A DNA stretch of 64,000 bases from an uncultured delta proteobacterium (lineage in GTDB: Bacteria; Desulfobacterota; Desulfobacteria; Desulfobacterales; B30-G6). How positions within the stretch are numbered: position 1 is the stretch's first letter; every line of letters starts with the position of its first letter. Location: contig CAWGLD010000001.1 of assembly GCA_963823335.1 (NCBI GenBank), positions 1,216,001 through 1,280,000 on the forward strand, in the 5' to 3' direction. The notes beneath the pieces are model-generated. The model was given only the letters and a program-made list of their open reading frames with translations. It made no database searches and was not told the origin of the DNA. Below are positions 1 through 64,000 of the stretch, in pieces. The translations under genes and the position numbers were made by a program.

Positions 1-1
1 G

Positions 2-814
2 AACGGATGCAGATTCTTTGCGGTAATGGTAGGTGTCCAAAAAGAAATATATGATCAGAAGCATACCAGACACCATCAGCATGTGGGGCATGATTTTAAA
101 TGTCCAGAAAAAAGTGACACCATGGAGGTAGCCCAGAAACAAGGGTGGGTCCCCCAGGGGTGTGAGCGACCCGCCCACATTGGCGACCAGGAAGATGAAA
201 AAAACCACCATGAAGGTTCTGTTTTTGCGATAGTTGTTGGCTCTCAGGAACGGACGTATCAAGAGCATGGCGGCCCCTGTGGTTCCCATCCAGGACGCCA
301 GGAGGGTACCGAGAATCAGTATGATGGTATTGACGACCGGTGTCCCCCTCAGGGAACCCCGTAATAAGATACCACCCGAAACCGTATAAAGCGACCAGAG
401 AAGGATGATAAATGGCACATAATCAACCAGGATGATATGCAGGATTTCATAAACGGCCCCGCCCCTGAAAACCCATAAAAAGGGAATGCCCAGAACGGCC
501 GCCCAAAAAGCGGAAATTTTGCCGAAATGATGATGCCAGAAATTTGGCAGGAGTAGGGGCAGCAGGGCGATGGAGAGCAGCATGCATGCAAAAGGGATAC
601 AGCTCCACAGGGGCAGAATTTCTCCAAGGTTGACATGCCCGCTCCCATGTGCCGATGCCTGGGTGGAACCATGTGCTGCAGGATCATCCGTGTTTTCCGG
701 AGCATGCCCGGTACTTGGGGTATCGGATGCGTGGGTTTCGGCAATCATCGGTACCGGCCAGAACAAGAAACACAGCAGGAATAAAAGGACAGCCATTGTT
801 TTTGGAAAACGCAT
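2..814 (-). CDS. IT-superfamily membrane transporter (CitMHS_2-like, usually annotated sodium:proton antiporter); truncated at the window edge
   Basis: Not in the ORF track; translated by hand from ATG at 814 (RBS GGAAAGG): MRFPKTMAVLLF...LASWMGTTGAAMLLIRPFLRAN...FFIFLVANVGGSLTPLGDPPLFLGY; open to the window edge. Confidence 0.85.
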   Translation of the reverse strand, partial: MRFPKTMAVLLFLLCFLFWPVPMIAETHASDTPSTGHAPENTDDPAAHGSTQASAHGSGHVNLGEILPLWSCIPFACMLLSIALLPLLLPNFWHHHFGKISAFWAAVLGIPFLWVFRGGAVYEILHIILVDYVPFIILLWSLYTVSGGILLRGSLRGTPVVNTIILILGTLLASWMGTTGAAMLLIRPFLRANNYRKNRTFMVVFFIFLVANVGGSLTPLGDPPLFLGYLHGVTFFWTFKIMPHMLMVSGMLLIIYFFLDTYHYRKESASV

Positions 815-1108
815 TTACAAGCACCTTTCCTTATAGTATCTTTTCATCGTTATCATTTTCATCGTCGTCATATAGATGCATAGAGTTTCGATTCTAAGGC
901 ATACCGGCTGTGCAACAGCGCCATCATCATTCTATCGTGGCGGAGGTAAGATAGTGAAAGCACATCCTATACCAAGTTTCAATATAATTCAACGCATGAT
1001 CCATAAACCAAAAAAAATAATTATTGCATTTTCAGATGGGTATGCTATCGAAGAAAACCTGCGTTTCCAATCCCGAAGCATCTGTTTCCTTACATGCTGG
1101 GGGGTTGC

Positions 1109-1342
1109 GTGAACCTCGATTACAAAAAGCATCGTGCATGGGCGGAAAATCTTTCCATTGTCATGCAGATAGGACTGACCATGGCAGGATGTGTTGGTTT
1201 TTGTTTTTTTATCGGTCTCACTCTTGACCGGTGGCTCGGCATTCGAGGACTTTTTACGGTGATTTTTATTCTTTTGGGGATTGCAGGCGGGGCCAATGTC
1301 GTCTATCGTCAGGTTATGGAGATCATCGAGCCAAAAAAGTAA
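1109..1342 (+). CDS. atpZ: AtpZ/AtpQ-family small membrane protein
   Basis: Two hydrophobic segments with GLTLDRWLG...ILLGIAGG; first gene of the atp cluster; GTG at 1109 preferred (ORF track starts at 1094). Confidence 0.8.
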   Translation: MNLDYKKHRAWAENLSIVMQIGLTMAGCVGFCFFIGLTLDRWLGIRGLFTVIFILLGIAGGANVVYRQVMEIIEPKK

Positions 1343-1361
1343 AGTGTCATGTTAGGGAAGA

Positions 1362-1748
1362 ATGGAAGCTATTCACCATACACAGAAAAAATTTGGATCC
1401 AGGGCCATGGTCATGGCTGTTATCGCCGGTATGATTTTTATCCTGGTGGGTCAAAAGTCGATTGCCAAAGGCTTGGTGCTCGGTTCTGTTTTCAGTGTCA
1501 TCAATTTTGTTCTGATCGGTGAAATTATGCCGATGATCATCACGGCATCCCGTAAGAGATCTGTTCTGTTCTCCTTTGCTTCGATGCTGTTTCGATTTCT
1601 GTTGTTATCGGCGCCCCTTCTTTTGTCGCTGAAAATGGAAAGCCTGAATTTTGCTGCTGCCACCGTCGGAATCTTTATGGTGCAGATCGTGATCATGGGA
1701 AGCCATCTTCTAAGGTTAATTTACCCCGAAGGGATGCAAGGGACGTAA
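1362..1748 (+). CDS. atpI: ATP synthase protein I (c-ring assembly factor)
   Basis: 128 aa, about 4 TM helices, GLVLGSVFSVINF motif; lies between atpZ and atpB. Confidence 0.8.
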   Translation: MEAIHHTQKKFGSRAMVMAVIAGMIFILVGQKSIAKGLVLGSVFSVINFVLIGEIMPMIITASRKRSVLFSFASMLFRFLLLSAPLLLSLKMESLNFAAATVGIFMVQIVIMGSHLLRLIYPEGMQGT

Positions 1749-1760
1749 CATAGGACTGTT

Positions 1761-2435
1761 ATGGGAGAACTGGGTAGAATACATCAGCTGATCATTCCGT
1801 TTTACGGACATGACATCACGTTGAATCTGGAAGTCATCCTCATGACGTGGATTGTTTTCTTTCTGTTGATCCTTGTGGGCTTTTTGTCCTCACGCAAGAG
1901 AGCCGTCTACCCCAAGGCCATGCAGGTCTTTGGAGAAATTTTTATCACCCAATTTTATCAGATCACCGAGGATGCGCTGGACAAGAAGATGGCAAAAACA
2001 TATGGTCCTATGATTTGTGCGCTTTTCATGTTTCTTGTGCTGGCAAACTGGCTCGGTATTATTCCCTATCTGGAGGAACCCACAAAGGATCTGAACACAC
2101 CCCTCAGCCTGGGTCTCATGGGGTTTGTGATTGCCCATGTGGCCGGTATTAAATCGAAGGGTTTTAAAGCATATGCCAGGGAATATTTTGAACCGATGTT
2201 TTTTATGATGCCGCTGAATGTCATTGGCGAGTTGGCCAAAATAGTTTCCATATCCTTTAGGCTTTTTGGAAACATCATGGGAGGATCGATCATTATCCTG
2301 GTGGTCTCTTACCTCACATACAGCGTACTCCTGCCGCCTCTGCTCAACGCATTTTTCGGTCTTTTTGTGGGGACGATACAGGCCTTTGTTTTTACCATGC
2401 TGACGGTTGTTTATATTTCGGTCCAGGTAAAGTAG
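1761..2435 (+). CDS. atpB: Fo ATP synthase subunit a
   Basis: PTKDLN, conserved Arg in SISFRLFGNI, and IQAFVFTMLT. Confidence 0.97.
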   Translation: MGELGRIHQLIIPFYGHDITLNLEVILMTWIVFFLLILVGFLSSRKRAVYPKAMQVFGEIFITQFYQITEDALDKKMAKTYGPMICALFMFLVLANWLGIIPYLEEPTKDLNTPLSLGLMGFVIAHVAGIKSKGFKAYAREYFEPMFFMMPLNVIGELAKIVSISFRLFGNIMGGSIIILVVSYLTYSVLLPPLLNAFFGLFVGTIQAFVFTMLTVVYISVQVK

Positions 2436-2438
2436 AAC

Positions 2439-3413
2439 ATGATTATGGATGTCCATACAGTTGTAACCCTTTCCGCATTCACCGGTGCCGGTGTCGCCAT
2501 GGGGCTGGGTGCCATCGGTGCCGCCATCGGAGAGGGCTATACCGCCGGTGTAGCGAATACCGCCATTTCCAGGAACCCGGAGATCTCCGGTGACATTTTC
2601 AAAAATATGCTGGTGGGACAGGCGGTTGCAGAATCTGCATCTATTTTTGCTCTGGTAATTGCGGTGCTGATGCTTTTTCTGGATGTTCCGACGGACAACC
2701 TGCTGAAGGGAGCGGCCCTTTTTGGCGCAGGACTTTGTATGGGGTTTGGTGCGGTGGGTTCGGGTGTGGGTTCTGGATTTCCAGGCGGACAGGCGTGTCT
2801 GGGTATTTCGCGTCAACCGGCCGCTGCATCCCGTTTGACCACCGGTATGTTGATCGGCTCCGCAGTATGCCAGACACCCGCCATTTTTTCCATGGTTATC
2901 GCATTGATGCTGATCTTTATGGATTTCAGCCACCTGCCGCTTGCCCCGACGTGGGCAGCTATTTTAGGTGCGGGACTGAGTACCGGTCTTGCAGCGATTG
3001 GTTCCGGTTATGGCGGTGGACTGGCGGCCGGTGCCAGCTGTGAAGGAATTTCCAGACAACCTGAATCGGTGGGCAATGTAACCACCGTAATGCTGGTGGG
3101 ACAAGCCGTCGCGCAAACACCATCCATTTTCGGATTGCTGGTCAGTTTTATTCTTATCTTCAAATCGTTTCCTGAATCATACACGTTGCAGGCATCCATG
3201 GCTCTGTTATCTGCAGGTGTCTGTATGGGATTCGGTGGTATCGGACCGGGTATCGGCAACGGTATGGCTGCTGAAGGAGCGGTACGGTGGGTCGCCCGTA
3301 ATGTGGAGAATGCCGGTGAACTCATGCGGATCATGCTGGTGGGACAGGCGGTCTCACAGTCGACAGCTATCTATGCCATGGTAGTGTCGCTGGTGTTGAT
3401 ATTTGTCGTGTAG
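2439..3413 (+). CDS. atpE: Fo subunit c with four tandem hairpins (324 aa)
   Basis: Four repeats of a Gly-rich helix, an R(N/Q)P-type loop and ML(V/I)G(Q/S)AVx(E/Q); only repeat 1 keeps the carboxylate. Confidence 0.92.
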   Translation: MIMDVHTVVTLSAFTGAGVAMGLGAIGAAIGEGYTAGVANTAISRNPEISGDIFKNMLVGQAVAESASIFALVIAVLMLFLDVPTDNLLKGAALFGAGLCMGFGAVGSGVGSGFPGGQACLGISRQPAAASRLTTGMLIGSAVCQTPAIFSMVIALMLIFMDFSHLPLAPTWAAILGAGLSTGLAAIGSGYGGGLAAGASCEGISRQPESVGNVTTVMLVGQAVAQTPSIFGLLVSFILIFKSFPESYTLQASMALLSAGVCMGFGGIGPGIGNGMAAEGAVRWVARNVENAGELMRIMLVGQAVSQSTAIYAMVVSLVLIFVV

Positions 3414-3504
3414 TTTTATTTATAGAATAATAGATGAAGTTTAATTAGCGGCGCAGCCGCGACACATAAAATCGTGTAACGATTTTATTAAGGAGGAACG
3501 ACAA

Positions 3505-3753
3505 ATGGCTATTGAAGGTGTTGATATTGTAAAAGCCGCGGCTTTTTTAGGCGCAGGTATCTCCATGGGTCTCGGTGCCATCGGCCCGGGCGTGGGTGAG
3601 GGAATGGTGGCTGCCAAGGCATGTGAAGCCATCGGCAAGAATCCGCGCGAGGCAGGACTGCTGACCCGGACCATGCTGGTGGGACAGGCCGTATCTGAGT
3701 CCACCGGTATCTATTCCCTGGTCATAGCGTTGCTGCTGTTGTTTGTGGTGTAG
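3505..3753 (+). CDS. atpE: Fo subunit c, single hairpin, Na+-binding signature
   Basis: P28, E32, V63, E65, S66, T67, Y70 (GPGVGEG...QAVSESTGIY); strong RBS TAAGGAGG. Confidence 0.97.
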   Translation: MAIEGVDIVKAAAFLGAGISMGLGAIGPGVGEGMVAAKACEAIGKNPREAGLLTRTMLVGQAVSESTGIYSLVIALLLLFVV

Positions 3754-3760
3754 TCCACCT

Positions 3761-4216
3761 ATGCAGATTATAAGTAACATAGCGCTCATCAGCATCAACG
3801 AGACCCTGGTGATCCAGTTGATCTCTTTTTTAATCTTTCTTTTCATTATCAACCGGATCATGATTCGGCCGCTACGGGCAACCATGGCGGAAAGGGATAA
3901 CCATATTCAAATGGTCCGGGAGGACATTCTCGATTCGAAGAAGGAACTCGAGGAGATCGTGGATGAATCAAACCAGGAGGAAAAAGAGATACGGCAGGCG
4001 GCCCTCCAGATCGTGGCCGAGATGGAAGGCCTTGGGCAGCATGAAGCCCACGACATCATTGGCGTGGCAAGGAAAGAAATTGCTGTCGTGAAAAAGCAAA
4101 CACAGGCTGAAATTGAGCGCCTTCTTGCCGAGGCCATGACATCCGTACAAAAAGAGGCTGAGATCCTTTCGGTTTCCGTCATGGAAAAGATCCTGGGTAG
4201 GAAGGTGTCACCATGA
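3761..4216 (+). CDS. atpF: Fo subunit b'
   Basis: INETLVIQLISFLIFLFIINRIMIRPL followed by a charged coiled coil; ATG at 3761. Confidence 0.88.
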   Translation: MQIISNIALISINETLVIQLISFLIFLFIINRIMIRPLRATMAERDNHIQMVREDILDSKKELEEIVDESNQEEKEIRQAALQIVAEMEGLGQHEAHDIIGVARKEIAVVKKQTQAEIERLLAEAMTSVQKEAEILSVSVMEKILGRKVSP

Positions 4217-4809
4217 CACCAATGGTTTTTAAAAACTGGAAAAGCATTGCCTGGTGGATGTTTTTTATGGTTATGGTGGTGACAACCACAGAGGCCCTGG
4301 GTGCGGAAGCGGCGGTTAACTGGCGCCCGACTTATGACAGTGTGATGCGCTGGCTCAACTTTGGGATACTGATCGTGCTCTTTTTCAGGTATGCCCGCAA
4401 ACCGTTGGTAACCTTTTTAAACGGGAAATCCAGGCAGATCGAAGAAAACATCAAAAGTGTCGAAGCGGAAAAAGAGGCCATCAGGATACGTATCGATGAA
4501 CTGCAAAGGGAACGAGAAGAAGGCCGCCAACAACTGCACCAGATTCGGGACAGAGTCATTTCCCAGGGAAAGCTGAAAAAGCAGAAAATCATCGATGACG
4601 CCAAAAAAGAGAGTCATCTGTTATTGGAAAGTGCCAAACAGAAAATAGAGCATGAAATAACATCTGCACGAAAGAAGCTGCAAGCTGAAATAGTTGATCA
4701 GTCCATTGACCTGGCCATGCAAAAACTCCCCCAAATGATGACCGATCAGGATACCCAAAACAGCCTGAAAATGTATCTTGAAGGGATTCATTCCCTGACC
4801 AAATCCTGA
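4213..4809 (+). CDS. atpF: Fo subunit b with N-terminal extension
   Basis: RWLNFGILIVLFFRYARKPL followed by a coiled coil; ATGA overlap with b'. Confidence 0.88.
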   Translation: MTPMVFKNWKSIAWWMFFMVMVVTTTEALGAEAAVNWRPTYDSVMRWLNFGILIVLFFRYARKPLVTFLNGKSRQIEENIKSVEAEKEAIRIRIDELQREREEGRQQLHQIRDRVISQGKLKKQKIIDDAKKESHLLLESAKQKIEHEITSARKKLQAEIVDQSIDLAMQKLPQMMTDQDTQNSLKMYLEGIHSLTKS

Positions 4810-5109
4810 CCGTCCCTATTTATGGTTAATTAAGATACTATACGCCGGCAAGTAGCATCTATCAAAATTATATTTCCAAACTGCCTCTCATATCACAGTT
4901 TTTGGATCAGGATAATATTTTCATCTTCTGGTGGGCTATTTCAGAATTCATAAAAGTGAAAACGTTTTCCGTGATTGTGACTTCGGATATCCCCGGGTTG
5001 ATGCCATTTCAGAAGCTTTGCCCTTTTCATTCGATTGTGCTATGTAAAATCAATTCATAACGTAGGTTTATACTCCCTCACCCGAATCTTTTTTTAGTAA
5101 GGAGCCGAC

Positions 5110-5658
5110 ATGAATAAAACTCAAGTGAAAGAGATAATGATTCCGATCTTGAACTACGTGACAGTTAAAAAAGAAAATACCCTGGTTGAGGTTTTACAGT
5201 CTTTGGAACAGGCCCGGAAGTCAGAGAACGAACATGCCCATAGAGACGCAATCGTGGTTGATGCAAACGGTGTTTTTGTAGGCAAAGTTACCATGATCGA
5301 TGTTTTTTGGGCCCTGGAGCCTAATTATTCAAAGGTTGAACAGCAACAGGAACAGGGCGTACTGACTGCCGATTTTGTCATGAAAGCCGCCAAAGATTTT
5401 AATTTATGGATTGAACCCACGCAAACCATTTGCGAGCGAGGGAGCCGCTTAACGGTTTCCGATGTAATGCATACGCCGGAAAAGATGGAATATATCGAAG
5501 AAACAGCCACCATTGATAACGCATTGCATTTATATGTTCTGGGCATCCATCAGCCACTTATCGTGAACAATAAGGACGCGAAGGTTACAGGCGTTTTACG
5601 GTTTGGTGATGTATTTGAAGTCGTCAGACAACGTTTGTTGAACTGCAGTGTTTCTTAA
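5110..5658 (+). CDS. CBS domain protein
   Basis: VKEIMIP...IVVDANGVFVGKVTMID and VSDVMHTP...VTGVLRFGD form a CBS pair. Confidence 0.85.
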   Translation: MNKTQVKEIMIPILNYVTVKKENTLVEVLQSLEQARKSENEHAHRDAIVVDANGVFVGKVTMIDVFWALEPNYSKVEQQQEQGVLTADFVMKAAKDFNLWIEPTQTICERGSRLTVSDVMHTPEKMEYIEETATIDNALHLYVLGIHQPLIVNNKDAKVTGVLRFGDVFEVVRQRLLNCSVS

Positions 5659-5715
5659 ATTTTCGACATGACTTCTAAAATAAAAGTTAAGGAATAACGT
5701 ATAGATATAACGCCA

Positions 5716-7557
5716 ATGAATTTTCCCCCACCACCCAATACCCATGCCATGGCCGTGCTGATCCTTACCATTGTTGCACTGGTCCTGTTTACCCGTGAAA
5801 AGATACCCCTAGAATCCTCCAGTTTCCTGGTGCTCATCGGTCTGGCCGTTGGGTTCGAAGTCTTTCCGTTCCAGGCGAACGGAGGCGTTTTACACGCCGT
5901 GGACTTTTTCCGGGGTTTCGGACACGAGGCGCTGGTTGCCGTCTGCGCTCTGATGATCGCCGGGCAGGGTATCGTCCGCACGGGGGCGCTGGAACCCGTG
6001 GGAAGGGTGCTGACGCGGTTCTGGAAGGTGAGCCCGAGCATCTCCCTGCTGCTGACTCTTATTGTTGGAGCCCTTATCAGTGCGTTTATAAACAATGTTC
6101 CCGTTGTCGTATTGTTTCTCCCTATTTTGATCAACGTTTCCCTGCGCACGGGTATGAAGGCCTCTTCCGTGTTGATGCCCATGGGATTCGCCACCCTGCT
6201 GGGGGGCACGTGCACCACCATCGGAACCTCCACAAATCTGCTGGTGGTCTCCGTGGCAGCAGAGATGGGCTTGAAACGGATGGATATGTTCGATTTCCTG
6301 GTGCCGGCAGCCATTGCCGGAAGCATCGGTATCGCTTATCTCTGGCTCGTGGCGCCTCGGATCATACCGGAGCGTGAACCAACCATGGCAGACACATCTC
6401 CCAGGGTTTTCTCTGCCCATCTTGCCATTCCTGAAGGAAGCCCGATTGAAGGAAAGACGCTGGCCCAAGCCAGAAAAAAAGTAGATGGGGCCATGAAAGT
6501 CACAAGCGTGGAGCGTGGGCTTGACAATTTCATGATACCCTTTCCAACTCTGGTGCTGAAAGCCGGCGACCATCTGATTATCCGTGACACGCCCGATCGC
6601 TTGAAGGAGTTTGAAAAGATACTGGAGGGAACGCTCTATGCAGATGACGCCATGGTCGCACCTGTTGACGATGAGCACCCGTTAAAGGATGAAGATCAGC
6701 AGATCGCGGAGGTCGTCCTCATAGAAGGCTCCCGTCTTGCGGGAAGAACTCTCAGCGGAACCCGATTCGCGGACCGGTACGGGATGATTACCCTGGCCAT
6801 ACACAGGGCCGGCATTCACCCGGAAAAGTTATACGACGAAATCGGGGATATTCGTCTGAAAGCCGGGGATATCCTCCTGGTTCAGGGACCCCGAGAACAG
6901 ATCGCCGGTCTCAAAAAAGAAAAGGATTTTCTCGTGCTGGATGCCACGGCGGATCTGCCTTTTGCCCGTAAGGCACCGTTGGCCCTGCTCATTATGCTGG
7001 GTATCATTGTTTCGGCCGCCGTAGGGTTTCTGCCCATCGCCATCAGCGCATCGCTCGGGGCGCTGTTGATGATTTTCACGGGATGCCTGGGATGGCGTGA
7101 TGCCACCAGCGCACTGAATGCGCAGGTTATCCTTATCGTGACCGCAAGTCTCGCCATCGGGGTTGCAATGCTCAAGACCGGCGGTGCTGATTACCTTGCA
7201 CAACTTTTTGTTGCTCTGGCAGGGGGCACTTCGCCGGTCCTAGTGATCAGCGGGCTGATGCTTCTGATGGGCATCCTCACCAACATCGTTTCCAACAACG
7301 CAGCAGCGGTCATCGGCACCCCCATCGCCGTTTCAATTGCCGCCCAGATGGGACAGCCGGCCGAACCGTTTGTCCTGGCCGTGCTCTTCGGAGCCAATAT
7401 GAGCTATGCCACCCCCATGGCCTACAAAACCAATCTCCTCGTCATGAACGCTGGGAACTACACCTTCAATGATTTTCTTCGAGTTGGGGTACCGCTGGTC
7501 CTGATAATGTGGGTTACGCTTTCCTGGTTGCTTCCGACCCTTTACGGTATAAAATAA
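5716..7557 (+). CDS. SLC13/DASS-family permease with two TrkA-C domains (anion:Na+ symporter)
   Basis: SAFINN, GGTCTTIGTSTNL, TNIVSNNA and YATPMAYKTN motifs; soluble RCK_C region in the middle. Confidence 0.92.
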   Translation: MNFPPPPNTHAMAVLILTIVALVLFTREKIPLESSSFLVLIGLAVGFEVFPFQANGGVLHAVDFFRGFGHEALVAVCALMIAGQGIVRTGALEPVGRVLTRFWKVSPSISLLLTLIVGALISAFINNVPVVVLFLPILINVSLRTGMKASSVLMPMGFATLLGGTCTTIGTSTNLLVVSVAAEMGLKRMDMFDFLVPAAIAGSIGIAYLWLVAPRIIPEREPTMADTSPRVFSAHLAIPEGSPIEGKTLAQARKKVDGAMKVTSVERGLDNFMIPFPTLVLKAGDHLIIRDTPDRLKEFEKILEGTLYADDAMVAPVDDEHPLKDEDQQIAEVVLIEGSRLAGRTLSGTRFADRYGMITLAIHRAGIHPEKLYDEIGDIRLKAGDILLVQGPREQIAGLKKEKDFLVLDATADLPFARKAPLALLIMLGIIVSAAVGFLPIAISASLGALLMIFTGCLGWRDATSALNAQVILIVTASLAIGVAMLKTGGADYLAQLFVALAGGTSPVLVISGLMLLMGILTNIVSNNAAAVIGTPIAVSIAAQMGQPAEPFVLAVLFGANMSYATPMAYKTNLLVMNAGNYTFNDFLRVGVPLVLIMWVTLSWLLPTLYGIK

Positions 7558-7614
7558 CACCCGAAATCGTATCAATTGCATCGATACTATCTAAATTTCA
7601 ACTGCGCGACGATA

Positions 7615-8610
7615 TTAGCCAACAGTTCCAGCGAAGAAACAGGATACCCTATGGCCCTGTTCTATTTCTTTAAAAGGGGGCTCCTGGGTACGACAGACAT
7701 CTTTTACATAGAGGCAGCGCGTGTGAAACCGGCACCCTTTTGGCGGGTCGATGGGGCTGGGGACATCTCCCTTCAGAATGATCCGTTTTTGTTTTATGGT
7801 GGGGTCCGGGGTGGGAGATGCGGATAACAAGGCCTGGGTATAGGGGTGCAGGGGGCGCCGATAGAGTTTTTCACTGTCGGCGAGCTCCACGAGTTTACCC
7901 AGGTACATGACGGCCACCCGGTCGCTGATGTGTTCTACAACACTCAGGTCGTGGGAGATGAACAGGTAGGTCAAGTTGAACTCCTCCTGCAGATCTTGAA
8001 AAAGATTGATGACCTGTGCCTGGATCGAAACGTCCAGCGCTGATACGGCTTCATCACAGATGATAAGCTGGGGGTTGAGAGCCAGCGCCCGCGCAACACC
8101 GATTCGCTGACGTTGCCCACCTGAAAACTGGTGCGGATAGCGTCGCATGTGTTCCCGTTTCAGCCCCACGACTTCCAGAAGTTCCAAAACCCTGGCATCT
8201 CTTTCTCTGCGGTCTCCGACGCCATGAACCAGCAGGGGTTCTCCGATGATATGGGCGACTGTTTTCCTCGGGTTCAATGAAGAGAAAGGGTCCTGAAAGA
8301 CGATCTGCATTTCTCTTCGCAGGCTGCGGACTTGTGCAGGGCTGTATTCGAGAATGTTTTCCTCGTTGAAATAAACAGCGCCGGCCGTGGGTTCTTCCAG
8401 TCGCACAATGGCGCGACCCAGGGTCGATTTTCCGCACCCGGATTCACCTACGAGACCCAGGGTTTCCCCTTTGTTGATGGAGATATCCACACCATCGACC
8501 GCTTTGACGGAGGCAATCTCTTTTAAGAACACGCCGCCAAGAATCGGATAATGTTTTACCAGCCCTTCGGCTCTCAAAAGCGGTTTTATTCCGGAAGCGG
8601 TATCATGCAT
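7615..8610 (-). CDS. dppF: Peptide ABC transporter ATP-binding subunit
   Basis: [32 protein letters not shown]. Confidence 0.93.
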
Positions 8611-9580
8611 ATTTCAGGCACCTCACCGCATGATTTTCCCCCACAGCATATTGCCGGGGGGATATTTTGCGACAGTCGGAAAACACATCCGGGCAGCGGT
8701 CACTGAAGAGGCAGCCCTCCGGCAGGTCAAAAAGAGACGGAACCACACCTGCAATAGTGGAAAGTCGTTTTGATTTTATCTTTTTTCCCAGAACGGGAAT
8801 CGATTCCATGAGGCCGATGGTATACGGGTGTTTTGGGGTCAAGAAAAGGGTTTTGGCACTGGCATACTCCACGATGCGCCCGGCATACATGACGGCTACG
8901 TGTTGTGCCATTTCGGCAATGACCCCCAGGTCATGGGTGATAAAGAGAATGGATGCCCCTGTGTCCTCTTTCAGTTTGTTCATGAGATCGAGAATCTGAG
9001 CCTGAATAGTTACATCCAGCGCTGTCGTCGGTTCATCTGCGATCATCATTTTAGGGTTACAGGCCAGCGCCATGGCAATCATGACCCGTTGCCGCATGCC
9101 ACCACTCATCTGGTGAGGGTATTCATCCAAACGTCGATCCGCAGCCGGGATGCCGACCCGCTGAAACATTTCGACTACCCGTGAGCGGGTTTCTTTTGCC
9201 GATAGCTTTTTGTGCAATCGAATTACCTCTCCCACCTGATCCCCTACGGAGAAAACCGGGTTGAGGGATGTCATGGGTTCTTGAAAAATCATGGAAATCT
9301 GATTGCCCCTGATTTTTCGCATCTGTTTTTCAGAATAGGCGAGCAGATTATTGCCATTGAAAATGATTTGACCACCCACGATTTTGCCGGGGGGATCTGG
9401 AATCAGTTGAATGATGGAATGGGCGGTGACGCTTTTACCGCAACCGGATTCTCCCACAAGACCCAAGGTCTGTCCCGATTCGATGGTCAGACTGACATCG
9501 TCGACAGCTTTTGCCACCTGGCCGCGCACAAAAAAATGGGTTTGTAAATTAACGATGTCTAATAGTGCAGTATCCGGCAT
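8603..9580 (-). CDS. dppD: Peptide ABC transporter ATP-binding subunit
   Basis: [24 protein letters not shown]. Confidence 0.93.
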
Positions 9581-9585
9581 TCGAT

Positions 9586-10494
9586 TTAGTCTCTCAAGCG
9601 AGGGTCAAGTGCATCCCTGAGACCGTCGCCAAAAAGGTTGAATCCAAGAACGGCAAATAAAATGGCGATACCCGGGAAAGTCATTACCCAGGAAGCCCTG
9701 AGAATCAGGGAACGGCTTCGCGCGATCATGGCGCCCCATTCAGGTGTGGGCGGTTGTGCACCGAGCCCTAGAAAACTCAAAGCGGCGGCATCAAGAATCG
9801 CCGATGCAAAGGACAGGGTTGTCTGGACGATGAGGGGACCCAGGCAGTTCGGTAATATTGCCAGGAAAATAATACGAAGATCCCTGGCGCCGATGGAACG
9901 GGCTGCGGTCACATAATCTTTCCCACACTCTTCCAGGACACTTCCCCGGACAATACGTGCAAAACGGGGAACATAGGTGATACCGATGGCCATCATGGCA
10001 TTTTTGAGACTGGGACCTAGATAGGCGACCACGACGATGGCCAGAAGCAGATACGGGAATGCCAGGATAATATCCATGACGCGCATGATGAGGCTGTCCA
10101 GTTTTCCTTTGTAGTAGCCTGCCACGGATCCGAAAAACGTCCCCAGCACAAAGGCCAGACCGACACTGACCATGGAAACCATCAGGGATACCCGCGCACC
10201 GTAAATTAATCTGGAGAGGATGTCCCGGCCCAGATCGTCGGTTCCCAGAATATTTTTTGTGGTTCCCTTGTCGTGCCACATGGGTGGTTTTAGTTGATCA
10301 TACAGGGATGTTTCGTTCGGATCATGGGGGCTCAGCAGGGGAGCAAAAGTGGCTGTTATAAAAAAAAAGGAGACGAGTATCATGCCGGCCACAGCGGTCT
10401 TGTTCCGCCAGAGCTGGGATAACTGGTCGAGAAATGGGTGTCGATCCTGCGGATTTTTTCGTTTCGGGTTGTCAGACATTGTATTACTGGACAC
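9586..10494 (-). CDS. dppC: Peptide ABC transporter permease
   Basis: LGTDDLGRD, LSFLGLGAQPPTPEWG, GDGLRDALDP. Confidence 0.93.
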   Translation of the reverse strand: MSSNTMSDNPKRKNPQDRHPFLDQLSQLWRNKTAVAGMILVSFFFITATFAPLLSPHDPNETSLYDQLKPPMWHDKGTTKNILGTDDLGRDILSRLIYGARVSLMVSMVSVGLAFVLGTFFGSVAGYYKGKLDSLIMRVMDIILAFPYLLLAIVVVAYLGPSLKNAMMAIGITYVPRFARIVRGSVLEECGKDYVTAARSIGARDLRIIFLAILPNCLGPLIVQTTLSFASAILDAAALSFLGLGAQPPTPEWGAMIARSRSLILRASWVMTFPGIAILFAVLGFNLFGDGLRDALDPRLRD

Positions 10495-11488
10495 TTATCC
10501 TCGGGTTAATGATGGCATAGAGAATATCCACACACAGATTGATCAATATGAAAAGGGCTGCAATAAAGAGAGTACCTCCTTGAATGACCATATAATCGCG
10601 TTGCATGACCGCATCGTACATCCATTTTCCGACACCCGGCCAGGCAAAAATGGACTCGGTCAGTATGGCACCTCCAAGGGTGACGCCGAACTGCAGACCG
10701 ATGGTTGTCACCACCGGGATCAAGGCATTTCGAAGACCATGCTTATAGATTACCTTGAACTGTGAAAGCCCTTTTGCTTTGGCGGTTTTGATATAGTCCT
10801 GACGCAACACTTCCAGCATGGCCGAGCGTGTCATTCTGGCGATGATCGCCATGGGAATGGTGCTCAGGGTTACCGCCGGCATGATGAGGTGCCACACGGC
10901 GTCTCTAAAGGCCACCCAGTTGCGGGTCAGCAAGGCATCCAGGGTATAGATGTTCGTGATAACCTGGAGGTCGACATCGATACTCAGACGGGCGGATAAG
11001 GGGAGCCATCCCAGGTTGACGGAAAAAATGAGCATAAAAACAAGACCAAGCCAGAAAATGGGCATACTGACCCCTGTAAGGGCTCCCAGCATACTGACGT
11101 AGTCGAAAATTGAATACTGCTTTGTGGCGGAAATGATGCCCAGGGTTACACCGAACAGACAGGCGATAAAAAGAGCGGTCACAGCCAGTTCCATGGTTGC
11201 CGGAAAGCGCTGCTTGACTTCGATCCAGACCTTTTGACGGGTCCAGATGGTTTCACCCAGATCACCTTTCATCAATCGTTTCAGAAACATGCCGTACTGG
11301 ATATATAACGGCTCATTCAACCCCAGATGCTCACGGATCTGGTACAGTGCTTCGTCTGTGGCCCGTTCTCCCAGCAGCAGTTCGGCTGGATCGCCCGGTG
11401 TCAGGTGAAGCATGAGAAAGACAATGATAGACACCCCTAGCAGGGTGGGTATCAAAATCAGGATGCGTCTGATGGCGTAAGAAAGCAT
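10484..11488 (-). CDS. dppB: Peptide ABC transporter permease
   Basis: MLSYAIRR...PGDPA...SMPIFWLG...RDYMVIQG; start placed at 11488 because the upstream extension is a heptamer repeat. Confidence 0.92.
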   Translation of the reverse strand: MLSYAIRRILILIPTLLGVSIIVFLMLHLTPGDPAELLLGERATDEALYQIREHLGLNEPLYIQYGMFLKRLMKGDLGETIWTRQKVWIEVKQRFPATMELAVTALFIACLFGVTLGIISATKQYSIFDYVSMLGALTGVSMPIFWLGLVFMLIFSVNLGWLPLSARLSIDVDLQVITNIYTLDALLTRNWVAFRDAVWHLIMPAVTLSTIPMAIIARMTRSAMLEVLRQDYIKTAKAKGLSQFKVIYKHGLRNALIPVVTTIGLQFGVTLGGAILTESIFAWPGVGKWMYDAVMQRDYMVIQGGTLFIAALFILINLCVDILYAIINPRISVQ

Positions 11489-11561
11489 ATAGCTATAAGC
11501 TGTAAGGGGTAAGCTGTAAGCCATAAGCCGTAAGCAGCTTATCGCTTACAGCTTATGGCTT
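11489..11561. repeat. Heptamer tandem array (RTAAGCN)n folding back as an inverted repeat
   Basis: ATAAGCT GTAAGGG GTAAGCT GTAAGCC ATAAGCC GTAAGCA followed by GCTTATC GCTTACA GCTTATG GCTT. Confidence 0.85.
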
Positions 11562-11569
11562 GGTATCGT

Positions 11570-13183
11570 CTATTTCAAACTGACGTTTTTCATCCGTACG
11601 GATCCTGTGGGATGCAGCTTGAAGTTCTGAACACTTTTCTGAGCCGGCCAGATAACGGTGGAGTGTGCCACGGGAATGACCGGGCATTCATCGAACATCA
11701 GCTGCAGCGCGTCTTGATAGATTTTGATGCGCATGGCCTGATCAACCGTTTGTTTGCCCTTCAGCATCAGGTCGTGATAGGTCTCGTTATGCCACTGGGT
11801 TCTGATGGCGGATGAGGCCAGGCCGTCAAACAGTACGGCCAGGAAGTTGTCCGGATCACCATTGTCGCCGGTCCATCCCAGCTGGAACAGATCCATATCA
11901 TCCGGCTGCTCTCGTTGCCTTTTGAGATAGGTTCCCCAGTCATAGCTGACGATTCTGGCGGTGATGCCCAGTTTTTTCAGGTCGGCTGCCATGGCGACAC
12001 CGATCTTCTGGCCTTCGGGGTTGTAGGGCCGGGGTACCGGCATGGACCACAGGGTAATTTCTCCCAGTCCCTCGCCTTCGGGAAAACCGGCTTTTGCTAA
12101 GTACTCTTTTGCCAGGTCAACATCATAGGCATAGCCCGGAACCGACGTATTGTAACCCCACATGGTCGGGGGAATGGGATTCTTGGCAACCTGCCCCATG
12201 CCCTGATAAATATTGTCCACAATGGCTTGGCGATCGATACCGTGGGCAATGGCCTTGCGCAGATTGACGTTGCTCTTCCAGGGTTCCTTGGTGTGGTTGA
12301 AGGAAAGATACCCGACATTCATGCCCGACTGGGTCGGAAGAATCAGATTGGGGTCCTTGCTCGCCATATCGATATCGGCCGGATTGGGGAACTGGCAGAT
12401 ATGGATGTTTCCGGTTTTCAGTTCCAGAAAGCGGACAGAGTTTTCAGGAATGGATCGGAATACCAGTTTGTCGAGATATGGGCCGCCGGATTTGTCCCAG
12501 TAATCCTTGTTTTTTTCTAGAACGATACGGTCGTCTTTGATCCACTGGGCAAATTTGAACGGGCCTGTTCCCACGGGGTTACGTAAAAATTCCTTGGGAT
12601 TTTTCAAAAAGGCGCTGGGGCTGATGATATCGGCAAAATCCATACCCATGTTTGCCAGAAAAGGAGCTTCCACGCGTTTCAGTTTAAAAACCACGGTGTA
12701 ATCATCCACGGCTTCGATACTGCCGATGGTGTCGTCCATCTCCATGGATACCCAGTATTCAGGTGGGCGTTCCTGGGCGGGGATGTCCAAGCCCTTGCCA
12801 AAGAATTTTACGTTACGCTCTTTCATCATCCGGCCGATGGAAAAGACCACCGCATTGGCATTAAAGGGCGTACCGTCATGAAATTTAACATCTTTCTGCA
12901 GATGAAAGGTATACGTCTTGCCATCGGATGAGATATCCCATGACTTGGCCAGACCGGGCTCCAGAGCCGTGCTCTCATCGGCATAAGCCACCAATGCTTC
13001 GAAGATGTTGTCACAGACCATAAAAGAATTGCCATCTGTTTCATAGGCCGGGTCCAGACCGACGCTGTCCCCGCCGCGTCCAAAGACCAGTGTTTTGCTT
13101 ATGGCGGATCCGGGAACGGCTGCAATTGTAAAAAATAAAATTAAACACAGCGAAAGTAGTTGAACCATTGGTTTATGTTTCAT
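11570..13183 (-). CDS. dppA: Peptide ABC transporter substrate-binding protein (family 5)
   Basis: Signal peptide, EPGLAKSW, VKFHDGTPFNA, PVGTGPF, GWTGDNGDPDNF. Confidence 0.93.
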   Translation of the reverse strand: MKHKPMVQLLSLCLILFFTIAAVPGSAISKTLVFGRGGDSVGLDPAYETDGNSFMVCDNIFEALVAYADESTALEPGLAKSWDISSDGKTYTFHLQKDVKFHDGTPFNANAVVFSIGRMMKERNVKFFGKGLDIPAQERPPEYWVSMEMDDTIGSIEAVDDYTVVFKLKRVEAPFLANMGMDFADIISPSAFLKNPKEFLRNPVGTGPFKFAQWIKDDRIVLEKNKDYWDKSGGPYLDKLVFRSIPENSVRFLELKTGNIHICQFPNPADIDMASKDPNLILPTQSGMNVGYLSFNHTKEPWKSNVNLRKAIAHGIDRQAIVDNIYQGMGQVAKNPIPPTMWGYNTSVPGYAYDVDLAKEYLAKAGFPEGEGLGEITLWSMPVPRPYNPEGQKIGVAMAADLKKLGITARIVSYDWGTYLKRQREQPDDMDLFQLGWTGDNGDPDNFLAVLFDGLASSAIRTQWHNETYHDLMLKGKQTVDQAMRIKIYQDALQLMFDECPVIPVAHSTVIWPAQKSVQNFKLHPTGSVRMKNVSLK

Positions 13184-13596
13184 TTTTATCTACCTCCCTC
13201 TAGATAGCGGTGCGTGGGTCTTGAAAACAGCACCTTGTTGTGTGTTGGTCAGGCTTGGTCGGTATCAATCCGTTTATTGGTACCATAGCCATTTAAATAT
13301 ATTAAGCATTTGTTTTGGAGCCGTGGACTGGAAATATGAATTATACCTATCAGATCAAATTGGCTTTGTCAAAAAGAAGGCAGTTTTTTGATGTGCATTT
13401 ATTTTTCTTGGCAAGATCAATTTTTTGGGAAAATAATCCCAAAAAATCAACTGGAGCGTAACGCCCAACAAATGATTTTTCGATACATTATAGAAAAATC
13501 ATGGGCGGAAAATCCATCCCGATCGGTTTTCTTGGAAACCGATACAGATGAAAAGGTTTATGTGCTATTTTGACAACTTTCATGCCGCCGGTTCCT

Positions 13597-14922
13597 TTAG
13601 ATGTCTTTCAGAATTTGATTGTCAGGATGGGCTTCGATGGTTGCCTGAAAATTTTTCATGGCTTGGCTAAGGACGCTTGATTCACGGGTTTGAGGAATCG
13701 GCAATTGGTCGGTCCCGATACGTTCCAGCGCATTTGTTACATAGCCGATGGTAATGAGACTGATATCGAGAGCCGGCTGAAACACGGACTCCTCACCGGT
13801 GTCAGAATCCATTTCAGAAACAATTTTCGAGGCTACCAGGTCAAGGAGAGTCCTTTGAACCAGGCGTAAGGGGATTTCGATTGCAGCTGATATCTGGTGA
13901 GCGGTAGCGGGTTTTTCAGCCTTGGCAAAATTTGTCACCAGGAGATGTGCAATCTGGAGCGCCAGTCGTTTTCTTAAAGAGAAGCTGATATTATGGGATA
14001 CCTGTTCGAACTCAAAGGTTTCGTTATTCTGATGGGCAAATGCGATCTCGGCACCGAACAGGACAATCAACCAGCTGGTCTGCAGCCAGATGAGAAAAAG
14101 AGGCAGGGCAGCAAAACTTCCGTAAATGGCATTGTATTTCGAGAGCAGAAACTGAAAGTTGATGTAAACCATCTGAAGTACCTGATAGATGGTCCCGGCC
14201 ACAATACCGGCTACCAGGCCAGAGCTGATTCTGACTTTTGTGTTGGGCATCATCAGGTAAGTGAAGGTAAAGAGCGCCCAGATCAACACATAAGGGATCA
14301 ATTTAAATGAAATATAGATCAGCGGGCTAAAAAAGCCCAGCAGGGCGATTCTGTCCACGATCAGGGTGATCTGGGTCTTGATGAAAACCGTTGCGCTACT
14401 GGAAAGGATGACCAGCACCGGGCAGATGAGCATGATGGTCAGGTAATCACTGAATTTTCGCCATAAGGACCGGGCCCTGGAGACATTCCAAATGTCGTTG
14501 AACGATTGTTCGATATGGCCCAAAACCTTGATGACGGCCCAATAGAGAACGATGATGCCGATCCCCGCGATCAGTCCCCCCCTTGTTTTTGCCAGCAGTG
14601 TCCTGGCAAACGCGAGTGCTTTGACCAGGATCTCCTGCTGCCCTGGAAAGCGTTCGAGCAGTTGATCCTGCAGGAGCGCGTCAAAACCAAAGCCCTTTGC
14701 AACGGCAAATACCATGGCCAGCACAGGGACGATGGCCAGCATGGAATAAAGCGTCAGCGCGGAGGCCCTCAGTTGAAGTTTATCCTCTTTGAAACCGCGG
14801 AAAGCAAGGATGATGACCCGAAGCTGCCTGAGAAAAAACGATTTACTCCAGGAGGTGTTTTTGGACTCAATATGCCAGATGTCGGTTGTGACGAATTGGA
14901 TGATTTTATGCAGTGTGCTCAT
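13597..14922 (-). CDS. YihY/BrkB-family membrane protein with C-terminal wHTH
   Basis: RASALTLYSMLAIVP, IEQSFNDIW, YNAIYGSFAALP. Confidence 0.9.
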   Translation of the reverse strand: MSTLHKIIQFVTTDIWHIESKNTSWSKSFFLRQLRVIILAFRGFKEDKLQLRASALTLYSMLAIVPVLAMVFAVAKGFGFDALLQDQLLERFPGQQEILVKALAFARTLLAKTRGGLIAGIGIIVLYWAVIKVLGHIEQSFNDIWNVSRARSLWRKFSDYLTIMLICPVLVILSSSATVFIKTQITLIVDRIALLGFFSPLIYISFKLIPYVLIWALFTFTYLMMPNTKVRISSGLVAGIVAGTIYQVLQMVYINFQFLLSKYNAIYGSFAALPLFLIWLQTSWLIVLFGAEIAFAHQNNETFEFEQVSHNISFSLRKRLALQIAHLLVTNFAKAEKPATAHQISAAIEIPLRLVQRTLLDLVASKIVSEMDSDTGEESVFQPALDISLITIGYVTNALERIGTDQLPIPQTRESSVLSQAMKNFQATIEAHPDNQILKDI

Positions 14923-14992
14923 GAGATTTCAGGTCCTCAGGGACTTTGTTGACGGGGCAGTCAAAGTACAATAAAATCGTTGTACGATTTTA

Positions 14993-16177
14993 TTAAAATA
15001 TGCCGATTAAGAGCACTAAGTCAATCCCCCCGTGAAAAATCGGGTACCGCTTGAACCTTTTCGGAAACCGCTTTGCGATGGCCCGGTCCTTGACAAGGAT
15101 TGCGACTTGCCAGTGCCGGAAGTCTTTTTCGAGTTTGTTTAGGATGTCATGATAAAAAGTTTTCGGCTTTTCATTCGTATTCAGACGAACACCAAACGGG
15201 GGGTTGAGAACCAGTATGCCGGGTGTTTCGGTCATGTCCTGAGGTGTGAGATGGAAAAAATCATGGGTAGCCACCTGGACCACATCCAGCAATTCAAATG
15301 TGACGGAAATTTTTTTAAGCTCCGTGATTCGTTTCAAATCCTTGTCTGAAGCAAAAATCAAGGGTATCTTTGTACGCCTGATATCATCAGCTGCTTTCCG
15401 TTTGAGATGGTGCCACTGGGGTTCACGAAAGGCCGGCCATTGCATGAATGCAAAATCCCGGTAAAAGCCGGGCGGGATGTTCCTGGCCAGCATTGCCGCT
15501 TCCAGAGAAAAGGTTCCGGAACCGCACATGGGGTCGAGCAGGGCTTGTGAACCATCATAGCCGCTCAGTTTCAATATGGCCGCTGCAAGGGTTTCCCGAA
15601 TGGGTGCTTTTCCAACGTCGTGTTTTAATCCTCTTTTAAAAAGTAGATCACCGCTGCTGTCCAGGGAAAGCAAGAGCTGATCATCCATGGCCCTGACATA
15701 CAGGTGCTGACTGTCTTTTATTTCCGGAAGACCTGGTTTTCCGAAAGGCATCCGGGGTATTCGTTGGCGGATGCAGGTTTCTATGCGTTTTGTAATGGCA
15801 CTTGTATGAAAAAGCCTGGAGTGTCTGGCTGTTACACTGAAACAAAGCTCTGATGACGGGGAAAGATAGAGCTCCCAGGGGAATTGCAGCACATTTTTTT
15901 CGAGTTGCCGGAAGTTGGTGGCCTTGAAATCGGTCAGACGCATAAGGATCCTGTTCGGGATCCTGAGGTGGAGGTTGGCAGCATAGCAACCGGCAAGCCG
16001 GCACCTGAATTCAACGCCGCCCGGAACGATTACGACGTCATATATATCGGTGGGCAGGGCAGCGATTTCCTGGGCGCAGATGGGTTCAAGACCCGGTGGG
16101 GTTGTGGCAAAAAAAGTGTGTTCCTTGGCGACGACATGTCGCTTGATCCGCTTGTGGATGGGGGTGTTCAGGGGCAT
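14993..16177 (-). CDS. THUMP-domain SAM-dependent RNA methyltransferase (RlmL-like)
   Basis: LDSSGDLLFKRG, APIRETLAAA, LDPMCGSGT, NPPFG. Confidence 0.9.
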   Translation of the reverse strand: MPLNTPIHKRIKRHVVAKEHTFFATTPPGLEPICAQEIAALPTDIYDVVIVPGGVEFRCRLAGCYAANLHLRIPNRILMRLTDFKATNFRQLEKNVLQFPWELYLSPSSELCFSVTARHSRLFHTSAITKRIETCIRQRIPRMPFGKPGLPEIKDSQHLYVRAMDDQLLLSLDSSGDLLFKRGLKHDVGKAPIRETLAAAILKLSGYDGSQALLDPMCGSGTFSLEAAMLARNIPPGFYRDFAFMQWPAFREPQWHHLKRKAADDIRRTKIPLIFASDKDLKRITELKKISVTFELLDVVQVATHDFFHLTPQDMTETPGILVLNPPFGVRLNTNEKPKTFYHDILNKLEKDFRHWQVAILVKDRAIAKRFPKRFKRYPIFHGGIDLVLLIGIF

Positions 16178-16189
16178 CCTGGTCCTTTC

Positions 16190-16309
16190 TAAGATGAGCG
16201 ATTGCCGATCTTACTGCATCTACGGCGTCAGATGCCATGCCGCATAGTTCACTATAGCGGAACAGCATCTTCCTTGTAGCTGCGGCAACCGCGACAATTG
16301 TTCAACTTT
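16190..16309 (-). repeat. Family A hairpin element, divergent copy
   Basis: Minus strand folds into a long rod with internal loop CAAGGA / GACGCCG. Confidence 0.55.
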
Positions 16310-16395
16310 GTCCTTATCATTATTGCGCTTGATATTGAATCGTATGCATAATATTAGAAGCTAACTCAAACTTTGTAAATCAATTTCAGGAATCA

Positions 16396-17502
16396 ATGGT
16401 CGACGTATATTTCAGACATACCCAATATGATGATTCCGGTCTGAAGCAGGTTGTTTTCGACATGATGCGGGCCATGGGAGGCGACGCAGTTTCCGCCGGA
16501 ACAAAGGTCATCATCAAACCGAACTTTCTGCTGGCGGCAGACCCGGAAAAGGGAGTTACCACCCACCCCAGGATCGTACGATATGTGGCTGAATTCATCC
16601 TTGATAAAGGATGCAGCCCCATCATTTCAGACAGCCCGCCCATTGGTTCATTCGAAAAGATTCTGTCAAAAGGGGGCTATGTCGAGGCACTTTCAGGCCT
16701 GGATGTGGTGTTTCGGCCTTTCAGGGAACCCGCTAAAATTGATATCGGAGAGCCCTTTGGCGTTGTCGAGATTGCCAGAGACGCGCTTGAAGCTGACGTG
16801 GTAATCAATCTGGCAAAGCTCAAAACCCATGCGAAGATGCTGCTGACCCTCGGTGTGAAGAACATGTTTGGCTGCGTGATCGGTCTCAAGAAACCTGAAT
16901 GGCATTTTCGGGCGGGTACGGACAGGGAAGTGTTTGCACGATTGCTGGTGCAGATATACAAGGCTGTCAGTCCGGCCATGACAATCATCGATGGTGTCCT
17001 GGCCCTCGAGGGGCAGGGACCGGGAAGAAGCGGCACGCCCAGGGAGCTGAACCTGCTTGCAGGAAGTCAAGACGCCATTGCGGCGGACATGGCCATCTGC
17101 AGTGTTCTGGGCCTGGAACCCCAGAAGCTGTTGACTAACCGGGCGGCCGGTCAGTTGCAGCTGGTGCCGGAAGATATCCATGTACATGGTGAATACAATA
17201 TCCTGAGTGACTTCAAATTTCCGGAAATAGATTCCATGGCTATCGGACCTGATATTCTGCAAGGATTTATGCGCAAATATGTCCTTCAGAAGCCGGTGTC
17301 AGACAATCAGAAATGCAAACTGTGCGGTGAGTGCTGGCGTTGTTGCCCGGTCAATGCCATCAATCGTCGTGTCAAGGGTGTCCGATTCACGTACAATACC
17401 TGTATCCGCTGTTATTGCTGTCTGGAAATATGCCCTTATGGCGCCATCACCAGCAAGAAACCGCTGCTGGGAAGACTCTTTCGGAAGCACGATACACATT
17501 AA
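16396..17502 (+). CDS. DUF362 domain protein with C-terminal 2[4Fe-4S] ferredoxin
   Basis: KVIIKPN, TTHP, KLKTH, GVKNMFG; CKLCGECWRCCP and CIRCYCCLEICP. Confidence 0.9.
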   Translation: MVDVYFRHTQYDDSGLKQVVFDMMRAMGGDAVSAGTKVIIKPNFLLAADPEKGVTTHPRIVRYVAEFILDKGCSPIISDSPPIGSFEKILSKGGYVEALSGLDVVFRPFREPAKIDIGEPFGVVEIARDALEADVVINLAKLKTHAKMLLTLGVKNMFGCVIGLKKPEWHFRAGTDREVFARLLVQIYKAVSPAMTIIDGVLALEGQGPGRSGTPRELNLLAGSQDAIAADMAICSVLGLEPQKLLTNRAAGQLQLVPEDIHVHGEYNILSDFKFPEIDSMAIGPDILQGFMRKYVLQKPVSDNQKCKLCGECWRCCPVNAINRRVKGVRFTYNTCIRCYCCLEICPYGAITSKKPLLGRLFRKHDTH

Positions 17503-17600
17503 TTAGAAGCTATCTGGATAAATACACGCTTCATCTGAACTTTTATTCGTCTCGACAGTCAGGCTTCTAATTTCATCATGATCAGTCAATCTGTTTCATG

Positions 17601-17629
17601 TTGACAAAAGTCACTATCATCGCTAGCTT
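17601..17629 (+). promoter_or_regulatory. Putative sigma70 promoter for the thioredoxin-rhodanese pair
   Basis: TTGACA-N17-TAGCTT. Confidence 0.5.
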
Positions 17630-17730
17630 AGTGTTGGCATGACACAATGTGGTATGTTTGGAAAATTTCCCAGTGATCTGCAAAGTTAGCGAGCGCTGTT
17701 GCGATTCAATTGTTAAGGGTGAGGAATGAT

Positions 17731-18144
17731 ATGTCAAAGTTAAAGGGAGTCACAATATTTTTGCTTGTTGTTTTTATTTTGAATACCGTTCCTATTGTGT
17801 CTATTTCCGCACCGAATGCGATTGAATGGCAATCATACACCACCGGAATGGACTTGGCTAAAAAAAATAGCAAGTCGGTCTTTCTTCATTTTTATGCAAC
17901 ATGGTGCAGTTATTGTACAAAAATGGAAAAAGAATCGTTTCAAGATGATTCTATCGCCGAATACCTGAATGACAATTTTGTTTCGATAAGAGTAGATGTG
18001 GATAAAGAACAGAATATCGCTGACATGTACAATGTGTTTGGTTTGCCCACCACATATTTTTTTTCCTCGAGTGGCGAAAATCTTGGATCGGTTCCAGGAT
18101 ATATTTCAAAAGATCGTCTGATGACAATGCTGAAGGAGATATAG
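17731..18144 (+). CDS. Secreted thioredoxin-fold protein (SoxW/TlpA-like)
   Basis: Signal peptide; FYATWCSYC motif; cis-Pro loop GLPTTYF; ATG at 17731 after GAGGA. Confidence 0.88.
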   Translation: MSKLKGVTIFLLVVFILNTVPIVSISAPNAIEWQSYTTGMDLAKKNSKSVFLHFYATWCSYCTKMEKESFQDDSIAEYLNDNFVSIRVDVDKEQNIADMYNVFGLPTTYFFSSSGENLGSVPGYISKDRLMTMLKEI

Positions 18145-18147
18145 ATA

Positions 18148-18579
18148 ATGCGAAGCTCATATTTTAAAACACAAGCGATTCTCGCATCACTGATCTTTGC
18201 TTTCGTCGTATCATTGTCTCTGACTGTAACCGCTGCCGAACTTTCTATGATGTCCGTAAACCAGCTCCAGCGTGTATTGGACAACCCCGAGATAGTTGTA
18301 CTTGATGTTCGTGGCAGTAAAGACTGGACTTCCAGTGACTTTAAAATTAAAGGCGCCGTCAGGAGAGCCCCGATAAGTTTTGAATCCTGGGCCAACGAAT
18401 ATTCCAAGGACAGTGTACTGATCTTATACTGAGCATGATCCCAAGAGCAAACGAGTGTCAGTTTGGCACGAAAGCTTATCTCAAAAGGATTTAACCGGGT
18501 TTACGTCTTGAAGGGTGGATGGGATGCTTGGTCAAGATCTAATTTTCCTGTTGAAGAAAAATCACCTCTTCTAAATTAA
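18148..18579 (+). CDS. Secreted rhodanese-like selenoprotein with two in-frame UGA codons (Y-U-A-U), 143 aa
   Basis: LDVR...IKGA...LILY-TGA-GCA-TGA-SQEQTSVSLARKLISKGFNRVYVLKGGWDAW...TAA; the rhodanese C-terminal signature lies in frame beyond both UGAs. Confidence 0.85.
18439..18478 (+). promoter_or_regulatory. Putative bacterial SECIS element
   Basis: GAGC...GTGTCA-GTT-TGGCAC...GCTT hairpin with a G-containing apical loop about 22 nt after the second UGA. Confidence 0.6.
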
Positions 18580-18816
18580 TAACCTCCACCATGGGTTCGA
18601 CTCTGCCCATCCCTCCTCCAATCATAAGGATGTCACCACCATTACATTTATTGAAAAGTATTCTTCTTGGGTTTGATTTATTTTGATTTAAAAGATAAGG
18701 TTTCATTTTGATTGTACAGCCATATAATTAAATTTGACACTCGTATTATTGTTTGGCAATTATAAAGAAGGTGCTGGCGTTAACGATTGAAGTTTTTCAT
18801 CAAGGGGAGGTATCAA

Positions 18817-19248
18817 ATGGCAGGTGTTAACAAGGTATTGCTTATCGGTCGACTGGGACGGGACCCGGAGGTTCGTTATACACCCGATGGGACCGCCATC
18901 GCAAATTTCAGTATCGCGACATCCGAGGAGTGGAAAGACAAGAAAACAGGCGAAAAGCAAGAACGCACGGAGTGGCACCGAATTGTGGCCTTTCGCCGGC
19001 TCGGAGAAATATGCGGTGAATATCTTTCCAAGGGAAGACAGGTGTATATTGAAGGGCGCCTTCAGACCCGCGATTGGCAGGATAAAGACGGCAACAAGCG
19101 TTATACCACTGAAATTGTCGCTTCACAGATGCAGATGCTCGGTTCCAGGGATATGGGTGACACTTCAGGAGGATCCGGGTTCGGTAAGAACGAGATACCT
19201 CCCGGACCGGAATTTTCGGGTTCCCAGGATGACGATATTCCATTTTGA
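18817..19248 (+). CDS. ssb: Single-stranded DNA-binding protein
   Basis: [16 protein letters not shown]...ERTEWHR...DDDIPF. Confidence 0.98.
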
Positions 19249-19344
19249 GCCTGAACCGTAACAGTGAACAAACATGAATTAGAAAGAATTTCTTACCACT
19301 GGGCATACTTAAAACCATTGAACCTTTTAAAACGGAGACCGAAC

Positions 19345-19761
19345 ATGAAACGTATTCGAAAAAGGTTGAGATCTGTCAGTGTTTTCCTGGTGATATTGAT
19401 GCTGATGTTGTCGCTGCCGTATCAGTCCGCCCTGGCAGCCTTGATTGGTACGGAAGACCTGATGGGATCTCAGAAGGCGGTGGAAGCACGGGCATATATT
19501 TCAAGTGTGCTGGCACGTGAAGATATTCAGGGCGCACTCATCGCCCGCGGTATCGACCCCATTGAAGCACAGGCAAGGGTCAGTACCCTGACGGACCAGG
19601 AAGCCATCCAGTTCGCAGAGACCATGGAACAACTGCCCGCGGGTGGTCTCATCGCTTATCTTGTGGGTCTTGCGGTACTGGTTTTTCTGGTGCTGCTGGT
19701 AACGGACATTCTCGGATACACAGATATATTTCCCTTTGTCAAAAAGACAGTCAAAAATTAG
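19345..19761 (+). CDS. PA2779-family secreted protein
   Basis: Signal peptide; AQARVSTLTDQE...QLPAGG...LLVTDILGYTDIFPFV. Confidence 0.8.
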   Translation: MKRIRKRLRSVSVFLVILMLMLSLPYQSALAALIGTEDLMGSQKAVEARAYISSVLAREDIQGALIARGIDPIEAQARVSTLTDQEAIQFAETMEQLPAGGLIAYLVGLAVLVFLVLLVTDILGYTDIFPFVKKTVKN

Positions 19762-19904
19762 AAGCCATCTCAAAAAAAGGGTTTTGGGTCAAGTTCAAGG
19801 CGGGTCCGAACTTCAACCCGCAAGCATACTGAAGTATTCTGAGGAGTTGAAGCAAGGGACCAACACAGAAATTGGGCCAAAAAACTTTTTTGAGATAGCT
19901 TCTA
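19759..19904 (+). repeat. Family A ~146-nt hairpin element (MITE/REP-like)
   Basis: TAGAAGCCATCTCAAAAAA...TTTTTTGAGATAGCTTCTA; begins at the TAG stop of the upstream gene. Confidence 0.88.
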
Positions 19905-19909
19905 GTACT

Positions 19910-20854
19910 ATGCCGGTATCAGGCACAGGGTTTTTTGTGTGCCTGATTTTGGCAACTGCTATTTGGGGTTGCGCAGGCACCCTGCCACGGCAATGGTCTT
20001 TACCATTCAATGGCATACCTGAGCGGCATCGGATCTCTTCGGTTCCCTTTTTCCCCCAGACAGAATATCAGTGCGGCCCGGCGTCTCTGGCCATGACACT
20101 TGTCTGGAGCGGTGTTTCCACAGATCCGGAACAGCTTGCCGGGTCGGTGTACACGCCCTCTCTGAAAGGAAGTCTGCAGCCGGCCATGATCGGCGCTGCC
20201 CGGCGCCATGGAAGGGTGGCCTATGTGATTTCAAGCCCGGAGGAACTTCTCACAGAGGTAGCCGCCGGCTACCCGGTAATCGTTCTTCAGAACCTGGGGC
20301 TGTCATGGGTTCCTGTTTGGCACTATGCCGTGGTGATCGGGTATGATGCTGATTCAGGTGTGGTTACCTTGCATTCCGGTGAAACGAACAGCAAAGAAAT
20401 AAGCCTGCGCGTTTTCGACAACACCTGGTCCCGGAGCAGCTACTGGGGCTTATTAACCCTCCCACCGGACCGGTTACCTGCCACTGCCAGTGAAACAGGC
20501 TACACGGAAGCGGTATTGGGTCTCGAAAAAGCGAGAAGATGGCCGGAAGCTATTAAGGGATATCGTACGGCCTTGAAAAAATGGTCCAGCAATCTTAATG
20601 CCCGTATGGGTATCGGAAACAGCTACTATGCCATGGGAGACCTGCCGTCCGCGGAACAATCATTTTCTGAGGCAACGCTTCAATTCCCCACAGAGGGTGC
20701 CGCATTCAACAATCTTGCCCAGGTGTTATTTGAACAGGGAAAAAAGAAGGCGGCGCTGACCGCCGCTGAAAAAGCCGTAAGCATGGGCGGTCCCCTGTCC
20801 GGTGTCTTCCAGGAAACACTGCAAGAAATTAGATCGAGCCTGAACCGACCCTGA
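19910..20854 (+). CDS. PA2778-family C39-like cysteine peptidase lipoprotein with TPRs
   Basis: Lipobox AIWGC; VPFFPQTEYQCGPASLA; WHYAVVIGYD; C-terminal TPRs. Confidence 0.85.
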   Translation: MPVSGTGFFVCLILATAIWGCAGTLPRQWSLPFNGIPERHRISSVPFFPQTEYQCGPASLAMTLVWSGVSTDPEQLAGSVYTPSLKGSLQPAMIGAARRHGRVAYVISSPEELLTEVAAGYPVIVLQNLGLSWVPVWHYAVVIGYDADSGVVTLHSGETNSKEISLRVFDNTWSRSSYWGLLTLPPDRLPATASETGYTEAVLGLEKARRWPEAIKGYRTALKKWSSNLNARMGIGNSYYAMGDLPSAEQSFSEATLQFPTEGAAFNNLAQVLFEQGKKKAALTAAEKAVSMGGPLSGVFQETLQEIRSSLNRP

Positions 20855-20960
20855 CAGGCTGACCATACTCAATACTCCGCGTACTATAGACGTCGTCATA
20901 AGTCGATCTCTTGCAGGCTTATGTAATGAGCCAAAGCACAGATGAGGTAAGCGATTGTTC

Positions 20961-23867
20961 ATGAAAAAACCGATGACAGCCAATAAAACAACGTCCACTC
21001 GTAAAACCAAAAGCGCGCAAGAGCTGGATGCCATCATTGTCAAGGGTGCTAGAGAACATAATCTCAAGGACCTCCATATCTCTCTGCCCAAGAAAAAGCT
21101 GATCGTGTTTACGGGGGTGTCGGGGTCAGGAAAATCGAGCCTGGCCCTGGACACCATTTTTGCAGAAGGGCAACGACGGTATGTCGAATCCCTGTCCGCC
21201 TATGCCCGCCAATTTATCGGCCAGATGGAAAAACCCAGGTACGATACCATCAGGGGGCTTTCCCCCACCATTGCCATTGAACAGAAATCCGTCAGTAAAA
21301 ATCCAAGATCGACGGTGGGTACGATCACAGAAATCTATGATTATTTGCGCGTCCTGTTTGCGAGGGTTGGGGAGCAGTATTGCTATAAATGCGGCCGGCG
21401 TGTTGGAAGGGGAGATGCCGAGAGCATGGTCTCCCAGGCTTTAAACCTACCGGAAGGCACCAGGATTCTCATCATGGCTCCTGTTATTGAAAACAGAAAG
21501 GGTGAATACCGGGAGCTGTTAAGAAAGATAGAAGGAGACGGGTTTGCAAGGGTGCGTGTGGATGGGATTGTAAGTGACATTCAGGTGGTGCAGAGCCTTG
21601 CCAGGCACAAGAAACACACCATCGAGGTGGTGGTGGACCGGCTGGTGGTCAAGGCGGGCAGTTCTTTTCGCAAACGGTTGACCGACTCGGTGGAGACAGC
21701 CCTCAAGCTCGGTCAGGGCAGGATCATTCTGCGCGTGATGGGAAAAGAAGATATACGCATGAGTGAAGCCAGGTCCTGTTGCGGCATCGCCTACCCTGAA
21801 CTGGACCCACCTCTGTTTTCCTTTAACTCGCCCATGGGGATGTGCCCGGACTGCAATGGCATCGGATCCATGCTCTCCATGGATGTCGAAAAAATCGTTC
21901 CCGACAAGACCAAAACCATCCGGGAAGGCGCGGTCATTCCCTGGCAGAACTATTTTTCCAAACCAGAGACGGAAAATGGATCCTGGGGATTCATGCGACT
22001 CAAGGCCATGGCCTCCCAATGGGGCCTCGATCTGGATGTTCCCTGGACCCGGTTGCCCAAAGAACACAAGGAGCTGATATTGAAGGGCTCCAATGGAATG
22101 GAGATGGTGGTCAACTGGCATTCCGAAAAAATTCAGGGGGAATTCACCACCACCCATGAAGGACTCCTCAACAGTCTCATGCGGCGATATAAGCAGACCC
22201 ACTCTGAAAGCATGAAAAAGTGGTATGCCCGGTTCATGTCTTCCAAGGACTGTCCCACCTGCAAGGGAAGGCGTCTCAAGCCGGAAGTCTTGAGCGTGAA
22301 AGTCAACGGGCGCTCTATTATCGATATCACGGAGATGACGATCCAGGAGGCTGCCCGTTTTCTGGATGTCCTTTCACTGTCAGGGAACCGTAAGATGATT
22401 GCCGATGAGCTGTTGAAGGAGATTGGCAGTCGTTTGGGCTTCCTGATAAATGTCGGTCTGGGGTATCTGTCTCTGAACCGCAAGGGCCCGACATTGTCCG
22501 GAGGAGAATCACAGCGCATTCGCCTGGCATCCCAGATAGGTTCTGAGCTCACAGGTGTTCTGTATATTCTGGATGAACCCTCCATCGGTCTTCACCAGAA
22601 AGATAATATCAAACTGCTCAACACACTGGGTCATCTACGGGATATCGGTAACACCCTGATTGTGGTGGAACATGACAAGGAAACCATAGAATCGGCAGAC
22701 TGGCTGGTGGATTTCGGGCCCGGCGCCGGGCATCTTGGTGGTGAAATCGTGGCACAGGGAACCCCGGTCCGGGTGATGAAAAACCCCAAATCCATTACGG
22801 GTAAATATCTTGCCGGCAAGGAAAGAATTGAGATACCGGAAATCAGAAAATCCGTAAGGAATACCGGCAATAAATGGGTGACGATCCGAAAAGCCTCGGA
22901 AAACAATCTCAAAAACATGCATGTGCGCATACCCCTTGGTTTGCTCGTGGCAGTCACGGGTGTGTCCGGTGCGGGTAAATCAACGCTGGTCAATCAGATC
23001 CTCTATCCGGCCCTGGCGCGTAAGCTTCACGATGCTCCCCTGGGGGTGGGCAAACATGGCAGCATCCAGGGCTTGCCACACCTCAACAAGGTGATCAACA
23101 TCGATCAGAAGGCCATCGGTAGAACCCCACGGAGCAATCCGGCTACCTACACAAAGGTGTTTGATCATATACGGGATTTTTATGCTCTTCTGCCGGAGTC
23201 GAAATTGCGCGGCTACCCAAAAGGGCGCTTTTCCTTCAATGTGAAAGGGGGCAGGTGCGAGACATGTCAGGGAGATGGTCATATCAAGGTGGAGATGCAT
23301 TTTCTGGCGGATGTGTACGTGCCCTGTGAGAACTGCAAGGGAAAAAGATTTAACACATCCACCCTGGAAATCAAATACAAGGGCCATTCCATTTCAGACA
23401 TTCTGAATCTTTCGGTTCATCAGGCCCGGGATCTGTTCGGCAACCACCCAAAAATCAAATCGATTCTCGACACACTGATGGACGTAGGGCTGTCCTATAT
23501 CAAACTTGGTCAACCCGCCACAACCCTTTCGGGGGGTGAAGCCCAGCGGATCAAACTGGCCAGAGAACTTGCAAAACGGGCCACCGGCCAAACCCTTTAC
23601 ATTCTCGATGAACCCACCACGGGACTCCACTTTCATGACATCAAGATGCTGCTATCCGTATTGCAGCGCCTTCGGGATGCCGGCAATACCATTGTGATTA
23701 TCGAACACAACCTGGATGTCATCAAGACCTGTGACTGGATTATCGATCTTGGACCGGATGGGGGGCATGAAGGCGGGACCATCGTCGCCCAGGGCACTCC
23801 TGAAAAAGTTTCTACGGTAAAGAAAAGCTACACAGGACAATTTTTAAAAGAAATCCTGAAAAAGTGA
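20961..23867 (+). CDS. uvrA: Excinuclease ABC subunit A
   Basis: GAREHNLK, GVSGSGKSS, two ABC cassettes, zinc fingers. Confidence 0.98.
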   Translation: MKKPMTANKTTSTRKTKSAQELDAIIVKGAREHNLKDLHISLPKKKLIVFTGVSGSGKSSLALDTIFAEGQRRYVESLSAYARQFIGQMEKPRYDTIRGLSPTIAIEQKSVSKNPRSTVGTITEIYDYLRVLFARVGEQYCYKCGRRVGRGDAESMVSQALNLPEGTRILIMAPVIENRKGEYRELLRKIEGDGFARVRVDGIVSDIQVVQSLARHKKHTIEVVVDRLVVKAGSSFRKRLTDSVETALKLGQGRIILRVMGKEDIRMSEARSCCGIAYPELDPPLFSFNSPMGMCPDCNGIGSMLSMDVEKIVPDKTKTIREGAVIPWQNYFSKPETENGSWGFMRLKAMASQWGLDLDVPWTRLPKEHKELILKGSNGMEMVVNWHSEKIQGEFTTTHEGLLNSLMRRYKQTHSESMKKWYARFMSSKDCPTCKGRRLKPEVLSVKVNGRSIIDITEMTIQEAARFLDVLSLSGNRKMIADELLKEIGSRLGFLINVGLGYLSLNRKGPTLSGGESQRIRLASQIGSELTGVLYILDEPSIGLHQKDNIKLLNTLGHLRDIGNTLIVVEHDKETIESADWLVDFGPGAGHLGGEIVAQGTPVRVMKNPKSITGKYLAGKERIEIPEIRKSVRNTGNKWVTIRKASENNLKNMHVRIPLGLLVAVTGVSGAGKSTLVNQILYPALARKLHDAPLGVGKHGSIQGLPHLNKVINIDQKAIGRTPRSNPATYTKVFDHIRDFYALLPESKLRGYPKGRFSFNVKGGRCETCQGDGHIKVEMHFLADVYVPCENCKGKRFNTSTLEIKYKGHSISDILNLSVHQARDLFGNHPKIKSILDTLMDVGLSYIKLGQPATTLSGGEAQRIKLARELAKRATGQTLYILDEPTTGLHFHDIKMLLSVLQRLRDAGNTIVIIEHNLDVIKTCDWIIDLGPDGGHEGGTIVAQGTPEKVSTVKKSYTGQFLKEILKK

Positions 23868-23885
23868 CCCTATCAACACACGGGA

Positions 23886-23960
23886 TTGAAGAGCCTCACA
23901 GCATGCGAAGCACTGCCGAACGGCAAAACCTACGGGGGGGGGGGAGCGCGCATTTTTTTT
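23886..23960 (+). repeat. Family B REP-like element (degenerate, contains a G11 run)
   Basis: TTGAAGAGCCTCACAGCATGCGAAGCACTGCCGAACGGCAAAACCTACGGGG... Confidence 0.75.
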
Positions 23961-24013
23961 GTGCATGGATAGTGTGGCATTAGACGTCACGGACAGCTCT
24001 GGAGTTTAAAAAA

Positions 24014-25129
24014 ATGGAATCTCATTCAGAACTGAAAACCGGGGGAGCGGCGGAAACCATTCGCATGTTGATGGAAGATATTTACGCCCTTGGGAAACTT
24101 ACACGCACCAAGGCCATTTTAGGTGGCTATTGCAATAAAAGTTATGCCGTATGGATGTCGGACAACAAGCGTGTCCAACGGTATTTTCTGCGGCTGTATA
24201 ACCCCAACGCAGTTGAAAAGGAAATCCGGTTTGAACACGCTCTGGTGAATCATTTGAGAACAAATGGGTTTAGCCTTGCAGCGGCTGTTATACCGTGTAA
24301 AAACGGTGAAACGCTGGTGGTCACCCCTTCACCGGAAGATCATCCGGGGAGTCAAGCGCTTTGGGCGGTGTTTGAGTTCCTTGAAGGAGAAGACAAGTAT
24401 TCCTGGACCGACACGGATCTGACGGACAATGAATTCATCAGTGCGGCTGGAATTCTTGCCCGTCTTCATCACTGCTCCCATGGGTTCAAAAAACCACCCG
24501 GTGTCGATCGTGCCCAACCCCGGATCATGGACTTTATTTCCACATTCAAGAACACCTTTAGCACATTTCTGGAACGGACTGTTGATCGTCGGTGTGACCG
24601 GTTGTTCAGGGATAATTATACGGCAATCTGTAACGCCCTGGATGATGCGCTAACATTTGATGCCGGGTTTCAGGGAATGATGGAATTGCCGATTCATGGT
24701 GATTATCACCCCGGAAATCTGAAATATCGGGATGAAACAGGTGTCGGCATTTTCGACTTTGACTGGTCAAAAATCGATTTCCGATTGTTTGATCTTGCCC
24801 TGGGTCTGGTTTATTTCACCAGTATCTGGGATGACCATACCACAGGCCTGCGACCTGATAAATTTTCTCTTTTCCTGAGCACCTACAATGACAGCTGCCA
24901 TCAGTCGGATCGTATCGAGAACTTGACGGAGCAGGAACAGAACGCTCTGATTCCCATGTTGGCCATTGCCAACCTTTATGTGCTCAATTGGGACCTGGTT
25001 GATTTTTTTAACACGACCGAAGCGGATGATGACGCGTATTATGGGTTCATCCACCACAATATCGGTTTGATGCACTGGCTAATCCTTCACAGAGAGATGC
25101 TGGAACGCTTGATACGCCAGGCGGTGTAA
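24014..25129 (+). CDS. APH-family phosphotransferase (homoserine kinase type II-like)
   Basis: FLRLY, IHGDYHPGN, IFDFDW, RLFDLA. Confidence 0.85.
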   Translation: MESHSELKTGGAAETIRMLMEDIYALGKLTRTKAILGGYCNKSYAVWMSDNKRVQRYFLRLYNPNAVEKEIRFEHALVNHLRTNGFSLAAAVIPCKNGETLVVTPSPEDHPGSQALWAVFEFLEGEDKYSWTDTDLTDNEFISAAGILARLHHCSHGFKKPPGVDRAQPRIMDFISTFKNTFSTFLERTVDRRCDRLFRDNYTAICNALDDALTFDAGFQGMMELPIHGDYHPGNLKYRDETGVGIFDFDWSKIDFRLFDLALGLVYFTSIWDDHTTGLRPDKFSLFLSTYNDSCHQSDRIENLTEQEQNALIPMLAIANLYVLNWDLVDFFNTTEADDDAYYGFIHHNIGLMHWLILHREMLERLIRQAV

Positions 25130-25196
25130 GCCGGAAAAGACGCATTTATCCCTGAACTGTCGGCACATCTCTTCAGGAAAAACCGCTCAGCGCGGA

Positions 25197-26594
25197 TTAA
25201 AGAATTAATTCTCTAATAAATTCTATAAGTTGATTCAGATTTCCGCAGGGCCTGACCTCATGGCAGATCTCCTGGTAGGTCTTCATCTCACTGTCACCTG
25301 AGTACCAGAACACCTCTGTTTCGGGATTGAGCCAGAGCACGCGCCGGCATTTTTCCCGCATCTCGTCGAGGATGCCTGCTTCGGGATTGGTGTAGTTGGA
25401 TCGGCCGTCGCCGATGATTATGAGGGTTGTCTTTTTGTTCAGGATATCCATGTAGTCGGCCTTGAATTCCCGAAATGTCTGACCGTAATCGGTGGAGATG
25501 TCATAGGCAATGTCTGCGTCGCTCATGACCCGGTCAATGGCCTGTTCCACATCGTGGTCTTCAAAAAAATGACTGACCTCGTCAAGCCCGGAGACAAAAA
25601 CAAAAGAGCGCACCTTGGTAAAACATTCCTGAAGTGAATAGAGCATATTGAGCATGAATTTTGCCGACGACCAGACCGAACCTGATACATCACAAAGGAC
25701 CACTATTTTGCCGCGCCGGGGCGGTTTTTTGCGGTAGACGATCTCCAGGGGCAGCCCCTGGTACTGGGCTGCCTTTCTGAGGGTTTTTTTTACATCCAGA
25801 ACACCTCTTGCGTGGGTGGCATATCGGAGCGTAATGGTGTCTTTCAGCTTGCGTACCAGAGCCCTTATGGCATCCCGCATTTCTTCTATTTCTTTTCTGG
25901 TCAATGATGTGAAGGCGGTTTCTCCGAGTTTCCCCAGGTGCCGGTCATAGGACTTCCGTATTCTGGGTCGTCTCTTGACCGCGTTAGGGCTGGCGGTCAA
26001 AAGACGAAGGGCGCTGTTCAGTCGCTGTTGATAATGCGTCTCGATGTCCTGGCGGGTTTCCCAATGGATTCTGGTGCGGTTTTTAGCTAGAAACTGAGAG
26101 ACGGACGCGCTTGCCCGGTTGATGGAGAGCATGATATCGAGACGTCTGACCATGCCCCCAAATCCGGTCCCCACTCCCCTGATGGCGCCGGTGCCTTCCG
26201 ATTCGAGTTGCCGCAATCGTTCAAGATAACTTACGAGGTCGCCATCTAAAAAGTCGATGATGGACATCATGGTATCGTCATTCTTGAGATGGATCTCAAG
26301 TTGTTTCCGGATCTCTTTTTTAATATGGGAAATCTTTTCGGAGCCGCTGAGATTCTCACCATCCCGCAACTCATGGAAGAAGAGGTCGTAGAGGTGGTTG
26401 AAAAGATGCTGATCCCGGTGGCTCTTGGCAAAATTGGCCCGCAGGGTCCGTGAAAACTGGGATTCCTCTAGTGGATCGATATGCTGAAGCTGATTGAGGC
26501 AGTCGAGTGTTTCGGATGTTGATATTCGCAGACCCGCTGCCCTTGCGGTAGCAATAAACTTTAGGATAAGGTTTTGCATATGGATCATCTCCAA
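25197..26594 (-). CDS. CoxE-like VWA domain protein
   Basis: LCDVSGSV MIDAS motif, TDYG, IIGDGRSN, WLNPE. Confidence 0.88.
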   Translation of the reverse strand: MEMIHMQNLILKFIATARAAGLRISTSETLDCLNQLQHIDPLEESQFSRTLRANFAKSHRDQHLFNHLYDLFFHELRDGENLSGSEKISHIKKEIRKQLEIHLKNDDTMMSIIDFLDGDLVSYLERLRQLESEGTGAIRGVGTGFGGMVRRLDIMLSINRASASVSQFLAKNRTRIHWETRQDIETHYQQRLNSALRLLTASPNAVKRRPRIRKSYDRHLGKLGETAFTSLTRKEIEEMRDAIRALVRKLKDTITLRYATHARGVLDVKKTLRKAAQYQGLPLEIVYRKKPPRRGKIVVLCDVSGSVWSSAKFMLNMLYSLQECFTKVRSFVFVSGLDEVSHFFEDHDVEQAIDRVMSDADIAYDISTDYGQTFREFKADYMDILNKKTTLIIIGDGRSNYTNPEAGILDEMREKCRRVLWLNPETEVFWYSGDSEMKTYQEICHEVRPCGNLNQLIEFIRELIL

Positions 26595-26603
26595 GAGAGC
26601 TGA

Positions 26604-27515
26604 TCAAATTTTTCGAACAGTCCGCAAGAGATGCTCTTTAACCATATCGGCATCCGAGCGATGTTTGACGATCACATTCAAGGTGTTCAGAATCACATCC
26701 CTGGACAGGTCTTCCACCTGAAGCGCCATGAGCGCGTTGGCCCAGTCGAGGGTTTCGGAAATAGCGGGCTTTTTTTTCAGATCCATGGTCCTGATGGTCT
26801 GGATCGATTCCACCAGCTGGTCGCACAGTTTCTGCTGGATAGCCGGGATTTTCAGACGTACGATCCTGGTTTCGAGATCCTTGCCCGGATAATCGATGTA
26901 CAGATGAAGGCATCGTCTCTTGAGGGCATCGCTCATATCCCTGTAGTTGTTGGATGTTAAGATGACAAACGGGATATGTGCTGCCTTGCGTGTGCCGATC
27001 TCAGGAATGGAGATCTGAAAATCGCTCAGAATCTCCAGCAGAAAGGCCTCGAATTCAGGGTCGGATTTGTCCACCTCGTCCACCAGGAGTACCACGGGTT
27101 TTTCTGAAGAAATGGCTTTCATCAACGGGCGTGGCTGAATAAATCTTTCTGAAAAGAAGGCATCTTCCTGGGCTGCGATTCTATCTGCCGCTTCCGTCAG
27201 GGATGCCGCGCCATCGATAACCAGGTTGATTTTTTCTTTCATCATTTGTGTATAAAGTAACTGCTTGGCATATTCCCATTCATAAAGTGCCTTGGCCTCA
27301 TCCAGACCTTCGTAACACTGCAGCCGTATGATATCCCGCCCGAGGCACCTGGAGACGGCTTTGGCCAGTTCGGTCTTTCCGACACCGGCAGGTCCTTCAA
27401 CGAGGATCGGTTTGTTTGTAGCCGCCGACAGAAAGACGACCGTCGCAATTTCGCTGGAACAGATATAGGCTGCATCTTTTAACCGGCTTTCTGTTTCCTG
27501 TATGGATGTAAACAC
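26604..27515 (-). CDS. MoxR-family AAA+ ATPase (CoxD-like)
   Basis: EGPAGVGKT, RLQCYEGLDE, LLVDEVDK, SDALKRRC. Confidence 0.92.
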   Translation of the reverse strand: MFTSIQETESRLKDAAYICSSEIATVVFLSAATNKPILVEGPAGVGKTELAKAVSRCLGRDIIRLQCYEGLDEAKALYEWEYAKQLLYTQMMKEKINLVIDGAASLTEAADRIAAQEDAFFSERFIQPRPLMKAISSEKPVVLLVDEVDKSDPEFEAFLLEILSDFQISIPEIGTRKAAHIPFVILTSNNYRDMSDALKRRCLHLYIDYPGKDLETRIVRLKIPAIQQKLCDQLVESIQTIRTMDLKKKPAISETLDWANALMALQVEDLSRDVILNTLNVIVKHRSDADMVKEHLLRTVRKI

Positions 27516-27530
27516 GATGGGTTCCTTTCT

Positions 27531-28529
27531 CTATATTTCCTTGATGAACATTGCTACCCCGGGAGATTGTTCCTGACGGGTCTGGTACAGGGTTGTTTTT
27601 CGCCTTTCAAAGCCGAGACCGCGATAGAGCTTCTGGAGTAGAGGATTATTTGTGAAAGAGATAAACCGTCGATAACCTTTTCGGGTCATCCGGTCTACGA
27701 AGGCATTGATGGTAAAATTGCCCACGCGCTGATTTCGGAATCTGGCAGATATGGCAAGAGCCCCGAGTTCAACCGTTTCAGCGTCGATATCGAGTTGTTC
27801 TACACAGCCTACGATAATACCGTCGATTTTCGACACATAAAAACGGGAGGCCCGGTTAAGAATATACTGCAGGTTGCGTGGCTTGAGAAACTGTTCGCGC
27901 TTGTACATACTGAGGATACCGGCTACAATTTGAGCTTCGTACTTACCGGATATCTTTTCCAACGATTCTTCATAGTTATTCGCTATCAGGGTGCCGGACC
28001 CTTCGATGGAAAAAAGCTCGTGTTTGATGGTATACCGACCGGCCGGAAGAATATGCACCCGGTCGATGTTTCCATGATCAATTTTCTGACAGATCATTTC
28101 CAGAATGGATTTAAAATTGACATTTCCGATAAGGTCGCCATATCTGTCAATGGACTGCCGGACTCTTTGGGTTGTGATGGCATTTATTTTCAGGCCCTTC
28201 TGGTCAACAAGATATTTTCTTTCCAGAAATATGATTTTGAAGACAGGGCCCCGGTATTCAAGAACATGATTATAAAAATTGACTTCGGGAAGCACTTTGA
28301 CCACGCGTGTTTCAGGCAGTCGACTGGCAATTTCGCGAAAGTGTTTCTGATTGGAGAATCGATTCGAAATATTGTGGAACAGGGTCGTAACAACACCTTG
28401 GCGCGTCAGGAATTTTATATCCGCAATGATATCGGAGAAATGGTCTCTTAATATACCTTCCCTGCAGGCAATGAAGACATGTTTTCCTGACAATGATTTG
28501 GTATATTCTTTTACATAGAGTTTTGGCAT
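27531..28529 (-). CDS. Shortened ArgA-like protein (reduced kinase-like domain plus GNAT domain)
   Basis: IIADIKFL...RVHIL...ELFSIEGSGTLI resembles ArgA; GNAT motif ELGALAISARFRNQRVG. Confidence 0.65.
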   Translation of the reverse strand: MPKLYVKEYTKSLSGKHVFIACREGILRDHFSDIIADIKFLTRQGVVTTLFHNISNRFSNQKHFREIASRLPETRVVKVLPEVNFYNHVLEYRGPVFKIIFLERKYLVDQKGLKINAITTQRVRQSIDRYGDLIGNVNFKSILEMICQKIDHGNIDRVHILPAGRYTIKHELFSIEGSGTLIANNYEESLEKISGKYEAQIVAGILSMYKREQFLKPRNLQYILNRASRFYVSKIDGIIVGCVEQLDIDAETVELGALAISARFRNQRVGNFTINAFVDRMTRKGYRRFISFTNNPLLQKLYRGLGFERRKTTLYQTRQEQSPGVAMFIKEI

Positions 28530-28665
28530 CGGTTTCGTGGAATGAAAGGGCAGGCAAGATACGAGGCGACGTCATGCATCTATCGTCCACCTGTTTGTCA
28601 CCGGCGATTGCAGGGATGAAAGATCCGAATGGTTTCGTTGTCAGTGGCGGTACAGGGTGATTCAA

Positions 28666-28848
28666 TCAGGATTCTTTATTTTCCTCGATTTTATCATTCT
28701 CTTCTTTGTCGGTTTTGGAGGTCGCGTTTCTGAAATTTCGAATGGCTTTCCCCATTCCACCGCCGATTTCAGGCAGTTTTCCGGCCCCAAAGATGATCAG
28801 AATAATAACGAGTATGATGATGAGTTCCGGCATTCCTATTCCAAACAT
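28666..28848 (-). CDS. tatA: Twin-arginine translocase TatA/E
   Basis: [27 protein letters not shown]. Confidence 0.95.
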
Positions 28849-28865
28849 TTACGCCTCCTGTTACG

Positions 28866-29300
28866 TTAAATCGACCCGCCCTGCTTCAATTCCTGCAAAA
28901 GCCGAGTAAATTCTTTTGATTTTAAGTAGGTATCGATTGCGTGTTGATAATGGATCCATTTTTGCCAGATGTCAAGCCAGGCGTCGTTGTGCCAGTAATA
29001 CGCTGGATTGCCCTTACCCTGCAATCGCGCTATGTAGTCTATGTACTCTTCGGAACAGCTTTCACAGAAATTATATGGGATCTTTCTGTTCTGTTGTGTT
29101 GTCTGCCCGTTAAGCGGGTCGACACCCAGTTGTGAACCGCATTTTTCACACTTGGAAGCGCAATGTGTACAGTGAAAGACCTTCCTGACCGCCATGATTT
29201 TGTGCATTCGAATCAGGTCGGAGCGCTCTTTGTCTTTTATTTTTCTTTTTTTGTCAATGGCAATGACGTCTGCCATGGCAACCCCCTTATCATGCATCAC
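28866..29300 (-). CDS. Hypothetical Cys-rich (probable Zn-binding) protein
   Basis: CTHCASKCEKCG...CESC; true start may be 29276. Confidence 0.7.
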   Translation of the reverse strand: MMHDKGVAMADVIAIDKKRKIKDKERSDLIRMHKIMAVRKVFHCTHCASKCEKCGSQLGVDPLNGQTTQQNRKIPYNFCESCSEEYIDYIARLQGKGNPAYYWHNDAWLDIWQKWIHYQHAIDTYLKSKEFTRLLQELKQGGSI

Positions 29301-29535
29301 CTAAAATTTAAAATTATCATAACATCGGGACCTGGGAGTGTCAATCCTTTAGCGGGAGCTCTTTCGGGACGAAAACGTTGTATGGAAGACGTTTGCCGCC
29401 CTGTTGGAACACATGGAAAAAGGATGCTGAGTATCGGTTTCAAGTTGCCTGTTGCGCTTTGTTTCGACTTCTACTATGAAGTGCTTTTAAGGATGACCAA
29501 GGGCGTTTCGGATACTATGAGAAGAGAGGAGCGTT

Positions 29536-30390
29536 ATGCTTGACACGGAAAAAGACAAGAAATTTAGTGGGGCGACACAGTACGTATTGGACGAGGAACT
29601 GGCGAGTATCGTGAATGTTTCCATGGCACTGGAAATGCCGCTGTTGTTAAAAGGCGAGCCCGGTACCGGGAAGACCATGCTGGCATACGCTATTGCGGAG
29701 AGTCTGCACATGCCGCTGATCGTTCTGAATGTGAAATCGAGCATGAAACTTGTGGAAGCCCTCTATCAGTACGATACACTTACACGGCTCAATGACAGTC
29801 GATTCAGTGACTCTGCAAGGGATGTCAGTAACATCGAGGACTATATCAAAATGGGCAAGATCGGCCAGGCCTTTACATCGGATGTCCGGACCGTGTTACT
29901 CATCGACGAAATCGACAAGGCAGACACTGATTTTCAGGATGACATGCTCGATGTCCTGGATCAGATGGAATTTGATATCATCGAGATCGACAAGGTTATA
30001 AAAACCAAACATCGACCGGTGATCATCATTACTTCCAATGCCAAGAAAGACCTGTCAGACCCATTTTTGGGAAGATGCAATTTTCATCACATTGCATTTC
30101 CGGACCCAAAGATGATGCGCAGGATCATCAATGTTCATTTTCCGACGCTGGGTTCCGACCTGACCGATACCGCCATCGATACTTTTTACCGGCTGCGGGA
30201 GTTGGATGCCGTGGAAAAACGTCCAGCCACCCGGGAATTGATCAACTGGATCCGGGCCCTGGATTCGGATCCGGACTTCAAACCGAAAAATCTTTCCAAG
30301 GGTGAGGTGCCGTTTCTGGGTGTGCTGTTCAAAAAAAGCCAGGACTACAGCAGGGCGGTGCAGCAGACGGAGCGCAGACGTTTATTTTAG
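29536..30390 (+). CDS. MoxR-family AAA+ ATPase (PA2707-like)
   Basis: LLLKGEPGTGKT, LLIDEIDKAD, IITSN, FHHIAFPD. Confidence 0.9.
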   Translation: MLDTEKDKKFSGATQYVLDEELASIVNVSMALEMPLLLKGEPGTGKTMLAYAIAESLHMPLIVLNVKSSMKLVEALYQYDTLTRLNDSRFSDSARDVSNIEDYIKMGKIGQAFTSDVRTVLLIDEIDKADTDFQDDMLDVLDQMEFDIIEIDKVIKTKHRPVIIITSNAKKDLSDPFLGRCNFHHIAFPDPKMMRRIINVHFPTLGSDLTDTAIDTFYRLRELDAVEKRPATRELINWIRALDSDPDFKPKNLSKGEVPFLGVLFKKSQDYSRAVQQTERRRLF

Positions 30391-30536
30391 AAGTCATCTC
30401 AAAAAATGTCTTTTGGCCCAATCTCTGTGTTGGCTTCGCGTTTCAACCCCTTAAAATACTTTAGTATTCCTGCGGATTGAAACGTTTGTCCGCCTTGAGC
30501 GTGAACCAAAATCTTATTTTTTCAGACAACTTCTTA
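30388..30536 (-). repeat. Family A hairpin element
   Basis: TAGAAGTCATCTCAAAAAA...TTTTTTCAGACAACTTCTTA; overlaps the TAG stop of moxR. Confidence 0.85.
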
Positions 30537-30556
30537 TAAAATCGTGGAGCGATTTT

Positions 30557-31747
30557 ATGTTTATCGATTTTTTCTACAAACTCAAGGAAACCGGTATTCC
30601 GGTAAGCCCGACGGCCTTTTTGACACTCCACAAGGCCTTGAACAGGGGGCTTGTCCGGTCGCTCGATGAATTTTATACGTCCGCCCGCACGATCCTGGTC
30701 AAGAGCGAGCGCTACTTCGATCTGTTCGACCAGGTATTTGCCCACCACTTCAAAGGGGCAGAAATGCCGGACTATGAAGGCTTCGAGTTGGACGAGATGG
30801 CCAGGGCGTTGCTGGAGTCCTGGCTTCAGAATCCCAAGGAGATTGCCGACGCACTTGGTATCGATGAAAAAGAGCTCAAAAATCTCTCACCCGAAGAACT
30901 GATCGAATACTTCAAGGAGCGTCTCAAAGAACAGACCGAGGAACATCACGGGGGCAGCAAGTGGATTGGAACCGGGGGCACATCCCCCGTGGGTCACTCC
31001 GGTTTTCATCCGGGGGGCATGCGGGTGGGCGGGGTGTCACGAAACAGGTCGGCCGTCAAAGTGGCCATGGACAGGCGGTATAAGGATTACTCTCTCAGTG
31101 GCCCTCTGACCCAGGCCATGATGGGTGAGGCCCTGAAAAGGTTGCGCAACCTGGTACCGGTGGGACCCAAGGACCAGGTCAACATCGAAGAGACCATCTA
31201 CCAGACCATGAAGAATGCCGGTGAAATCGATATCGTATTTGACCGGGACTTGAGAGACAGGTTGAAGGTGATTCTTGCCATCGACAACGGTGGCTGGTCC
31301 ATGGATCCATACGTGACGGTGGTTCAGACGCTCTTTGATTACACGCGGGCGCAGTTCAAGGACCTGAAAACCTATTTTTTCCATAACACCATTTACAGCA
31401 CCTTGTGGGAAGATGCGCCCCGCTATAAAAAACCTTTTAGAATAGAGAATTGTATTCGCTTCGATCCGGAAACACGCATCATCATCGTGGGCGATGCCAG
31501 CATGGCGCCCTATGAGCTCATGGCTGCGGATGGTTCCATCCACCTGGAGGAGCGAAGCGGAAAACGGAGTGTTGACTGCCTGCAGTTTCTGGCGGACACC
31601 TTTTCGCATTGTGTCTGGTTGAACCCCATACCTCAAAAAATGTGGAGCTATACCCAGACCATTCTGGCCATCAATAACATCTTCCCCATGTACGAGCTGT
31701 CCATTGACGGTCTGGAAAAGGCCGTTACCCACCTGATGTCCAAATAA
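30557..31747 (+). CDS. VWA-containing partner protein (PA2705-like)
   Basis: HHGGSKWIGTGGTSP, IDNGGWSM, VGDASMAPYEL, WLNP. Confidence 0.85.
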   Translation: MFIDFFYKLKETGIPVSPTAFLTLHKALNRGLVRSLDEFYTSARTILVKSERYFDLFDQVFAHHFKGAEMPDYEGFELDEMARALLESWLQNPKEIADALGIDEKELKNLSPEELIEYFKERLKEQTEEHHGGSKWIGTGGTSPVGHSGFHPGGMRVGGVSRNRSAVKVAMDRRYKDYSLSGPLTQAMMGEALKRLRNLVPVGPKDQVNIEETIYQTMKNAGEIDIVFDRDLRDRLKVILAIDNGGWSMDPYVTVVQTLFDYTRAQFKDLKTYFFHNTIYSTLWEDAPRYKKPFRIENCIRFDPETRIIIVGDASMAPYELMAADGSIHLEERSGKRSVDCLQFLADTFSHCVWLNPIPQKMWSYTQTILAINNIFPMYELSIDGLEKAVTHLMSK

Positions 31748-32328
31748 ATTTATATGCTTTTTCCTAAATTATTCTTGTGCGAATGCAGGCCAATTATTTT
31801 TTCAATGGCCATCGAATTTGATAAACTGGCCTCACCCGCCCAGTATAAAATCAATGCTAACCAATTGATTTATTAGACCGAAGATTTATGGCGTTATGTC
31901 AACTGTCTGGTGTCAATAACGATCCAGCCTTTTGTTACACAATCAACACCTAAGGGGTGCTGTCGGGATTGATGTAATCACCGCTTTTCGGTAATGATAA
32001 AAATTGAAGGCTTATATTGAAATTTTATCCTGGGAGTCTTTTGAATTTCGGATCAATTGCAGAACGGGTGATAACATAAAATTGCAGCTTTCCTAAAATA
32101 GGGTTCGCTGCCTGCTCAATGATGGTATCACAGGTTCGCCTAAACCGTTGATGAGTTGGAGGCTTGAAAACCCCTATCGATAGAGTTGTGGAGACTCCGC
32201 GAGCTACACCCTACGGGCTCGCTCGCCTCCACAACATCTACCTATAGGAAAGGTACCAGCTGTCAGCGATGTGAGGTGCAAGTGTTGGTTTACATGGCAT
32301 TGATAACTGATTCTTTGTACGCGCGGCT

Positions 32329-33252
32329 TCACCCGCCTATGTGAATCGGACCATGCTCTATGTCAGGATCCATTCTCAGCACCATCCGACCGCCAGAAAA
32401 CACTCGCACGTTGCCGTCAGTAGCTGAGACGACGACACCTGTAGCAGCGGTGCGGGCTGTGACAGCAGCGGCCGCGACATGTCGAGCTCCCAAACCGACG
32501 GGCAACTCCACGTCCACCTTGAAGGCTGCCAGGAACACCCCAGCTGTTTGAATGAAGCCATCGCCGCGGACGACGAAGGCACCATCGAGCTTGGATAGCT
32601 CGACTATAGCGTCTTGTATGTCCGGATTCATGATTGTCCGGTTGGCCTTGTCGTGTCCCTTGAATGGATTGGGGATGAGTTGATTGGAGCCTTCAAGCAC
32701 CTTCAGGGAATCGCCAAGCATAAACATGGCGCCGATCCGCTTCCCACGTCTGGCCGCACGGCCAACCTTGCAGGCAATGGCGACAGCGTAGTCGAGGGCC
32801 TTGGGCCGAATTCCATCCGTGAGCTTCACGAGATCAGTAATGACCAGTTCTTCGAGGTCCGGTTCCACCTCGGTTACAACAACCAAGCTTGCCTCACCGG
32901 GGTAGACGTCTTGGCCCACTGCACAGACGACAAGTTCCCCGGCCGAAACGCTGTTCGATTTGAGCGCTACAGAGAGGACATGGCGGATCTGTCTGTGTTT
33001 ATCGATCGCGTGAAGTGGCAGACGTAGTGTCAACAGACCGGCTTTTGTTAGGACATCGTATGTCTCGGGGGTCGCTGTGGCTGCAATGATACGGCATTGA
33101 CCTGGGGAGCCCAGAAGTTGTTGCGCAAAAGCTCCACGTTCGGTTACACAGATGATGGTATGAGCTTTGGCCGCTTCGGCTATGCGGACGACCATTCGAG
33201 CCCGGTCTACGTCAGAACCAATGGTTTCCCCTGGATAATCAGATTTGGTCAA
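32329..33252 (-). CDS. Diadenylate cyclase, CdaZ/DacZ-like (pyruvate-kinase C-terminal-like domain plus DisA_N domain)
   Basis: ELSKLDGAFVV and GLGARHVAAA DAC motifs; N-terminal IICVTERG...IIAAT. Confidence 0.8.
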   Translation of the reverse strand: MTKSDYPGETIGSDVDRARMVVRIAEAAKAHTIICVTERGAFAQQLLGSPGQCRIIAATATPETYDVLTKAGLLTLRLPLHAIDKHRQIRHVLSVALKSNSVSAGELVVCAVGQDVYPGEASLVVVTEVEPDLEELVITDLVKLTDGIRPKALDYAVAIACKVGRAARRGKRIGAMFMLGDSLKVLEGSNQLIPNPFKGHDKANRTIMNPDIQDAIVELSKLDGAFVVRGDGFIQTAGVFLAAFKVDVELPVGLGARHVAAAAVTARTAATGVVVSATDGNVRVFSGGRMVLRMDPDIEHGPIHIGG

Positions 33253-33897
33253 ATTTCCCTCATCAGCGACGTGCTACGTAGCAGATCATTCACCTAATAA
33301 TCAATTATACGAATCTGGATATCTTATCAAGTTAAAACAGGAAACGTGTTTCAATAAAGATAAATGAATATTATGTATTGGGAATGGAAATAAAAAAGGT
33401 TAAGGACAAGGCAGATATTAGATCAGCACAGGTAACTATGGTGAGAATCGCATTCAGGTCAGATGTGATTTAAGTGCGCTGATGGATAGATAGATTATTT
33501 TATTGAGTGGGTCAAGTTTTGCCATCTCCACAAGTGCAGATAGATGGAGAACATCGTGCCTTTTCGCGCACGAAAATAACTGTTTCCGATGTATGTTATC
33601 ACCACCGGCTACCACGAACACTCTGTTACTGAGACCGGTGCCGATAAAGATTACAGCAAATCTGGAGAATCTCTCCCGGTTTGGACTTTATGATTGGATA
33701 CGTCAACGATCCAGAAGAACTGACAACGTGACCAAATCTATACAGGACAAGCGCTCCCTGCGGCAGAAGACTCCTTCAGTTGTGAAATGCCATTCTTTTC
33801 AGATTGGGGTTTTCATAGAGGAATCAGAAGAGACCCTATAGATAGAGGAAGAGGAGAAATAACCTTTGAAGTGTCATCACGTCGTTAATTAGATATG

Positions 33898-34692
33898 CTA
33901 ACGCAGCAATGCGTTTGTGACGCCAAAAAGGCGCCGGGCATTGTTGCATGTTACATCGGCCAGATTCTCAGGATCCATATCACGGATTTCGGCCAGTTTG
34001 AGCAGTACGGATTTAACAAAAGCAGGTTCGTTTCTGCGGGATTGGTTTTTCTGAGGAGCCGGTGTCAGATACGGCGCATCGGTTTCGATAAGCAGTCTTT
34101 CCAAAGGGACATATCCCACCAGATTTCGCAAGTCAATTCCCCGTTTTTGGAGGGTCAGAATACCGGTGATGCCGATGTAATACCCCAGGTCGAGATAGTC
34201 ACCCAGTTCGGAGCGGTTGCCGCTGAAGCAGTGAACCACGCCGCGGCGATTCTCATTGGGATGTTTCTTCAGTATTTCCAGTAGTCGTCCATGGCTGTCC
34301 CGTTCATGCAGGATGAGGGGCAGCCGTTCTTCATCTGCTGCCTGAATTTGTCGAACAAACCACTTCTCCTGATCTTCTTTGGGGGAATACATGCGGTTGA
34401 AATCGAGACCGGTTTCCCCCCAGGCACAGGCCCTGGGATTTCCTGCCAGGTCTGCCAGCCTTTTCATGACCCGGTCTGAACAGGATGACGCCCGATGCGG
34501 GTGAACACCGACGGATGCATATACACCATCGAATTTTTCGGCGATTTCAATGGCACGGACAGAGGTTTTCAGGTCAACACCCACGGTCATCATTTTTTCG
34601 ATGCCGTTCTGTTTTGCGCGCTGTATCACGGCTTCCAGGTCGCCTTGATAGGAGCGGTCGTCCAGATGGCAATGGCTGTCAAAAAGTTTCAT
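33898..34692 (-). CDS. tatD: TatD-family DNase
   Basis: DSHCH, GVHPH, GETGLD, HCFSG, ETDAPY. Confidence 0.95.
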   Translation of the reverse strand: MKLFDSHCHLDDRSYQGDLEAVIQRAKQNGIEKMMTVGVDLKTSVRAIEIAEKFDGVYASVGVHPHRASSCSDRVMKRLADLAGNPRACAWGETGLDFNRMYSPKEDQEKWFVRQIQAADEERLPLILHERDSHGRLLEILKKHPNENRRGVVHCFSGNRSELGDYLDLGYYIGITGILTLQKRGIDLRNLVGYVPLERLLIETDAPYLTPAPQKNQSRRNEPAFVKSVLLKLAEIRDMDPENLADVTCNNARRLFGVTNALLR

Positions 34693-34903
34693 GCGCTGGT
34701 TCCGATCATAGAATCGTTTTTCGATACTTGTTGTTAATATTGAAAACAGCGCCTGCGATCAAGCAATAAATACTTCAGGCACTTTTATAGCGCCAATCAT
34801 AAAATGTTGAACCGATTTTATCGGTTGCTTTCGTTATGAGTATATGATTAGCTTAAAGGTCGTAATAAACTTGCATTATTAGGAAATAATCCTGGAGGTT
34901 ACT

Positions 34904-35737
34904 ATGTTTAAAATTGTCAAACGAGAGGAGATGGCCGAAGGTACGGTCATACTCAATGAAATAGAAGCACCCGCCATTGCCAAAAAGGCCAAGCCCGGCC
35001 AATTCGTTATTCTGAAAGCCAATGAAACCGGTGAACGCATACCGCTCACCATGGCGGAAGCCGACCCTGAAGCAGGCACGATTACCGTTATCTATATGGT
35101 GGTGGGAAAATCCACGGCTCTTTTCAGGGATCTAAAGGTCGGTGATGGGTATCAAGATGTCATCGGGCCCCTGGGTAAAGCGACCCATCTCGAAAAACTG
35201 GGCAAGGTCATCTGCGTCGGAGGGGGAACAGGTGTTGCCGTTCTGCATCCAATTACTAGAGCGCTCAAGGAGATCGGCAACCAGGTGACCTGTATCATCG
35301 GGGCCAGGACCAAAGATCTGCTGATTATGGAAGCGCAGATGAAATCGGCATCACATGACCTGCGTGTTTGCACGGATGATGGCTCATATGGGCACCACGG
35401 ATTCGTGACCGAGGTCATGAAAGAGATTCTGGATGAAGGGGATGTCAAGCTTGTGGTAGCCATCGGTCCGGTGCCCATGATGAAAGCCACCTCCAACATC
35501 ACCAAAGCTTACAATGTCAAGACTATGGTCAGTCTGAATCCGATCATGATTGACGGGACGGGCATGTGTGGTGGCTGCCGTGTAACCGTTGGTGGCAAGA
35601 CGCGTTTCGCCTGCGTGGACGGGCCTGAATTCGATGGCCATGAAGTCAACTTCGACGAGCTGATGCTTCGTCTGCAGGCTTACAACGAAGACGAGAAAAA
35701 GAGCCATGAGCACTATTGTACGGTGAGAGGAACCTGA
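34904..35737 (+). CDS. nfnA: Electron-bifurcating transhydrogenase small subunit
   Basis: ERIPLT, GPLG, MIDGTGMCGGCRV...CVDGPEF. Confidence 0.9.
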   Translation: MFKIVKREEMAEGTVILNEIEAPAIAKKAKPGQFVILKANETGERIPLTMAEADPEAGTITVIYMVVGKSTALFRDLKVGDGYQDVIGPLGKATHLEKLGKVICVGGGTGVAVLHPITRALKEIGNQVTCIIGARTKDLLIMEAQMKSASHDLRVCTDDGSYGHHGFVTEVMKEILDEGDVKLVVAIGPVPMMKATSNITKAYNVKTMVSLNPIMIDGTGMCGGCRVTVGGKTRFACVDGPEFDGHEVNFDELMLRLQAYNEDEKKSHEHYCTVRGT

Positions 35738-35849
35738 TGCCCGTGAACAGTGAAGAACAGCGCGGCCGGCCACGGGGAATGCGTTTGATGGTGCGCTGTT
35801 AAGCTTTTGCAGATTTAAATTTGATTGGTTTTTTAGGACGGGGGAGATT

Positions 35850-37271
35850 ATGGGAGTGACGGAAGAAAAAGCGGTTAAAAAAGAAAAAGTACCCAGGCAA
35901 CCGATGCCCGAACAGGAACCGGCCATCAGGGCCAGAAATTTCGAGGAAGTACCCCTGGGTCAGGACCCTGACGTGGCCATTTTAGAAGCGTCCCGGTGTC
36001 TGCAATGCAAGAAGCCGGCCTGTGTAGATGGTTGCCCGGTGGAAGTCGATATTCCCGGGTTTATAAGCTTGGTCAAGGAAGGGGATTTCACGGGTGCCAT
36101 CAAAAAGATCTGGGAAAAGAACGCGCTCCCCGCGGTTTGCGGGCGGGTATGCCCCCAGGAAATACAGTGTGAAGGAAAATGCATTGTGGGGAAAAAGGGT
36201 GAGCCCGTGGCCATTGGGAACCTGGAGCGGTTCGTGGCTGATTATGAACGAAAACATAAAAAAGCAGAACTGCCATTAAAGGCTGCGCCTACAGGCAAAA
36301 AGGTTGCTGTGGTGGGATCCGGCCCATCCGGTTTGACGGTGGCTGGTGATTTGATTCTCAAAGGCCATGATGTCACGATTTTTGAGGCATTTCACAAGCC
36401 TGGTGGCGTTCTGGTTTACGGTATCCCGGAGTTCAGGTTGCCCAAGGAAATCGTTTTCTCAGAAGTGGCGGGACTCGAGGAACTCGGGGCCAAATTGGAT
36501 TGCAATGCGGTCGTGGGAAGATCTGTAACCGTGGAAGAATTGTTTGAACAGGGTTATGATGCTGTCTTTCTGGGAGTCGGGGCAGGATTGCCCAGATTCT
36601 TAAATGTACCGGGCGAGAACCTGATTGGCATCTTCTCGGCCAATGAATACCTGACCCGCTCCAACCTCATGAAGGCCTACCTTTTCCCTAAATATGATAC
36701 ACCGGTTATCCAGGGGAAAACGGTTGTTACCCTGGGTGCCGGAAATGTTGCCATGGACTCGGCCCGTACAGCATTGAGGCTGGGTGCGGAAAGATCGCTC
36801 ATTGTCTACAGGCGTTCGCGCGAGGAAGTTCCGGCCAGGACGGCGGAGGTTCACCATGCGGAACAAGAGGGGGTCGAATTTCATTTTCTCACAGCGCCAA
36901 CCCGTTTTATGGGTAACGAAAAAGGGCGTGTCGTGGGTATGGAAGGATTGAAAATGGAACTCGGTGAACCCGACGCATCGGGCCGGCGCCGGCCGATTCC
37001 CATAGAAGGTTCGGAGTTTGAAATGGAATGCGACCTGGTCATCATTGCCGTGGGTGCCAACGCCAACCCGTTGTTGACCCGTTCCACAGAAGGACTGAAA
37101 CTCAACCAGTGGGGATACATCGTGGCGGATGAAACCACCGGCAAGACCAGCAAAAAAGGAGTCTGGGCCGGCGGCGATATCGTGACGGGTTCGGCTACCG
37201 TTATCCTGGCCATGGGTGCCGGCAGGGCCGCAGCCAATTCTATTCATGATTATCTCACCTGGGGCTGGTAA
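35850..37271 (+). CDS. nfnB: Electron-bifurcating transhydrogenase large subunit (GltD-like)
   Basis: RCLQCKKPACVDGCPV, CGRVCPQEIQCE, GSGPSGL, GAGNVAMD; adjacent to nfnA. Confidence 0.9.
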   Translation: MGVTEEKAVKKEKVPRQPMPEQEPAIRARNFEEVPLGQDPDVAILEASRCLQCKKPACVDGCPVEVDIPGFISLVKEGDFTGAIKKIWEKNALPAVCGRVCPQEIQCEGKCIVGKKGEPVAIGNLERFVADYERKHKKAELPLKAAPTGKKVAVVGSGPSGLTVAGDLILKGHDVTIFEAFHKPGGVLVYGIPEFRLPKEIVFSEVAGLEELGAKLDCNAVVGRSVTVEELFEQGYDAVFLGVGAGLPRFLNVPGENLIGIFSANEYLTRSNLMKAYLFPKYDTPVIQGKTVVTLGAGNVAMDSARTALRLGAERSLIVYRRSREEVPARTAEVHHAEQEGVEFHFLTAPTRFMGNEKGRVVGMEGLKMELGEPDASGRRRPIPIEGSEFEMECDLVIIAVGANANPLLTRSTEGLKLNQWGYIVADETTGKTSKKGVWAGGDIVTGSATVILAMGAGRAAANSIHDYLTWGW

Positions 37272-37291
37272 CCCTATTTGAGGAAAAAGGC

Positions 37292-37320
37292 TTGACAGGT
37301 AAAATTGAAAGACGTTTAAT
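37292..37320 (+). promoter_or_regulatory. Putative sigma70 promoter of the thiBPQN leader
   Basis: TTGACA-N17-TTTAAT. Confidence 0.6.
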
Positions 37321-37344
37321 AAAAACATAATACGTTATTAAAGA

Positions 37345-37450
37345 AGGCTAGTCGGGAGCTCGAGAAATCGGGCTGAGAGGGATCCTGGAAGATAAATGGA
37401 TCCGACCGTTGAACCTGATCCGGATAATGCCGGTGGAGGAATTAAGGCCA
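37345..37450 (+). ncRNA. TPP riboswitch
   Basis: GGGAGC...GCTGAGAG...GACCGTTGAACCTGATCCGGATAATGCCGG upstream of thiamine ABC genes. Confidence 0.95.
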
Positions 37451-37457
37451 TGCACAC

Positions 37458-37483
37458 AACGCCCTCTGCTGAGGGCGTTTTTT
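37458..37483 (+). terminator. Intrinsic terminator (riboswitch expression platform)
   Basis: AACGCCCTC-TGCT-GAGGGCGTT-TTTT. Confidence 0.85.
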
Positions 37484-37545
37484 ATTCCTTCCCTATTTTT
37501 CCAATCGGGTTCCTGACGGCGTAAAAACCCCGGCGGGAGGTAAAC

Positions 37546-38589
37546 ATGTGGAATTCCAGGACCCTGATGGTATGCATACTGCTTCTTTTGTCCGCGGGTG
37601 TCGCGGATGCAAAGGAGAAAACACCCTTCGTAACATTGATGACCCATGACAGTTTTGCGGTCAGCCAGGCGCTTCTTGACGATTTTGAAAAAAAGTATGG
37701 TGCTGAAATCAAAATTATCAAAAGCGGGGATGCCGGTGCGGCTCTGAATCAGGCCATACTCTCGAGAAAAAATCCCCTGGCGGACGTGTTTTACGGTGTA
37801 GACAACACCTTTATGAGTCGTGCCTTATCCTCGGATATTTTTGAACCCTACGAATCCCCATTTCTCAGGGATATCCCGTATTCGCTGAAACTGGACCCAT
37901 CCAACAGACTGCTTCCTGTGGATTACGGGGATGTCTGTCTGAATTATGACAAGTCATGGTTCGCAAGAAAACGACTGGCACCGCCAAGCGGGTTGGACGA
38001 TTTGATTTTGCCGGCCTATAAAGGGTTGTCTGTTGTTCAGAATCCTGCCACCTCATCACCGGGGCTGGCCTTTTTAATCACCACCGTGGGGAAATATGGT
38101 GCGTCGGGCTACATGGGTTTCTGGAAGAAATTGCGTGCCAATGATGTTTATGTCACGGCAGGGTGGTCAGAGGCCTACTATGGGAAGTTTGTGCGTGCCA
38201 AAGGAGGCACACGGCCCATCGTGGTCAGTTATGCCAGCAGCCCTGCAGCCGAAGTCTATTACAGTGAAAGCAAACTGGCCGATACACCCACGGCGGGTGT
38301 TTTGGGTGCCGGGTCCGCCTTTCGGCAGATTGAATTTGTCGGAATTTTAAAAAATACGGCCAAGAAAGAGCTGGCCCAGAAATTGATCGATTTCATGTTG
38401 AGTCCTGAATTTCAAAAGGACATTCCCCTGCATATGTGGGTTTTTCCCGCAAATCCGGAAACACCCCTCCCGGATGTATTTCTCAAATATGCCCAAAAGG
38501 CCGAGTATCCTATCACGCTCTTGCCTGAAACAATCGAGAATGGCCGGGAAAAATGGATCGAGGCCTGGACAGATGTGGTTTTGAGATGA
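37546..38589 (+). CDS. thiB: Thiamine ABC transporter substrate-binding protein
   Basis: MTHDSF, GVDNT, DYGDVCLNYD, NPATSSPG, VVSYASSP. Confidence 0.95.
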   Translation: MWNSRTLMVCILLLLSAGVADAKEKTPFVTLMTHDSFAVSQALLDDFEKKYGAEIKIIKSGDAGAALNQAILSRKNPLADVFYGVDNTFMSRALSSDIFEPYESPFLRDIPYSLKLDPSNRLLPVDYGDVCLNYDKSWFARKRLAPPSGLDDLILPAYKGLSVVQNPATSSPGLAFLITTVGKYGASGYMGFWKKLRANDVYVTAGWSEAYYGKFVRAKGGTRPIVVSYASSPAAEVYYSESKLADTPTAGVLGAGSAFRQIEFVGILKNTAKKELAQKLIDFMLSPEFQKDIPLHMWVFPANPETPLPDVFLKYAQKAEYPITLLPETIENGREKWIEAWTDVVLR

Positions 38590-40247
38590 AATCCCGTTTC
38601 CAGACATGGCTGTTGTTGCCGCCACTTCTTTTTCTGGGTGTTTTTTATTTTTATCCCCTCGCCAGCATTTTTTTCTTGAGCTTTATGCCCGAGGGGGCAT
38701 TCGATGCCACCAGGCTGTACAAACTTGTCAGCACCAGCTATTATGCCGGTGTTCTCTGGTTTACCATCTGGCAGGCGTCCATATCGACCCTTTTGACGGT
38801 CATCGTTGCCCTGCCGGGGGCCTATGTCTTTGCACGTTACGATTTTAAAGGAAAAACCCTGCTTCAAAATCTGACAACCATTCCCTTTGTACTTCCGACG
38901 GTTGTCACTGCTGCTGCTTTCCATGCGCTGCTGGGACCCAGGGGACTGGTCAACATGATCCTCATGCGTCTTTTCCATCTGGAAACCCCTGTACTCCATA
39001 TGGATCAGACCGTCTGGTTTTTTCTGTTGGCGCATGTTTTTTATAACTACACCGTGATTTTGCGGATTGTGGGCGGGTTCTGGTCTCGGTTGCCAAAAAA
39101 TCTTACGGAATCAGCGCGAATGCTCGGTGCTTCCGACACAAAGGTTTTTTTTACCATTATCCTGCCGCTACTCAAACCGGCTATTCTGGCGGCGTCTCTG
39201 CTGGTGTTTGTCTTCTGCTTTACCAGTTTCGGTGTCGTTCTGATTCTGGGGGGACCCCGTTTTGCGACGGTTGAGGTGGAGATATACCGCCAGGCGCTTC
39301 ATCTTTTCAATCTACCCATGGCATCGGCACTGGCATTGATTCAAATAGCATTTACTTTTGGTATGATAGCCGTATATACCCGGCTCGAACGGAAGGTGGC
39401 TGTTTCCCTGACCCTGCCGGGCTCCCAAAGCCTCAACCAAAAGATACAGACACCCAAAGAACGTTTCTTTGTGGTGGCCAATCTTTTTGGGATGGCTGTG
39501 CTGCTGGGCGCGCCTCTAATGGCGCTGCTTGTCAAATCGGTACTCACTGAAGAGGGTCCGAGCCTTGTCTACTATGCCAGCCTGCTGGAAAACAAAACAG
39601 ACTCCATATTGTATGTCGCGCCGATAGCGGCCATTGCCAACTCTCTGGGATATGCCCTTGGCGCCACACTTATTGCACTGATACTGGGTTGGTTTTCGGC
39701 GGCGTTTCTGGTGGGTTCCAAAAGAAAATGGGCGCTGGTATTCGATCCGCTATTTATGCTGCCCTTGTCGACATCTGCCATTACCCTCGGTTTTGGTTTT
39801 GTTATCGCCCTGGACGAGCCACCCTTAAACCTACGAACATCCATATTGCTGCCTGCCATTGCCCATGCCATGGTGGCATTTCCTTTTGTGATTCGGAGCC
39901 TTCTTCCGGCCTGGCGGAGCATTCCCCAGAACTTGAGGGATGCCGCAGCCCTTTTGGGTGCTTCCCCGCTTCGGGTCTGGGCTAGCATTGACTGGCCGAT
40001 TCTGAGGCGAGCCCTCCTGGTGGGAGCTGTTTTTGCTTTTGCCATCAGTATGGGTGAATTTGGTGCCACAGTATTTGTCGTGCGCCCCCAGACACCCACC
40101 CTGCCATTGGCTATTTTCCGGTATTTGAGTCATCCCGGATCGTTGAACTATGGCCAGGCCATGGCCATGAGTTGTCTGCTGATGATCACCACCGCCGTGG
40201 CTTTCCTGTTTCTTGAAAGTATTAGACCGCGCCCGGAGGGGGGCTAA
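38586..40247 (+). CDS. thiP: Thiamine ABC transporter permease
   Basis: Two permease halves; PFVLPTVV, AHVFYN, SMGEFGA. Confidence 0.92.
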   Translation: MKSRFQTWLLLPPLLFLGVFYFYPLASIFFLSFMPEGAFDATRLYKLVSTSYYAGVLWFTIWQASISTLLTVIVALPGAYVFARYDFKGKTLLQNLTTIPFVLPTVVTAAAFHALLGPRGLVNMILMRLFHLETPVLHMDQTVWFFLLAHVFYNYTVILRIVGGFWSRLPKNLTESARMLGASDTKVFFTIILPLLKPAILAASLLVFVFCFTSFGVVLILGGPRFATVEVEIYRQALHLFNLPMASALALIQIAFTFGMIAVYTRLERKVAVSLTLPGSQSLNQKIQTPKERFFVVANLFGMAVLLGAPLMALLVKSVLTEEGPSLVYYASLLENKTDSILYVAPIAAIANSLGYALGATLIALILGWFSAAFLVGSKRKWALVFDPLFMLPLSTSAITLGFGFVIALDEPPLNLRTSILLPAIAHAMVAFPFVIRSLLPAWRSIPQNLRDAAALLGASPLRVWASIDWPILRRALLVGAVFAFAISMGEFGATVFVVRPQTPTLPLAIFRYLSHPGSLNYGQAMAMSCLLMITTAVAFLFLESIRPRPEGG

Positions 40248-40248
40248 A

Positions 40249-41313
40249 ATGGTACAGCTGGAACTGCTAAACCTGAGCAGATCGTATGGTTCGTTTGCAA
40301 TGACCAATGTTTGCCTGGCATTGAAGCGCGGACAGATTTTGTGCCTCCTGGGTCCTTCCGGTTGTGGAAAAACCACCTTGCTGCGGCTTGTGGCAGGGCT
40401 GGAAAAACCCGATTCCGGCACGGTTGTGCTGGAATCCCGGGACATAACCGGTACACCTCCCCATAAGCGGAAATTTGGCATGATGTTTCAGGATCTTGCT
40501 CTATTCCCCCATAAATCCGTTTTCGAAAATGTCGCTTACGGTCTGCGCATGTTGCGGCAGCGCCCGGCACAGATCCTGGAAAGGACGGAAGAAATGCTGT
40601 TGCTGGTGGGTCTTTCCAATATGGCTCAGCGGGATGTGGGGGATCTTTCGGGTGGCGAACAGCAGCGTGTGGCACTGGCCCGTAGTCTGGCTCCCGGGCC
40701 AAAACTGCTGATGCTGGACGAACCCTTGGGTGCCTTGGACCGTTCGCTCCGTGAACATCTGTTACAGGAAATCCGTTCGATTCTAAAGAAACTTGACGTT
40801 ACAGCCATTTTTGTTACACATGATCAGGCAGAAGCCTTGACCATGGGAGATGTTGTGGGGGTTATGGAGCAGGGTCGGCTCGTACAGGTGGATTCCCCCC
40901 AGGACTTATACATGAAACCGAGACATCCGTTTGTGGCCCGTTTCCTGGGATTTCAAAACCTGTTTTCAGGCGTTGCCCTGCCTGGTGGCGGTGTTGACAC
41001 CGTTATCGGAAAACTGGATATTTCCGATGATGATCTTAAAGCCCATGAAAGGGTTACGGTGGTGATCCGGCCCGAAATTGGCAGACAGCATGTGGGCGGG
41101 CCGGAATTGCCCCGGTATCACAAAATCGTCGGCACGGTTCAACAGCGGATTTTCTCAGGCCAGCTGTATCGTGTCAAGATGGTGGTTGACGAAGAAACGA
41201 CGTTGACGTTCGACCTGCCGAACACGGAACCACCTCCGGGTATTGGTGATGAAATTGCATTGTGGATCGATGTTGAAGAAATCATTCTGATCAGGGAAGG
41301 GCAAACACCGTGA
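40249..41313 (+). CDS. thiQ: Thiamine ABC transporter ATP-binding subunit
   Basis: GPSGCGKT, LSGGEQQR, TOBE-like tail. Confidence 0.88.
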   Translation: MVQLELLNLSRSYGSFAMTNVCLALKRGQILCLLGPSGCGKTTLLRLVAGLEKPDSGTVVLESRDITGTPPHKRKFGMMFQDLALFPHKSVFENVAYGLRMLRQRPAQILERTEEMLLLVGLSNMAQRDVGDLSGGEQQRVALARSLAPGPKLLMLDEPLGALDRSLREHLLQEIRSILKKLDVTAIFVTHDQAEALTMGDVVGVMEQGRLVQVDSPQDLYMKPRHPFVARFLGFQNLFSGVALPGGGVDTVIGKLDISDDDLKAHERVTVVIRPEIGRQHVGGPELPRYHKIVGTVQQRIFSGQLYRVKMVVDEETTLTFDLPNTEPPPGIGDEIALWIDVEEIILIREGQTP

Positions 41314-41996
41314 GAGCTGTGATTTTTGCAAACGGTATCATGAACCAATGGCCACTGGGCTTTGAACTGTCCCTGGAGCAGGACCTGGTTATCGCTGCGG
41401 ATGGCGGTTTCAACCATTGTCGGCAATGGAATGTGATGCCGCATATTATTGTGGGTGATATGGATTCCATCGATCCATCCGACATACCGACCCATGGTCG
41501 TGGGGAAATCGAGATTCAGCGGTTTCCTGCCAGGAAGGATGAAACAGATCTGCACCTGGCACTCCAGACGGCGATCGATCGAAATGCCGGTGACATCGTG
41601 ATTCTGGGGGCACTGGGGGCACGTTGGGATATGACATTTTCAAATGTTCTTCTTCTGCTGGCGCCATTTTTGCGCTGTGTGCATGTGAGAATTCTGGAAA
41701 GCCAATATGAATTTCTATGCCTTCACGGCCATCAGAAAATCGACCTGGTAGAAAAACCCGGTCATACCGTATCAATTCTTCCACTGGCCGGGCCTGTGAC
41801 AGGCATCAGGCTCCGCGGGTTTGAATTCTCCCTTGATAACGAAACACTTTCTTTGGGGACCACCCGGGGTATCAGCAATATTTTTAAGGATGAAAAAGCT
41901 GAGATTGAAATCGAAGCAGGGCATCTGCTGGTGGTGATTGATCGAACCCAGGTCAACAAAAACGTCATGACAGGGCCTATTGGATCCGGAATCTGA
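41310..41996 (+). CDS. thiN: Thiamine diphosphokinase
   Basis: IAADGG, VGDMDS, KDETD, GALGARWD, GISN. Confidence 0.93.
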   Translation: MRAVIFANGIMNQWPLGFELSLEQDLVIAADGGFNHCRQWNVMPHIIVGDMDSIDPSDIPTHGRGEIEIQRFPARKDETDLHLALQTAIDRNAGDIVILGALGARWDMTFSNVLLLLAPFLRCVHVRILESQYEFLCLHGHQKIDLVEKPGHTVSILPLAGPVTGIRLRGFEFSLDNETLSLGTTRGISNIFKDEKAEIEIEAGHLLVVIDRTQVNKNVMTGPIGSGI

Positions 41997-41997
41997 T

Positions 41998-42171
41998 ATG
42001 AATCGTTTACAATCTGAAAAACTACACCACACAGACCCTTACATCGTGTGTACCCGTTATAAGGGGAACCCCAAAAAGCATATTGCCGTCTGTCACAAGT
42101 GTCAGTGGCGTAAGACCTGCCAGGCGTTTAAACGCTATTGGCAGCCTGAACTTCCCTTCCGGTCCGGATAA
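41998..42171 (+). CDS. Small hypothetical Cys-rich protein
   Basis: 57 aa, ATG directly after the thiN stop; C-x13-CxxC-x5-C. Confidence 0.55.
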   Translation: MNRLQSEKLHHTDPYIVCTRYKGNPKKHIAVCHKCQWRKTCQAFKRYWQPELPFRSG

Positions 42172-42173
42172 AA

Positions 42174-42203
42174 AAAGGCAGACCCTGCATGGGACCTGCC
42201 TTT
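42174..42203 (-). terminator. Intrinsic terminator between convergent genes
   Basis: AAAGGCAG...CTGCCTTT stem with a left-hand A-run (U-tract on the minus strand). Confidence 0.6.
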
Positions 42204-42237
42204 GGATTGGATCAATCGATTTCGTCAGCCGGCGGTG

Positions 42238-43218
42238 TTATTTTTTGCCATTGCCTCCTGCAGCACCACCGGAACCGCCGCCCTTGGAATCTCCCATACC
42301 GCCAGCACCGCCGTTACCGGTGTCTGATCCGCTTTGCGAACCACCCGGGTCGCCGGTTGCGTTTCCAGAACCACTGCCAGCATTTCCGCTGCCACCGCCT
42401 TGATCAGCGCCTGATTGACCGGCATTGCCCTCACCGTTGTTGCCGTTGCCTTCATTCCAAGAGCCTGAATCTCCCGGGCTTTCCCCCTGGCTTATTTTAT
42501 GCGCGAACCGATTTGCCAGTTGATTTGGAGATGTCTGTTGTTGGGACTGGCTGGTGAAATTTGACCCTAACTGCTGCATTTCCCGGGCGGTAAATTGGTT
42601 TTGAAGTGCCTGAGAAACCACATGGGAGACATTGTTCGGATCGACACCCAGGCGGGCCATGACTCTTGCGGTCAAAAACGTCTGTAGACAAAGTTCATCG
42701 GCACTGTTTTGTGACATCTGGCGGGTGCGGGTCTGTAATTGTGCCATGACAGGTTGCATGTCTTTGTCCTGGAGGCCGGCTCCCATGCCCTGGGCAATAG
42801 ACAGTTCGAGACTGTTTTGCGTTTCTTCATCCGTTGTTAATTCACGTGCTTTCCGATATGCATAGGCATAACGCGACTGGGTCATTTTCATGGCCTGGAC
42901 AATGCGTTCATCTGGTTGGTTTTTGGCCATTCCCTCGAAAGCCTTGTCCATGACCGGCTCCACTGGAAGACCCGACTGCATTGTTTCCATGAGCGTGTTC
43001 TGGGCCTGGATGATGTGTCTTTCCTGGAAGCGATGCTGCAGCATGGCCCGGGTCAGCTGGGTTGCATCGTCTTGGGAGATGCCGGCCTGAACCATCTGGC
43101 GGGTGTTGTTTCTTATCTGAAGGCTGGTGTTTTTCGGCAGGGCATCGTCTATTTCATCCGCCCAGGCAGGACATACCCAAAACATCAGTGCCATCAGTAT
43201 CAATAGTGTCTTTTTCAT
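42238..43218 (-). CDS. Secreted hypothetical protein with Gly/Ser/Asn-rich tail
   Basis: Signal peptide ending AWA-D; Gln/Met-rich helical body; low-complexity C-terminus. Confidence 0.85.
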   Translation of the reverse strand: MKKTLLILMALMFWVCPAWADEIDDALPKNTSLQIRNNTRQMVQAGISQDDATQLTRAMLQHRFQERHIIQAQNTLMETMQSGLPVEPVMDKAFEGMAKNQPDERIVQAMKMTQSRYAYAYRKARELTTDEETQNSLELSIAQGMGAGLQDKDMQPVMAQLQTRTRQMSQNSADELCLQTFLTARVMARLGVDPNNVSHVVSQALQNQFTAREMQQLGSNFTSQSQQQTSPNQLANRFAHKISQGESPGDSGSWNEGNGNNGEGNAGQSGADQGGGSGNAGSGSGNATGDPGGSQSGSDTGNGGAGGMGDSKGGGSGGAAGGNGKK

Positions 43219-43253
43219 TTTTTGCCTCCGTTGGTGTTGTGGTTTATGCCTTC

Positions 43254-43281
43254 ATAACGGATGGGACGGCAAAAGGTTACA
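43254..43281 (-). promoter_or_regulatory. Putative ECF promoter, copy 2
   Basis: TGTAACC-TTTTGCCGTCCCATC-CGTTAT. Confidence 0.8.
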
Positions 43282-43603
43282 GGTCCGGTATAAAAATGCA
43301 GTTTTCAAATCCAAAATCATCTTTCTCTCTATATGGGCAATCCGGTATAATCGGCTGATCGTCGGTGATAAAAAAATACGTGAATTCCTGGTCGGCAGGA
43401 AGGGGTATGCACCAGGCGTTTTTGGAATGCCGGGTTAACGAGTGACGCTGAAATCCGTCCAGGGAACTCGCGAAGAACGCCGTCTGGCTGGTGGTATCTT
43501 TCAGGCATAGATAAACCTGATTGCCTTTGACTTTTTGATAAGGCATGGCGCAGCCCCCAAGAGCCCATAAGGTGAGGAGCATGGAGAGGACCAGTCTTTT
43601 CAT
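43277..43603 (-). CDS. Lipoprotein with CBM48-like Ig domain
   Basis: Lipobox LGGC; FASSLDGF...W...EFTYFF...D...EKDDFGFEN. Confidence 0.75.
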   Translation of the reverse strand: MKRLVLSMLLTLWALGGCAMPYQKVKGNQVYLCLKDTTSQTAFFASSLDGFQRHSLTRHSKNAWCIPLPADQEFTYFFITDDQPIIPDCPYREKDDFGFENCIFIPDL

Positions 43604-44163
43604 ACCGCGTTTCCAACCAAGAGGACCGAATTTTGACCGCCGAAGTCATCCTGTTCCCTGGTCAATATGGTAGGGTCGGGAAAACTTTCCCGCCCGTTCA
43701 ATACATAGCTGAATCGGTGCTCACCTTCCGGCAGCGCCAGTACGATTTCCCAGTATCCGCTGTTCCCCACAGCTTGCATGGGAACCCTTTGCCAGTCTGT
43801 AAAACTGCCGGTAATTTCTGCACGGGTAACATCCGGTCGATAAATGACAAATCGATTTGGCTGAAGGTTGATTGGAGGAGACCACAGCATAAGAATCAAA
43901 ACAGCGACAACTGCAGCCAGGGATGCCGGTATAAGACGTTTAGGTTGTACCACAAAAGCCCGTATCTTTTCCCATGCCGTTATGCTTGCAAAGGTGCTGT
44001 CCGGAATTTGTCTGACGACTTCTCCTCGAATGAGCATTTCCTGTTTCAATAATAGGAGTGCGTCATCCGCTGTCGAGGGATCGTTTTTAAGATGACGGAC
44101 AAAAGAAATTTTATCCTCTATGGTCATTTCGTCATCGATGAACAGACTGTTTAAATGGTCCAT
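43600..44163 (-). CDS. Anti-sigma-like membrane protein with CBM48 (AMPK1_CBM-type) domain
   Basis: N-terminal SLFIDDEM, one TM helix, GSFTDW...GYWEIVLALPEGEHRFSYVLNG...DP...DDFGGQNSVL. Confidence 0.82.
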   Translation of the reverse strand: MDHLNSLFIDDEMTIEDKISFVRHLKNDPSTADDALLLLKQEMLIRGEVVRQIPDSTFASITAWEKIRAFVVQPKRLIPASLAAVVAVLILMLWSPPINLQPNRFVIYRPDVTRAEITGSFTDWQRVPMQAVGNSGYWEIVLALPEGEHRFSYVLNGRESFPDPTILTREQDDFGGQNSVLLVGNAV

Positions 44164-44164
44164 T

Positions 44165-44638
44165 TTATACCTCGTTCTTCAGGATTGATTTTAGCTTAAT
44201 CCGGGCTCGATGAATTTTAATTTTGACATTCGCTTCACTGATTCCAACGATTCCGGCAATATCCCGGTAGGTTAAATTGCTGCTGATTTTCAAATTTAGA
44301 ATATCCTGCTCCATGGGTTCAAGGCCCTGCAGGGCTTTCAACACCTCACGGTAGGTTTCTCTGACCATTAAATCATGTTCGTGATCTTGAGCACCATGGT
44401 CTTCTGTTAAGGTCTGCCGTTTTCCGTCGCGACATTTACGCTTTTCATCAATTAGTGCATTTCTGGCAATCTTGAAAAGCAGGGCTTTGCACCAGACACT
44501 TGATCCATAGCGGTCCAAAAGACGTGTGAAACTCTCCTGTTGTATGTCCGATGCCAGATAGTAGTCACCGGTCATGCGCATGAGATACGCGAACAAGCTG
44601 TTCTTGTGTTCGATATAAAATTGATTGAAGACCTTCAC
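44165..44638 (-). CDS. ECF RNA polymerase sigma factor
   Basis: ASDIQQESF, LFKIARNALID, YRDIAGIVGISEANVKIKIHRAR. Confidence 0.93.
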   Translation of the reverse strand: MKVFNQFYIEHKNSLFAYLMRMTGDYYLASDIQQESFTRLLDRYGSSVWCKALLFKIARNALIDEKRKCRDGKRQTLTEDHGAQDHEHDLMVRETYREVLKALQGLEPMEQDILNLKISSNLTYRDIAGIVGISEANVKIKIHRARIKLKSILKNEV

Positions 44639-44648
44639 CTTGAATCCA

Positions 44649-44676
44649 ATAACGTTTCAACGATAAAAAGGTTACA
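44649..44676 (-). promoter_or_regulatory. Putative ECF promoter, copy 1 (autoregulatory)
   Basis: TGTAACC-TTTTTATCGTTGAAA-CGTTAT. Confidence 0.8.
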
Positions 44677-44679
44677 AAA

Positions 44680-44726
44680 ACAAATTAAGAGGTCAGGTTT
44701 CCAGGCAACCTGACCTCTTAATTTGT
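44680..44726 (-). terminator. Intrinsic terminator after prfB
   Basis: Perfect 20-bp stem ACAAATTAAGAGGTCAGGTT / AACCTGACCTCTTAATTTGT with a T-run on the minus strand. Confidence 0.8.
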
Positions 44727-44831
44727 ATCGTAAAAAAGATAGCATACACCTGGGGGAATATCCAGACAATGGCGCTATCGCTACTATATTGCATATAATA
44801 ACAAATAATTATCTATGTTTTGCCCTGTTGT

Positions 44832-45948
44832 TTATGCAACGATAGGGTCTATTTTTTTGCGCGATAGCAGGACCTTTTCGATGAAGGGGTCGATGTCACC
44901 ATCCAGGACGGCGTTGATATTTCCGATGTCGAGATTCACCCGATGATCCTTGACCATCTGGTATGGATGCAGCACATAAGACCGAATCTGGTTGCCCCAT
45001 GCAATGTCATCTTTATTCTGGTGAAGTTTCTGCTTTTTTTCTTCCTGCTTCTGCTTCTCAGCCTGATAAAGGCGTGACATCAATACCTTCATGGCCATTT
45101 CCCTGTTGCGGTGCTGCGATTTTTCTTGCTGGCACTGGACGACAATTCCTGTGGGCAGGTGGGTGATACGGACGGCGCTGCTGGTTTTATTGACGTGCTG
45201 CCCCCCGGCGCCACTTGCACGGTAAACGTCGATCCTCAGCTCTTTGTCTTCGATGTCTATGGAGATGTTGCTGTCAAGTTCAGGGTAGACAAAGACGGAA
45301 GCAAAGGATGTATGACGTTTGCCGCTGGCGTTAAAAGGCGAAATACGGACCAGTCGATGCACGCCACTTTCTGAACGCATGTAACCAAAGGCATATTCTC
45401 CCGTAGCCGTAAAAGTGACGCCTTTGATTCCGGCTTCATCGCCGGGCTGGTAATCGATCACATCGAGTTTATAGCCTTTTCTTTCGACCCAGCGTGTGTA
45501 CATTCTGAAGAGCATTTCAGCCCAGTCCTGTGCTTCGGTACCGCCGGCACCCGCATTGATGGAAACAATGGCGTTCTTTTCATCGTCCTCCCCATCCAAC
45601 ATAAGTTTTAGCGAAAGGGCCCTGGCCCGGGCCTGGATATCGGCGATGGACCGGGTTACCTCGTTGACGGTTTTTTCATCAGATTCTTCCACGGCGAGGT
45701 CTATCAGGATATCACACTCTTCCAGATCTGATTTCAGGTTGGTGTAGATCTTAATTTGTTCTGTAAGGGACGTGCGTTCTTTCAATATTGAGGTCGTGCT
45801 GTCGTGATTGTCCCAAAACCCATTGCCAGCCATGGTGGTTTCGATTTCTTTGAGACGTTTTTCTTTTCCTTCTATGTCAAAGATAGTCTTTCAGGTTTTC
45901 CAGCTGCAGTTCCAGATCTTCAATGGCCTGTTTTAATTCGAGTGACAT
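44832..45948 (-). CDS. prfB: Peptide chain release factor 2 with programmed +1 frameshift
   Basis: 23-codon ORF MSLELKQ...KDYL, then CTT TGA C (45882-45876), then a frame containing the SPF and GGQ motifs. Confidence 0.97.
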
Positions 45949-45960
45949 AATTGTTTCCTC

Positions 45961-47541
45961 CTAAACTTTTTGTGATCGATTTGATCTGGTTTGTTTTGCC
46001 CGCAGCATGATAACAATCGCGACGAGAATACAAGAAACAGCGAACATGTCTCCAAAACGGACATAGTGGGTCTGCCCGCTCATTAAGGGAATGTCTTCTC
46101 CTATACTAGCATCTTCAAAAAGAGCTGTCTCTGAAACGATTCTCCCAATCGGATCGATAAAGCCGCTGATACCGGTGTTGGCGGATCTTACAAGCGCCCT
46201 TCGTGTTTCAACGGTCCTGAAAACCGCCATGGAAAAATGTTGATAGGGGGCACTTGTGGTGCCATACCAGGCATCATTTGTAATGTTGATGAGCAGCTCG
46301 GCTCCGTTTTGTACGGCGGCTCGCGACAGATACGGAAAGATGAGTTCGTAACAAATCAGTGCCCCTATCTTATGTTTTCCCCAGTCGAGTGTGTCGCCGA
46401 CAGGTCCGGTGGAAAAATCCCCCACATGTTCGACCATTTTCCCCAGAAAGGGAAGCCATGGCTTCAAAGGAACATATTCGCCAAAAGGAACCAGGTGCGC
46501 TTTGTCGTAACTGTCGGTAATGACCCCATCGAAGCGGACCAGAAAGGCACGGTTGTAGTATTGAATCTGTTCCGCTTTCCGTTTATAGGCCGGACTTCCA
46601 AGCAGGGTATCTGTTGCGCCGGATTGAATCCCCTGGATAACTATTTTTGTCAGGGGTATGTGGTTGACAAAATAGAACGGCATGGCCGTTTCCGGCCAGA
46701 CAATGAGGTCCGGACGATTATTCGGCTCTGTTTTCGACAGTTGCAGATACTTCTCTATGGTCGATATCTGATATGCCGGGTCCCATTTCTTTGTCTGATC
46801 TATATTTCCCTGAACAATTGTGATTCTTTTATGTGGTGCCCGTGATATCCTGTCTTCCATGGTGGAAATTCGCCATGCACCATAGTACCAGACAGCCCCA
46901 ATTGTGACACCCACAATGACGGCACAGGTGAACAATTGTCTGAAGCCTATTTTTTGCCCCTGCCAATCCTGCCTGGTAGCATATTGATACAGGAGGAACA
47001 GCAAGCCATTTGACAGCGATATCAGAAAGGATATCCCGTAAACACCTACCATATCTGAAATCTGTATGATGTGCAACGCGTTATATTGCGTGTGGCCAAG
47101 GAGTTCCCAGGGGAATCCACTGAAAAGGAAAGACCGCATAAATTCAAGAGAAACCCATAGCGTCGGTACTGAAAAAAACAGCGCGGTCATAGACATGCCA
47201 ATGCATGTGAGAGCCATTGAGAATAGTCCGATATAGATTGCCAAATATAATGACAAAAGCAAGAGGATGCCTGTGCTGATGGCTATCGGGAACGGGCCAT
47301 AGGTGTTCAGGAAGGGCACGAACCAGTACAAAAGGGTCAGATAGTGAACAACTCCGGTTAGAAGGCCAAGTCCAAAGCCATGCAAGGCAGACAGGTTTCT
47401 CAATGCAGCCAATAAAGGAACCAGGGCGAACCAGGCCACGGAGCTGTTTCCGAGAACGGGAAAAGATGCCGTCAGCAACAGGCCGCTCAAGCAGGCGTAT
47501 GTCAAGCGAGTGATCGTTACAGGTTGCTTTAAGCGGGTCAT
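45961..47541 (-). CDS. lnt: Apolipoprotein N-acyltransferase
   Basis: GFPW, VQGNI, WPETA, KAHLVPFGEY, ICYE, TNDAWY. Confidence 0.96.
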   Translation of the reverse strand: MTRLKQPVTITRLTYACLSGLLLTASFPVLGNSSVAWFALVPLLAALRNLSALHGFGLGLLTGVVHYLTLLYWFVPFLNTYGPFPIAISTGILLLLSLYLAIYIGLFSMALTCIGMSMTALFFSVPTLWVSLEFMRSFLFSGFPWELLGHTQYNALHIIQISDMVGVYGISFLISLSNGLLFLLYQYATRQDWQGQKIGFRQLFTCAVIVGVTIGAVWYYGAWRISTMEDRISRAPHKRITIVQGNIDQTKKWDPAYQISTIEKYLQLSKTEPNNRPDLIVWPETAMPFYFVNHIPLTKIVIQGIQSGATDTLLGSPAYKRKAEQIQYYNRAFLVRFDGVITDSYDKAHLVPFGEYVPLKPWLPFLGKMVEHVGDFSTGPVGDTLDWGKHKIGALICYELIFPYLSRAAVQNGAELLINITNDAWYGTTSAPYQHFSMAVFRTVETRRALVRSANTGISGFIDPIGRIVSETALFEDASIGEDIPLMSGQTHYVRFGDMFAVSCILVAIVIMLRAKQTRSNRSQKV

Positions 47542-47566
47542 GTTGTTTGTTTAAACCTCTTGTTAG

Positions 47567-47739
47567 TAGAAGCCATCTCAAAAAAGTTTTTTGGCCCAAT
47601 TTCTGTGTTGGTCCCTTGCTTCAACTCCTCGGAACGCTACAGTATGCCTGCGGGTTGACGTTCGGGCCCGTCTTGAACTTGACGAAGATCCCGCTCTTTT
47701 TGCGGGGAACCAAAACCCATTTTTTGAGATGACTTCTGA
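47567..47739 (-). repeat. Family A hairpin element with an extra ~26-nt mini-hairpin insert
   Basis: Near-identical inverse of 19759-19904 plus the insert GAAGATCCCGCTCTTTTTGCGGGGA. Confidence 0.88.
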
Positions 47740-48030
47740 TTTTACCGGTCTTCAGGGCGACAACGACCTGTTTCATGAGATCGTGTAGCGATTCTGTGAC
47801 CGGAAACAGTATGCTCTGGCTGGATATTCAGATACATTTTCTAAGGCAAATTATCAATACTTCTGATGGTATTTCTCCTATTGACCTCCTGGGTACAATA
47901 AATTAAGATATATAAAATATTAATCATATTTTTATTCCAGTCTCATGCCGCAGCAATGGTTTTGACTGGGTACACTGTATTGGGCTCTTGTTTCAACGCC
48001 TCACGATTCTATTCTTTAAGGGGATTTCAG

Positions 48031-48501
48031 ATGATGAATTCAGAAGAAGAATTGGAACGGTATCGTACCATTGGTCGCCTTGTTGAACTGATTTATAAAA
48101 TACCCACAGGCCGTTTAAAATCGTTTCTGGGACAGCTGGAAAAAGAGATATCCGACAAAGGTGTTGGTGAAAGTGAGCGGAGGCATGTCCGCGTAGACTG
48201 TTTTGTCCGTGTTGATTACACCGATTCGGAAAGGATTTTTAAAGACTATATTGAAGATATCAGCACGAGTGGTGTTTTCATCAAGTCCCGAGAATCTTTT
48301 TCCGTTGGGGAGGAGATCGTTCTATCCATGTCGCTTTCCAAGGAAGGGAGTGCGTTCAAGATACCGGCTACTGTTGTTCGTGCAGCCCCGGATGGCATCG
48401 GTGTCAGGTTTAAGACCACAAGCCAGGTGCAGGAAGCCATCATTGAATCATTGATAGAGAGCATCAACGCGCAAAAAGAGCATGCGCCAATGAGTCATTA
48501 A
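48031..48501 (+). CDS. PilZ domain protein
   Basis: ERRHVR and DISTSGVFI c-di-GMP-binding motifs, GIGVRF. Confidence 0.88.
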   Translation: MMNSEEELERYRTIGRLVELIYKIPTGRLKSFLGQLEKEISDKGVGESERRHVRVDCFVRVDYTDSERIFKDYIEDISTSGVFIKSRESFSVGEEIVLSMSLSKEGSAFKIPATVVRAAPDGIGVRFKTTSQVQEAIIESLIESINAQKEHAPMSH

Positions 48502-48527
48502 ATCCATTCGTATAAGAAGACATTGTT

Positions 48528-48863
48528 ATGCATAGTAAAAATGTAACCCAGGCAGATATTGACTGGGAGAACCGAACGTTGTGTTTGGATGAGAGTTGTA
48601 TCGGTGTGATCGGCCCGGATGGCCGCTGCAAGGAATGCGGCAAGACGTATGAAGGCTATGAACATGGAACAGCCGATTCAGCCGATATAGTGGAGACAGA
48701 CGTTCTCGATGAAAGCGATCTCGAGGATGCGGATCCGGTTGAAGTCGAATTTGATACGGATTGGGAGAGCCGAACATTGTGTGTCGATGAAAGCTGCATC
48801 GGTGTGGTCGGTCCGGATGGTCGATGTAAAGAATGTGGGAAACCCTACGGGGAAAAGGGATAG
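48528..48863 (+). CDS. Small acidic protein with duplicated C-x4-C-x9-CxxC module
   Basis: DWENRTLCLDESCIGVIGPDGRCKECGK and DWESRTLCVDESCIGVVGPDGRCKECGK. Confidence 0.85.
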   Translation: MHSKNVTQADIDWENRTLCLDESCIGVIGPDGRCKECGKTYEGYEHGTADSADIVETDVLDESDLEDADPVEVEFDTDWESRTLCVDESCIGVVGPDGRCKECGKPYGEKG

Positions 48864-48870
48864 ACCCCGT

Positions 48871-48946
48871 TTGAACCGCAACCGCGAGCGCATTCCCCGT
48901 AGGTTCTGCCGTCCGGCAGTGGTTCGCATTCTGCGGGGTTCTTCAA
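48871..48946 (-). repeat. Family B REP-like element, full copy
   Basis: Minus strand TTGAAGAACCCCGCAGAATGCGAACCACTGCCGGACGGCAGAACCTACGGGGAATGCGCTCGCGGTTGCGGTTCAA. Confidence 0.85.
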
Positions 48947-48994
48947 TAGAACGTTGAAAAAGAAACCTTGCTACCGACAGGGGAGGTGTTTGAA

Positions 48995-49414
48995 ATGCTC
49001 AGACTGGGATCAAAACCAGAAAATATGAGAGAAATGGAACTGGATGATATTTTTATCTCAAGGCTTCAGCTTCTTATCATCATGACCAAGTCATATTTGA
49101 ACAAATATCCCCTGGGCAATTATCGTGAACGTAGTATCCTGGAAAATGCTGAGTTTGTAAAAGTCGACGCTGTGGGATTGGCAGAGGATATCGCATTTTT
49201 TGGATGGGATGATGCGTCTCATAACGGATTGAAATTCGAGCCGGTTTTCTATCAGAGGGTTAAATTGCTGGCGGTCATGGCTGAGGCTTTTGCCAAAGGG
49301 CATTCTCTAGAAGAGCATAAACAGGAGGCCCTCGAGAAAAATCTGAATACGATTTGTGAGACCATCACTTTCAGTAAAACCATCAGTGATATGCAGTTTC
49401 TAAAAGTTGCGTGA
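48995..49414 (+). CDS. Hypothetical protein
   Basis: ATG after GGAGG; weak internal repeat (FISRLQLL / FYQRVKLL). Confidence 0.7.
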   Translation: MLRLGSKPENMREMELDDIFISRLQLLIIMTKSYLNKYPLGNYRERSILENAEFVKVDAVGLAEDIAFFGWDDASHNGLKFEPVFYQRVKLLAVMAEAFAKGHSLEEHKQEALEKNLNTICETITFSKTISDMQFLKVA

Positions 49415-49823
49415 GGCTACCATTATAGCAAACGTGAAAATAGCCGTTATCGATGAAGATGTCATCGTCAGAGACTTTGTTGTCAGTACGTTAATGTACA
49501 GTGTCAACAGAGAGGTTCTGACCTTCGACAACGGGTTTGATGCCTGGGTTTATTTTGAGGAAAATGGCTTTCCCGATATGGTCATTGCGGATGTCAACCT
49601 GCAGGAAATTGACGGCCTTGCACTGGTGTCCAAGATAAAAGAAGCCAATCCAGGAACCGTCGTTGTGCTTTTCTCAGATTCGCCGGGAAATGAATCAAAG
49701 GCGAGGGAAAAGGGAGCTGATGCATTTTTAGCAAAACCATTCGGCGTCAATGAACTATTCAATCTGGTCCAGACCTATGTGGTCGAACAGGACCCTGCCG
49801 GTGCTCCTTCCACTCCCGCTTAA
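49407..49823 (+). CDS. Single-domain response regulator (CheY-like)
   Basis: IAVIDED, DMVIADV, DGLAL, GADAFLAKPF. Confidence 0.88.
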   Translation: MREATIIANVKIAVIDEDVIVRDFVVSTLMYSVNREVLTFDNGFDAWVYFEENGFPDMVIADVNLQEIDGLALVSKIKEANPGTVVVLFSDSPGNESKAREKGADAFLAKPFGVNELFNLVQTYVVEQDPAGAPSTPA

Positions 49824-49861
49824 AAACTAAACTGAGCGTTTCAAAAAAATTCAAGAAGTAA

Positions 49862-49948
49862 AAGATTCCTCCTAGTCGGGCTCAAACCACGAGGAATCTT
49901 CTGCGCCAGGCAGAACCCACGGGGTTAGCGTTCGCTGTTGCGGTTCTA
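49862..49948 (+). repeat. Hairpin plus partial family B element
   Basis: AAGATTCCTC...GAGGAATCTT then CTGCGCCAGGCAGAACCCACGGGGTTAGCGTTCGCTGTTGCGGTTC. Confidence 0.65.
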
Positions 49949-49967
49949 ATTCTCTTTGAGGCCATTC

Positions 49968-51212
49968 ATGTCTGTTTTACAGCACGAAGACCCGAAAATC
50001 GCCACCTTGGTTCACAAGGAAGCGCGACGTTTGGAAGAAACACTCGATCTCATTGCGGCTGAGAATCACGCTCCCCCGGCCATCATGGAAGCCCTCGGAT
50101 CCATATTCAATACCAAAACCATCGAAGGGTATCCAGGCCGGCGATACCATGCTGGTTGTATCAATGCAGATGCCGTAGAGCGTCTGGCGATTTCCAGGGC
50201 AAAAACACTTTTCAAGGCCGAGCATGCCAACGTGCAACCCCATAGCGGAACATCTGCCAATCTCGGGGTATATTTTTCAGTTCTTAATATCGGAGACAAA
50301 ATTCTGTCCATGGCGCTTTCACACGGAGGTCATCTTTCGCATGGTCATCCTGTTTCAATTGCCGGAAAGTGCTTTGAGATTCAACACTATGGTGTGGATC
50401 GAAAATCGGGATTGATCGATTATAAAGCATTAAGGTCTCTGGCTAAAACCTTTAAACCCAAAATGATTGTCGCGGGTGCCAGTTCATATCCGCGCTTGAT
50501 AGATTATGAAAAAATAGCTGCGGTAGCGGCATCGATCCAGGCATATTTTATGGTCGATATGGCTCATATTGGAGGCCTGGTGGCTGCCGGGGTAATTCCA
50601 AGCCCTGTTCCTGTTGCGGATTTTGTTACCTTGACATGTTATAAAACAATGATGGGCGGAAGAGGTGGCATCATTCTGTGTAGGAAGAAGTTTGCGAAAC
50701 AGATCGACAAATCCGTATTCCCCGGTTGTCAGGGGACCAGCGCCGTCAACAGTATTGCAGCCAAAGCGGTTATTTTGAAGATCGCCCAGGGAAAACCCTT
50801 TGTGGCCCTCCAAAAAAAAACCATCGATACCGCCCAGGACCTGTCTAGACGATTCATCAAGAAAGGGTACCGTGTTTTATCCAATGGAACCGATACCCAT
50901 CAGGTTATCATCGATGTCGCATCAAGGGGGCTTGATGCCGGCCTGGTGGAGAAAGCACTGGAAAGATCAAATATAATACTCAACAGAAATATCCTGCCAG
51001 GGGATGAGCAGAAGCCGGGTGCGATAAGTGGTATCCGCATGGGTACAGCTGCCATGGTTGCCCGGGGAATGGGAAAGGTGGAGGCCGGCATCGTTGCAGA
51101 TCTTATCCACAGAGTGATGACACATGCTACCCAGCCCCACGTGATTCTTGCGGTAAAAAAGGAAATAACTTTGTTGTGTCAACGATTTCCGGTCTACCAG
51201 GTCACGGTGTAA
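49968..51212 (+). CDS. glyA: Serine hydroxymethyltransferase family protein, divergent
   Basis: EGYPGRRY, NVQPHSG, HGGHLSHG, DMAH; PLP-Lys loop reads TCYKTMMGGRGG. Confidence 0.85.
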   Translation: MSVLQHEDPKIATLVHKEARRLEETLDLIAAENHAPPAIMEALGSIFNTKTIEGYPGRRYHAGCINADAVERLAISRAKTLFKAEHANVQPHSGTSANLGVYFSVLNIGDKILSMALSHGGHLSHGHPVSIAGKCFEIQHYGVDRKSGLIDYKALRSLAKTFKPKMIVAGASSYPRLIDYEKIAAVAASIQAYFMVDMAHIGGLVAAGVIPSPVPVADFVTLTCYKTMMGGRGGIILCRKKFAKQIDKSVFPGCQGTSAVNSIAAKAVILKIAQGKPFVALQKKTIDTAQDLSRRFIKKGYRVLSNGTDTHQVIIDVASRGLDAGLVEKALERSNIILNRNILPGDEQKPGAISGIRMGTAAMVARGMGKVEAGIVADLIHRVMTHATQPHVILAVKKEITLLCQRFPVYQVTV

Positions 51213-51236
51213 GAGGCGACAGGATCGGTTCAGTTA

Positions 51237-51420
51237 TTGAAGGATCCCGCAGCATGCGAAGCACTGCCAGACGGCAGAGCCTACGGGGGATGCGCTCGCT
51301 TTTTCGGTTCAAGCCGGTTGACTAACGGTCTTTTCTCGCATAATGAGTAGATAGATCACATTGATTGCTTGAAGAACCTCGCAGCAAGCTACGGAGAATA
51401 CGCTCGCTTTTTCGGTTCAA
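51237..51420 (+). repeat. Two family B elements in direct orientation (long 51237-51312, short 51369-51420)
   Basis: Both run TTGAAG..CGCAGCA..CTACGG..CGCTCGCTTTTTCGGTTCAA. Confidence 0.85.
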
Positions 51421-51443
51421 AATACAATAAGGAAAATCAGCCA

Positions 51444-52220
51444 ATGACAGCGCTCGTAGAAGCCCTGAAAGTCGAAAACCTGCACAAAAATTTTGGACAG
51501 ATAGCCGTCTTGAAGGGAATATCTTTCGAAGCAAACGAACAGGATGTCATCTCGATATTGGGAAGCAGCGGCTCCGGAAAGAGTACCCTTCTGCGATGTA
51601 TCAATCTGCTGGAGACACCGACGTCTGGAAAGGTTTACGTTCATGGTGAACTGATTAAAATGAGTGATTTGAGCTCAGGCGAGAGAAGACCGGTTGATCG
51701 AAAACAGGTGGAGCGTATTCGCTCGAAACTGGCAATGGTTTTTCAACAGTTCAATCTGTGGGCTCACATGACGGTGATGCAAAATGTAATCGAGGCGCCA
51801 ATGCATGTGTTGAAGCTGCCCAAGCAGGAAGCTGTAGAAAGGGCGGCACGTCTTTTAAACCGTGTTGGGATGTACGAACACAGGAACTACTACCCGGCGC
51901 ATCTTTCCGGGGGCCAGATGCAGCGTACAGCCATTGCAAGAGCATTGGCCATGGAACCGGAAATGCTGCTTTTTGATGAACCTACGTCAGCGCTGGATCC
52001 GGAACTGGTGGGAGAAGTGCTCAAGGTTATGCGAAGCCTGGCAGAGGAAGGCCGCACCATGCTGGTTGTCACACATGAAATGGGTTTTGCACGCGACGTG
52101 TCCAGCCGGGTGATATTTTTAGACGAGGGGCTGGTGGTGGAGGACGGTTCCCCAGACAGCGTGTTTGACAATCCCAGGTCTGTTCGTTTTCGCCAGTTCC
52201 TTACGGGGACCTTGAAGTAG
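51444..52220 (+). CDS. Polar amino acid ABC transporter ATP-binding subunit (HisP-like)
   Basis: [33 protein letters not shown]. Confidence 0.92.
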
Positions 52221-52230
52221 GAAAGAAATT

Positions 52231-52917
52231 ATGTCGGATGTCATCGCCTATTTACCACTTATTTTGAAAGGCATGCTGCTTACCGTGGAAGTCGCCCTGC
52301 TTTCGCTATTTATATCGGTATTTCTGGGGATGCTGGGTGCTGTTGCCAAGCTATCCAAATCCAGAATAGCCGCAGGGCTTGCAGGCATATACACGACAAT
52401 CATTCGCGGTATTCCTGATCTGGTTCTAATGACCATTCTCTTTTTCGGTGGTCAGATTCTGGTAAACAATATCGGAGAGAAAATGGGCTGGGAATATATC
52501 GATGTCAGCCCTTTTATGGCCGGGGTTCTCACCATCGGCTTTATTTTTGGCGCCTACATGACAGAGTCTTTCCGCGGTGGTATCTTGGCGGTTTCCCACG
52601 GTGAAATAGAGGCCGGGTACGCGTTCGGTATGAATCCGGTGAAGGTGTTTGTCCGTATAACGCTGCCGGCCATGGTCCGGCATGCACTACCCAGTTTTGG
52701 CAACAACTGGTTGGTTTTGACAAAGACGACGGCACTCATATCCGTTATTGGTTTACAGGACATGGTATACAACGCCGGCAATGCCGGGGGGTCTACCCGT
52801 AAACCGTTTACTTTTTACTGTGTGGTGGCGTTTTTATTTCTTATTATCACGGGCATTTCCGACATCGGACTACGCAGGCTGAACAAGCGTTACAGCGTGG
52901 GGGTGCGAAGAGAATGA
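52231..52917 (+). CDS. Polar amino acid ABC permease (HisQ-like)
   Basis: IRGIPDLV, GAYMTESFRGG, NNWLVLTKTTAL. Confidence 0.9.
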   Translation: MSDVIAYLPLILKGMLLTVEVALLSLFISVFLGMLGAVAKLSKSRIAAGLAGIYTTIIRGIPDLVLMTILFFGGQILVNNIGEKMGWEYIDVSPFMAGVLTIGFIFGAYMTESFRGGILAVSHGEIEAGYAFGMNPVKVFVRITLPAMVRHALPSFGNNWLVLTKTTALISVIGLQDMVYNAGNAGGSTRKPFTFYCVVAFLFLIITGISDIGLRRLNKRYSVGVRRE

Positions 52918-52968
52918 TCCAGAGAGGTCGACCAAACACTACAAGAGAAAAGGTGGGTTAGGAACCCA

Positions 52969-53661
52969 ATGGACATACAGGTTATCATAGACAACTTGCC
53001 ACTCTATTTCAAAGGCCTCTGGACGACGATTGTCCTGGTCGCTTCTTCTCTGGGCATCGGGCTTTTCCTGGCCATACCCATTGCCCTTCTTGCAACGGCC
53101 AAAAAGAAATGGATCCGTTTTCTACCCAAGGCCTATATCTATTTTTTTCGGGGCACTCCGTTGCTGGTGCAAATGTATATGATCTACCATGGCATGGGGC
53201 AGTTTGAACTCGTTCATGAGAGTTTTTTATGGACTATTTTCAAAGAAGCATATGCATGTGCACTGATCGCATTTGCCCTCAATACTGCCGGTTACACCGG
53301 CGAAATTTTAAGGGGCACCATCGAGCAGACCCCTTTTGGTGAAATAGAGGCCGCAAAAGCCTCCGGCATGTCCGTGGCGATGGTCTACCGGCGAATTATC
53401 CTTCCGAGCACTTTCAGACGGGCGTTGCCGGCGTATGGCAATGAGGTCATTTTTATGCTGCACGGCAGTGCATTGGCGGGCGTCATTACCATCGTGGATT
53501 TGTTTGGAGCCGCCAAAATTGTTAATTCAAGAAACTTTGTGCCATTTGAATCTTTCATCACGGCAGGTCTTTTTTATCTTTGTCTCACCTTTTTGATTGT
53601 CTGGGGATTTAAAAGAGTCGAACATCATTTTCATGCCTATCTACGCCCGCGCGAAAACTAG
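52969..53661 (+). CDS. Polar amino acid ABC permease (HisM-like)
   Basis: FRGTPLLVQ, NTAGYTGE, PAYGNEVIFMLH. Confidence 0.9.
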   Translation: MDIQVIIDNLPLYFKGLWTTIVLVASSLGIGLFLAIPIALLATAKKKWIRFLPKAYIYFFRGTPLLVQMYMIYHGMGQFELVHESFLWTIFKEAYACALIAFALNTAGYTGEILRGTIEQTPFGEIEAAKASGMSVAMVYRRIILPSTFRRALPAYGNEVIFMLHGSALAGVITIVDLFGAAKIVNSRNFVPFESFITAGLFYLCLTFLIVWGFKRVEHHFHAYLRPREN

Positions 53662-53804
53662 AAACCCTCTCAAAAATGTCTTTTGGCCCAATATCTGCGT
53701 TGGACTCGCGTTTCAACTCCTCAAAATACAATAGTATTCCTGCGGGTTAAAACACTCGTCCGCCTTGATTTTGAACCAAAATCCTATTTTTGAGAGGGTT
53801 TCTA
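53659..53804 (-). repeat. Family A hairpin element
   Basis: Perfect ends TAGAAACCCTCTCAAAAAT / ATTTTTGAGAGGGTTTCTA; overlaps a TAG stop. Confidence 0.88.
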
Positions 53805-53893
53805 CTGTGGGTGGTGCTAATGCTTTAGACATCGTCAACGGAAATGGAAGCCAAACCCTCAAATCCCTTTTATGCTGGGACGCCAGGATGCTT

Positions 53894-53964
53894 GGAAGCT
53901 GGAATGCTGCTGTCCGCTGATAGCTTTTAGCTACCCTCGAACCCCTGTATCCCCCTCGGACCCT
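53894..53964. repeat. 71-bp direct repeat, copy 1
   Basis: Ungapped match to 55369-55439 with 12 mismatches by hand alignment. Confidence 0.8.
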
Positions 53965-53980
53965 CGAACCCTTTTTTTTA

Positions 53981-55135
53981 CTATGGTCGACGCTTGTCTT
54001 TCAGGATATGATTGGAAATCACCACGCGTTGAATTTCAGATGTCCCTTCATAGATGGTAAAGACCCGGGCGTCCCGGTAAAACCGTTCCACCGGGTAATC
54101 CTTGACAAACCCGTACCCTCCATGCATCTGGAGTGCTTTTGCCGTTACCCGGTTCACCATTTCACTGGCAAACAGCTTGGCCATGGATGCTTGCACCGTG
54201 TAATTTTCACCCCGGTCTTTCATGGCGGCAGCTGAAAACATGAATTGTCGGGCGGCCTCTATGTTGGTTGCCATGTCTGCAATCATCCAACGCAGGCCCT
54301 GGAACTTTGAAATTTTCCGGCCAAACTGTTCTCTGTCTTTGGCATGTTTTACGGCCGCATCGAAGGCTGCCTGGGCGACACCTACCGATTGGGCCGATAT
54401 CCCTATACGGCCACCGTCGAGAGCCCGCATGGCGATCTTGAACCCGTCGCCCTCATTTCCAAGCATGTCCGAAGCGGGCACCCGACAATTTTCAAATATC
54501 AAGTCTGCCGTATCAGATGCACACAAGCCCATCTTGTCTTCAAGCCGCCCGACAATAAACCCCGGGGTGTCTTTTTTGACCAAAAAGGCGCTGATACCTT
54601 GATGCTTCTGGGAGGGGTCGGTTTTTGCAGTGACAATAACAAGACCTGCATTTTTACCGCTCGTGATGAAGCGCTTGGTGCCATTGAGGATGTAGTCGTT
54701 TCCATCCCGTTCCGCCAGGGTCGACTGGCTGACGGGGTCTGAGCCGGCGTGGGGTTCCGTCAAGGCAAAGGCACCGATATAATCCCCCCTGGCAAGGGGT
54801 TTCAGATAGGTTTGTTTTTGTTCTTCGCTACCATGGCGTAGAATGCTCTCACAGACAATGGAATTGTGAACAGACATGACCACAGCGGTGGATGCACAGG
54901 AGTAGGCAATTTCTGAAAGGGCCAGAACATAGCTGACGGTGTCTGCCTGGGAGCCATCATACTCAAGGGGCACCATCATTCCCAGGAGGCCGAGTTCTCC
55001 CATTTTTTCAAGATTTTCGGTGGGAAATTCCTTTGTCCGGTCACGTTCCATGGCCGTTGCAGCGACGACTTTTCTCGAAAATTCCCTCACCATGGATTGA
55101 ATCATACGTTGTTCATCGTTCAATTTGAAGGTCAT
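53981..55135 (-). CDS. Short-chain (butyryl-CoA-type) acyl-CoA dehydrogenase
   Basis: AFALTEPHAGSD, GGRIGI, REQFG, IYEGTSEIQR. Confidence 0.93.
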   Translation of the reverse strand: MTFKLNDEQRMIQSMVREFSRKVVAATAMERDRTKEFPTENLEKMGELGLLGMMVPLEYDGSQADTVSYVLALSEIAYSCASTAVVMSVHNSIVCESILRHGSEEQKQTYLKPLARGDYIGAFALTEPHAGSDPVSQSTLAERDGNDYILNGTKRFITSGKNAGLVIVTAKTDPSQKHQGISAFLVKKDTPGFIVGRLEDKMGLCASDTADLIFENCRVPASDMLGNEGDGFKIAMRALDGGRIGISAQSVGVAQAAFDAAVKHAKDREQFGRKISKFQGLRWMIADMATNIEAARQFMFSAAAMKDRGENYTVQASMAKLFASEMVNRVTAKALQMHGGYGFVKDYPVERFYRDARVFTIYEGTSEIQRVVISNHILKDKRRP

Positions 55136-55368
55136 ATCTTCTCCTTACTTTGTTCGAGAAAATTGGTGGCCTAACATGCCGATATGTTCGGTTCTACTTC
55201 CATACATTAGAAAAGAGGGTCCGTGGATCCAAGGGATCAAGGATTCAAGTGCTTGTTGTGTGGGGAATTGTGTATTGTCATGAAACGTACAAATAGCCAC
55301 AAGCTGAAAACACTTTCTCACTCACAGCTAATAACCTATACCCTCGAATCCAGGCCTCTTGTATCCTG

Positions 55369-55439
55369 GGAAGCTGGAATGCCGCTATCTGCTTTAAGCT
55401 GTCAGCTACCCTCCAACCCTTGTATCACCCTCAGACCCT
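55369..55439. repeat. 71-bp direct repeat, copy 2
   Basis: Matches 53894-53964. Confidence 0.8.
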
Positions 55440-55443
55440 GCCA

Positions 55444-55995
55444 TTACGGCCCATACACAACTACCAGGAGTTTTGCTTCATCTTTCCCGGTGTTTTTCAG
55501 GTTGTGCTGTATTCCCGAGTTGAAGTGTAAAGAATCGCCTGCTTTCAATTTGTTGACATGGTCTCCCACGATAATTTCTATTTGGCCGGACAGAACATAG
55601 GTGAACTCTTCGCCCTCGTGATGATAACCAACGCCCTGATGATCGGCCAGTGGATCGATGGTTACCATAAACGCTTTCAAATGTTTGTTTTCGGCCCCGG
55701 GTGTCAGTGTGGTATAGGCATAATGGTCGGTTCGTTTGGTATAGGCCTTGATCCGGCGCTTCATCTTGGATTCATCTTCTTTCAACAATGCTCCGGAATC
55801 GATCTTGAGTGCCCTGGCAATCTGGAGAAGCGTTCCAACGGGTGGCGTTGTTTTGCCTTTCTCGATGTTCTTTAGATAATCGATGGTGAAACCGGTCTCA
55901 TTGGCCAACAGGTCAAAGGTGATTTTGTTGGATGTCCTGGCCTTCTTTATTTTCTGGCCAAGAGATACAGACGCGTCTTTCATTTTTTTTGGCAT
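55444..55995 (-). CDS. XRE-family HTH regulator with cupin domain
   Basis: LGQKIKKAR...IEKGKTTPP; HEGEEFTYVLSG. Confidence 0.9.
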   Translation of the reverse strand: MPKKMKDASVSLGQKIKKARTSNKITFDLLANETGFTIDYLKNIEKGKTTPPVGTLLQIARALKIDSGALLKEDESKMKRRIKAYTKRTDHYAYTTLTPGAENKHLKAFMVTIDPLADHQGVGYHHEGEEFTYVLSGQIEIIVGDHVNKLKAGDSLHFNSGIQHNLKNTGKDEAKLLVVVYGP

Positions 55996-56022
55996 GCCAT
56001 CTCCTCCCTCTCCTCATGGGTT

Positions 56023-56874
56023 TTAATTGTAGGTGTAAAATCCGCGTCCGGTCTTTCTGCCCAGCCATCCTGCTTCCACGTACTTCCGCAGCAACGGGCA
56101 GGGACGGTATTTGGAGTCGTTAAACCCATTGTAAAGCGTTTCCATTATGGCCAGGCATGTATCGAGGCCGATAAGGTCTGCCAGCTCCAGGGGACCCATG
56201 GGATGATTCATGCCGAGTTTCATGACCGTATCGATGTCTTCTTTTTTGCCGACACCATGATAGAGGCAATACACGGCTTCATTGATCATGGGCAGTAAGA
56301 TTCTGTTGGCGATAAAACCCGGGAAATCATTGGCCTCGGCAGGGGTTTTTCCGAATTTAAGCGACAAGTCCCAGGTTGTCTTGAATGTTTCGTCAGAAGT
56401 AGCAAGACCCCGGATAATTTCTACCAGTCTCATCACCGGTACGGGATTCATGAAGTGCATTCCGATGATCTTGTCCGGTCTTTGGGTTTGTGAAGCGATC
56501 CGGCCGATGGGAATAGAAGACGTATTGGTGGAGAGAATGGCCGCAGGTGGGCAGATATTATCCAGATCTTTGAATATCTTGAATTTCAGGGTTTCATTTT
56601 CGGTGGCAGCCTCCACCACAAAGTCAGCGACAGCCATGTCTTTCAGGTCTGTGCTGGCTGAAATTCTGCCCAGGATCGATTCTTTCTCGGTTTCTGTCAA
56701 TTTACCTTTGCCGACGCTTCGTGCCAGGATCTTGGTGATGGCAGCCAATCCTTTTTGGACAAATTCTGCAGAAATGTCGTTCATGATCACATTCATTCCA
56801 CTCATTGCCGCCACCTGTGCAATACCGTTTCCCATCTGACCTGCACCGATGACACCCAAAGTATTTATCTCCAT
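56023..56874 (-). CDS. hbd: 3-hydroxybutyryl-CoA dehydrogenase
   Basis: GAGQMGNG, NTSSI, GMHFMNPVP, NHPMGPL. Confidence 0.93.
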   Translation of the reverse strand: MEINTLGVIGAGQMGNGIAQVAAMSGMNVIMNDISAEFVQKGLAAITKILARSVGKGKLTETEKESILGRISASTDLKDMAVADFVVEAATENETLKFKIFKDLDNICPPAAILSTNTSSIPIGRIASQTQRPDKIIGMHFMNPVPVMRLVEIIRGLATSDETFKTTWDLSLKFGKTPAEANDFPGFIANRILLPMINEAVYCLYHGVGKKEDIDTVMKLGMNHPMGPLELADLIGLDTCLAIMETLYNGFNDSKYRPCPLLRKYVEAGWLGRKTGRGFYTYN

Positions 56875-56987
56875 TTCTTCCTCTCCTTTCCCAATCTGTA
56901 TGATGACGTTTAGAATTAACAGCAGTGCTTATAAATCGATTTATTGAGTTTTCCGCGAAAGACATTTCAATGAAATCGATTACAACC

Positions 56988-57133
56988 GAATTGGTTTCAA
57001 AGTCTTCAATCGGTTTCAAGGTCAAGGCGAGGCGAGGGGTTCACCCGCAGGCATACATTGGGTATGTTGAGGATTGAACGCCTTGTCTCAACGCAGAAAT
57101 TGAGATCGAGGGGAGGCTTTGAAACCAATTCTA
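56988..57133 (+). repeat. Family A hairpin element with different stem sequence
   Basis: GAATTGGTTTCAAAG...CTTTGAAACCAATTCTA; core CAAGGC..CCGCAGGCATAC..GTATGTTGAGGA..CAACGCAG; abuts the thiolase TAG. Confidence 0.82.
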
Positions 57134-58306
57134 TCGTTTTACGATCATTGCCACAGCCTCCCCGCCACCAAGACATAGACTGGCGAGGCCTGTTTTTTTG
57201 TCTTCGCGGATCATTTCGTGCAAAAGTGTCACCAGCACCCGACAGCCGCTTGCACCTATGGGGTGTCCCAGGGAGGTGCTCCCGCCATTGACATTTGTTT
57301 TTTCAGGATCCAGTCCCAGTTCGCGAAGTACCGCGACGGTCGATCCGCTGAAAGCTTCATTGATTTCATAGAGATCGACGGCGCCCTTGGAGATCCCCTC
57401 TTTGGCGAGGCATTTCGGAATTGCCCATATGGGTGCCACCAGGACATACTGCATGTCGATACCATAGGACGCTTGTGCGCCGATTGACGCCATTGTATGA
57501 CATCCGAAAGCCTCGGCCTTGTCTCTTGACATGACCACCACTGCGGCGGCACCGTCGCTGATGATCGATGCATTGCCAGCGGTTCCGACACCATCTTTCT
57601 TGAAGGCGGGTTTCATCTTGGACAAGGCTTCATAGTCGGTCTCCCTTGCACATTCATCTACACTGAAAAGAGTCGCCTTGCCCTTGCGTTGGGGTATTTC
57701 AACCGGAACGATTTCATCCTTGAACCGGTCACTTTTTATGGAGGCACAGGATCGGCGGTATGACTCGGCGGCATAGCGATCCTGATCTTCCCTGCTGACA
57801 CCATATTTCTGGGAGCAGAGTTCATTCGATATGCCCATGTGAAAATCATTTACCCTGTCCCACAGTCCATCCTGGATCATATGATCCTGCAGCTGGCCCG
57901 GGCCCATGCGATAGCCAAATCGTGCCTTTTCAAGGTAGTAAGGGGCCATACTCATGTTTTCCATGCCACCGGCGACGACCACATCGGCATCACCGACCTG
58001 TATTGCCTGGGCGGCGAGCATGACCGACTTCAATGCAGATCCGCAGACCTTGTTGATGGTGATGCATTCTGCTTCCCATGGCATTCCGGCCTTGACGGCA
58101 GCCTGCTTGGCAGGATTCTGTCCGTATCCGCAGGGCAGCACCTGCCCCATGATGACTTCGTTTACAACGCTTTTTTCGATTCCAGCTCTCTGAATGGCCG
58201 CATCGATGACAATGGCGCCTAAATCGGTGGCACCGATGCCGGCCAAAGAACCATTAAAACTTCCCAGGGGTGTTCTTACTGCACTGACGATGACTGCTTC
58301 TTTCAT
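57131..58306 (-). CDS. Acetyl-CoA C-acetyltransferase (thiolase)
   Basis: MKEAVIVSAVRTP, NKVCGS, NEAF, GHPIGASG, CLGGG; start placed at 58306. Confidence 0.95.
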   Translation of the reverse strand: MKEAVIVSAVRTPLGSFNGSLAGIGATDLGAIVIDAAIQRAGIEKSVVNEVIMGQVLPCGYGQNPAKQAAVKAGMPWEAECITINKVCGSALKSVMLAAQAIQVGDADVVVAGGMENMSMAPYYLEKARFGYRMGPGQLQDHMIQDGLWDRVNDFHMGISNELCSQKYGVSREDQDRYAAESYRRSCASIKSDRFKDEIVPVEIPQRKGKATLFSVDECARETDYEALSKMKPAFKKDGVGTAGNASIISDGAAAVVVMSRDKAEAFGCHTMASIGAQASYGIDMQYVLVAPIWAIPKCLAKEGISKGAVDLYEINEAFSGSTVAVLRELGLDPEKTNVNGGSTSLGHPIGASGCRVLVTLLHEMIREDKKTGLASLCLGGGEAVAMIVKR

Positions 58307-58324
58307 AGAGGACCTCTTTGACTG

Positions 58325-58380
58325 GTATTTGTATTTGTATTTAGTATTTTGTGTTTGGTGTTTCGTATGTCGTGTTTTGC
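58325..58380. repeat. Degenerate heptamer array (AAAYACN)n on the minus strand
   Basis: AAACACG ACATACG AAACACC AAACACA AAATACT AAATACA. Confidence 0.7.
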
Positions 58381-58475
58381 TTTTTTGTATCGGATGCATT
58401 CTGTTATTGAAGCAGATACCTTGGCTGTTTTTCTCAATCCACCATCACAAGACCATTGAGAACTTAATATGTAAT

Positions 58476-58625
58476 ATATTTCCGTTTCAGAAATGAGAAA
58501 GTTTCTCGATGAGCAAGGCCGCACAGGTGGTTTTTTCCTGAGTCGTACATGAGTACGTCGAAGAAAAAACCGCGCGGAGAACGCCGCTCATCGGGGAAAT
58601 AGCCATTTCTGAAACGGAAATATTA
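58476..58625 (+). repeat. Family A-related hairpin element
   Basis: Perfect 20-bp ends ATATTTCCGTTTCAGAAATG / CATTTCTGAAACGGAAATAT; loop CAAGGC / AACGCCG; abuts the icmF TAA. Confidence 0.8.
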
Positions 58626-61600
58626 CATGTTGCGCCGATACTGGCCGCCCACATCATAAAGCGCCTGGGTAATCTGACCCAGGCTGCATACCCTGACCGT
58701 GTTCATGAGCTCTTCAAAAATATTGTCGCCCGCCAGGACAACCTTCTGAAGTTTTTGCAACGCTTCCGGGGCTGTTTTCTCGTTGCGCTTTTTGAAATCC
58801 GCAAGGCGCTTCAACTGCGACTCTTTTTCCTCTACGGAGGCTCTCGACAGTTCAACACTTTCGTTCAATTCGTCAAACACGTGATCAGAATCTCGAAAGG
58901 TGTTGACACCGATAATGGGCAGAGCCCCTGAATGTTTCAAGCCTTCGTAGTAGAGGGACTCCTCCTGGATCCTGCTGCGCTGGTAACCCGTTTCCATGGC
59001 GCCCAGAACCCCGCCGCGCTCACTGATTCTTTCAAATTCCGCCAGGACAGCCTCTTCCACAAGCCGGGTCAGATCGTCTACGATATAACTCCCCTGAATC
59101 ATGTTTTCATTTTTGGCCAGTCCCCACTCGCGATTGATAATGAGCTGAATTGCAAGTGCCCGCCGGACGGATTCGTGGCTGGGGGTCGTAATGGCCTCGT
59201 CAAAAGCGTTTGTGTGAAGGCTGTTGCAGTTGTCGTAGACAGCACACAGTGCCTGCAGGGTCGTTCGGATGTCATTGAACTGGATATCCTGGCTGTGGAG
59301 TGACCTGCCGGATGTTTGGATGTGGTATTTCAGCTTTTGTGATCGTGTTGATCCCCCATAGAGATATCGCATGGCGATGGCCCATATTCTTCTGGCGACC
59401 CTCCCGATGACCGTATACTCAGGATCCATTCCATTTGAAAAGAAAAAGGATAGATTGGGGGCAAAGGCATCAATGGGCATCCCCCGTGAAAGATAGTATT
59501 CGATGTAGGTAAAACCGTTTGCCAGAGTAAGAGCGAGCTGCGTGATGGGGTTGGCGCCTGCTTCCGCTATATGATAGCCTGAGATCGACACCGAATAAAA
59601 GTTGCGAACATGATGATCGATGAAATAGGCCTGGATATCTCCCATCATCTTCAATGCAAATTCAATCGAAAAAATACAGGTGTTTTGCCCCTGATCCTCT
59701 TTTAGAATATCCGCCTGAACAGTTCCCCGGACATTCGAAAGAACCTCGGCCTTAATTTCCTGGTAGGATTCGGGTGTGGGTTCCTGGCCGGTTTCCTTGC
59801 GATGCCTGTCTATCTGTTGATCGATAGCCGTATTTAAAAACATCGCCAGCATAATCGGCGCAGGTCCATTGATGGTCATGGAGACGGAGGTGTTCGGTGC
59901 ACAGAGTTCAAATCCGTGATAGAGGGTTTTGACATCGTCCAGGGAACAGATACTGACACCGGAGGTACCCACCTTGCCGTAGATATCAGGCCGTCGGTCC
60001 GGGTCATACCCGTACAGGGTCACGGAGTCAAAGGCTGTCGACAGTCGCTTGGCTTCGTAGTTTTCAGAAAGAAGTTTGAAGCGGTTGTTGGTGCGGTAGG
60101 GATCTCCTTCACCGGCAAACATCCTGGTGGGATCTTCATCAACCCGCTTTAACGGGAATACGCCTGCTGTAAAGGGAAAACGCCCTGATACATTTTCTCC
60201 CCGCATCCAGCGATAGGCTTCTCCGGGATCGGTGATGTCCGGAAGCGAAATTTTGGGAATTTTCTGGTGGGAAAGCGATTCCATGAAGAGAGGTACTCTT
60301 ATTTCCCGGCCCCGTACGTTATAAAGAAGTTCGTCCTGGCTGTATACGGATTTGACTTCTTCCCATTCGCGGGTCAATGCACGGGTTTCTTTGTTGATGC
60401 GGGTCGTGATTTCCTGAACCTTGGCTTTCAATTTCGTCAGAAGGTCATCACCTGATTTGTCTGTGTCTAAAAAATACTTTTCTGCTTCTTCCAGGTGCCA
60501 TTCGTCACGGAGCAGTTCCGACTGGGCGTTGGTCTCTTTGTGATACTGGCTGATGCAAGCGGCAATATCTGAAAGGTAGCGTGTTCTCTCCGGTGGTATG
60601 ATAATGGTTTTCGATGTCGATGTTTTGCCGGGTGGGGGCACGCTGCCTGTTTTAAGTGAGACTCCCGTCTTTTCCTGGATAGCATCGATAATGGCATGAT
60701 ATAGGGCTGTGACGCCGTCGTCGTTGAACTTCGAGGCTATGGTGCCAAATACAGGCATTTCCTCCGGTGACGATTCCCACATATTCCGGTTTCGCTGGAC
60801 CTGCTTGCGGACATCTCTGACAGCATCTTCACCACCTCTTTTCTCGAACTTGTTGACCACCACCAGGTCCGCAAAATCGAGCATGTCGATTTTTTCAAGT
60901 TGGGATGCGGCACCAAATTCGCTGGTCATAACATACATGGAAATGTTCGTCAGATCCACGATGCTCGAATCCCCCTGGCCGATGCCCGCTGTTTCCGCCA
61001 GGATCAGATCAAAGCCTGCGGCCTTGACGACATGGATTACATTGGTCAGCGCTTCCGGGATTTCTGTTAGGGACTGACGGGTTGCCAGGGAGCGCATATA
61101 AATTCTGGGGCTGTTGATTGAATTCATACGAATTCGATCTCCCAGAAGGGCGCCCCCTGTTTTTCGTCTTGAAGGATCGCTGCTGATGACTGCAATTCTG
61201 ATGTTTTTCATGTCCAGGAGAAACCGCAAGATGATTTCGTCTGTCAGGGAGGACTTCCCTGCTCCGCCTGTTCCGGTGATACCGATGACAGGTATGGGGT
61301 GCTGGGCTGATTTTTCCAGCAATGCCGATTGCAAACGGGCCATGTCGTCGTCAGCAACGGTGCCGGCCTGTTCCATTGCGGTAATCATTTTGGCGACCAG
61401 GGAGCTGTTTTCAGGAGAAAGCCGGGTAATGTCGAGCTCGGCCCCATGAAGTGTTGAAAAATCAAGCATCTCGACCATATGGTTGATAATGCCCTGTAGT
61501 CCCATGCGAGCGCCATCTTCAGGCGTATAAATCTTTGAGACGCCATAGGCTTCGAGTTCTCTGATTTCATCCGGTACAATAACACCCCCTCCCCCGCCAA

Positions 61601-61892
61601 AAACTTTGACGTGGGAAGCGTCGTTCTGTCGTAAGAGGTCCAGCATAAATTTAAAAAACTCCACATGACCACCCTGGTAGCTGGACACCGCAATTCCCTG
61701 GACGTCTTCCTCTATGGCCGCTTTTACAATTTCTTCAACAGATCGATTATGTGCCAGGTGAATGACTTCCACACCGGTTCCCTGAAGTATTCGGCGCATG
61801 ATATTGATGGAGGCATCATGGCCGTCAAAGAGCGCAGTGGCCGTGACGATTCTGATGGGGTGCTTGGGTTGATATACAGCGGTTTCGTTCAT
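58623..61892 (-). CDS. icmF: Fused isobutyryl-CoA mutase / MeaI GTPase
   Basis: B12-binding DGHDAS, GTPase GTGGAGKSS and NKFE, mutase domain [20 protein letters not shown]. Confidence 0.95.
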
Positions 61893-61984
61893 TCTCCCTC
61901 CCATTCCATATATTATTGGCAGTTTCACGATCCCACAGGTCTAACACCTGGGCCTAAGGTCAAAATATGGATCTGACCAAGCGA

Positions 61985-62680
61985 TCATCCAGACGACAAA
62001 GTGTGTTTTTCCAGGATTGTCTGCGACGACATGGCCTTGATAATAAATCTGGTTTGAATGTCAATATATCCGTCAATACTGTAATGGCTCGACAAAAACC
62101 ACCTCCGGAAAGTCCACATGTGTCCCAGGACCGAGATATTATGGGCCATGATTTCGATGGTCTTTTCATCGAGACCCGATAATTCTCCTGAGTCCACCAG
62201 CTCTGCCAGAACGCGTACGAGAATTCCGGTGATGCGAAGCTCGTTTTCCAGGACCCGTTTTCGCCAGACTGTTGGCAGAGACCGGGTTTCCTGATAAATC
62301 AAAAGGATTAGATCACTCATTCTGTGACATACCAGAAAAAATTCACGAATAACTTCAGCCAGCACTTCCTTGCCACCGGTGGTGCGCTTCATGGCGTTTG
62401 CCACACCTTTTTCCACTTCGGCGTGAATGGACTCGCAGACCAGATACAAGACATCTTCTTTGGACGTTACGTACTCATAGAGCGATCCGATAGAAAAACC
62501 AGCGGCCCTGGCGATCTGTCTAGTGGTCGTTTTATGAAAACCCTGGGCGATGAACAAGGTGGCTGCCGCGTCTACAATTTGCCGTCGCCGTCGTTCAACC
62601 AGGTCAGGGTTTTTGATTTGGGTTGGAACATCCCGCGTCCGGATTAAATGTTGGTTCATAGGAATTGTCCTGGATGCCAT
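61985..62680 (-). CDS. TetR-family transcriptional regulator
   Basis: GFHKTTTRQIARAAGFSIGSLYEYVTSKE; true start may be 62659. Confidence 0.93.
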   Translation of the reverse strand: MASRTIPMNQHLIRTRDVPTQIKNPDLVERRRRQIVDAAATLFIAQGFHKTTTRQIARAAGFSIGSLYEYVTSKEDVLYLVCESIHAEVEKGVANAMKRTTGGKEVLAEVIREFFLVCHRMSDLILLIYQETRSLPTVWRKRVLENELRITGILVRVLAELVDSGELSGLDEKTIEIMAHNISVLGHMWTFRRWFLSSHYSIDGYIDIQTRFIIKAMSSQTILEKHTLSSG

Positions 62681-62691
62681 CCGTTTTTGGG

Positions 62692-62717
62692 TTGTTGAGC
62701 GAGCGCTCGGTCAACAA
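62692..62717. promoter_or_regulatory. Putative TetR operator 1
   Basis: TTGTTGAGCGAGCGCTCGGTCAACAA near-perfect palindrome just downstream of minus-strand TTGACA-N17-GATAGT. Confidence 0.75.
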
Positions 62718-62922
62718 ACACTATCACGGCCTGTTTTTTATTGTCAAGTCTTTAGATATCTGTGCCGGGCGACGTCTTCTGGCGCAGGGATATTTGTTTT
62801 TTAAATATTAAAAATTTCAGTTAGATAAAGACCTTGTGCCCGGATGTGCATGGGCCGGACAACGGGTTTGGATTCCATATAAAGCTGTTGACAAAACAGC
62901 CCAAATAATAATAGGGTAATCC

Positions 62923-62938
62923 GACCGAGCGCTCGTTC
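62923..62938. promoter_or_regulatory. Putative TetR operator 2
   Basis: GACCGAGCGCTCGTTC, same core, downstream of TTGACA at 62888. Confidence 0.72.
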
Positions 62939-62977
62939 AGTATTGATCATCTAAATTTGTTGACAAAGGAGGACCGG

Positions 62978-64000
62978 GTGGATTTTGACTTAAGCATCGA
63001 ACAAGAAATGATTCGAAAGGAAGTCCGCAAGTTTGCCAGGAAAGAAATTGCACCGATTGCTGCCGAACTGGATGAAAATGAAGAATTTTCATCCACGATA
63101 ACACGGAAAATGGGAGAAATCGGTCTTTTCGGTATGATTGTTCCCGAGGCATATGGGGGGCAGGGCTTGGATTATCTTTCCTACATCATTGCCGTCGAGG
63201 AGATCGCCAGAGTCGACGGATCCCAGGCAGCCACCATTGCAGCCGGCAACTCACTGGGTATCGGTCCTCTTTACTATTTTGGTAATGATGAACAAAAGAA
63301 ACGATATCTGCCTCGACTCTGTTCCGGAGAGGGTTTGTGGGGATTCGGACTTACTGAGCCAACCGCAGGTTCCGATGCAGGGGGGAGTAAGACCACTGCT
63401 GTGTTCGAAGGCAATGAATGGGTTTTAAACGGCTCGAAAATTTTTATTACCAATGCGGCCTGCGATCTTTCCATGGGCGTAACAGTTCAGGCCATAACAG
63501 GTACGAGACCTAATGGGAAACCGGAGTATACCTGTTTTTTAGTGGAACATGGGACGCCTGGGTTCAAAGCGGTCCCCATGCACAGGAAGCTGATGTGGCG
63601 GGCTTCCAGTACAGCAGAACTCTATTTTGATAACGTTCGAATACCCAGGGAGAACATCCTGGGAAACAAGGGGGACGGTTTTCACCAGATGCTGCAAACC
63701 CTTGATGGCGGGCGGCTTTCCATCGCTGCCATGGGGCTTGGCGGCGCCCAGGGCGCCTATGAGGCTGGTTTGAAGTATGCCAAGGAGCGCCGGCAGTTCG
63801 GCCAGCCCATCTCAAAATTCCAGGCCATTGCTTTCAAGCTGGCAGACTGTGCCATGGAGATAGAGTGTGCCAGAAATCTTTTGTACAAAGCCTGCTGGCT
63901 GAGGGACCGCAAAAGGCCGTTTGAAAAGGAAGCCGCCATGGCCAAGCTATACTGTTCGGAGGTTATGGGAAGGGTGGCTGATCATGCGGTCCAGATTCAC
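62978..64000 (+). CDS. Acyl-CoA dehydrogenase, truncated at the window edge
   Basis: Not in the ORF track; GTG after AGGAGG; MDFDLSIEQEMIRKEVRKFA...GFGLTEPTAGSDAG...GGRLSIAA...RRQFG. Confidence 0.93.
   Translation, partial: MDFDLSIEQEMIRKEVRKFARKEIAPIAAELDENEEFSSTITRKMGEIGLFGMIVPEAYGGQGLDYLSYIIAVEEIARVDGSQAATIAAGNSLGIGPLYYFGNDEQKKRYLPRLCSGEGLWGFGLTEPTAGSDAGGSKTTAVFEGNEWVLNGSKIFITNAACDLSMGVTVQAITGTRPNGKPEYTCFLVEHGTPGFKAVPMHRKLMWRASSTAELYFDNVRIPRENILGNKGDGFHQMLQTLDGGRLSIAAMGLGGAQGAYEAGLKYAKERRQFGQPISKFQAIAFKLADCAMEIECARNLLYKACWLRDRKRPFEKEAAMAKLYCSEVMGRVADHAVQIH

Follow-up and report, generated by a model that had tools for sequence, protein, structure and literature searches.

The two-c operon and its surroundings

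An operon on the + strand near the start of the window (by which we mean the whole 64,000-nucleotide stretch of DNA that was analysed) encodes the membrane sector, Fo, of an F-type ATP synthase and carries two different genes for the rotor subunit c. The first encodes a protein of four fused hairpins, here called large c, and the second a conventional one-hairpin protein, here called small c. The genes and features are as follows.

1094..1342, + strand: atpZ-like small membrane protein (ATPase_gene1; PF09527, E 4.6e-15), position kept in related loci
1362..1748, + strand: atpI (PF03899, E 1.8e-6), kept in related loci
1761..2435, + strand: atpB, Fo subunit a, with the arginine motif SFRLFGN (PF00119, E 8.8e-50)
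2439..3413, + strand: large c, 324 aa, four hairpins (open reading frame; four PF00137 matches)
2439..2690, + strand: large c hairpin 1 (H1), aa 1-84; Glu32, Glu65, Ser66, Ala67, Phe70
2691..2933, + strand: large c hairpin 2 (H2), aa 85-165; Ser32, Gln65-Thr66-Pro67, Phe70; blank
2934..3179, + strand: large c hairpin 3 (H3), aa 166-247; Gly32, Gln65-Thr66-Pro67, Phe70; blank
3180..3413, + strand: large c hairpin 4 (H4), aa 248-324 and stop; Asn32, Gln65, Ser66-Thr67-Tyr70; donor half-site
3414..3504, + strand: spacer between large c and small c, read from the sequence
3448-3460 and 3468-3486, + strand: two short inverted repeats in the spacer, read from the sequence
3490-3496, + strand: perfect AAGGAGG ribosome-binding site ahead of small c, read from the sequence
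3505..3753, + strand: small c, 82 aa, with the complete two-carboxylate Na+ signature Glu32, Val63, Glu65, Ser66, Thr67, Tyr70
3743..4216, + strand: Fo subunit b' (PF00430, E 1.3e-16), start uncertain (TTG at 3743 or ATG at 3761)
4213..4809, + strand: Fo subunit b (PF00430, E 6.5e-16), last gene of the operon

The gene order of this Fo-only operon, atpZ-I-a-c4-c-b'-b, is conserved among related loci. On the 3' side of b lie genes for a CBS protein and a permease that are unrelated to it, and the genes for delta and the F1 subunits are absent there. The downstream CBS protein and CitMHS/TrkA_C permease were considered as parts of the system and dropped, as they are not conserved in 80 related loci; an upstream CitMHS_2 permease, present in 18 of the 80, was dropped as well. 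A consensus scan of the window for promoters and terminators gave nothing beyond the expectation from shuffled sequence. Short contigs from four estuary RNA libraries, at least 95% identical to the window, span most of 1094-4809 and include both c genes, which is only a hint of transcription, as DNA carry-over is possible. Individual runs leave stretches of the operon uncovered, which carries no weight in either direction.

Ion-site residues of the two c subunits

The PF00137 profile matched large c four times (E 8.8e-57; 189.7 bits against a cut-off of 24) and small c once (E 1.3e-18). The four hairpins of large c and small c were aligned with MAFFT and numbered as in Ilyobacter tartaricus c, and the residues at position 32 and at positions 63-70 were found to be:

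small c: residue 32, E; residues 63-70, VSESTGIY
H1: residue 32, E; residues 63-70, VAESASIF
H2: residue 32, S; residues 63-70, VCQTPAIF
H3: residue 32, G; residues 63-70, VAQTPSIF
H4: residue 32, N; residues 63-70, VSQSTAIY

These are the same residues that had been assigned to the two c genes in a sequence-only reading of this DNA, and the open reading frames and Pfam matches agree with them. Identity among the hairpins, and between the hairpins and small c, is 36-51%. The alignment leaves H1 Glu65 as the sole ion-site carboxylate of large c, with Gln at this position in hairpins 2-4. Thus, the carboxylate that PF00137 c subunits carry in the C-terminal helix of each hairpin is present in small c and in H1, and is missing from the remaining hairpins of large c. 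Small c holds the full set of Na+ ligands (Gln/Glu32, the Val63 carbonyl, Glu65, Ser66, Thr67 and Tyr70) by itself, whereas large c contains the set only across subunit borders, H1 contributing the Glu half and H4 the Ser-Thr-Tyr half. The earlier description of H1 as an acidic half-site can be refined in one respect: Glu32 and Glu65 are indeed kept, but so is Ser66, and the losses are confined to Thr67 (to Ala) and Tyr70 (to Phe).

An AlphaFold2 (AF2) model of large c consists of four helical hairpins (pLDDT 95.3, pTM 0.91). Its best fold match was 4bem_J, with an rmsd of 1.6 A over 156 columns, and solved chains cover at most half of the model. All four cytoplasmic loops carry the F-type Arg, the residue through which c subunits contact the central stalk.

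Conservation and selection

A protein search returned 2348 relatives, and residues were counted on the best 120 of these, which have four (n=49), five (n=55) or six (n=16) hairpins. In these 120 proteins Glu65 is present in the first hairpin of 119, with Ser66, Ala/Ser67 and Phe70 after it; 326 of 327 middle hairpins carry Gln65, as Gln-Thr-Pro/Ala with Phe/Leu70; and the last hairpin has Ser66-Thr67-Tyr70 in 120/120 and Gln65 in 117/120. The pattern is broken by three proteins whose last hairpin has a Glu as well, and by P0001, an odd sequence of 434 aa. In the five- and six-hairpin forms the additional hairpins are H2-type blank copies inserted between unchanged H1-type and H4-type ends, and the five-hairpin form sits in the same type of operon.

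With one genome taken per species, 212 genomes contained a relative, and loci were compared in the best 80. A four-hairpin gene with Glu65 in H1 only and Ser-Thr-Tyr in H4 was present in 80/80 of these species loci, and the same pair of large c and small c with the same site residues was found in 76 of them; the other four stop at a contig end. Small c lies directly 3' of large c in all 76 loci that reach that far, and reads E/V[SA]ESTGIY in 75/75 complete copies. It is 87-98% identical to the copy in the window among 15 aligned relatives, its entire C-terminal helix being invariant. Since the gene pair recurs in 76/80 loci with the same residues, the pattern is not due to chance.

Median dN/dS against 48 orthologues was 0.10 for H1, 0.07 for H2, 0.05 for H3 and 0.05 for H4; these are rough values, because dS was saturated and finite in only 26-38 of the 48 comparisons. 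All four hairpins are under purifying selection, and the blank hairpins are constrained at least as much as H1. The suggestion that the residue pattern is selected and not the product of decay is therefore borne out by its presence in 80/80 loci and in 120 homologues with five exceptions, and by the low dN/dS of each hairpin.

A strong match (E 1e-60 or better) was found in 88 of 151 sampled Desulfobacterales genomes, in 72 of 124 when the count was restricted to genomes of high quality, and in 67 of 104 when it was made by genus.

Geometry of the half-sites

In the rings of Fusobacterium nucleatum and I. tartaricus the Na+ site is split, with Glu32/Glu65 on one subunit and the Val63 oxygen and Ser66 on the adjacent subunit; Tyr70 and Ser66 hydrogen-bond Glu65, and Thr67 holds a water molecule (PMC3692424, in part). 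Two fused c subunits give the direction of this split along a polypeptide. In Enterococcus hirae NtpK the equivalents of Ser66B/Val63B/Tyr70B are Thr64/Leu61/Tyr68, all in hairpin 1, and those of Gln32A/Glu65A are Gln110/Glu139, both in hairpin 2 (PMC2359735, in part). The chain sequence of Acetobacterium woodii c1 has Q/VAETSGIF in its first hairpin and Q/VAQTTGIY in its second. The order in both proteins indicates that the hairpin donating Ser and Tyr precedes the hairpin donating Glu. With the Ser/Tyr donor on the N-terminal side of the Glu donor, the H1 Glu should face the preceding subunit and H4 should serve the following one, so that the junctions of large c are:

preceding subunit - H1: complete
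H1-H2, H2-H3 and H3-H4: blank
H4 - following subunit: complete

In other words, by the geometry of the solved fused subunits, NtpK and c1, the H1 Glu of large c faces the preceding subunit and not H2, and three consecutive blank positions per copy of large c, as had been claimed from the sequence, follow from the residues and from this fused-subunit geometry. Each site would be built from Glu65 and residue 32 of one hairpin and from the Val63 carbonyl, Ser66, Thr67 (via water) and Tyr70 of the hairpin before it. H1 would lend its Glu half to a site closed by whatever precedes large c, H4 would offer its Ser-Thr-Tyr half to the Glu of the next subunit, and the three internal junctions (Gln65-Thr66-Pro67, Phe70) would be permanently neutral. 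Each large c would then occupy four ring positions and carry one ion.

A relative with a different arrangement, L097, is a natural control that supports this geometry. Only its H2 is blank (E..F, Q..TTY, E..STY, E..STY), and H1, which stands directly before H2, is its one hairpin without Tyr70. We also examined the use of Tyr70 in a set of 106 multi-hairpin representatives, all of them complete. Two features are robust in this set: an acid in the first hairpin (95/106) and Tyr70 in the last hairpin (97/106). A general rule that Tyr70 occurs only before a Glu65 hairpin was rejected, as 85 junctions have a non-Tyr hairpin before an acid hairpin even after removal of all-acid proteins. The representatives with 40% or more identity to the query gave a table of 4 / 1 / 15 / 79, in which 15 of 19 Glu hairpins are preceded by a hairpin without Tyr70. 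Since many Glu hairpins follow non-Tyr hairpins, Tyr70 is not strictly required. The rule holds in the close clade and in L097 and is a partial tendency elsewhere. The general feature across the superfamily is that a full site is retained where one polypeptide adjoins the next, as in A. woodii c1.

Proposed association of large c with small c

We consider it probable that large c is a rotor subunit of a second, Na+-type Fo, in which it forms a ring with many small c, and that this Fo shares the single F1 of the cell with the other Fo. Large c would probably be present at one or a few copies per ring. We infer each element of this proposal, i.e., ring membership, copy number, ring size, Na+ coupling and F1 sharing, from the evidence given here and below; the genes, the residue pattern and its conservation, the gene context and the numbers of Fo and F1 genes are direct observations.

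Adjacency of the genes, the strength of their ribosome-binding sites and a weak complex prediction suggest that large c and small c assemble together. The start of large c lies 4 nt past the atpB stop, and its ribosome-binding site matches the consensus at no more than four of six positions in 77/80 loci. Small c, in contrast, is preceded by AGGAGG with six of six matches in 52/75 loci and five of six in 18/75. A strong site on small c and a weak one on large c fit a complex with many small and few large subunits. Prediction of the complex between large c and small c gave a score of 0.60, against 0.00 for the best of three controls, although c-rings have already been solved and the result may reflect their likeness to these structures. 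Among 80 solved complexes 58 reached the mark used for such predictions, as did 2 of 110 mismatched pairs, and scores of 0.60 or less were obtained for just 7 of the 80 solved complexes and for both of the mismatches that passed. The runs agreed in at least 97% of contacts, and the pLDDT of the partner was at least 83.

The half-sites at the two ends of large c had been read as suited to small c on either side. Residue conservation among homologues and the geometry of fused subunits both favor this reading, in that H1 and H4 are complementary outward; small c is not the sole neighbour that would fit, because a large-large site formed by H4 and H1 would be equally complete. It is on this ground that large c might form a ring by itself, e.g., of three copies with 12 hairpins and three sites, which would move about one Na+ per ATP and would act as a high-gear, ATP-driven Na+ pump, with small c in a separate ring or as a minor partner. 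H4 (Ser-Thr-Tyr) of one copy would fit H1 (Glu32/Glu65) of another as well as large c would fit small c, and arithmetic adds that the four-hairpin arc of a 12-hairpin ring equals one 120-degree F1 step exactly. Such a ring is nevertheless unlikely: small c is encoded directly 3' of large c in 76/76 loci and is itself nearly invariant, the strong ribosome-binding site is on small c and the weak one on large c, and the five-hairpin forms, which occur in the same type of operon, would require rings of 10 or 15 hairpins.

For the mixed ring of large c and small c that we favor, a size can be guessed from solved structures. The closest solved relatives of small c are A. woodii c1 and c2/3, I. tartaricus c and F. 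nucleatum c, all of them from Na+ rings of 11 hairpins (sizes from PMC3692424 and Table 1 of PMC7594442, both in part), so that a ring of about 11 hairpins serves as a working guess. One large c of four hairpins with seven small c would give eight sites in such a ring, a five-hairpin form with six small c would give seven, and a six-hairpin form with five small c would give six. Eight sites in an 11-hairpin ring would correspond to about 2.7 Na+ per ATP instead of 3.7.

Coupling ion and comparison with known rotors

The c11 subunit of F. nucleatum (3ZK1) has Glu32 and Glu65, as do small c and H1, and small c shares the ligands Val63, Ser66, Thr67 and Tyr70 with both F. nucleatum c11 and I. tartaricus c11 (1YCE). 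Those two rings are homo-oligomers of one-hairpin subunits in which all positions are active, unlike the design that we propose for large c. In the same genome, the other c subunit has Leu at position 67 instead of Thr, and is probably of the H+ type by this residue.

The same architecture might be coupled to H+ and not to Na+. Ion specificity is read here from sequence only, and sites with two carboxylates can drift toward H+, e.g., in Methanosarcina acetivorans (PMC3692424, in part). We regard H+ coupling as distinctly unlikely, given that small c has every one of the F. nucleatum/I. tartaricus ligands (Glu32, Val63, Glu65, Ser66, Thr67 and Tyr70), that its closest solved relatives all come from Na+ rings, and that Leu67 in the other c fits a cell with one H+ motor and one Na+ motor.

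The nearest known counterpart of a rotor in which large c and small c carry Na+ together is the A. woodii enzyme, whose ring combines nine c subunits of one hairpin with one c of two hairpins that has a single site (PMC9171764, in part). The best sequence match of large c was A. woodii c1 (E 1.6e-24). This protein (4BEM chain J) is likewise an F-type multi-hairpin c found beside a one-hairpin Na+ c, and likewise has Glu65 and Phe70 in hairpin 1 and Gln65 with Thr-Thr..Tyr70 in its last hairpin. In large c, too, Gln stands in place of Glu (in hairpins 2-4), and its gene lies next to that of a one-hairpin Na+ c. The differences are of degree and of context. A. woodii c1 is built of two hairpins with a single blank, whereas large c has four hairpins (its relatives five or six) and three consecutive blanks (up to five), and the blank hairpins of large c have a conserved Gln-Thr-Pro that A. 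woodii c1 lacks. The A. woodii c genes sit in a complete F1Fo operon, while the large-c module is without delta and F1 genes and ends after b. Large c thus appears, by its residues, to extend the A. woodii c1 design, and does so in a conserved Fo-only operon.

The V/A-type c subunits (E. hirae NtpK and archaeal proteins) also have fused hairpins and have lost some sites, and the number of hairpins in archaeal c subunits can be 1, 2, 3 or 13 (PMC9171764, in part). Blanks in the V/A-type multi-hairpin proteins are few or alternate with sites, whereas those of large c are contiguous, and no V/A-type c that we are aware of has been reported with one site per four to six hairpins or paired with an F-type a, b and b' stator. 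The N-ATPase, an accessory F-like ATPase operon of the Na+ type (PMC2881411), is likewise a second, probably Na+, ATPase gene set in the genomes of marine bacteria. It has its own alpha, beta, gamma and epsilon and a different gene order, which includes atpQ and atpR; the large-c module has no F1 genes and does not show this order. G001 and G046, which carry the large-c module, have a gene set of N-ATPase-like order as well.

An Fo without an F1 of its own

Genes for delta, alpha, gamma, beta or epsilon were found within 8 kb in none of the 80 related loci. Fo and F1 genes were counted in nine genomes, with the following results.

Genome of the window (93.9% complete): one alpha/beta pair and one delta; two a subunits and two c loci
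G122, G081, G063 and G144 (near-closed): one alpha/beta pair each; two a subunits each
G046: two alpha/beta pairs, one of them in the N-ATPase-like cluster; three a subunits
Desulfosarcina widdelii PP31 and two further genomes: c loci equal to alpha/beta pairs plus one

Fo exceeds F1 by one per genome. A second F1 could be missing from the genome of the window, which is 93.9% complete, but the near-closed relatives argue against this. The other Fo set of this genome is split in the usual way, with atpZ-I-a-c on contig 8 and b'-b-delta-alpha-gamma-beta-epsilon on contig 5. Its subunit a and that of the large-c module are 33% identical, and both contain the Arg motif.

Since the operon encodes a full stator (a, b and b') and neither delta nor F1, its motor would have to dock on the single F1 of the cell. 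The b' and b of the module resemble the counterparts in the F1 operon most (27% identity for b', 26% for b); this likeness and the four loop Arg of large c suggest docking on the same F1 and delta. The Na+ motor would thus use an F1 that is also served by the canonical, probably H+-type Fo encoded elsewhere. We know of no organism in which one F1 has been demonstrated to serve two types of Fo.

An alternative that takes the missing F1 at face value is that the motor of this operon has no need of F1 and acts, e.g., as a gated Na+ conductor or a rotary device of another kind, with its channel closed when the blank arc stands at subunit a. The absence of delta and F1 genes in or near the operon in 80 loci and the excess of one Fo over F1 in the genomes speak for it. 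However, the operon retains two b-type stalk proteins, whose sole known role is to hold F1, and the F-type Arg, a contact to the central stalk, is retained in each of the four hairpin loops of large c, which makes a device free of F1 very unlikely. Equally improbable is that large c is no working rotor part and serves as an assembly template or regulator of the small-c ring, or is an inactive paralogue: three of its four hairpins are unable to bind an ion, but every hairpin is under strong purifying selection, the neutral Gln-Thr-Pro residues are precisely conserved, the end hairpins retain exactly the residues of the ring interface, and its precedent, A. woodii c1, is a genuine ring member (PMC9171764, in part).

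Possible function of the ion-blind arc

For a shared-F1 Na+ motor with large c in its rotor, ATP synthesis from a Na+ gradient and Na+ pumping are about evenly balanced as the main role. ATP synthesis is known for A. woodii and for enzymes with V-type c (PMC9171764, in part). By our own reasoning, a contiguous blank arc would be mechanically awkward against F1 torque in synthesis mode, and clustered blanks would be a poor means of altering the average gear ratio. The ion-blind arc could, beyond a change of gear, fix the phase of the rotor relative to the central stalk. In a parked state no carboxylate would face subunit a, and the Na+ path could be sealed when F1 is absent or the gradient is low. 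We therefore offer as a tentative idea, more doubtful than the rotor assignment itself, that more than half of the sampled Desulfobacterales have an exchangeable H+ Fo and Na+ Fo for each F1, and that the rotor of the Na+ Fo contains one asymmetric subunit of four to six hairpins, whose fixed ion-blind arc of about 100-200 degrees sets the phase or forms a parked seal.

How many ion sites a rotor has per turn determines the ion cost of ATP, a central bioenergetic figure. Among the F-type rings described so far, the A. woodii ring is to our knowledge the sole one with a silent position (one blank in eleven hairpins), and we know of no precedent for an arc of three (up to five) ion-blind positions in a row. 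We found no description of F-type c subunits with four to six hairpins in the searchable literature, which consists largely of the main text of open-access papers. A. woodii is also the sole hybrid listed in a 2020 review (PMC7594442, in part). The operon described here indicates that a very common lineage of marine sulfate reducers encodes rotors with three to five silent positions in a row, in which the interface residues have been trimmed such that each end hairpin retains just the half-site that its outside neighbour would need. A rotor of this kind would test models of torque generation that assume evenly spaced sites, and the Fo-only operon poses the question of whether one F1 could be used by two motors with different ions. 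At least one carrier of the large-c module, D. widdelii PP31, is a cultured strain, and these questions are thus directly testable.

Other rotary ATPase genes in carriers of the large-c module

Besides the Fo-only operon, the genome from which the window comes encodes a canonical ATP synthase that is split over two of its contigs, C5 and C8:

C8:53477-54490 (9427-11199 of extracted locus L007), atpZ-I-a-c
C5:23094-29316 (5094-11316 of extracted locus L014), b'-b-delta-alpha-gamma-beta-epsilon

The c subunit of this canonical set, on contig 8, reads Q32 / MIESLCIY in Ilyobacter tartaricus numbering; position 67 is Leu, and it is therefore probably of the H+ type, as judged from these residues. 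If so, the cell would have two motors, one for H+ and one for Na+, on a single F1.

Two carriers of the large-c module (the Fo-only operon with large and small c) have an additional cluster, in which beta, then a or c, then alpha lie within 5 kb:

Desulfosarcina widdelii (G001), ~4.018-4.023 Mb
G046:C1, ~17.7-22.7 kb

We take this gene order to be that of N-ATPases. Because these two carriers also have such a cluster, the large-c module does not just take the place of the N-ATPase.

Flanking genes and the spacer between the c genes

The operon is flanked by two permeases of the ion-transporter superfamily, one on each side, and downstream also by a CBS protein:

2-814 (-), CitMHS_2 permease, upstream
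5110-5658, CBS protein
5716-7557 (+), CitMHS permease with two TrkA_C domains, downstream

The divergently oriented upstream permease was conserved in 18 of the 80 related loci, and the downstream CitMHS/TrkA_C permease and the CBS protein in none of the 80.

The spacer between the large and small c genes (3414-3504) contains two short inverted repeats, at 3448-3460 and 3468-3486, both 5' of a strong ribosome-binding site. RNA-library contigs from one close strain part from the window sequence exactly at the start of this spacer (3414-3418), and its length in relatives ranges from ~20 to 400 nt.

Distant and very long c-type proteins

In a more remote relative (L097, G122:C1:923000-936000; 57% identical), the gene order is atpZ-I-c4-a-c-b'-b, with subunit a separating the two c genes (5607-6572 and 7297-7617). 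Hairpin 2 is the sole blank, with Gln for Glu65, in its large c (E..F; Q..TTY; E..STY; E..STY).

Single-chain c-type proteins with 7-15 hairpins were also present in the representative library:

P0152, 15 hairpins, 1139 aa
P0200, 12 hairpins, 968 aa
P0225, 10 hairpins, 784 aa
P0223, 8 hairpins, 631 aa
P0207, 7 hairpins, 524 aa

These five, which may be whole rings or half rings made of one polypeptide, have Glu in all hairpins and Tyr70 in nearly all.

Follow-up and report, generated by a model that had tools for sequence, protein, structure and literature searches.

In rotary ATPases, it is usually the size of the ring that determines the ion/ATP ratio. To our knowledge, the sole F-type exception to this rule is the single inert position of the Acetobacterium woodii ring, whose Gln site is reportedly ion-free. 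The gene of the A. woodii subunit c1 stands right after atpB and is followed by that of a one-hairpin Na+ c within an F-type operon. In V- and A-type proteolipids (E. hirae NtpK; eukaryotic c, c′ and c″; multi-hairpin archaeal c), a deficit of carboxylates relative to the fused hairpins lowers the ion/ATP ratio. Among the synthases with inert positions that we know of, these positions are single or alternating. A second Na+-type rotary module besides the main ATP synthase is found in marine and halotolerant bacteria as the N-ATPase, which has its own alpha, beta, gamma and epsilon and the gene order beta-epsilon ... a-c-b-alpha-gamma. In the Na+-binding c11 rings of Ilyobacter tartaricus (1YCE) and Fusobacterium nucleatum (3ZK1), all subunits are alike and every hairpin has a site.

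Within the same group as the genome described here, Desulfococcus oleovorans carries, according to the available part of the study by Koumandou and Kossida (2014, PMC4154653), a full ectopic extra Fo set without F1, the a and c of which group away from the delta-proteobacterial ones; a full Fo without F1 is also what was found here, whereas a multi-hairpin c, the ion used or a shared F1 do not come up in that text. No description of a multi-hairpin F-type c or of a Na+ Fo in sulfate reducers was found in a literature search that covered mostly sources outside subscription journals, and one supplementary file of PMC11887813 holds no ATP synthase entries in the DASS cluster.

Gene Content of the Alternative Fo Operon

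Positions 1094-4809 of the window (the whole stretch of 64,000 nucleotides that was analysed) hold a complete alternative Fo sector, encoded on the + strand in the order atpZ, atpI, a, four-hairpin c, one-hairpin Na+-type c, b′ and b. All seven genes were named by the Pfam profile search. As neither the list of open reading frames nor Pfam revealed any F1 gene in the operon, it is referred to as an alternative Fo.

The first gene (1094..1342) encodes an atpZ-like small membrane protein (PF09527, ATPase_gene1; E 4.6e-15) and the second (1362..1748) is atpI (PF03899, E 1.8e-06, 28.8 bits against a cut-off of 25.1); homologues of atpZ, on the + strand, and of atpI were each present in 73/80 related loci. 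Subunit a (1761..2435, 224 aa; PF00119, E 8.8e-50) contains an FRLFGN stretch with the conserved arginine and is only 33% identical to the other subunit a of the genome. The genes of the large c (2439..3413) and the small c (3505..3753) are separated by a spacer (3414..3504) with three predicted RNA hairpins, followed by AAGGAGG, the ribosome-binding site of the small c. The open reading frame of b′ runs from a TTG at 3743 to 4216 (PF00430, E 1.3e-16); translated from the in-frame ATG at 3761 instead, the protein would have 151 aa, like most homologues. The last gene, b (4213..4809, 198 aa), was assigned to the same family (E 6.5e-16). Identities to the counterparts adjoining the F1 genes are 27% for b′ and 26% for b. 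The Rfam scan of window positions 1-8000, at E up to 1, revealed no riboswitch or other known RNA, and the promoter and terminator scans near the operon gave background numbers (9 found against 7.0 expected and 6 found against 4.5 expected, respectively).

Sequence and Predicted Structure of the Two c Subunits

The first-pass annotation had described a 324-aa c subunit with four hairpins next to a small c with a complete Na+ motif, and both proteins were recovered as such. PF00137 matches the large c in four stretches (E 8.8e-57, 189.7 bits against a cut-off of 24) and the 82-aa small c in one (E 1.3e-18, 67.4 bits). The TIGR01260 model scores both above its cut-off of 43.95 (144.6 bits for the large c and 55.7 bits for the small c). 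The approximate boundaries of the hairpins in the large c gene are 2439-2684 for H1, 2685-2924 for H2, 2925-3167 for H3 and 3168-3410 for H4. When each hairpin was aligned to the small c, the residues (written as residue 32 / residues 63-70) were exactly those first read: E/VAESASIF in H1, S/VCQTPAIF in H2, G/VAQTPSIF in H3 and N/VSQSTAIY in H4.

The large c has a single ion-carrying carboxylate, E65 of H1 (2631..2633), which is situated midway along the outer helix and has its equivalent in the small c; H2, H3 and H4 carry Gln instead, namely Q145 (2871-2873), Q226 (3114-3116) and Q307 (3357-3359). H1 additionally retains V63 and S66 and has lost only T67, replaced by Ala, and Y70, replaced by Phe. 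In H4 (Q307-S308-T309-A310-I311-Y312, 3357..3374) there is no carboxylate, and the S-T-x-x-Y half-site is intact. The cytoplasmic loops of H1-H3 retain R-N/Q-P. The AlphaFold2 model of the large c has eight long helices (mean pLDDT 95.4, pTM 0.91), and its fold is confidently predicted to be an arc of a ring.

The small c reads E/VSESTGIY, that is, E32, V63, E65, S66, T67 and Y70. Judging from these residues, it would bind Na+, as it agrees with the rule for Na+ c subunits given in the available text of a preprint (E or Q at position 32 and E[STQ][STQ]xxY in helix 2; 10.64898/2026.10.01.756066). Among solved structures, it is closest to the Na+ rings 4bem, 1yce and 3zk1. The I. tartaricus and F. 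nucleatum subunits, matched with E 2e-18 and 4e-18, have the same ligand set, and that of F. nucleatum also shares E32; unlike the hybrid ring proposed below, both form rings of a single subunit kind.

The best solved match of the large c was 4bem_J, the A. woodii c1, both in sequence (E 1.6e-24) and in fold (TM of 0.78 on the target, rmsd of 1.6 Å over 156 columns). The hairpins of c1 (PDB 4BEM, with c2/c3) read Q/VAETSGIF and then Q/VAQTTGIY. Both proteins are multi-hairpin chains with Glu and Phe70 in the first hairpin, Gln in what follows and [ST]-T-x-x-Tyr in the last hairpin, and the gene of the large c likewise stands between atpB and the gene of a one-hairpin Na+ c within an F-type operon. 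However, c1 has exactly two hairpins and one inert position, whereas the large c has four hairpins (3-6 in relatives) and several consecutive inert positions. Moreover, the Q-T-P of the middle hairpins is absent from c1, the sites here have two carboxylates (E32 and E65), as in F. nucleatum, and not Q32, and the present operon lacks F1 genes.

V-type proteolipids are also fold matches of the large c (TM about 0.8 on the target) and share with it fused hairpins that outnumber the carboxylates. In the V-type c, however, the site lies within the subunit, Glu is in the last hairpin and the inert positions alternate, whereas in the large c Glu is in the first hairpin, the sites would lie across subunit borders and the inert positions are consecutive. 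The V-type K models scored below their cut-offs (NF011483, 91.4 against 188 bits; NF004913, 90.3 against 211), and by these scores the large c would not be a V-type proteolipid. Likewise, the N-ATPase model TIGR03322 (cut-off 130.85) gave 65.1 bits for the small c and reached 152.2 for the large c only as the sum of four stretches. These scores would place the module outside the N-ATPases, which differ from it in having their own F1 subunits and another gene order.

Conservation of the Hairpin Pattern and Direction of the Split Site

The conservation of the pattern was analysed in 79 four-hairpin proteins from 80 related loci and in the 120 best database proteins. In H1, E65 and F70 were present in 79/79 loci and S66 in 78/79. 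Both H2 and H3 carry Q65 and T66 in all 79 loci, followed by P67 in 79 (H2) and 77 (H3). The last hairpin has Q65, S66, T67 and Y70 in 78/79 loci, and the remaining locus ends at a contig edge. The same pattern was found in the database proteins with four (49), five (55) and six hairpins (16, the latter with exceptions). A few homologues deviate: a last-hairpin Glu occurs in 3 of the 120 best database proteins, and one 434-aa protein (P0001) reads as a partial tandem. First and last hairpins are unchanged in the 3-, 5- and 6-hairpin relatives, and in a quick tree of hairpins the first, the last and the penultimate each formed one group, with the extra hairpins being H2-type copies. No internal stops were reported in the matches listed by the order-wide search, in which 230/401 genomes matched.

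The small c is better conserved than the large c, with identities to the window copies of 86-100% and 43-97%, respectively. Its motif is invariant or almost so across 44 aligned homologues, and a Na+-type small c follows the large c in 76/76 loci where the contig continues; E32/E65/S66/T67/Y70 were found in 72 of them, Q32 in 3 and a truncated gene in 1. The expectation of the first-pass annotation that aligned homologues would retain the Glu of H1, the Gln of the hairpins after it and the final S-T-x-x-Y was borne out, as these residues are almost invariant in the 4-, 5- and 6-hairpin proteins. The substituted positions are nearly invariant at 43-97% overall identity, which agrees with the earlier view that the pattern was selected and had not decayed; from the alignments, chance does not explain it.

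In Na+ rings, each site spans two neighbouring hairpins, with V63, S66, T67 and Y70 coming from hairpin n and residue 32 and E65 from hairpin n+1. The direction assumed at the outset, in which S66/T67/Y70 of one hairpin serve E65 of the next, was upheld by the motif rule, the A. woodii c1 sequence and covariation within chains. According to the available text on the F. nucleatum c11 ring, one subunit supplies E32 and E65, and its neighbour supplies S66 and V63 (PMC3692424). For double-hairpin c subunits, the rule in the accessible part of the preprint demands Glu of the second hairpin alone and [STQ][STQ]xxY of the first alone (10.64898/2026.10.01.756066). The covariation was counted in 140 distinct multi-hairpin patterns. 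The hairpin after one with Y70 had E/D65 in 55/57 cases, against 106/262 for the hairpin after one without Y70, and the reverse pairing showed no association across these 140 patterns. The natural variants L104, L106 and L107 also fit the rule, their Glu-bearing last hairpin being preceded by Q-[ST]-T-x-x-Y.

A plain fusion of the four-hairpin c with the small c was considered for L106 and L107 and discarded. Although their fifth hairpin shares 57% identity with the small c, its loop resembles that of the last hairpin of the window's large c, and it is better read as a last hairpin with Glu retained.

As a side observation, H4 would pair equally well with H1 of another large c, and rings rich in, or made wholly of, the large c are compatible with the pattern.

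Start Contexts of the c Genes

The large c gene starts a median of 3 nt past the stop of a (67 loci), as does the window copy (3 nt), and its Shine-Dalgarno match is at most 4 nt long in 63/67 loci. The small c has its own Shine-Dalgarno match of at least 6 nt in 55/67 loci. The RNA fold predicted for positions 3411-3507 has -20.3 kcal/mol (z -3.0), and the length of the spacer differs among loci (median 86 nt). The start-codon contexts suggest low-copy synthesis of the large c, together with subunit a, and bulk synthesis of the small c.

F1 Genes and Distribution in the Order

The genome itself (93.9% complete) contains a single F1 locus, b′-b-delta-alpha-gamma-beta-epsilon, on another contig, and a second, ordinary atpZ-I-a-c module; given this completeness, a second F1 could sit in the missing part. 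All 5 of the closed or nearly closed relatives that carry the large c have a single canonical alpha/beta pair along with two canonical a genes, and none of the 59 loci whose sequence extends 2 kb or more beyond b encodes delta or alpha. The alternative Fo would accordingly mount on the single F1 of the cell, replacing the ordinary a/c module. Since it has no F1 of its own, an exchange of Fo on a shared F1 is directly testable.

Genome G684 has a different arrangement, with a six-hairpin c in one operon a-c6-c-b′-b-delta-alpha and a beta match about 2 kb further on the same contig. This is the sole canonical alpha/beta pair matched in that genome, and the arrangement agrees equally with a main synthase and with a pump.

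A large-c match was present in 230 of the 401 sampled genomes of the order, which comprises the main marine complete-oxidising sulfate reducers; a cultured carrier is Desulfosarcina widdelii PP31 (locus L056). As the family is common, it could bear on how these energy-limited bacteria handle their Na+ gradient and Na+-coupled sulfate uptake. An N-ATPase-type c occurs in 39/230 genomes with the large c and in 36/171 without it (odds ratio 0.77, p 0.30; co-occurrence table 39, 191, 36, 135 of 401 genomes, related genomes not being independent). The two modules co-occur freely among these genomes. Exclusion might be expected if both were redundant Na+ exporters, and the distribution therefore lends no support to a pump.

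Proposed Rotor and Alternative Explanations

A spare Fo with a one-glutamate, four-hairpin c should operate with unusually few Na+ per ATP. We consider it probable, with considerable room for doubt, that the module forms a hybrid Na+ ring on the shared F1, with a low Na+/ATP ratio, and acts mostly as an ATP-driven Na+ exporter. We infer a rotor of many small c and one or a few large c, in which H1 of the large c (E32, E65) would complete a site with the preceding subunit and H4 (S308, T309, Y312) would complete the site of the following one. The interfaces H1|H2, H2|H3 and H3|H4 would carry no ion because Gln replaces Glu, and ring size would thus be kept with three sites fewer per large c. 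At 11 hairpins, a ring size assumed from the nearest solved Na+ rings, one large c would leave 8 sites and about 2.7 Na+ per ATP, against 3.7. Such a high-gear Na+ motor would draw on the same ATP pool as the ordinary Fo-F1, most likely exporting Na+ and holding the sodium-motive force steeper than the proton-motive force; given strong active primary Na+ pumps, it might also work as a synthase.

The direction of work is where the closest rival differs. The same hybrid ring on the shared F1 would then be mainly a high-gear Na+-driven ATP synthase, which we regard as rather unlikely. Fewer sites per turn would yield more ATP per Na+, which pays off with a large sodium-motive force (seawater, primary Na+ pumps) and low phosphorylation potentials. 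The G684 operon, where the multi-hairpin c adjoins the sole canonical F1 genes, and the lack of mutual exclusion with the N-ATPase also favour synthesis. In the available part of their paper, Litty and Muller (PMC9171764) report ATP synthesis at 90-150 mV by an enzyme with a V-type c, that is, one site per two hairpins, argue that a constant ring size with fewer sites suits energy-limited anaerobes, and treat the A. woodii enzyme, with its one inert position, as a synthase. However, 3-5 consecutive inert positions would take up roughly one third, or even more, of a ring of 11 hairpins, and the stretch without ion-driven torque would be as long as one 120-degree catalytic step. Moreover, an enzyme of lower ratio that shares its ATP pool with an ordinary Fo-F1 would reverse unless the Na+ force clearly exceeded the H+ force.

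The mixing of the two c proteins can itself be disputed. If the large c formed a ring of its own (e.g., three copies, 12 hairpins, 3 sites) or were a condition-dependent substitute, there would be two alternative rings; in chemical terms, the S-T-x-x-Y of H4 suits H1 of another large c no less than it suits the small c, and hairpin numbers of 3, 4, 5 and 6 would be expected if few chains built whole rings. We find this improbable, as the better-conserved small c gene follows in all 76 loci where the contig continues, the start contexts speak for a single transcript from which the two genes are expressed unequally but in a coupled way, and c1, the only solved relative, is part of a mixed ring of 9 small subunits and 1 c1 according to the available text of PMC9171764. 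The absence of the essential carboxylate from three of four hairpins might also mean that the large c is an internal duplication in decay, or else an assembly helper missing from the working rotor. That would be hard to reconcile with Q-T-P and Q-S-T-x-x-Y being nearly invariant across genera, with the lack of reported stops in the listed matches, with the retained R-N/Q-P loops and the confidently modelled ring arc, or with an operon that already has a dedicated assembly factor, atpI, and is very improbable.

A wider form of the hybrid ring proposal, which we put forward tentatively and hold to have somewhat less than an even chance, is that of a rotary gearbox in Desulfobacterales and relatives. 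One F1 would serve two interchangeable Fo, one with the usual ring of single-hairpin subunits and the other with a Na+ hybrid ring, into which the fused c would bring 2-5 consecutive inert hairpins. The two enzymes would differ in coupling ion and ion/ATP ratio, share a common ATP pool and jointly serve as a transformer that links the proton- and sodium-motive forces. Duplication of the inert H2-type hairpin would give rise to the 3-, 4-, 5- and 6-hairpin forms and would tune the ratio. If the hybrid ring is real, chains of 3-6 fused hairpins with one carboxylate would extend the A. woodii principle to about 2-2.7 Na+ per ATP in 11-hairpin rings, raising the question of how the rotor passes through a third of a turn without an ion site.

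Metatranscriptomes

In four estuarine metatranscriptome runs, contigs cover the large c, the small c, b′ and b at 95-99% likeness, with DNA carry-over being possible. The RNA runs X5-X16 contained lesser shares of the stretch.

Organisation of the operon and its probable F1 partner

The large c subunit of 324 aa (ORF at 2439-3413, with four ATP-synt_C stretches in Pfam) belongs to a head-to-tail run of seven genes on the plus strand. It is preceded by atpZ-like (1094-1342), atpI (1362-1748) and Fo subunit a (1761-2435) genes, all recognised by Pfam, and followed by a small c of 82 aa (ORF at 3505-3753, one ATP-synt_C stretch), b' (3743-4216; an ATG at 3761 would yield 151 aa, the usual length of homologues) and b (4213-4809, Pfam). 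Public annotations name the large c just 'ATP synthase F0 subunit C'.

No F1 genes lie 3' of b in the window operon, where a CBS-domain protein (5110-5658, +) and a CitMHS/2xTrkA_C permease (5716-7557, +) come next. The single alpha/beta pair of the assembly (4.37 Mb, 11 contigs, 93.9% complete) sits on contig 5, within the locus b'-b-delta-alpha-gamma-beta-epsilon, and contig 8 carries a second module of atpZ-like, atpI, a and c, the last of 93 aa with Q32 ... M-I-E-S-L-C-I-Y. The window and other Fo genes share 33% identity in a, 26% in b and 27% in b', and the two Fo modules of this genome are, to judge by their sequences, old paralogues. Because no F1 gene follows b, the only alpha/beta pair is elsewhere and the modules are old paralogues, the operon is an alternative Fo rather than a whole ATP synthase, and it would have to borrow the F1 of the cell.

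In each of five closed or nearly closed carrier genomes, one canonical alpha/beta pair accompanies two canonical a genes, a count that leaves aside single extra PF00006 matches; one of the five also has an N-ATPase. In genome G684 a single operon contains atpZ, a, a six-hairpin c, c, b', b, delta and alpha, with a beta match about 2 kb farther along the same contig. No canonical alpha/beta pair besides this one was matched in the genome, which also has two further alpha/beta-like pairs and an N-ATPase-like set. The G684 arrangement, with delta and alpha in the operon, argues that the multi-hairpin module does operate together with canonical F1 genes. An N-ATPase-like operon with a, c (G-P-A-L-G-E-G ... 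V-E-S-T-A-I-Y), long b and alpha was the second source of c in loci L099, L100 and L102 (genomes G014, G023 and G037), that is, in three of five high-quality genomes of the order without a large c.

Full-text search, in which subscription journals mostly fell outside coverage, turned up neither an F-type c that exceeds two hairpins nor a Na+ Fo from sulfate reducers. Desulfococcus oleovorans is reported to have a complete second Fo gene set at an ectopic position, with horizontal transfer suggested for its a and c (Koumandou and Kossida 2014, PMC4154653); the passages on it mention no large c.

Residue pattern and conservation

Each hairpin was aligned to the small c, whose numbering is used here (residue 32/residues 63-70). 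The small c reads E/VSESTGIY and aligns residue for residue with the Na+ c subunits of I. tartaricus and F. nucleatum. The hairpins of the large c read E/VAESASIF (H1), S/VCQTPAIF (H2), G/VAQTPSIF (H3) and N/VSQSTAIY (H4), which reproduces the readings of the first-pass annotation for both genes. Its residue logic, by which H1 keeps the acidic half of a Na+ site and H4 the S-T-Y half, holds, and conservation, covariation and natural variants agree with it.

The conservation it proposed to check (E in H1, Q in H2-H4, STxxY in H4) is near-invariant among 79 four-hairpin homologues from the best 80 loci. H1 has E65 in 79, S66 in 78, A67 in 78 and F70 in 79; H2 and H3 both have Q65 and T66 in 79/79, with P67 in 79 (H2) and 77 (H3). 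The last hairpin has N32 in 79/79 and Q65, S66, T67 and Y70 in 78, the remaining homologue being cut. Exceptions with Glu in the last hairpin number three among the best 120 proteins, a set in which P0001 is a partial tandem by its reading. The small c is better conserved, at 86-100% identity to the window copy versus 43-97% for the large c.

Hairpin number and distribution

A word-indexed protein search scored 8000 candidates, of which 2348 proteins reached E <= 0.001, and the best 120 of these comprise 49 four-hairpin, 55 five-hairpin and 16 six-hairpin forms. In the longer forms the first, penultimate and last hairpins are as in the four-hairpin form, and the extra ones are H2-like with Q-T-P. 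A quick tree of 133 hairpins over 75 columns separated first (support 99), last (98) and penultimate (93) hairpins, and placed the extra hairpins with H2.

Relatives of the large c were found in 212 species (one genome scanned per species). The 80 loci, being the best of these matches, are biased to close relatives; they include cultured Desulfosarcina widdelii PP31 and an Olavius symbiont. The order atpZ-I-a-large c-small c-b'-b is kept wherever the contig permits, the small c follows the large c in 76/80 (the other four stop at a contig edge), and delta or alpha occurs 3' of b in 0/59 loci with at least 2 kb beyond b. Within the order, a match at E <= 1e-40 was present in 230/401 sampled genomes, 164/278 high-quality genomes and 117/174 genera; phylum-wide, 26/301 genomes matched at E <= 1e-60, other orders among them. 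Locus L038 is labelled 'Gammaproteobacteria bacterium', the other named carriers being Desulfobacterales or Thermodesulfobacteriota; this is probably a binning error, as its contig is very short (3082 bases).

An all-against-all representative search revealed c proteins in a wider, nameless variety, with hairpin numbers from 2 to 15 and partial sites. The three-hairpin forms L108 and L109 and the five-hairpin forms L106 and L107 each precede a small c. Database proteins P0121-P0270 include a group of four-hairpin chains, about 320 aa long, that read E, Q, E, E/D and share about 30% identity with the large c, three-hairpin proteins with various E/Q orders, and chains of 7, 8, 10, 12 and 15 hairpins with Glu in every one.

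Site pairing and predicted fold

In the F. nucleatum ring, one subunit contributes E32 and E65, and its neighbour supplies S66 O-gamma and V63 O (PMC3692424). The motif rule for double-hairpin c subunits requires Glu in the second hairpin only and [STQ][STQ]xxY in the first only (preprint 10.64898/2026.10.01.756066); the Glu of hairpin n+1 therefore pairs with the S/T/Y half of hairpin n. The best solved match to the large c, A. woodii c1 from an F-type hybrid Na+ ring (PDB 4BEM; E 1.6e-24), reads Q/VAETSGIF, then Q/VAQTTGIY: Tyr70 is missing on the hairpin before the Gln hairpin and retained on the one facing the next subunit. It has two hairpins versus four in the large c, and the Glu-first/Gln-last logic is common to both.

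Among 140 distinct patterns taken from the representative search, Y70 in hairpin n was followed by E/D65 in n+1 in 55/57 cases, versus 106/262 without Y70, and the opposite pairing showed no association (104/149 vs 103/170); the sequences are related, and the counts indicate consistency, not independent events. Members of other families also fit the rule, with E, Q, Q-T-T-A-I-Y, E-S-T-G-I-Y in L104 and E, Q, Q, Q-S-T-V-I-Y, E-S-T-G-I-Y in L106 and L107. Under this rule, complete sites would form between the preceding subunit and H1 and between H4 and the following one, and the H1/H2, H2/H3 and H3/H4 interfaces would be carboxylate-free.

The AlphaFold2 model of the large c (48-sequence alignment) has eight long helices, with mean pLDDT 95.4 and pTM 0.91. 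Its top Foldseek match was 4bem_J (TM 0.78 on target, rmsd 1.6 Å, 156 columns), ahead of V-type proteolipids, and no solved chain spanned more than about half of the model (query TM <= 0.44). The sequence retains R-N/Q-P in the cytoplasmic loops of H1-H3, which we take to be the contact motif for gamma and epsilon.

Expression and copy number

Start contexts were compared in the 67 loci where a, large c and small c are all present. The start codon of the large c lies a median of 3 nt past the stop of a, and its Shine-Dalgarno match is at most 4 nt in 63/67, whereas the small c has a median spacer of 86 nt and a match of at least 6 nt in 55/67. These contexts would fit bulk production of the small c, with the large c made in step with single-copy a. 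The spacer between the c genes (3411-3507, +), which differs in length and sequence among strains, is predicted to fold into three hairpins (-20.3 kcal/mol, z -3.0) that leave the ribosome-binding site of the small c unpaired. Contigs from four estuarine metatranscriptome runs reach from atpZ to b across both c genes, with 95-99% likeness, a weak hint of operon expression, as DNA carry-over is possible.

Predicted ring stoichiometry and probable direction of work

On the sequence evidence, the large c and its operon would make up a new and widely distributed form of the A. woodii-type hybrid rotor in an Fo-only setting. The A. woodii ring has nine small subunits and one c1 (PMC9171764), F. nucleatum and I. 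tartaricus have c11 rings (PMC3692424), and the nearest solved Na+ rings thus have 11 hairpins each. At that assumed size, one four-hairpin c would leave 8 sites and 2.7 Na+/ATP, a five-hairpin c 7 sites and a six-hairpin c 6. By our own arithmetic, with the phosphorylation potential set at about 50 kJ/mol, 2.7 Na+/ATP balances near 190 mV.

We favour an ATP-driven Na+ exporter that keeps a steep Na+ gradient, because a lower-ratio enzyme sharing its ATP pool with an ordinary Fo-F1 would hydrolyse ATP unless the Na+ force clearly exceeded the H+ force, and because a long inert arc seems easier to pass with F1 driving the rotor. Against this reading, the gene arrangement in G684 suits a synthase as well as a pump. 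ATP synthesis is documented for enzymes with fewer sites than hairpins (PMC9171764). The lack of mutual exclusion between N-ATPase genes and the large-c module also counts against a pump.

Neighbouring genes

A CitMHS_2 permease gene (2-814, -) lies divergently upstream of the operon, as in 17/80 loci, and the downstream CitMHS/2xTrkA_C permease gave a sub-threshold DASS match (74 bits vs 198.6). Na+-coupled DASS sulfate-uptake clusters with CBS proteins are reported in Desulfosarcina (2025, PMC11887813); Na+ export may be tied to Na+-coupled uptake via the flanking anion permeases.

A cytidylate-kinase-like protein (227 aa; PF13189, E 3.3e-40; representative L050:6290-6973, +) is encoded near the operon in 48/80 loci, downstream and on the same strand in 30 of the 48, and 1 nt past b in L050; the ORFs of window 1-12000 showed no counterpart. 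The protein may serve the alternative Fo as an accessory or regulator that binds nucleotides. Upstream, mostly on the same strand, a hybrid response-regulator/PAS/histidine-kinase occurs in 37/80 loci (L045:434-1954, +) and a tandem universal stress protein in 25/80 (L049:2872-3759, +), a hint that the alternative Fo is expressed conditionally. An oligopeptide/dipeptide-type ABC transporter run (7615-13183, -), with two ATPases, two permeases and a family-5 binding protein in its ORF translations, has similar genes downstream in some related loci.

Follow-up and report, generated by a model that had tools for sequence, protein, structure and literature searches.

Described rhodanese selenoproteins and the gene in the window

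Rhodanese-related selenoproteins with either one or two selenocysteine (Sec) residues in the active site have been described. The accessible text of Zhang and Gladyshev 2007 (PMC1976440) reports a rhodanese-related sulfurtransferase selenoprotein in which "a second Sec evolved ... resulting in a UxU motif", the source of this U-x-U rhodanese being metagenomes of the Olavius algarvensis delta-symbiont. The NF041203-type rhodanese, in the available sections of two reviews (PMC9312934, PMC13188914), is given a CxU motif and one Sec. We assign the published U-x-U form to this same family because of its name, and because C-x-U is the sole rhodanese form listed in the available text that yields U-x-U. 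The gene described here matches it as a U-x-U rhodanese from Sec- and Pyl-rich deltaproteobacteria, its source genome having a tRNA-Pyl. The published description, within its accessible text, is without the frequency of the U-x-U form (22 of 105 family matches, see below), its repeated origin, the fixed single hairpin and the purifying selection downstream.

The gene occupies positions 18148-18579 of the plus strand of the window, by which we mean the whole stretch of 64,000 nucleotides that was analysed. It consists of 143 codons plus TAA. The frame opens with ATG at 18148, runs through TAC TGA GCA TGA TCC and closes with TAA at 18577-18579. Read and translated with TGA as U, it yields 143 residues (MRSSYFKTQAILASLIFAFVVSLSLTVTAAELS...DSVLILY-U-A-U-SQEQTSVSLARKLISKGFNRVYVLKGGWDAW...PLLN) with the loop U95-A-U97-S-Q-E. 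UGA1 (U95) lies at 18430-18432 and UGA2 (U97) at 18436-18438, both on the plus strand. The table-11 ORF ends at 18432, and the first-pass annotation had proposed that the frame continues past this stop through both UGAs to the TAA; sequence and translation agree with that proposal. The frame, the hairpin downstream of the UGAs and the C-terminus are all intact. A Shine-Dalgarno-like AAGGAG (18133-18138, plus strand), located inside the end of the upstream thioredoxin gene and 9 nt before the rhodanese ATG, presumably serves in initiation.

The protein belongs to NCBIfam NF041203.1, "rhodanese_LYCAU, rhodanese-related (seleno)protein", a curated equivalog model with a cut-off of 115 bits. The window protein scores 165 bits, and the runner-up NCBIfam models remain below 38 bits. 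A six-frame search of the source genome returns one member, at 150.8 bits. Of the L-Y-C-A-U signature, the TGA at 18436-18438 corresponds to the family TGA, while the C of the motif is a U here. Pfam Rhodanese (PF00581) spans residues 37-130, both UGAs included (E 7.2e-13). The AlphaFold2 model has a mean pLDDT of 88.1, with about 90 for residues 91-100, and its best Foldseek matches are rhodanese domains at a TM of about 0.63. With the family, the gene shares a score above the cut-off, the LY-x-A-U loop, the hairpin and an N-terminal hydrophobic segment; it differs in that the available parts of the reviews list one Sec, whereas the window gene has two, with the catalytic Cys replaced.

We consider it quite likely, judging from the sequence comparisons presented below, that 18148-18579 encodes a functional, exported di-Sec rhodanese of the NF041203 family with the active site U95-A-U97, both UGAs being decoded through one SECIS element. 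The first-pass annotation had reached much the same view. Its core is supported by our analysis, and the service of a single SECIS to both UGAs, as well as the export, are interpretations argued below. As such, the di-Sec rhodanese adds one more example to a variant already known from a known family, and is ordinary for its clade.

A second described system, TsoB (NF045694), likewise has two Sec in the rhodanese active-site region and a rhodanese linked to a DsbD-type thioredoxin domain. The N-terminal part of TsoB matches the window rhodanese at 28 bits and its C-terminal part matches the window thioredoxin at 64 bits, against a cut-off of 805; the spacing of the Sec residues differs, and the two window genes are not separated by a DsbD membrane domain. 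Identity with TsoB was thus rejected for the rhodanese, which scores 28.2 bits, is without the membrane domain and has the motif UxU, not UxxxxU. A true TsoB is encoded elsewhere in the source genome (G000:C1:348319-350025, minus strand; L131), with 936.9 bits and two in-frame TGAs. Two rhodanese frames on the same contig (C1:344079-344408 and C1:344412-344816) contain one in-frame TGA each.

Among single-domain rhodaneses, Sud acts in the periplasm as a carrier of polysulfide sulfur, and for GlpE thioredoxin is the acceptor. Wolinella Sud (1qxn), E. coli GlpE (1gmx) and PspE share the single-domain rhodanese fold with the window protein. They have one Cys in a C-x4-[R/S] loop, in contrast to the window protein with its two predicted Sec and a conserved Glu, and by sequence alignment the window loop is two residues longer. 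The signature of Cdc25/Acr2-type enzymes is C-x5-R. A phosphatase or arsenate reductase of this type was discarded as a candidate, the loop U-A-U-S-Q-E-Q-T-S being without the closing Arg.

The active site and the reading of UGA

The AlphaFold2 model around the active site consists of a strand (residues 90-94), a loop (95-100) and a helix (101-112). HMMER alignments to three solved rhodaneses place the catalytic Cys at residue 95 in two cases and at residue 97 in one. Since these alignments disagree, we used the secondary structure of the model and the conservation within the family instead, and on this basis residue 95 is the predicted rhodanese catalytic-Cys position. That UGA1 occupies the place of the catalytic Cys had been suggested from the window sequence, and the strand-loop-helix order of the model, together with two of the three HMMER alignments, favours it.

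Conservation was assessed on several sets of homologues. In all 20 loci from 61 related genomes the second position is TGA, while the first is mostly Cys and in some loci TGA. The UGA2 codon is TGA in 102 of the 105 above-cut-off family matches described below. Residues of protein homologues were taken from the best 150 representatives of a search of 1.84 billion proteins. Fifty of these 150 are shortened gene calls, 40 stopping at ...YCx and 10 at ...LY. Among the 100 that are full-length, the site reads C-x-C in 44 and C-x-S in 25, with other residues in the rest; 95 of these 100 align over site 95, and 88 of them have Cys there. Cys or Sec hence aligns with both UGAs, as the first-pass annotation had wished to see checked. 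As C-A-U is the usual form in the family, UGA2 is its constant Sec, the U of LYCAU, and UGA1 replaces a near-invariant catalytic Cys. By the alignments, UGA1 is a recurrent Cys-to-Sec replacement of the catalytic residue.

The source genome (11 contigs, 4.37 Mb) holds the machinery to read UGA as Sec. It contains selA (610 bits), selB (373 bits) and selD (372 bits), and a tRNA-Sec that scores 75.4 bits against a gathering score of 47 and is called tRNA-SeC with anticodon tca by ARAGORN. The first pass had named Sec machinery as a check, and selA, selB, selD and tRNA-Sec are all present. ARAGORN finds 46 tRNAs in the genome, of which tRNA-Sec is the only one with a UCA anticodon; this whole-genome scan yields no tRNA-Cys with a UCA anticodon, which speaks against the earlier alternative that one of the UGAs is read as Cys. 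The window itself contains no tRNA by ARAGORN. The selD gene (G000:C5:144246-145172, minus strand; L018) has one in-frame TGA and is probably a selenoprotein form of SelD. ARAGORN also reports a tRNA-Pyl with anticodon cta (G000:C2:80111-80184, minus strand), so the source genome may use pyrrolysine as well.

Another explanation for in-frame TGAs would be an alternative code in which TGA is generally sense, the two codons then not being Sec codons. Some metagenome gene callers do print W at the Sec position, C-A-W appearing in 3 of the 100 full-length sequences among the best 150 representatives. In the window, however, TGA terminates 9 of the 38 open frames that reach 250 codons or more and is thus an ordinary stop in a standard code. 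With this stop usage, a UCA anticodon found only on tRNA-Sec and a complete sel set, an alternative code is effectively refuted. The C-A-W calls, which include P0003, P0004, P0008 and P0010 besides the three full-length representatives, probably result from TGA being read as Trp by a caller set to another code, and some database "Cys/Trp forms" of rhodanese_LYCAU may be mistranslated selenoproteins.

When NF041203 was searched in all six frames against 401 genomes from the same order, 105 places in 94 genomes exceeded the cut-off. Two TGAs are present in 22 of them, one in 80, a TAA at the Sec codon in one, and none in two. All 22 two-TGA genes were read individually and are of the U-x-U form, 21 being U-A-U and one U-E-U; they are spread over 9 family codes. 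At this frequency, TGA-NNN-TGA occurs more than by chance. We mapped the U-x-U label onto a tree computed quickly by maximum likelihood from 106 domain sequences; its mere 132 columns leave many forks unresolved, and the truncated G007 copy was left out. The label changes 11 times, at least 5 of these changes being forced by well-supported branches. The family offers a clear example from nature of a catalytic Cys being replaced by Sec again and again beside an existing Sec, and the U-x-U form is common, accounting for about 1 in 5 members in this bacterial order.

These comparisons also bear on the possibility of a pseudogene or an error of assembly, in which a CAU-type gene would have had its Cys codon mutated to a real stop. 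The step from TGY to TGA takes a single base change, and decay is seen in related loci, one being truncated (G007) and one having TAA at the Sec codon (G008:C62). Against this stand the same TGA in 22 genes of many genomes and in independent metagenome contigs, the intact frame, hairpin and C-terminus, and the constraint on the codons that follow. Across 10 U-x-U pairs, the uncorrected pN/pS over the 41 codons 3' of UGA2 is 0.11-0.39, which indicates that the stretch after UGA2 is translated. We regard decay or misassembly as very unlikely. The concern raised at the outset, that the downstream frame might be that of a pseudogene, is answered by its retention across homologues and by purifying selection past the UGAs. 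Ordinary gene callers cut the gene at codon 94, but this is no reason to annotate U-x-U members as truncated or as pseudogenes.

Independent samples contain the same locus. A public metagenome contig from another study spans 17939-18700 with one difference, at 18274. A metagenome strain diverged by about 5% shows 17 differences in 18378-18700; 18430-18438 and the stem are free of them. Contigs from an RNA-library run (X11) are 95-99% identical over 17809-18434, and one of them spans the thioredoxin/rhodanese junction, although this is no proof of transcription. Cover ends at 18456 in X11 and at about 18160 in X2, gaps from which we conclude nothing.

Two of the related loci appear damaged. The U-A-U copy L029 (G007:C13), which has an upstream thioredoxin, loses similarity inside the SECIS hairpin after ...TSVSL; this gene is disrupted or rearranged. 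In L078 / L133 (G008:C62), a TAA takes the place of the Sec TGA (LYCA*PSEYTS) while the hairpin is intact, and a recent inactivation or a sequencing error is the probable cause.

A covarying hairpin at a fixed distance from UGA2

A hairpin lies at 18455-18469 on the plus strand. Its stem is formed by GUGUC and GGCAC around the loop AGUUU, or, in an alternative description, by six base pairs around the loop GUU. The stem begins 16 nt past UGA2 and 22 nt past UGA1. The hairpin GTGTCA-GTT-TGGCAC had been recognised in the first pass, and we find it at these positions within the minimum-energy fold.

Among the 20 aligned sequences, taken from the codon before UGA1 onward, RNAalifold predicts a single helix that pairs columns 29-33 with 39-43. 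The cells of this helix are paired in 93% of cases, compared to 22-54% after sliding the 3' partners. Pair 30-42 is UA in 15 sequences, CG in 3 and UG in 2, always at synonymous third positions (Ser AGU/AGC, Ala GCA/GCG), and further compensatory variants of the stem (GCGCA/UGCGC, CUGCC/GGCAG) occur. The loop G at 18461 is invariant in the same alignment, even though the residue encoded there may be S, R, G or W. Throughout 107 loci, the stem follows UGA2 after a spacer of 16 nt. All five pairs are formed in 75 of 80 C-x-U and 22 of 23 U-x-U loci, giving 97 of 103 Sec-form loci; the lone U-x-U locus without the full stem is the broken G007 copy. Three non-Sec homologues (C-S-S or C-S-T) form 2-3 of the 5 pairs and have no hairpin. 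Folded alone, the segment 18427-18500 reaches -13.1 kcal/mol with z = 0.17, not better than shuffles, and a search of the whole window with Rfam gave no family at gathering score, so that the support for a SECIS is purely comparative.

The same geometry raises the question of how far the hairpin acts. In the accessible text of the E. coli reference (PMC8659212), UGA and hairpin are 11 nt apart. A reading in which only UGA2 is Sec, with UGA1 either decoded by a near-cognate Trp or Cys tRNA or mostly terminating, would leave a protein with one Sec or a largely truncated product. It draws on the spacing, which is tied to UGA2 whichever form the gene has and stays the same in U-x-U genes, and on the distance of 22 nt from UGA1, twice the E. 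coli value; the family loci compared show neither a second hairpin nor a shift of the existing one in U-x-U genes. Yet site 95 is a near-invariant Cys, and Trp there would abolish the catalytic residue. The U-x-U form, moreover, arose at least 5 times and is kept in 22 of 105 genes and 9 family codes with purifying selection downstream, and in the source genome only tRNA-Sec has a UCA anticodon. A close second Sec is accepted elsewhere, as UxxU in a Prx-like protein and UxxxxU in TsoB according to the accessible review tables, and the TsoB with two TGAs is encoded in this very genome. We therefore judge it unlikely that UGA2 is the only Sec codon.

For the reading with Sec at both positions, we lean towards one fixed hairpin serving UGAs 6 nt apart, with at least 5 catalytic Cys-to-Sec switches having taken place without a change of the SECIS. 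With the hairpin already in place, a single mutation would suffice to turn any nearby Cys codon into one for Sec. In the proposed course of events, a one-base change would have turned the Cys codon of a C-A-U ancestor form into UGA, giving U95-A-U97, and SelA, SelB, SelD and tRNA-Sec would decode both UGAs as Sec in two successive SelB·Sec-tRNA deliveries. From the geometry of the mRNA channel, a hairpin 16 and 22 nt downstream would stay folded and clear of the ribosome whichever of the two codons occupies the A site. For a single UGA in E. coli, the accessible text of PMC4513850 gives a Sec insertion efficiency of 30-40%; with each insertion only partially efficient, two insertions would compound the loss.

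Two close UGAs that apparently share one bacterial SECIS bear on how strict the spacing between UGA and SECIS is. If the shared use is true, SelB of this clade tolerates a wider UGA-SECIS distance than the E. coli paradigm, and the rhodanese_LYCAU family would be a natural template for diselenide active sites in bacteria.

Probable export, proposed chemistry and neighbouring genes

The rhodanese begins with a probable Sec-type signal peptide of about 30 residues (18148-18237, plus strand; MRSSYFKTQAILASLIFAFVVSLSLTVTAA). In the AlphaFold2 model, a hydrophobic helix comprising residues 6-23 (pLDDT 59-73) precedes the rhodanese domain. The orthologues all have a hydrophobic or lipobox-like N-terminus, which the three non-Sec homologues do not have. 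The protein is probably exported from the cytoplasm.

Directly upstream, at 17731-18144 on the plus strand, lies a gene of 137 codons for a thioredoxin-fold protein with a hydrophobic N-terminus, a probable signal peptide, and a WCSYC active site. It starts with ATG at 17731 and ends with TAG at 18142-18144, leaving a gap of 3 nt to the rhodanese ATG. The product matches Pfam Thioredoxin_2 (E 2.9e-18) and, in part, the NCBIfam models for TsoB (positions 434-567 of 572, 64 bits) and DsbD (467-571 of 574, 60 bits), both scores being far under the whole-protein cut-offs. By these matches, the neighbour is similar to the C-terminal (gamma) domain found in DsbD and TsoB. The hydrophobic N-terminus and the thioredoxin family matches are in line with the secreted WCSYC thioredoxin that the first pass had placed 3 nt upstream. 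The source genome encodes three DsbD-type membrane proteins, which are candidate electron donors to the thioredoxin.

A tblastn search with the window thioredoxin found it adjoining the rhodanese in only 3 of the 20 loci (G000, G004 and G007), and a conserved thioredoxin-rhodanese system was rejected on this count. The relay for selenium and sulfur, or via a diselenide, that had been envisaged between the two proteins is accordingly conceivable at this locus but does not characterise the family.

We postulate that, in the exported protein, residue 95 would take up sulfane sulfur as a selenopersulfide, and that residue 97 would resolve it to form a diselenide (S-Se in the C-x-U form). That residues 95 and 97 act as a pair is suggested by how often C-x-C, C-x-U and U-x-U occur. 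A periplasmic thiol-disulfide protein would re-reduce this pair, plausibly the adjacent and possibly co-transcribed DsbD-gamma-like thioredoxin at this locus. The role may lie in the transfer or reduction of sulfane sulfur (thiosulfate or polysulfide) or of a related chalcogen. The active-site loop of the window rhodanese contains the conserved Glu and no Arg. A conserved acidic loop residue (C-A-U-P-N-E) is not what one expects of a rhodanese that binds anions, and its substrate may thus be something other than thiosulfate.

Other neighbours and fusions occur in related genomes. A gene for an APC-permease-like protein of about 440 amino acids lies directly upstream of the C-A-U rhodaneses of four loci (L026, L027, L030 and L033); a match to Pfam AA_permease_2 (E 1e-17) is confined to the L027 copy. 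At L132 (G322:C23) and L133 (G008:C62), the permease-like frame runs stop-free into the rhodanese, and these in-frame fusions suggest a unit of a transporter plus a periplasmic Sec-rhodanese. At L038 (G016:C43, about 355-1935, minus strand), a U-A-U rhodanese is fused to a C-terminal multihaem cytochrome c with 8 CxxCH motifs (Pfam Multi-haem_cyto, E 7e-14). At L025 (G009:C10, 3-1403, plus strand), a multicopper oxidase (Cu-oxidase_3, E 2.8e-27) is encoded directly upstream of a U-A-U rhodanese, a single case in which the adjacency may be coincidental.
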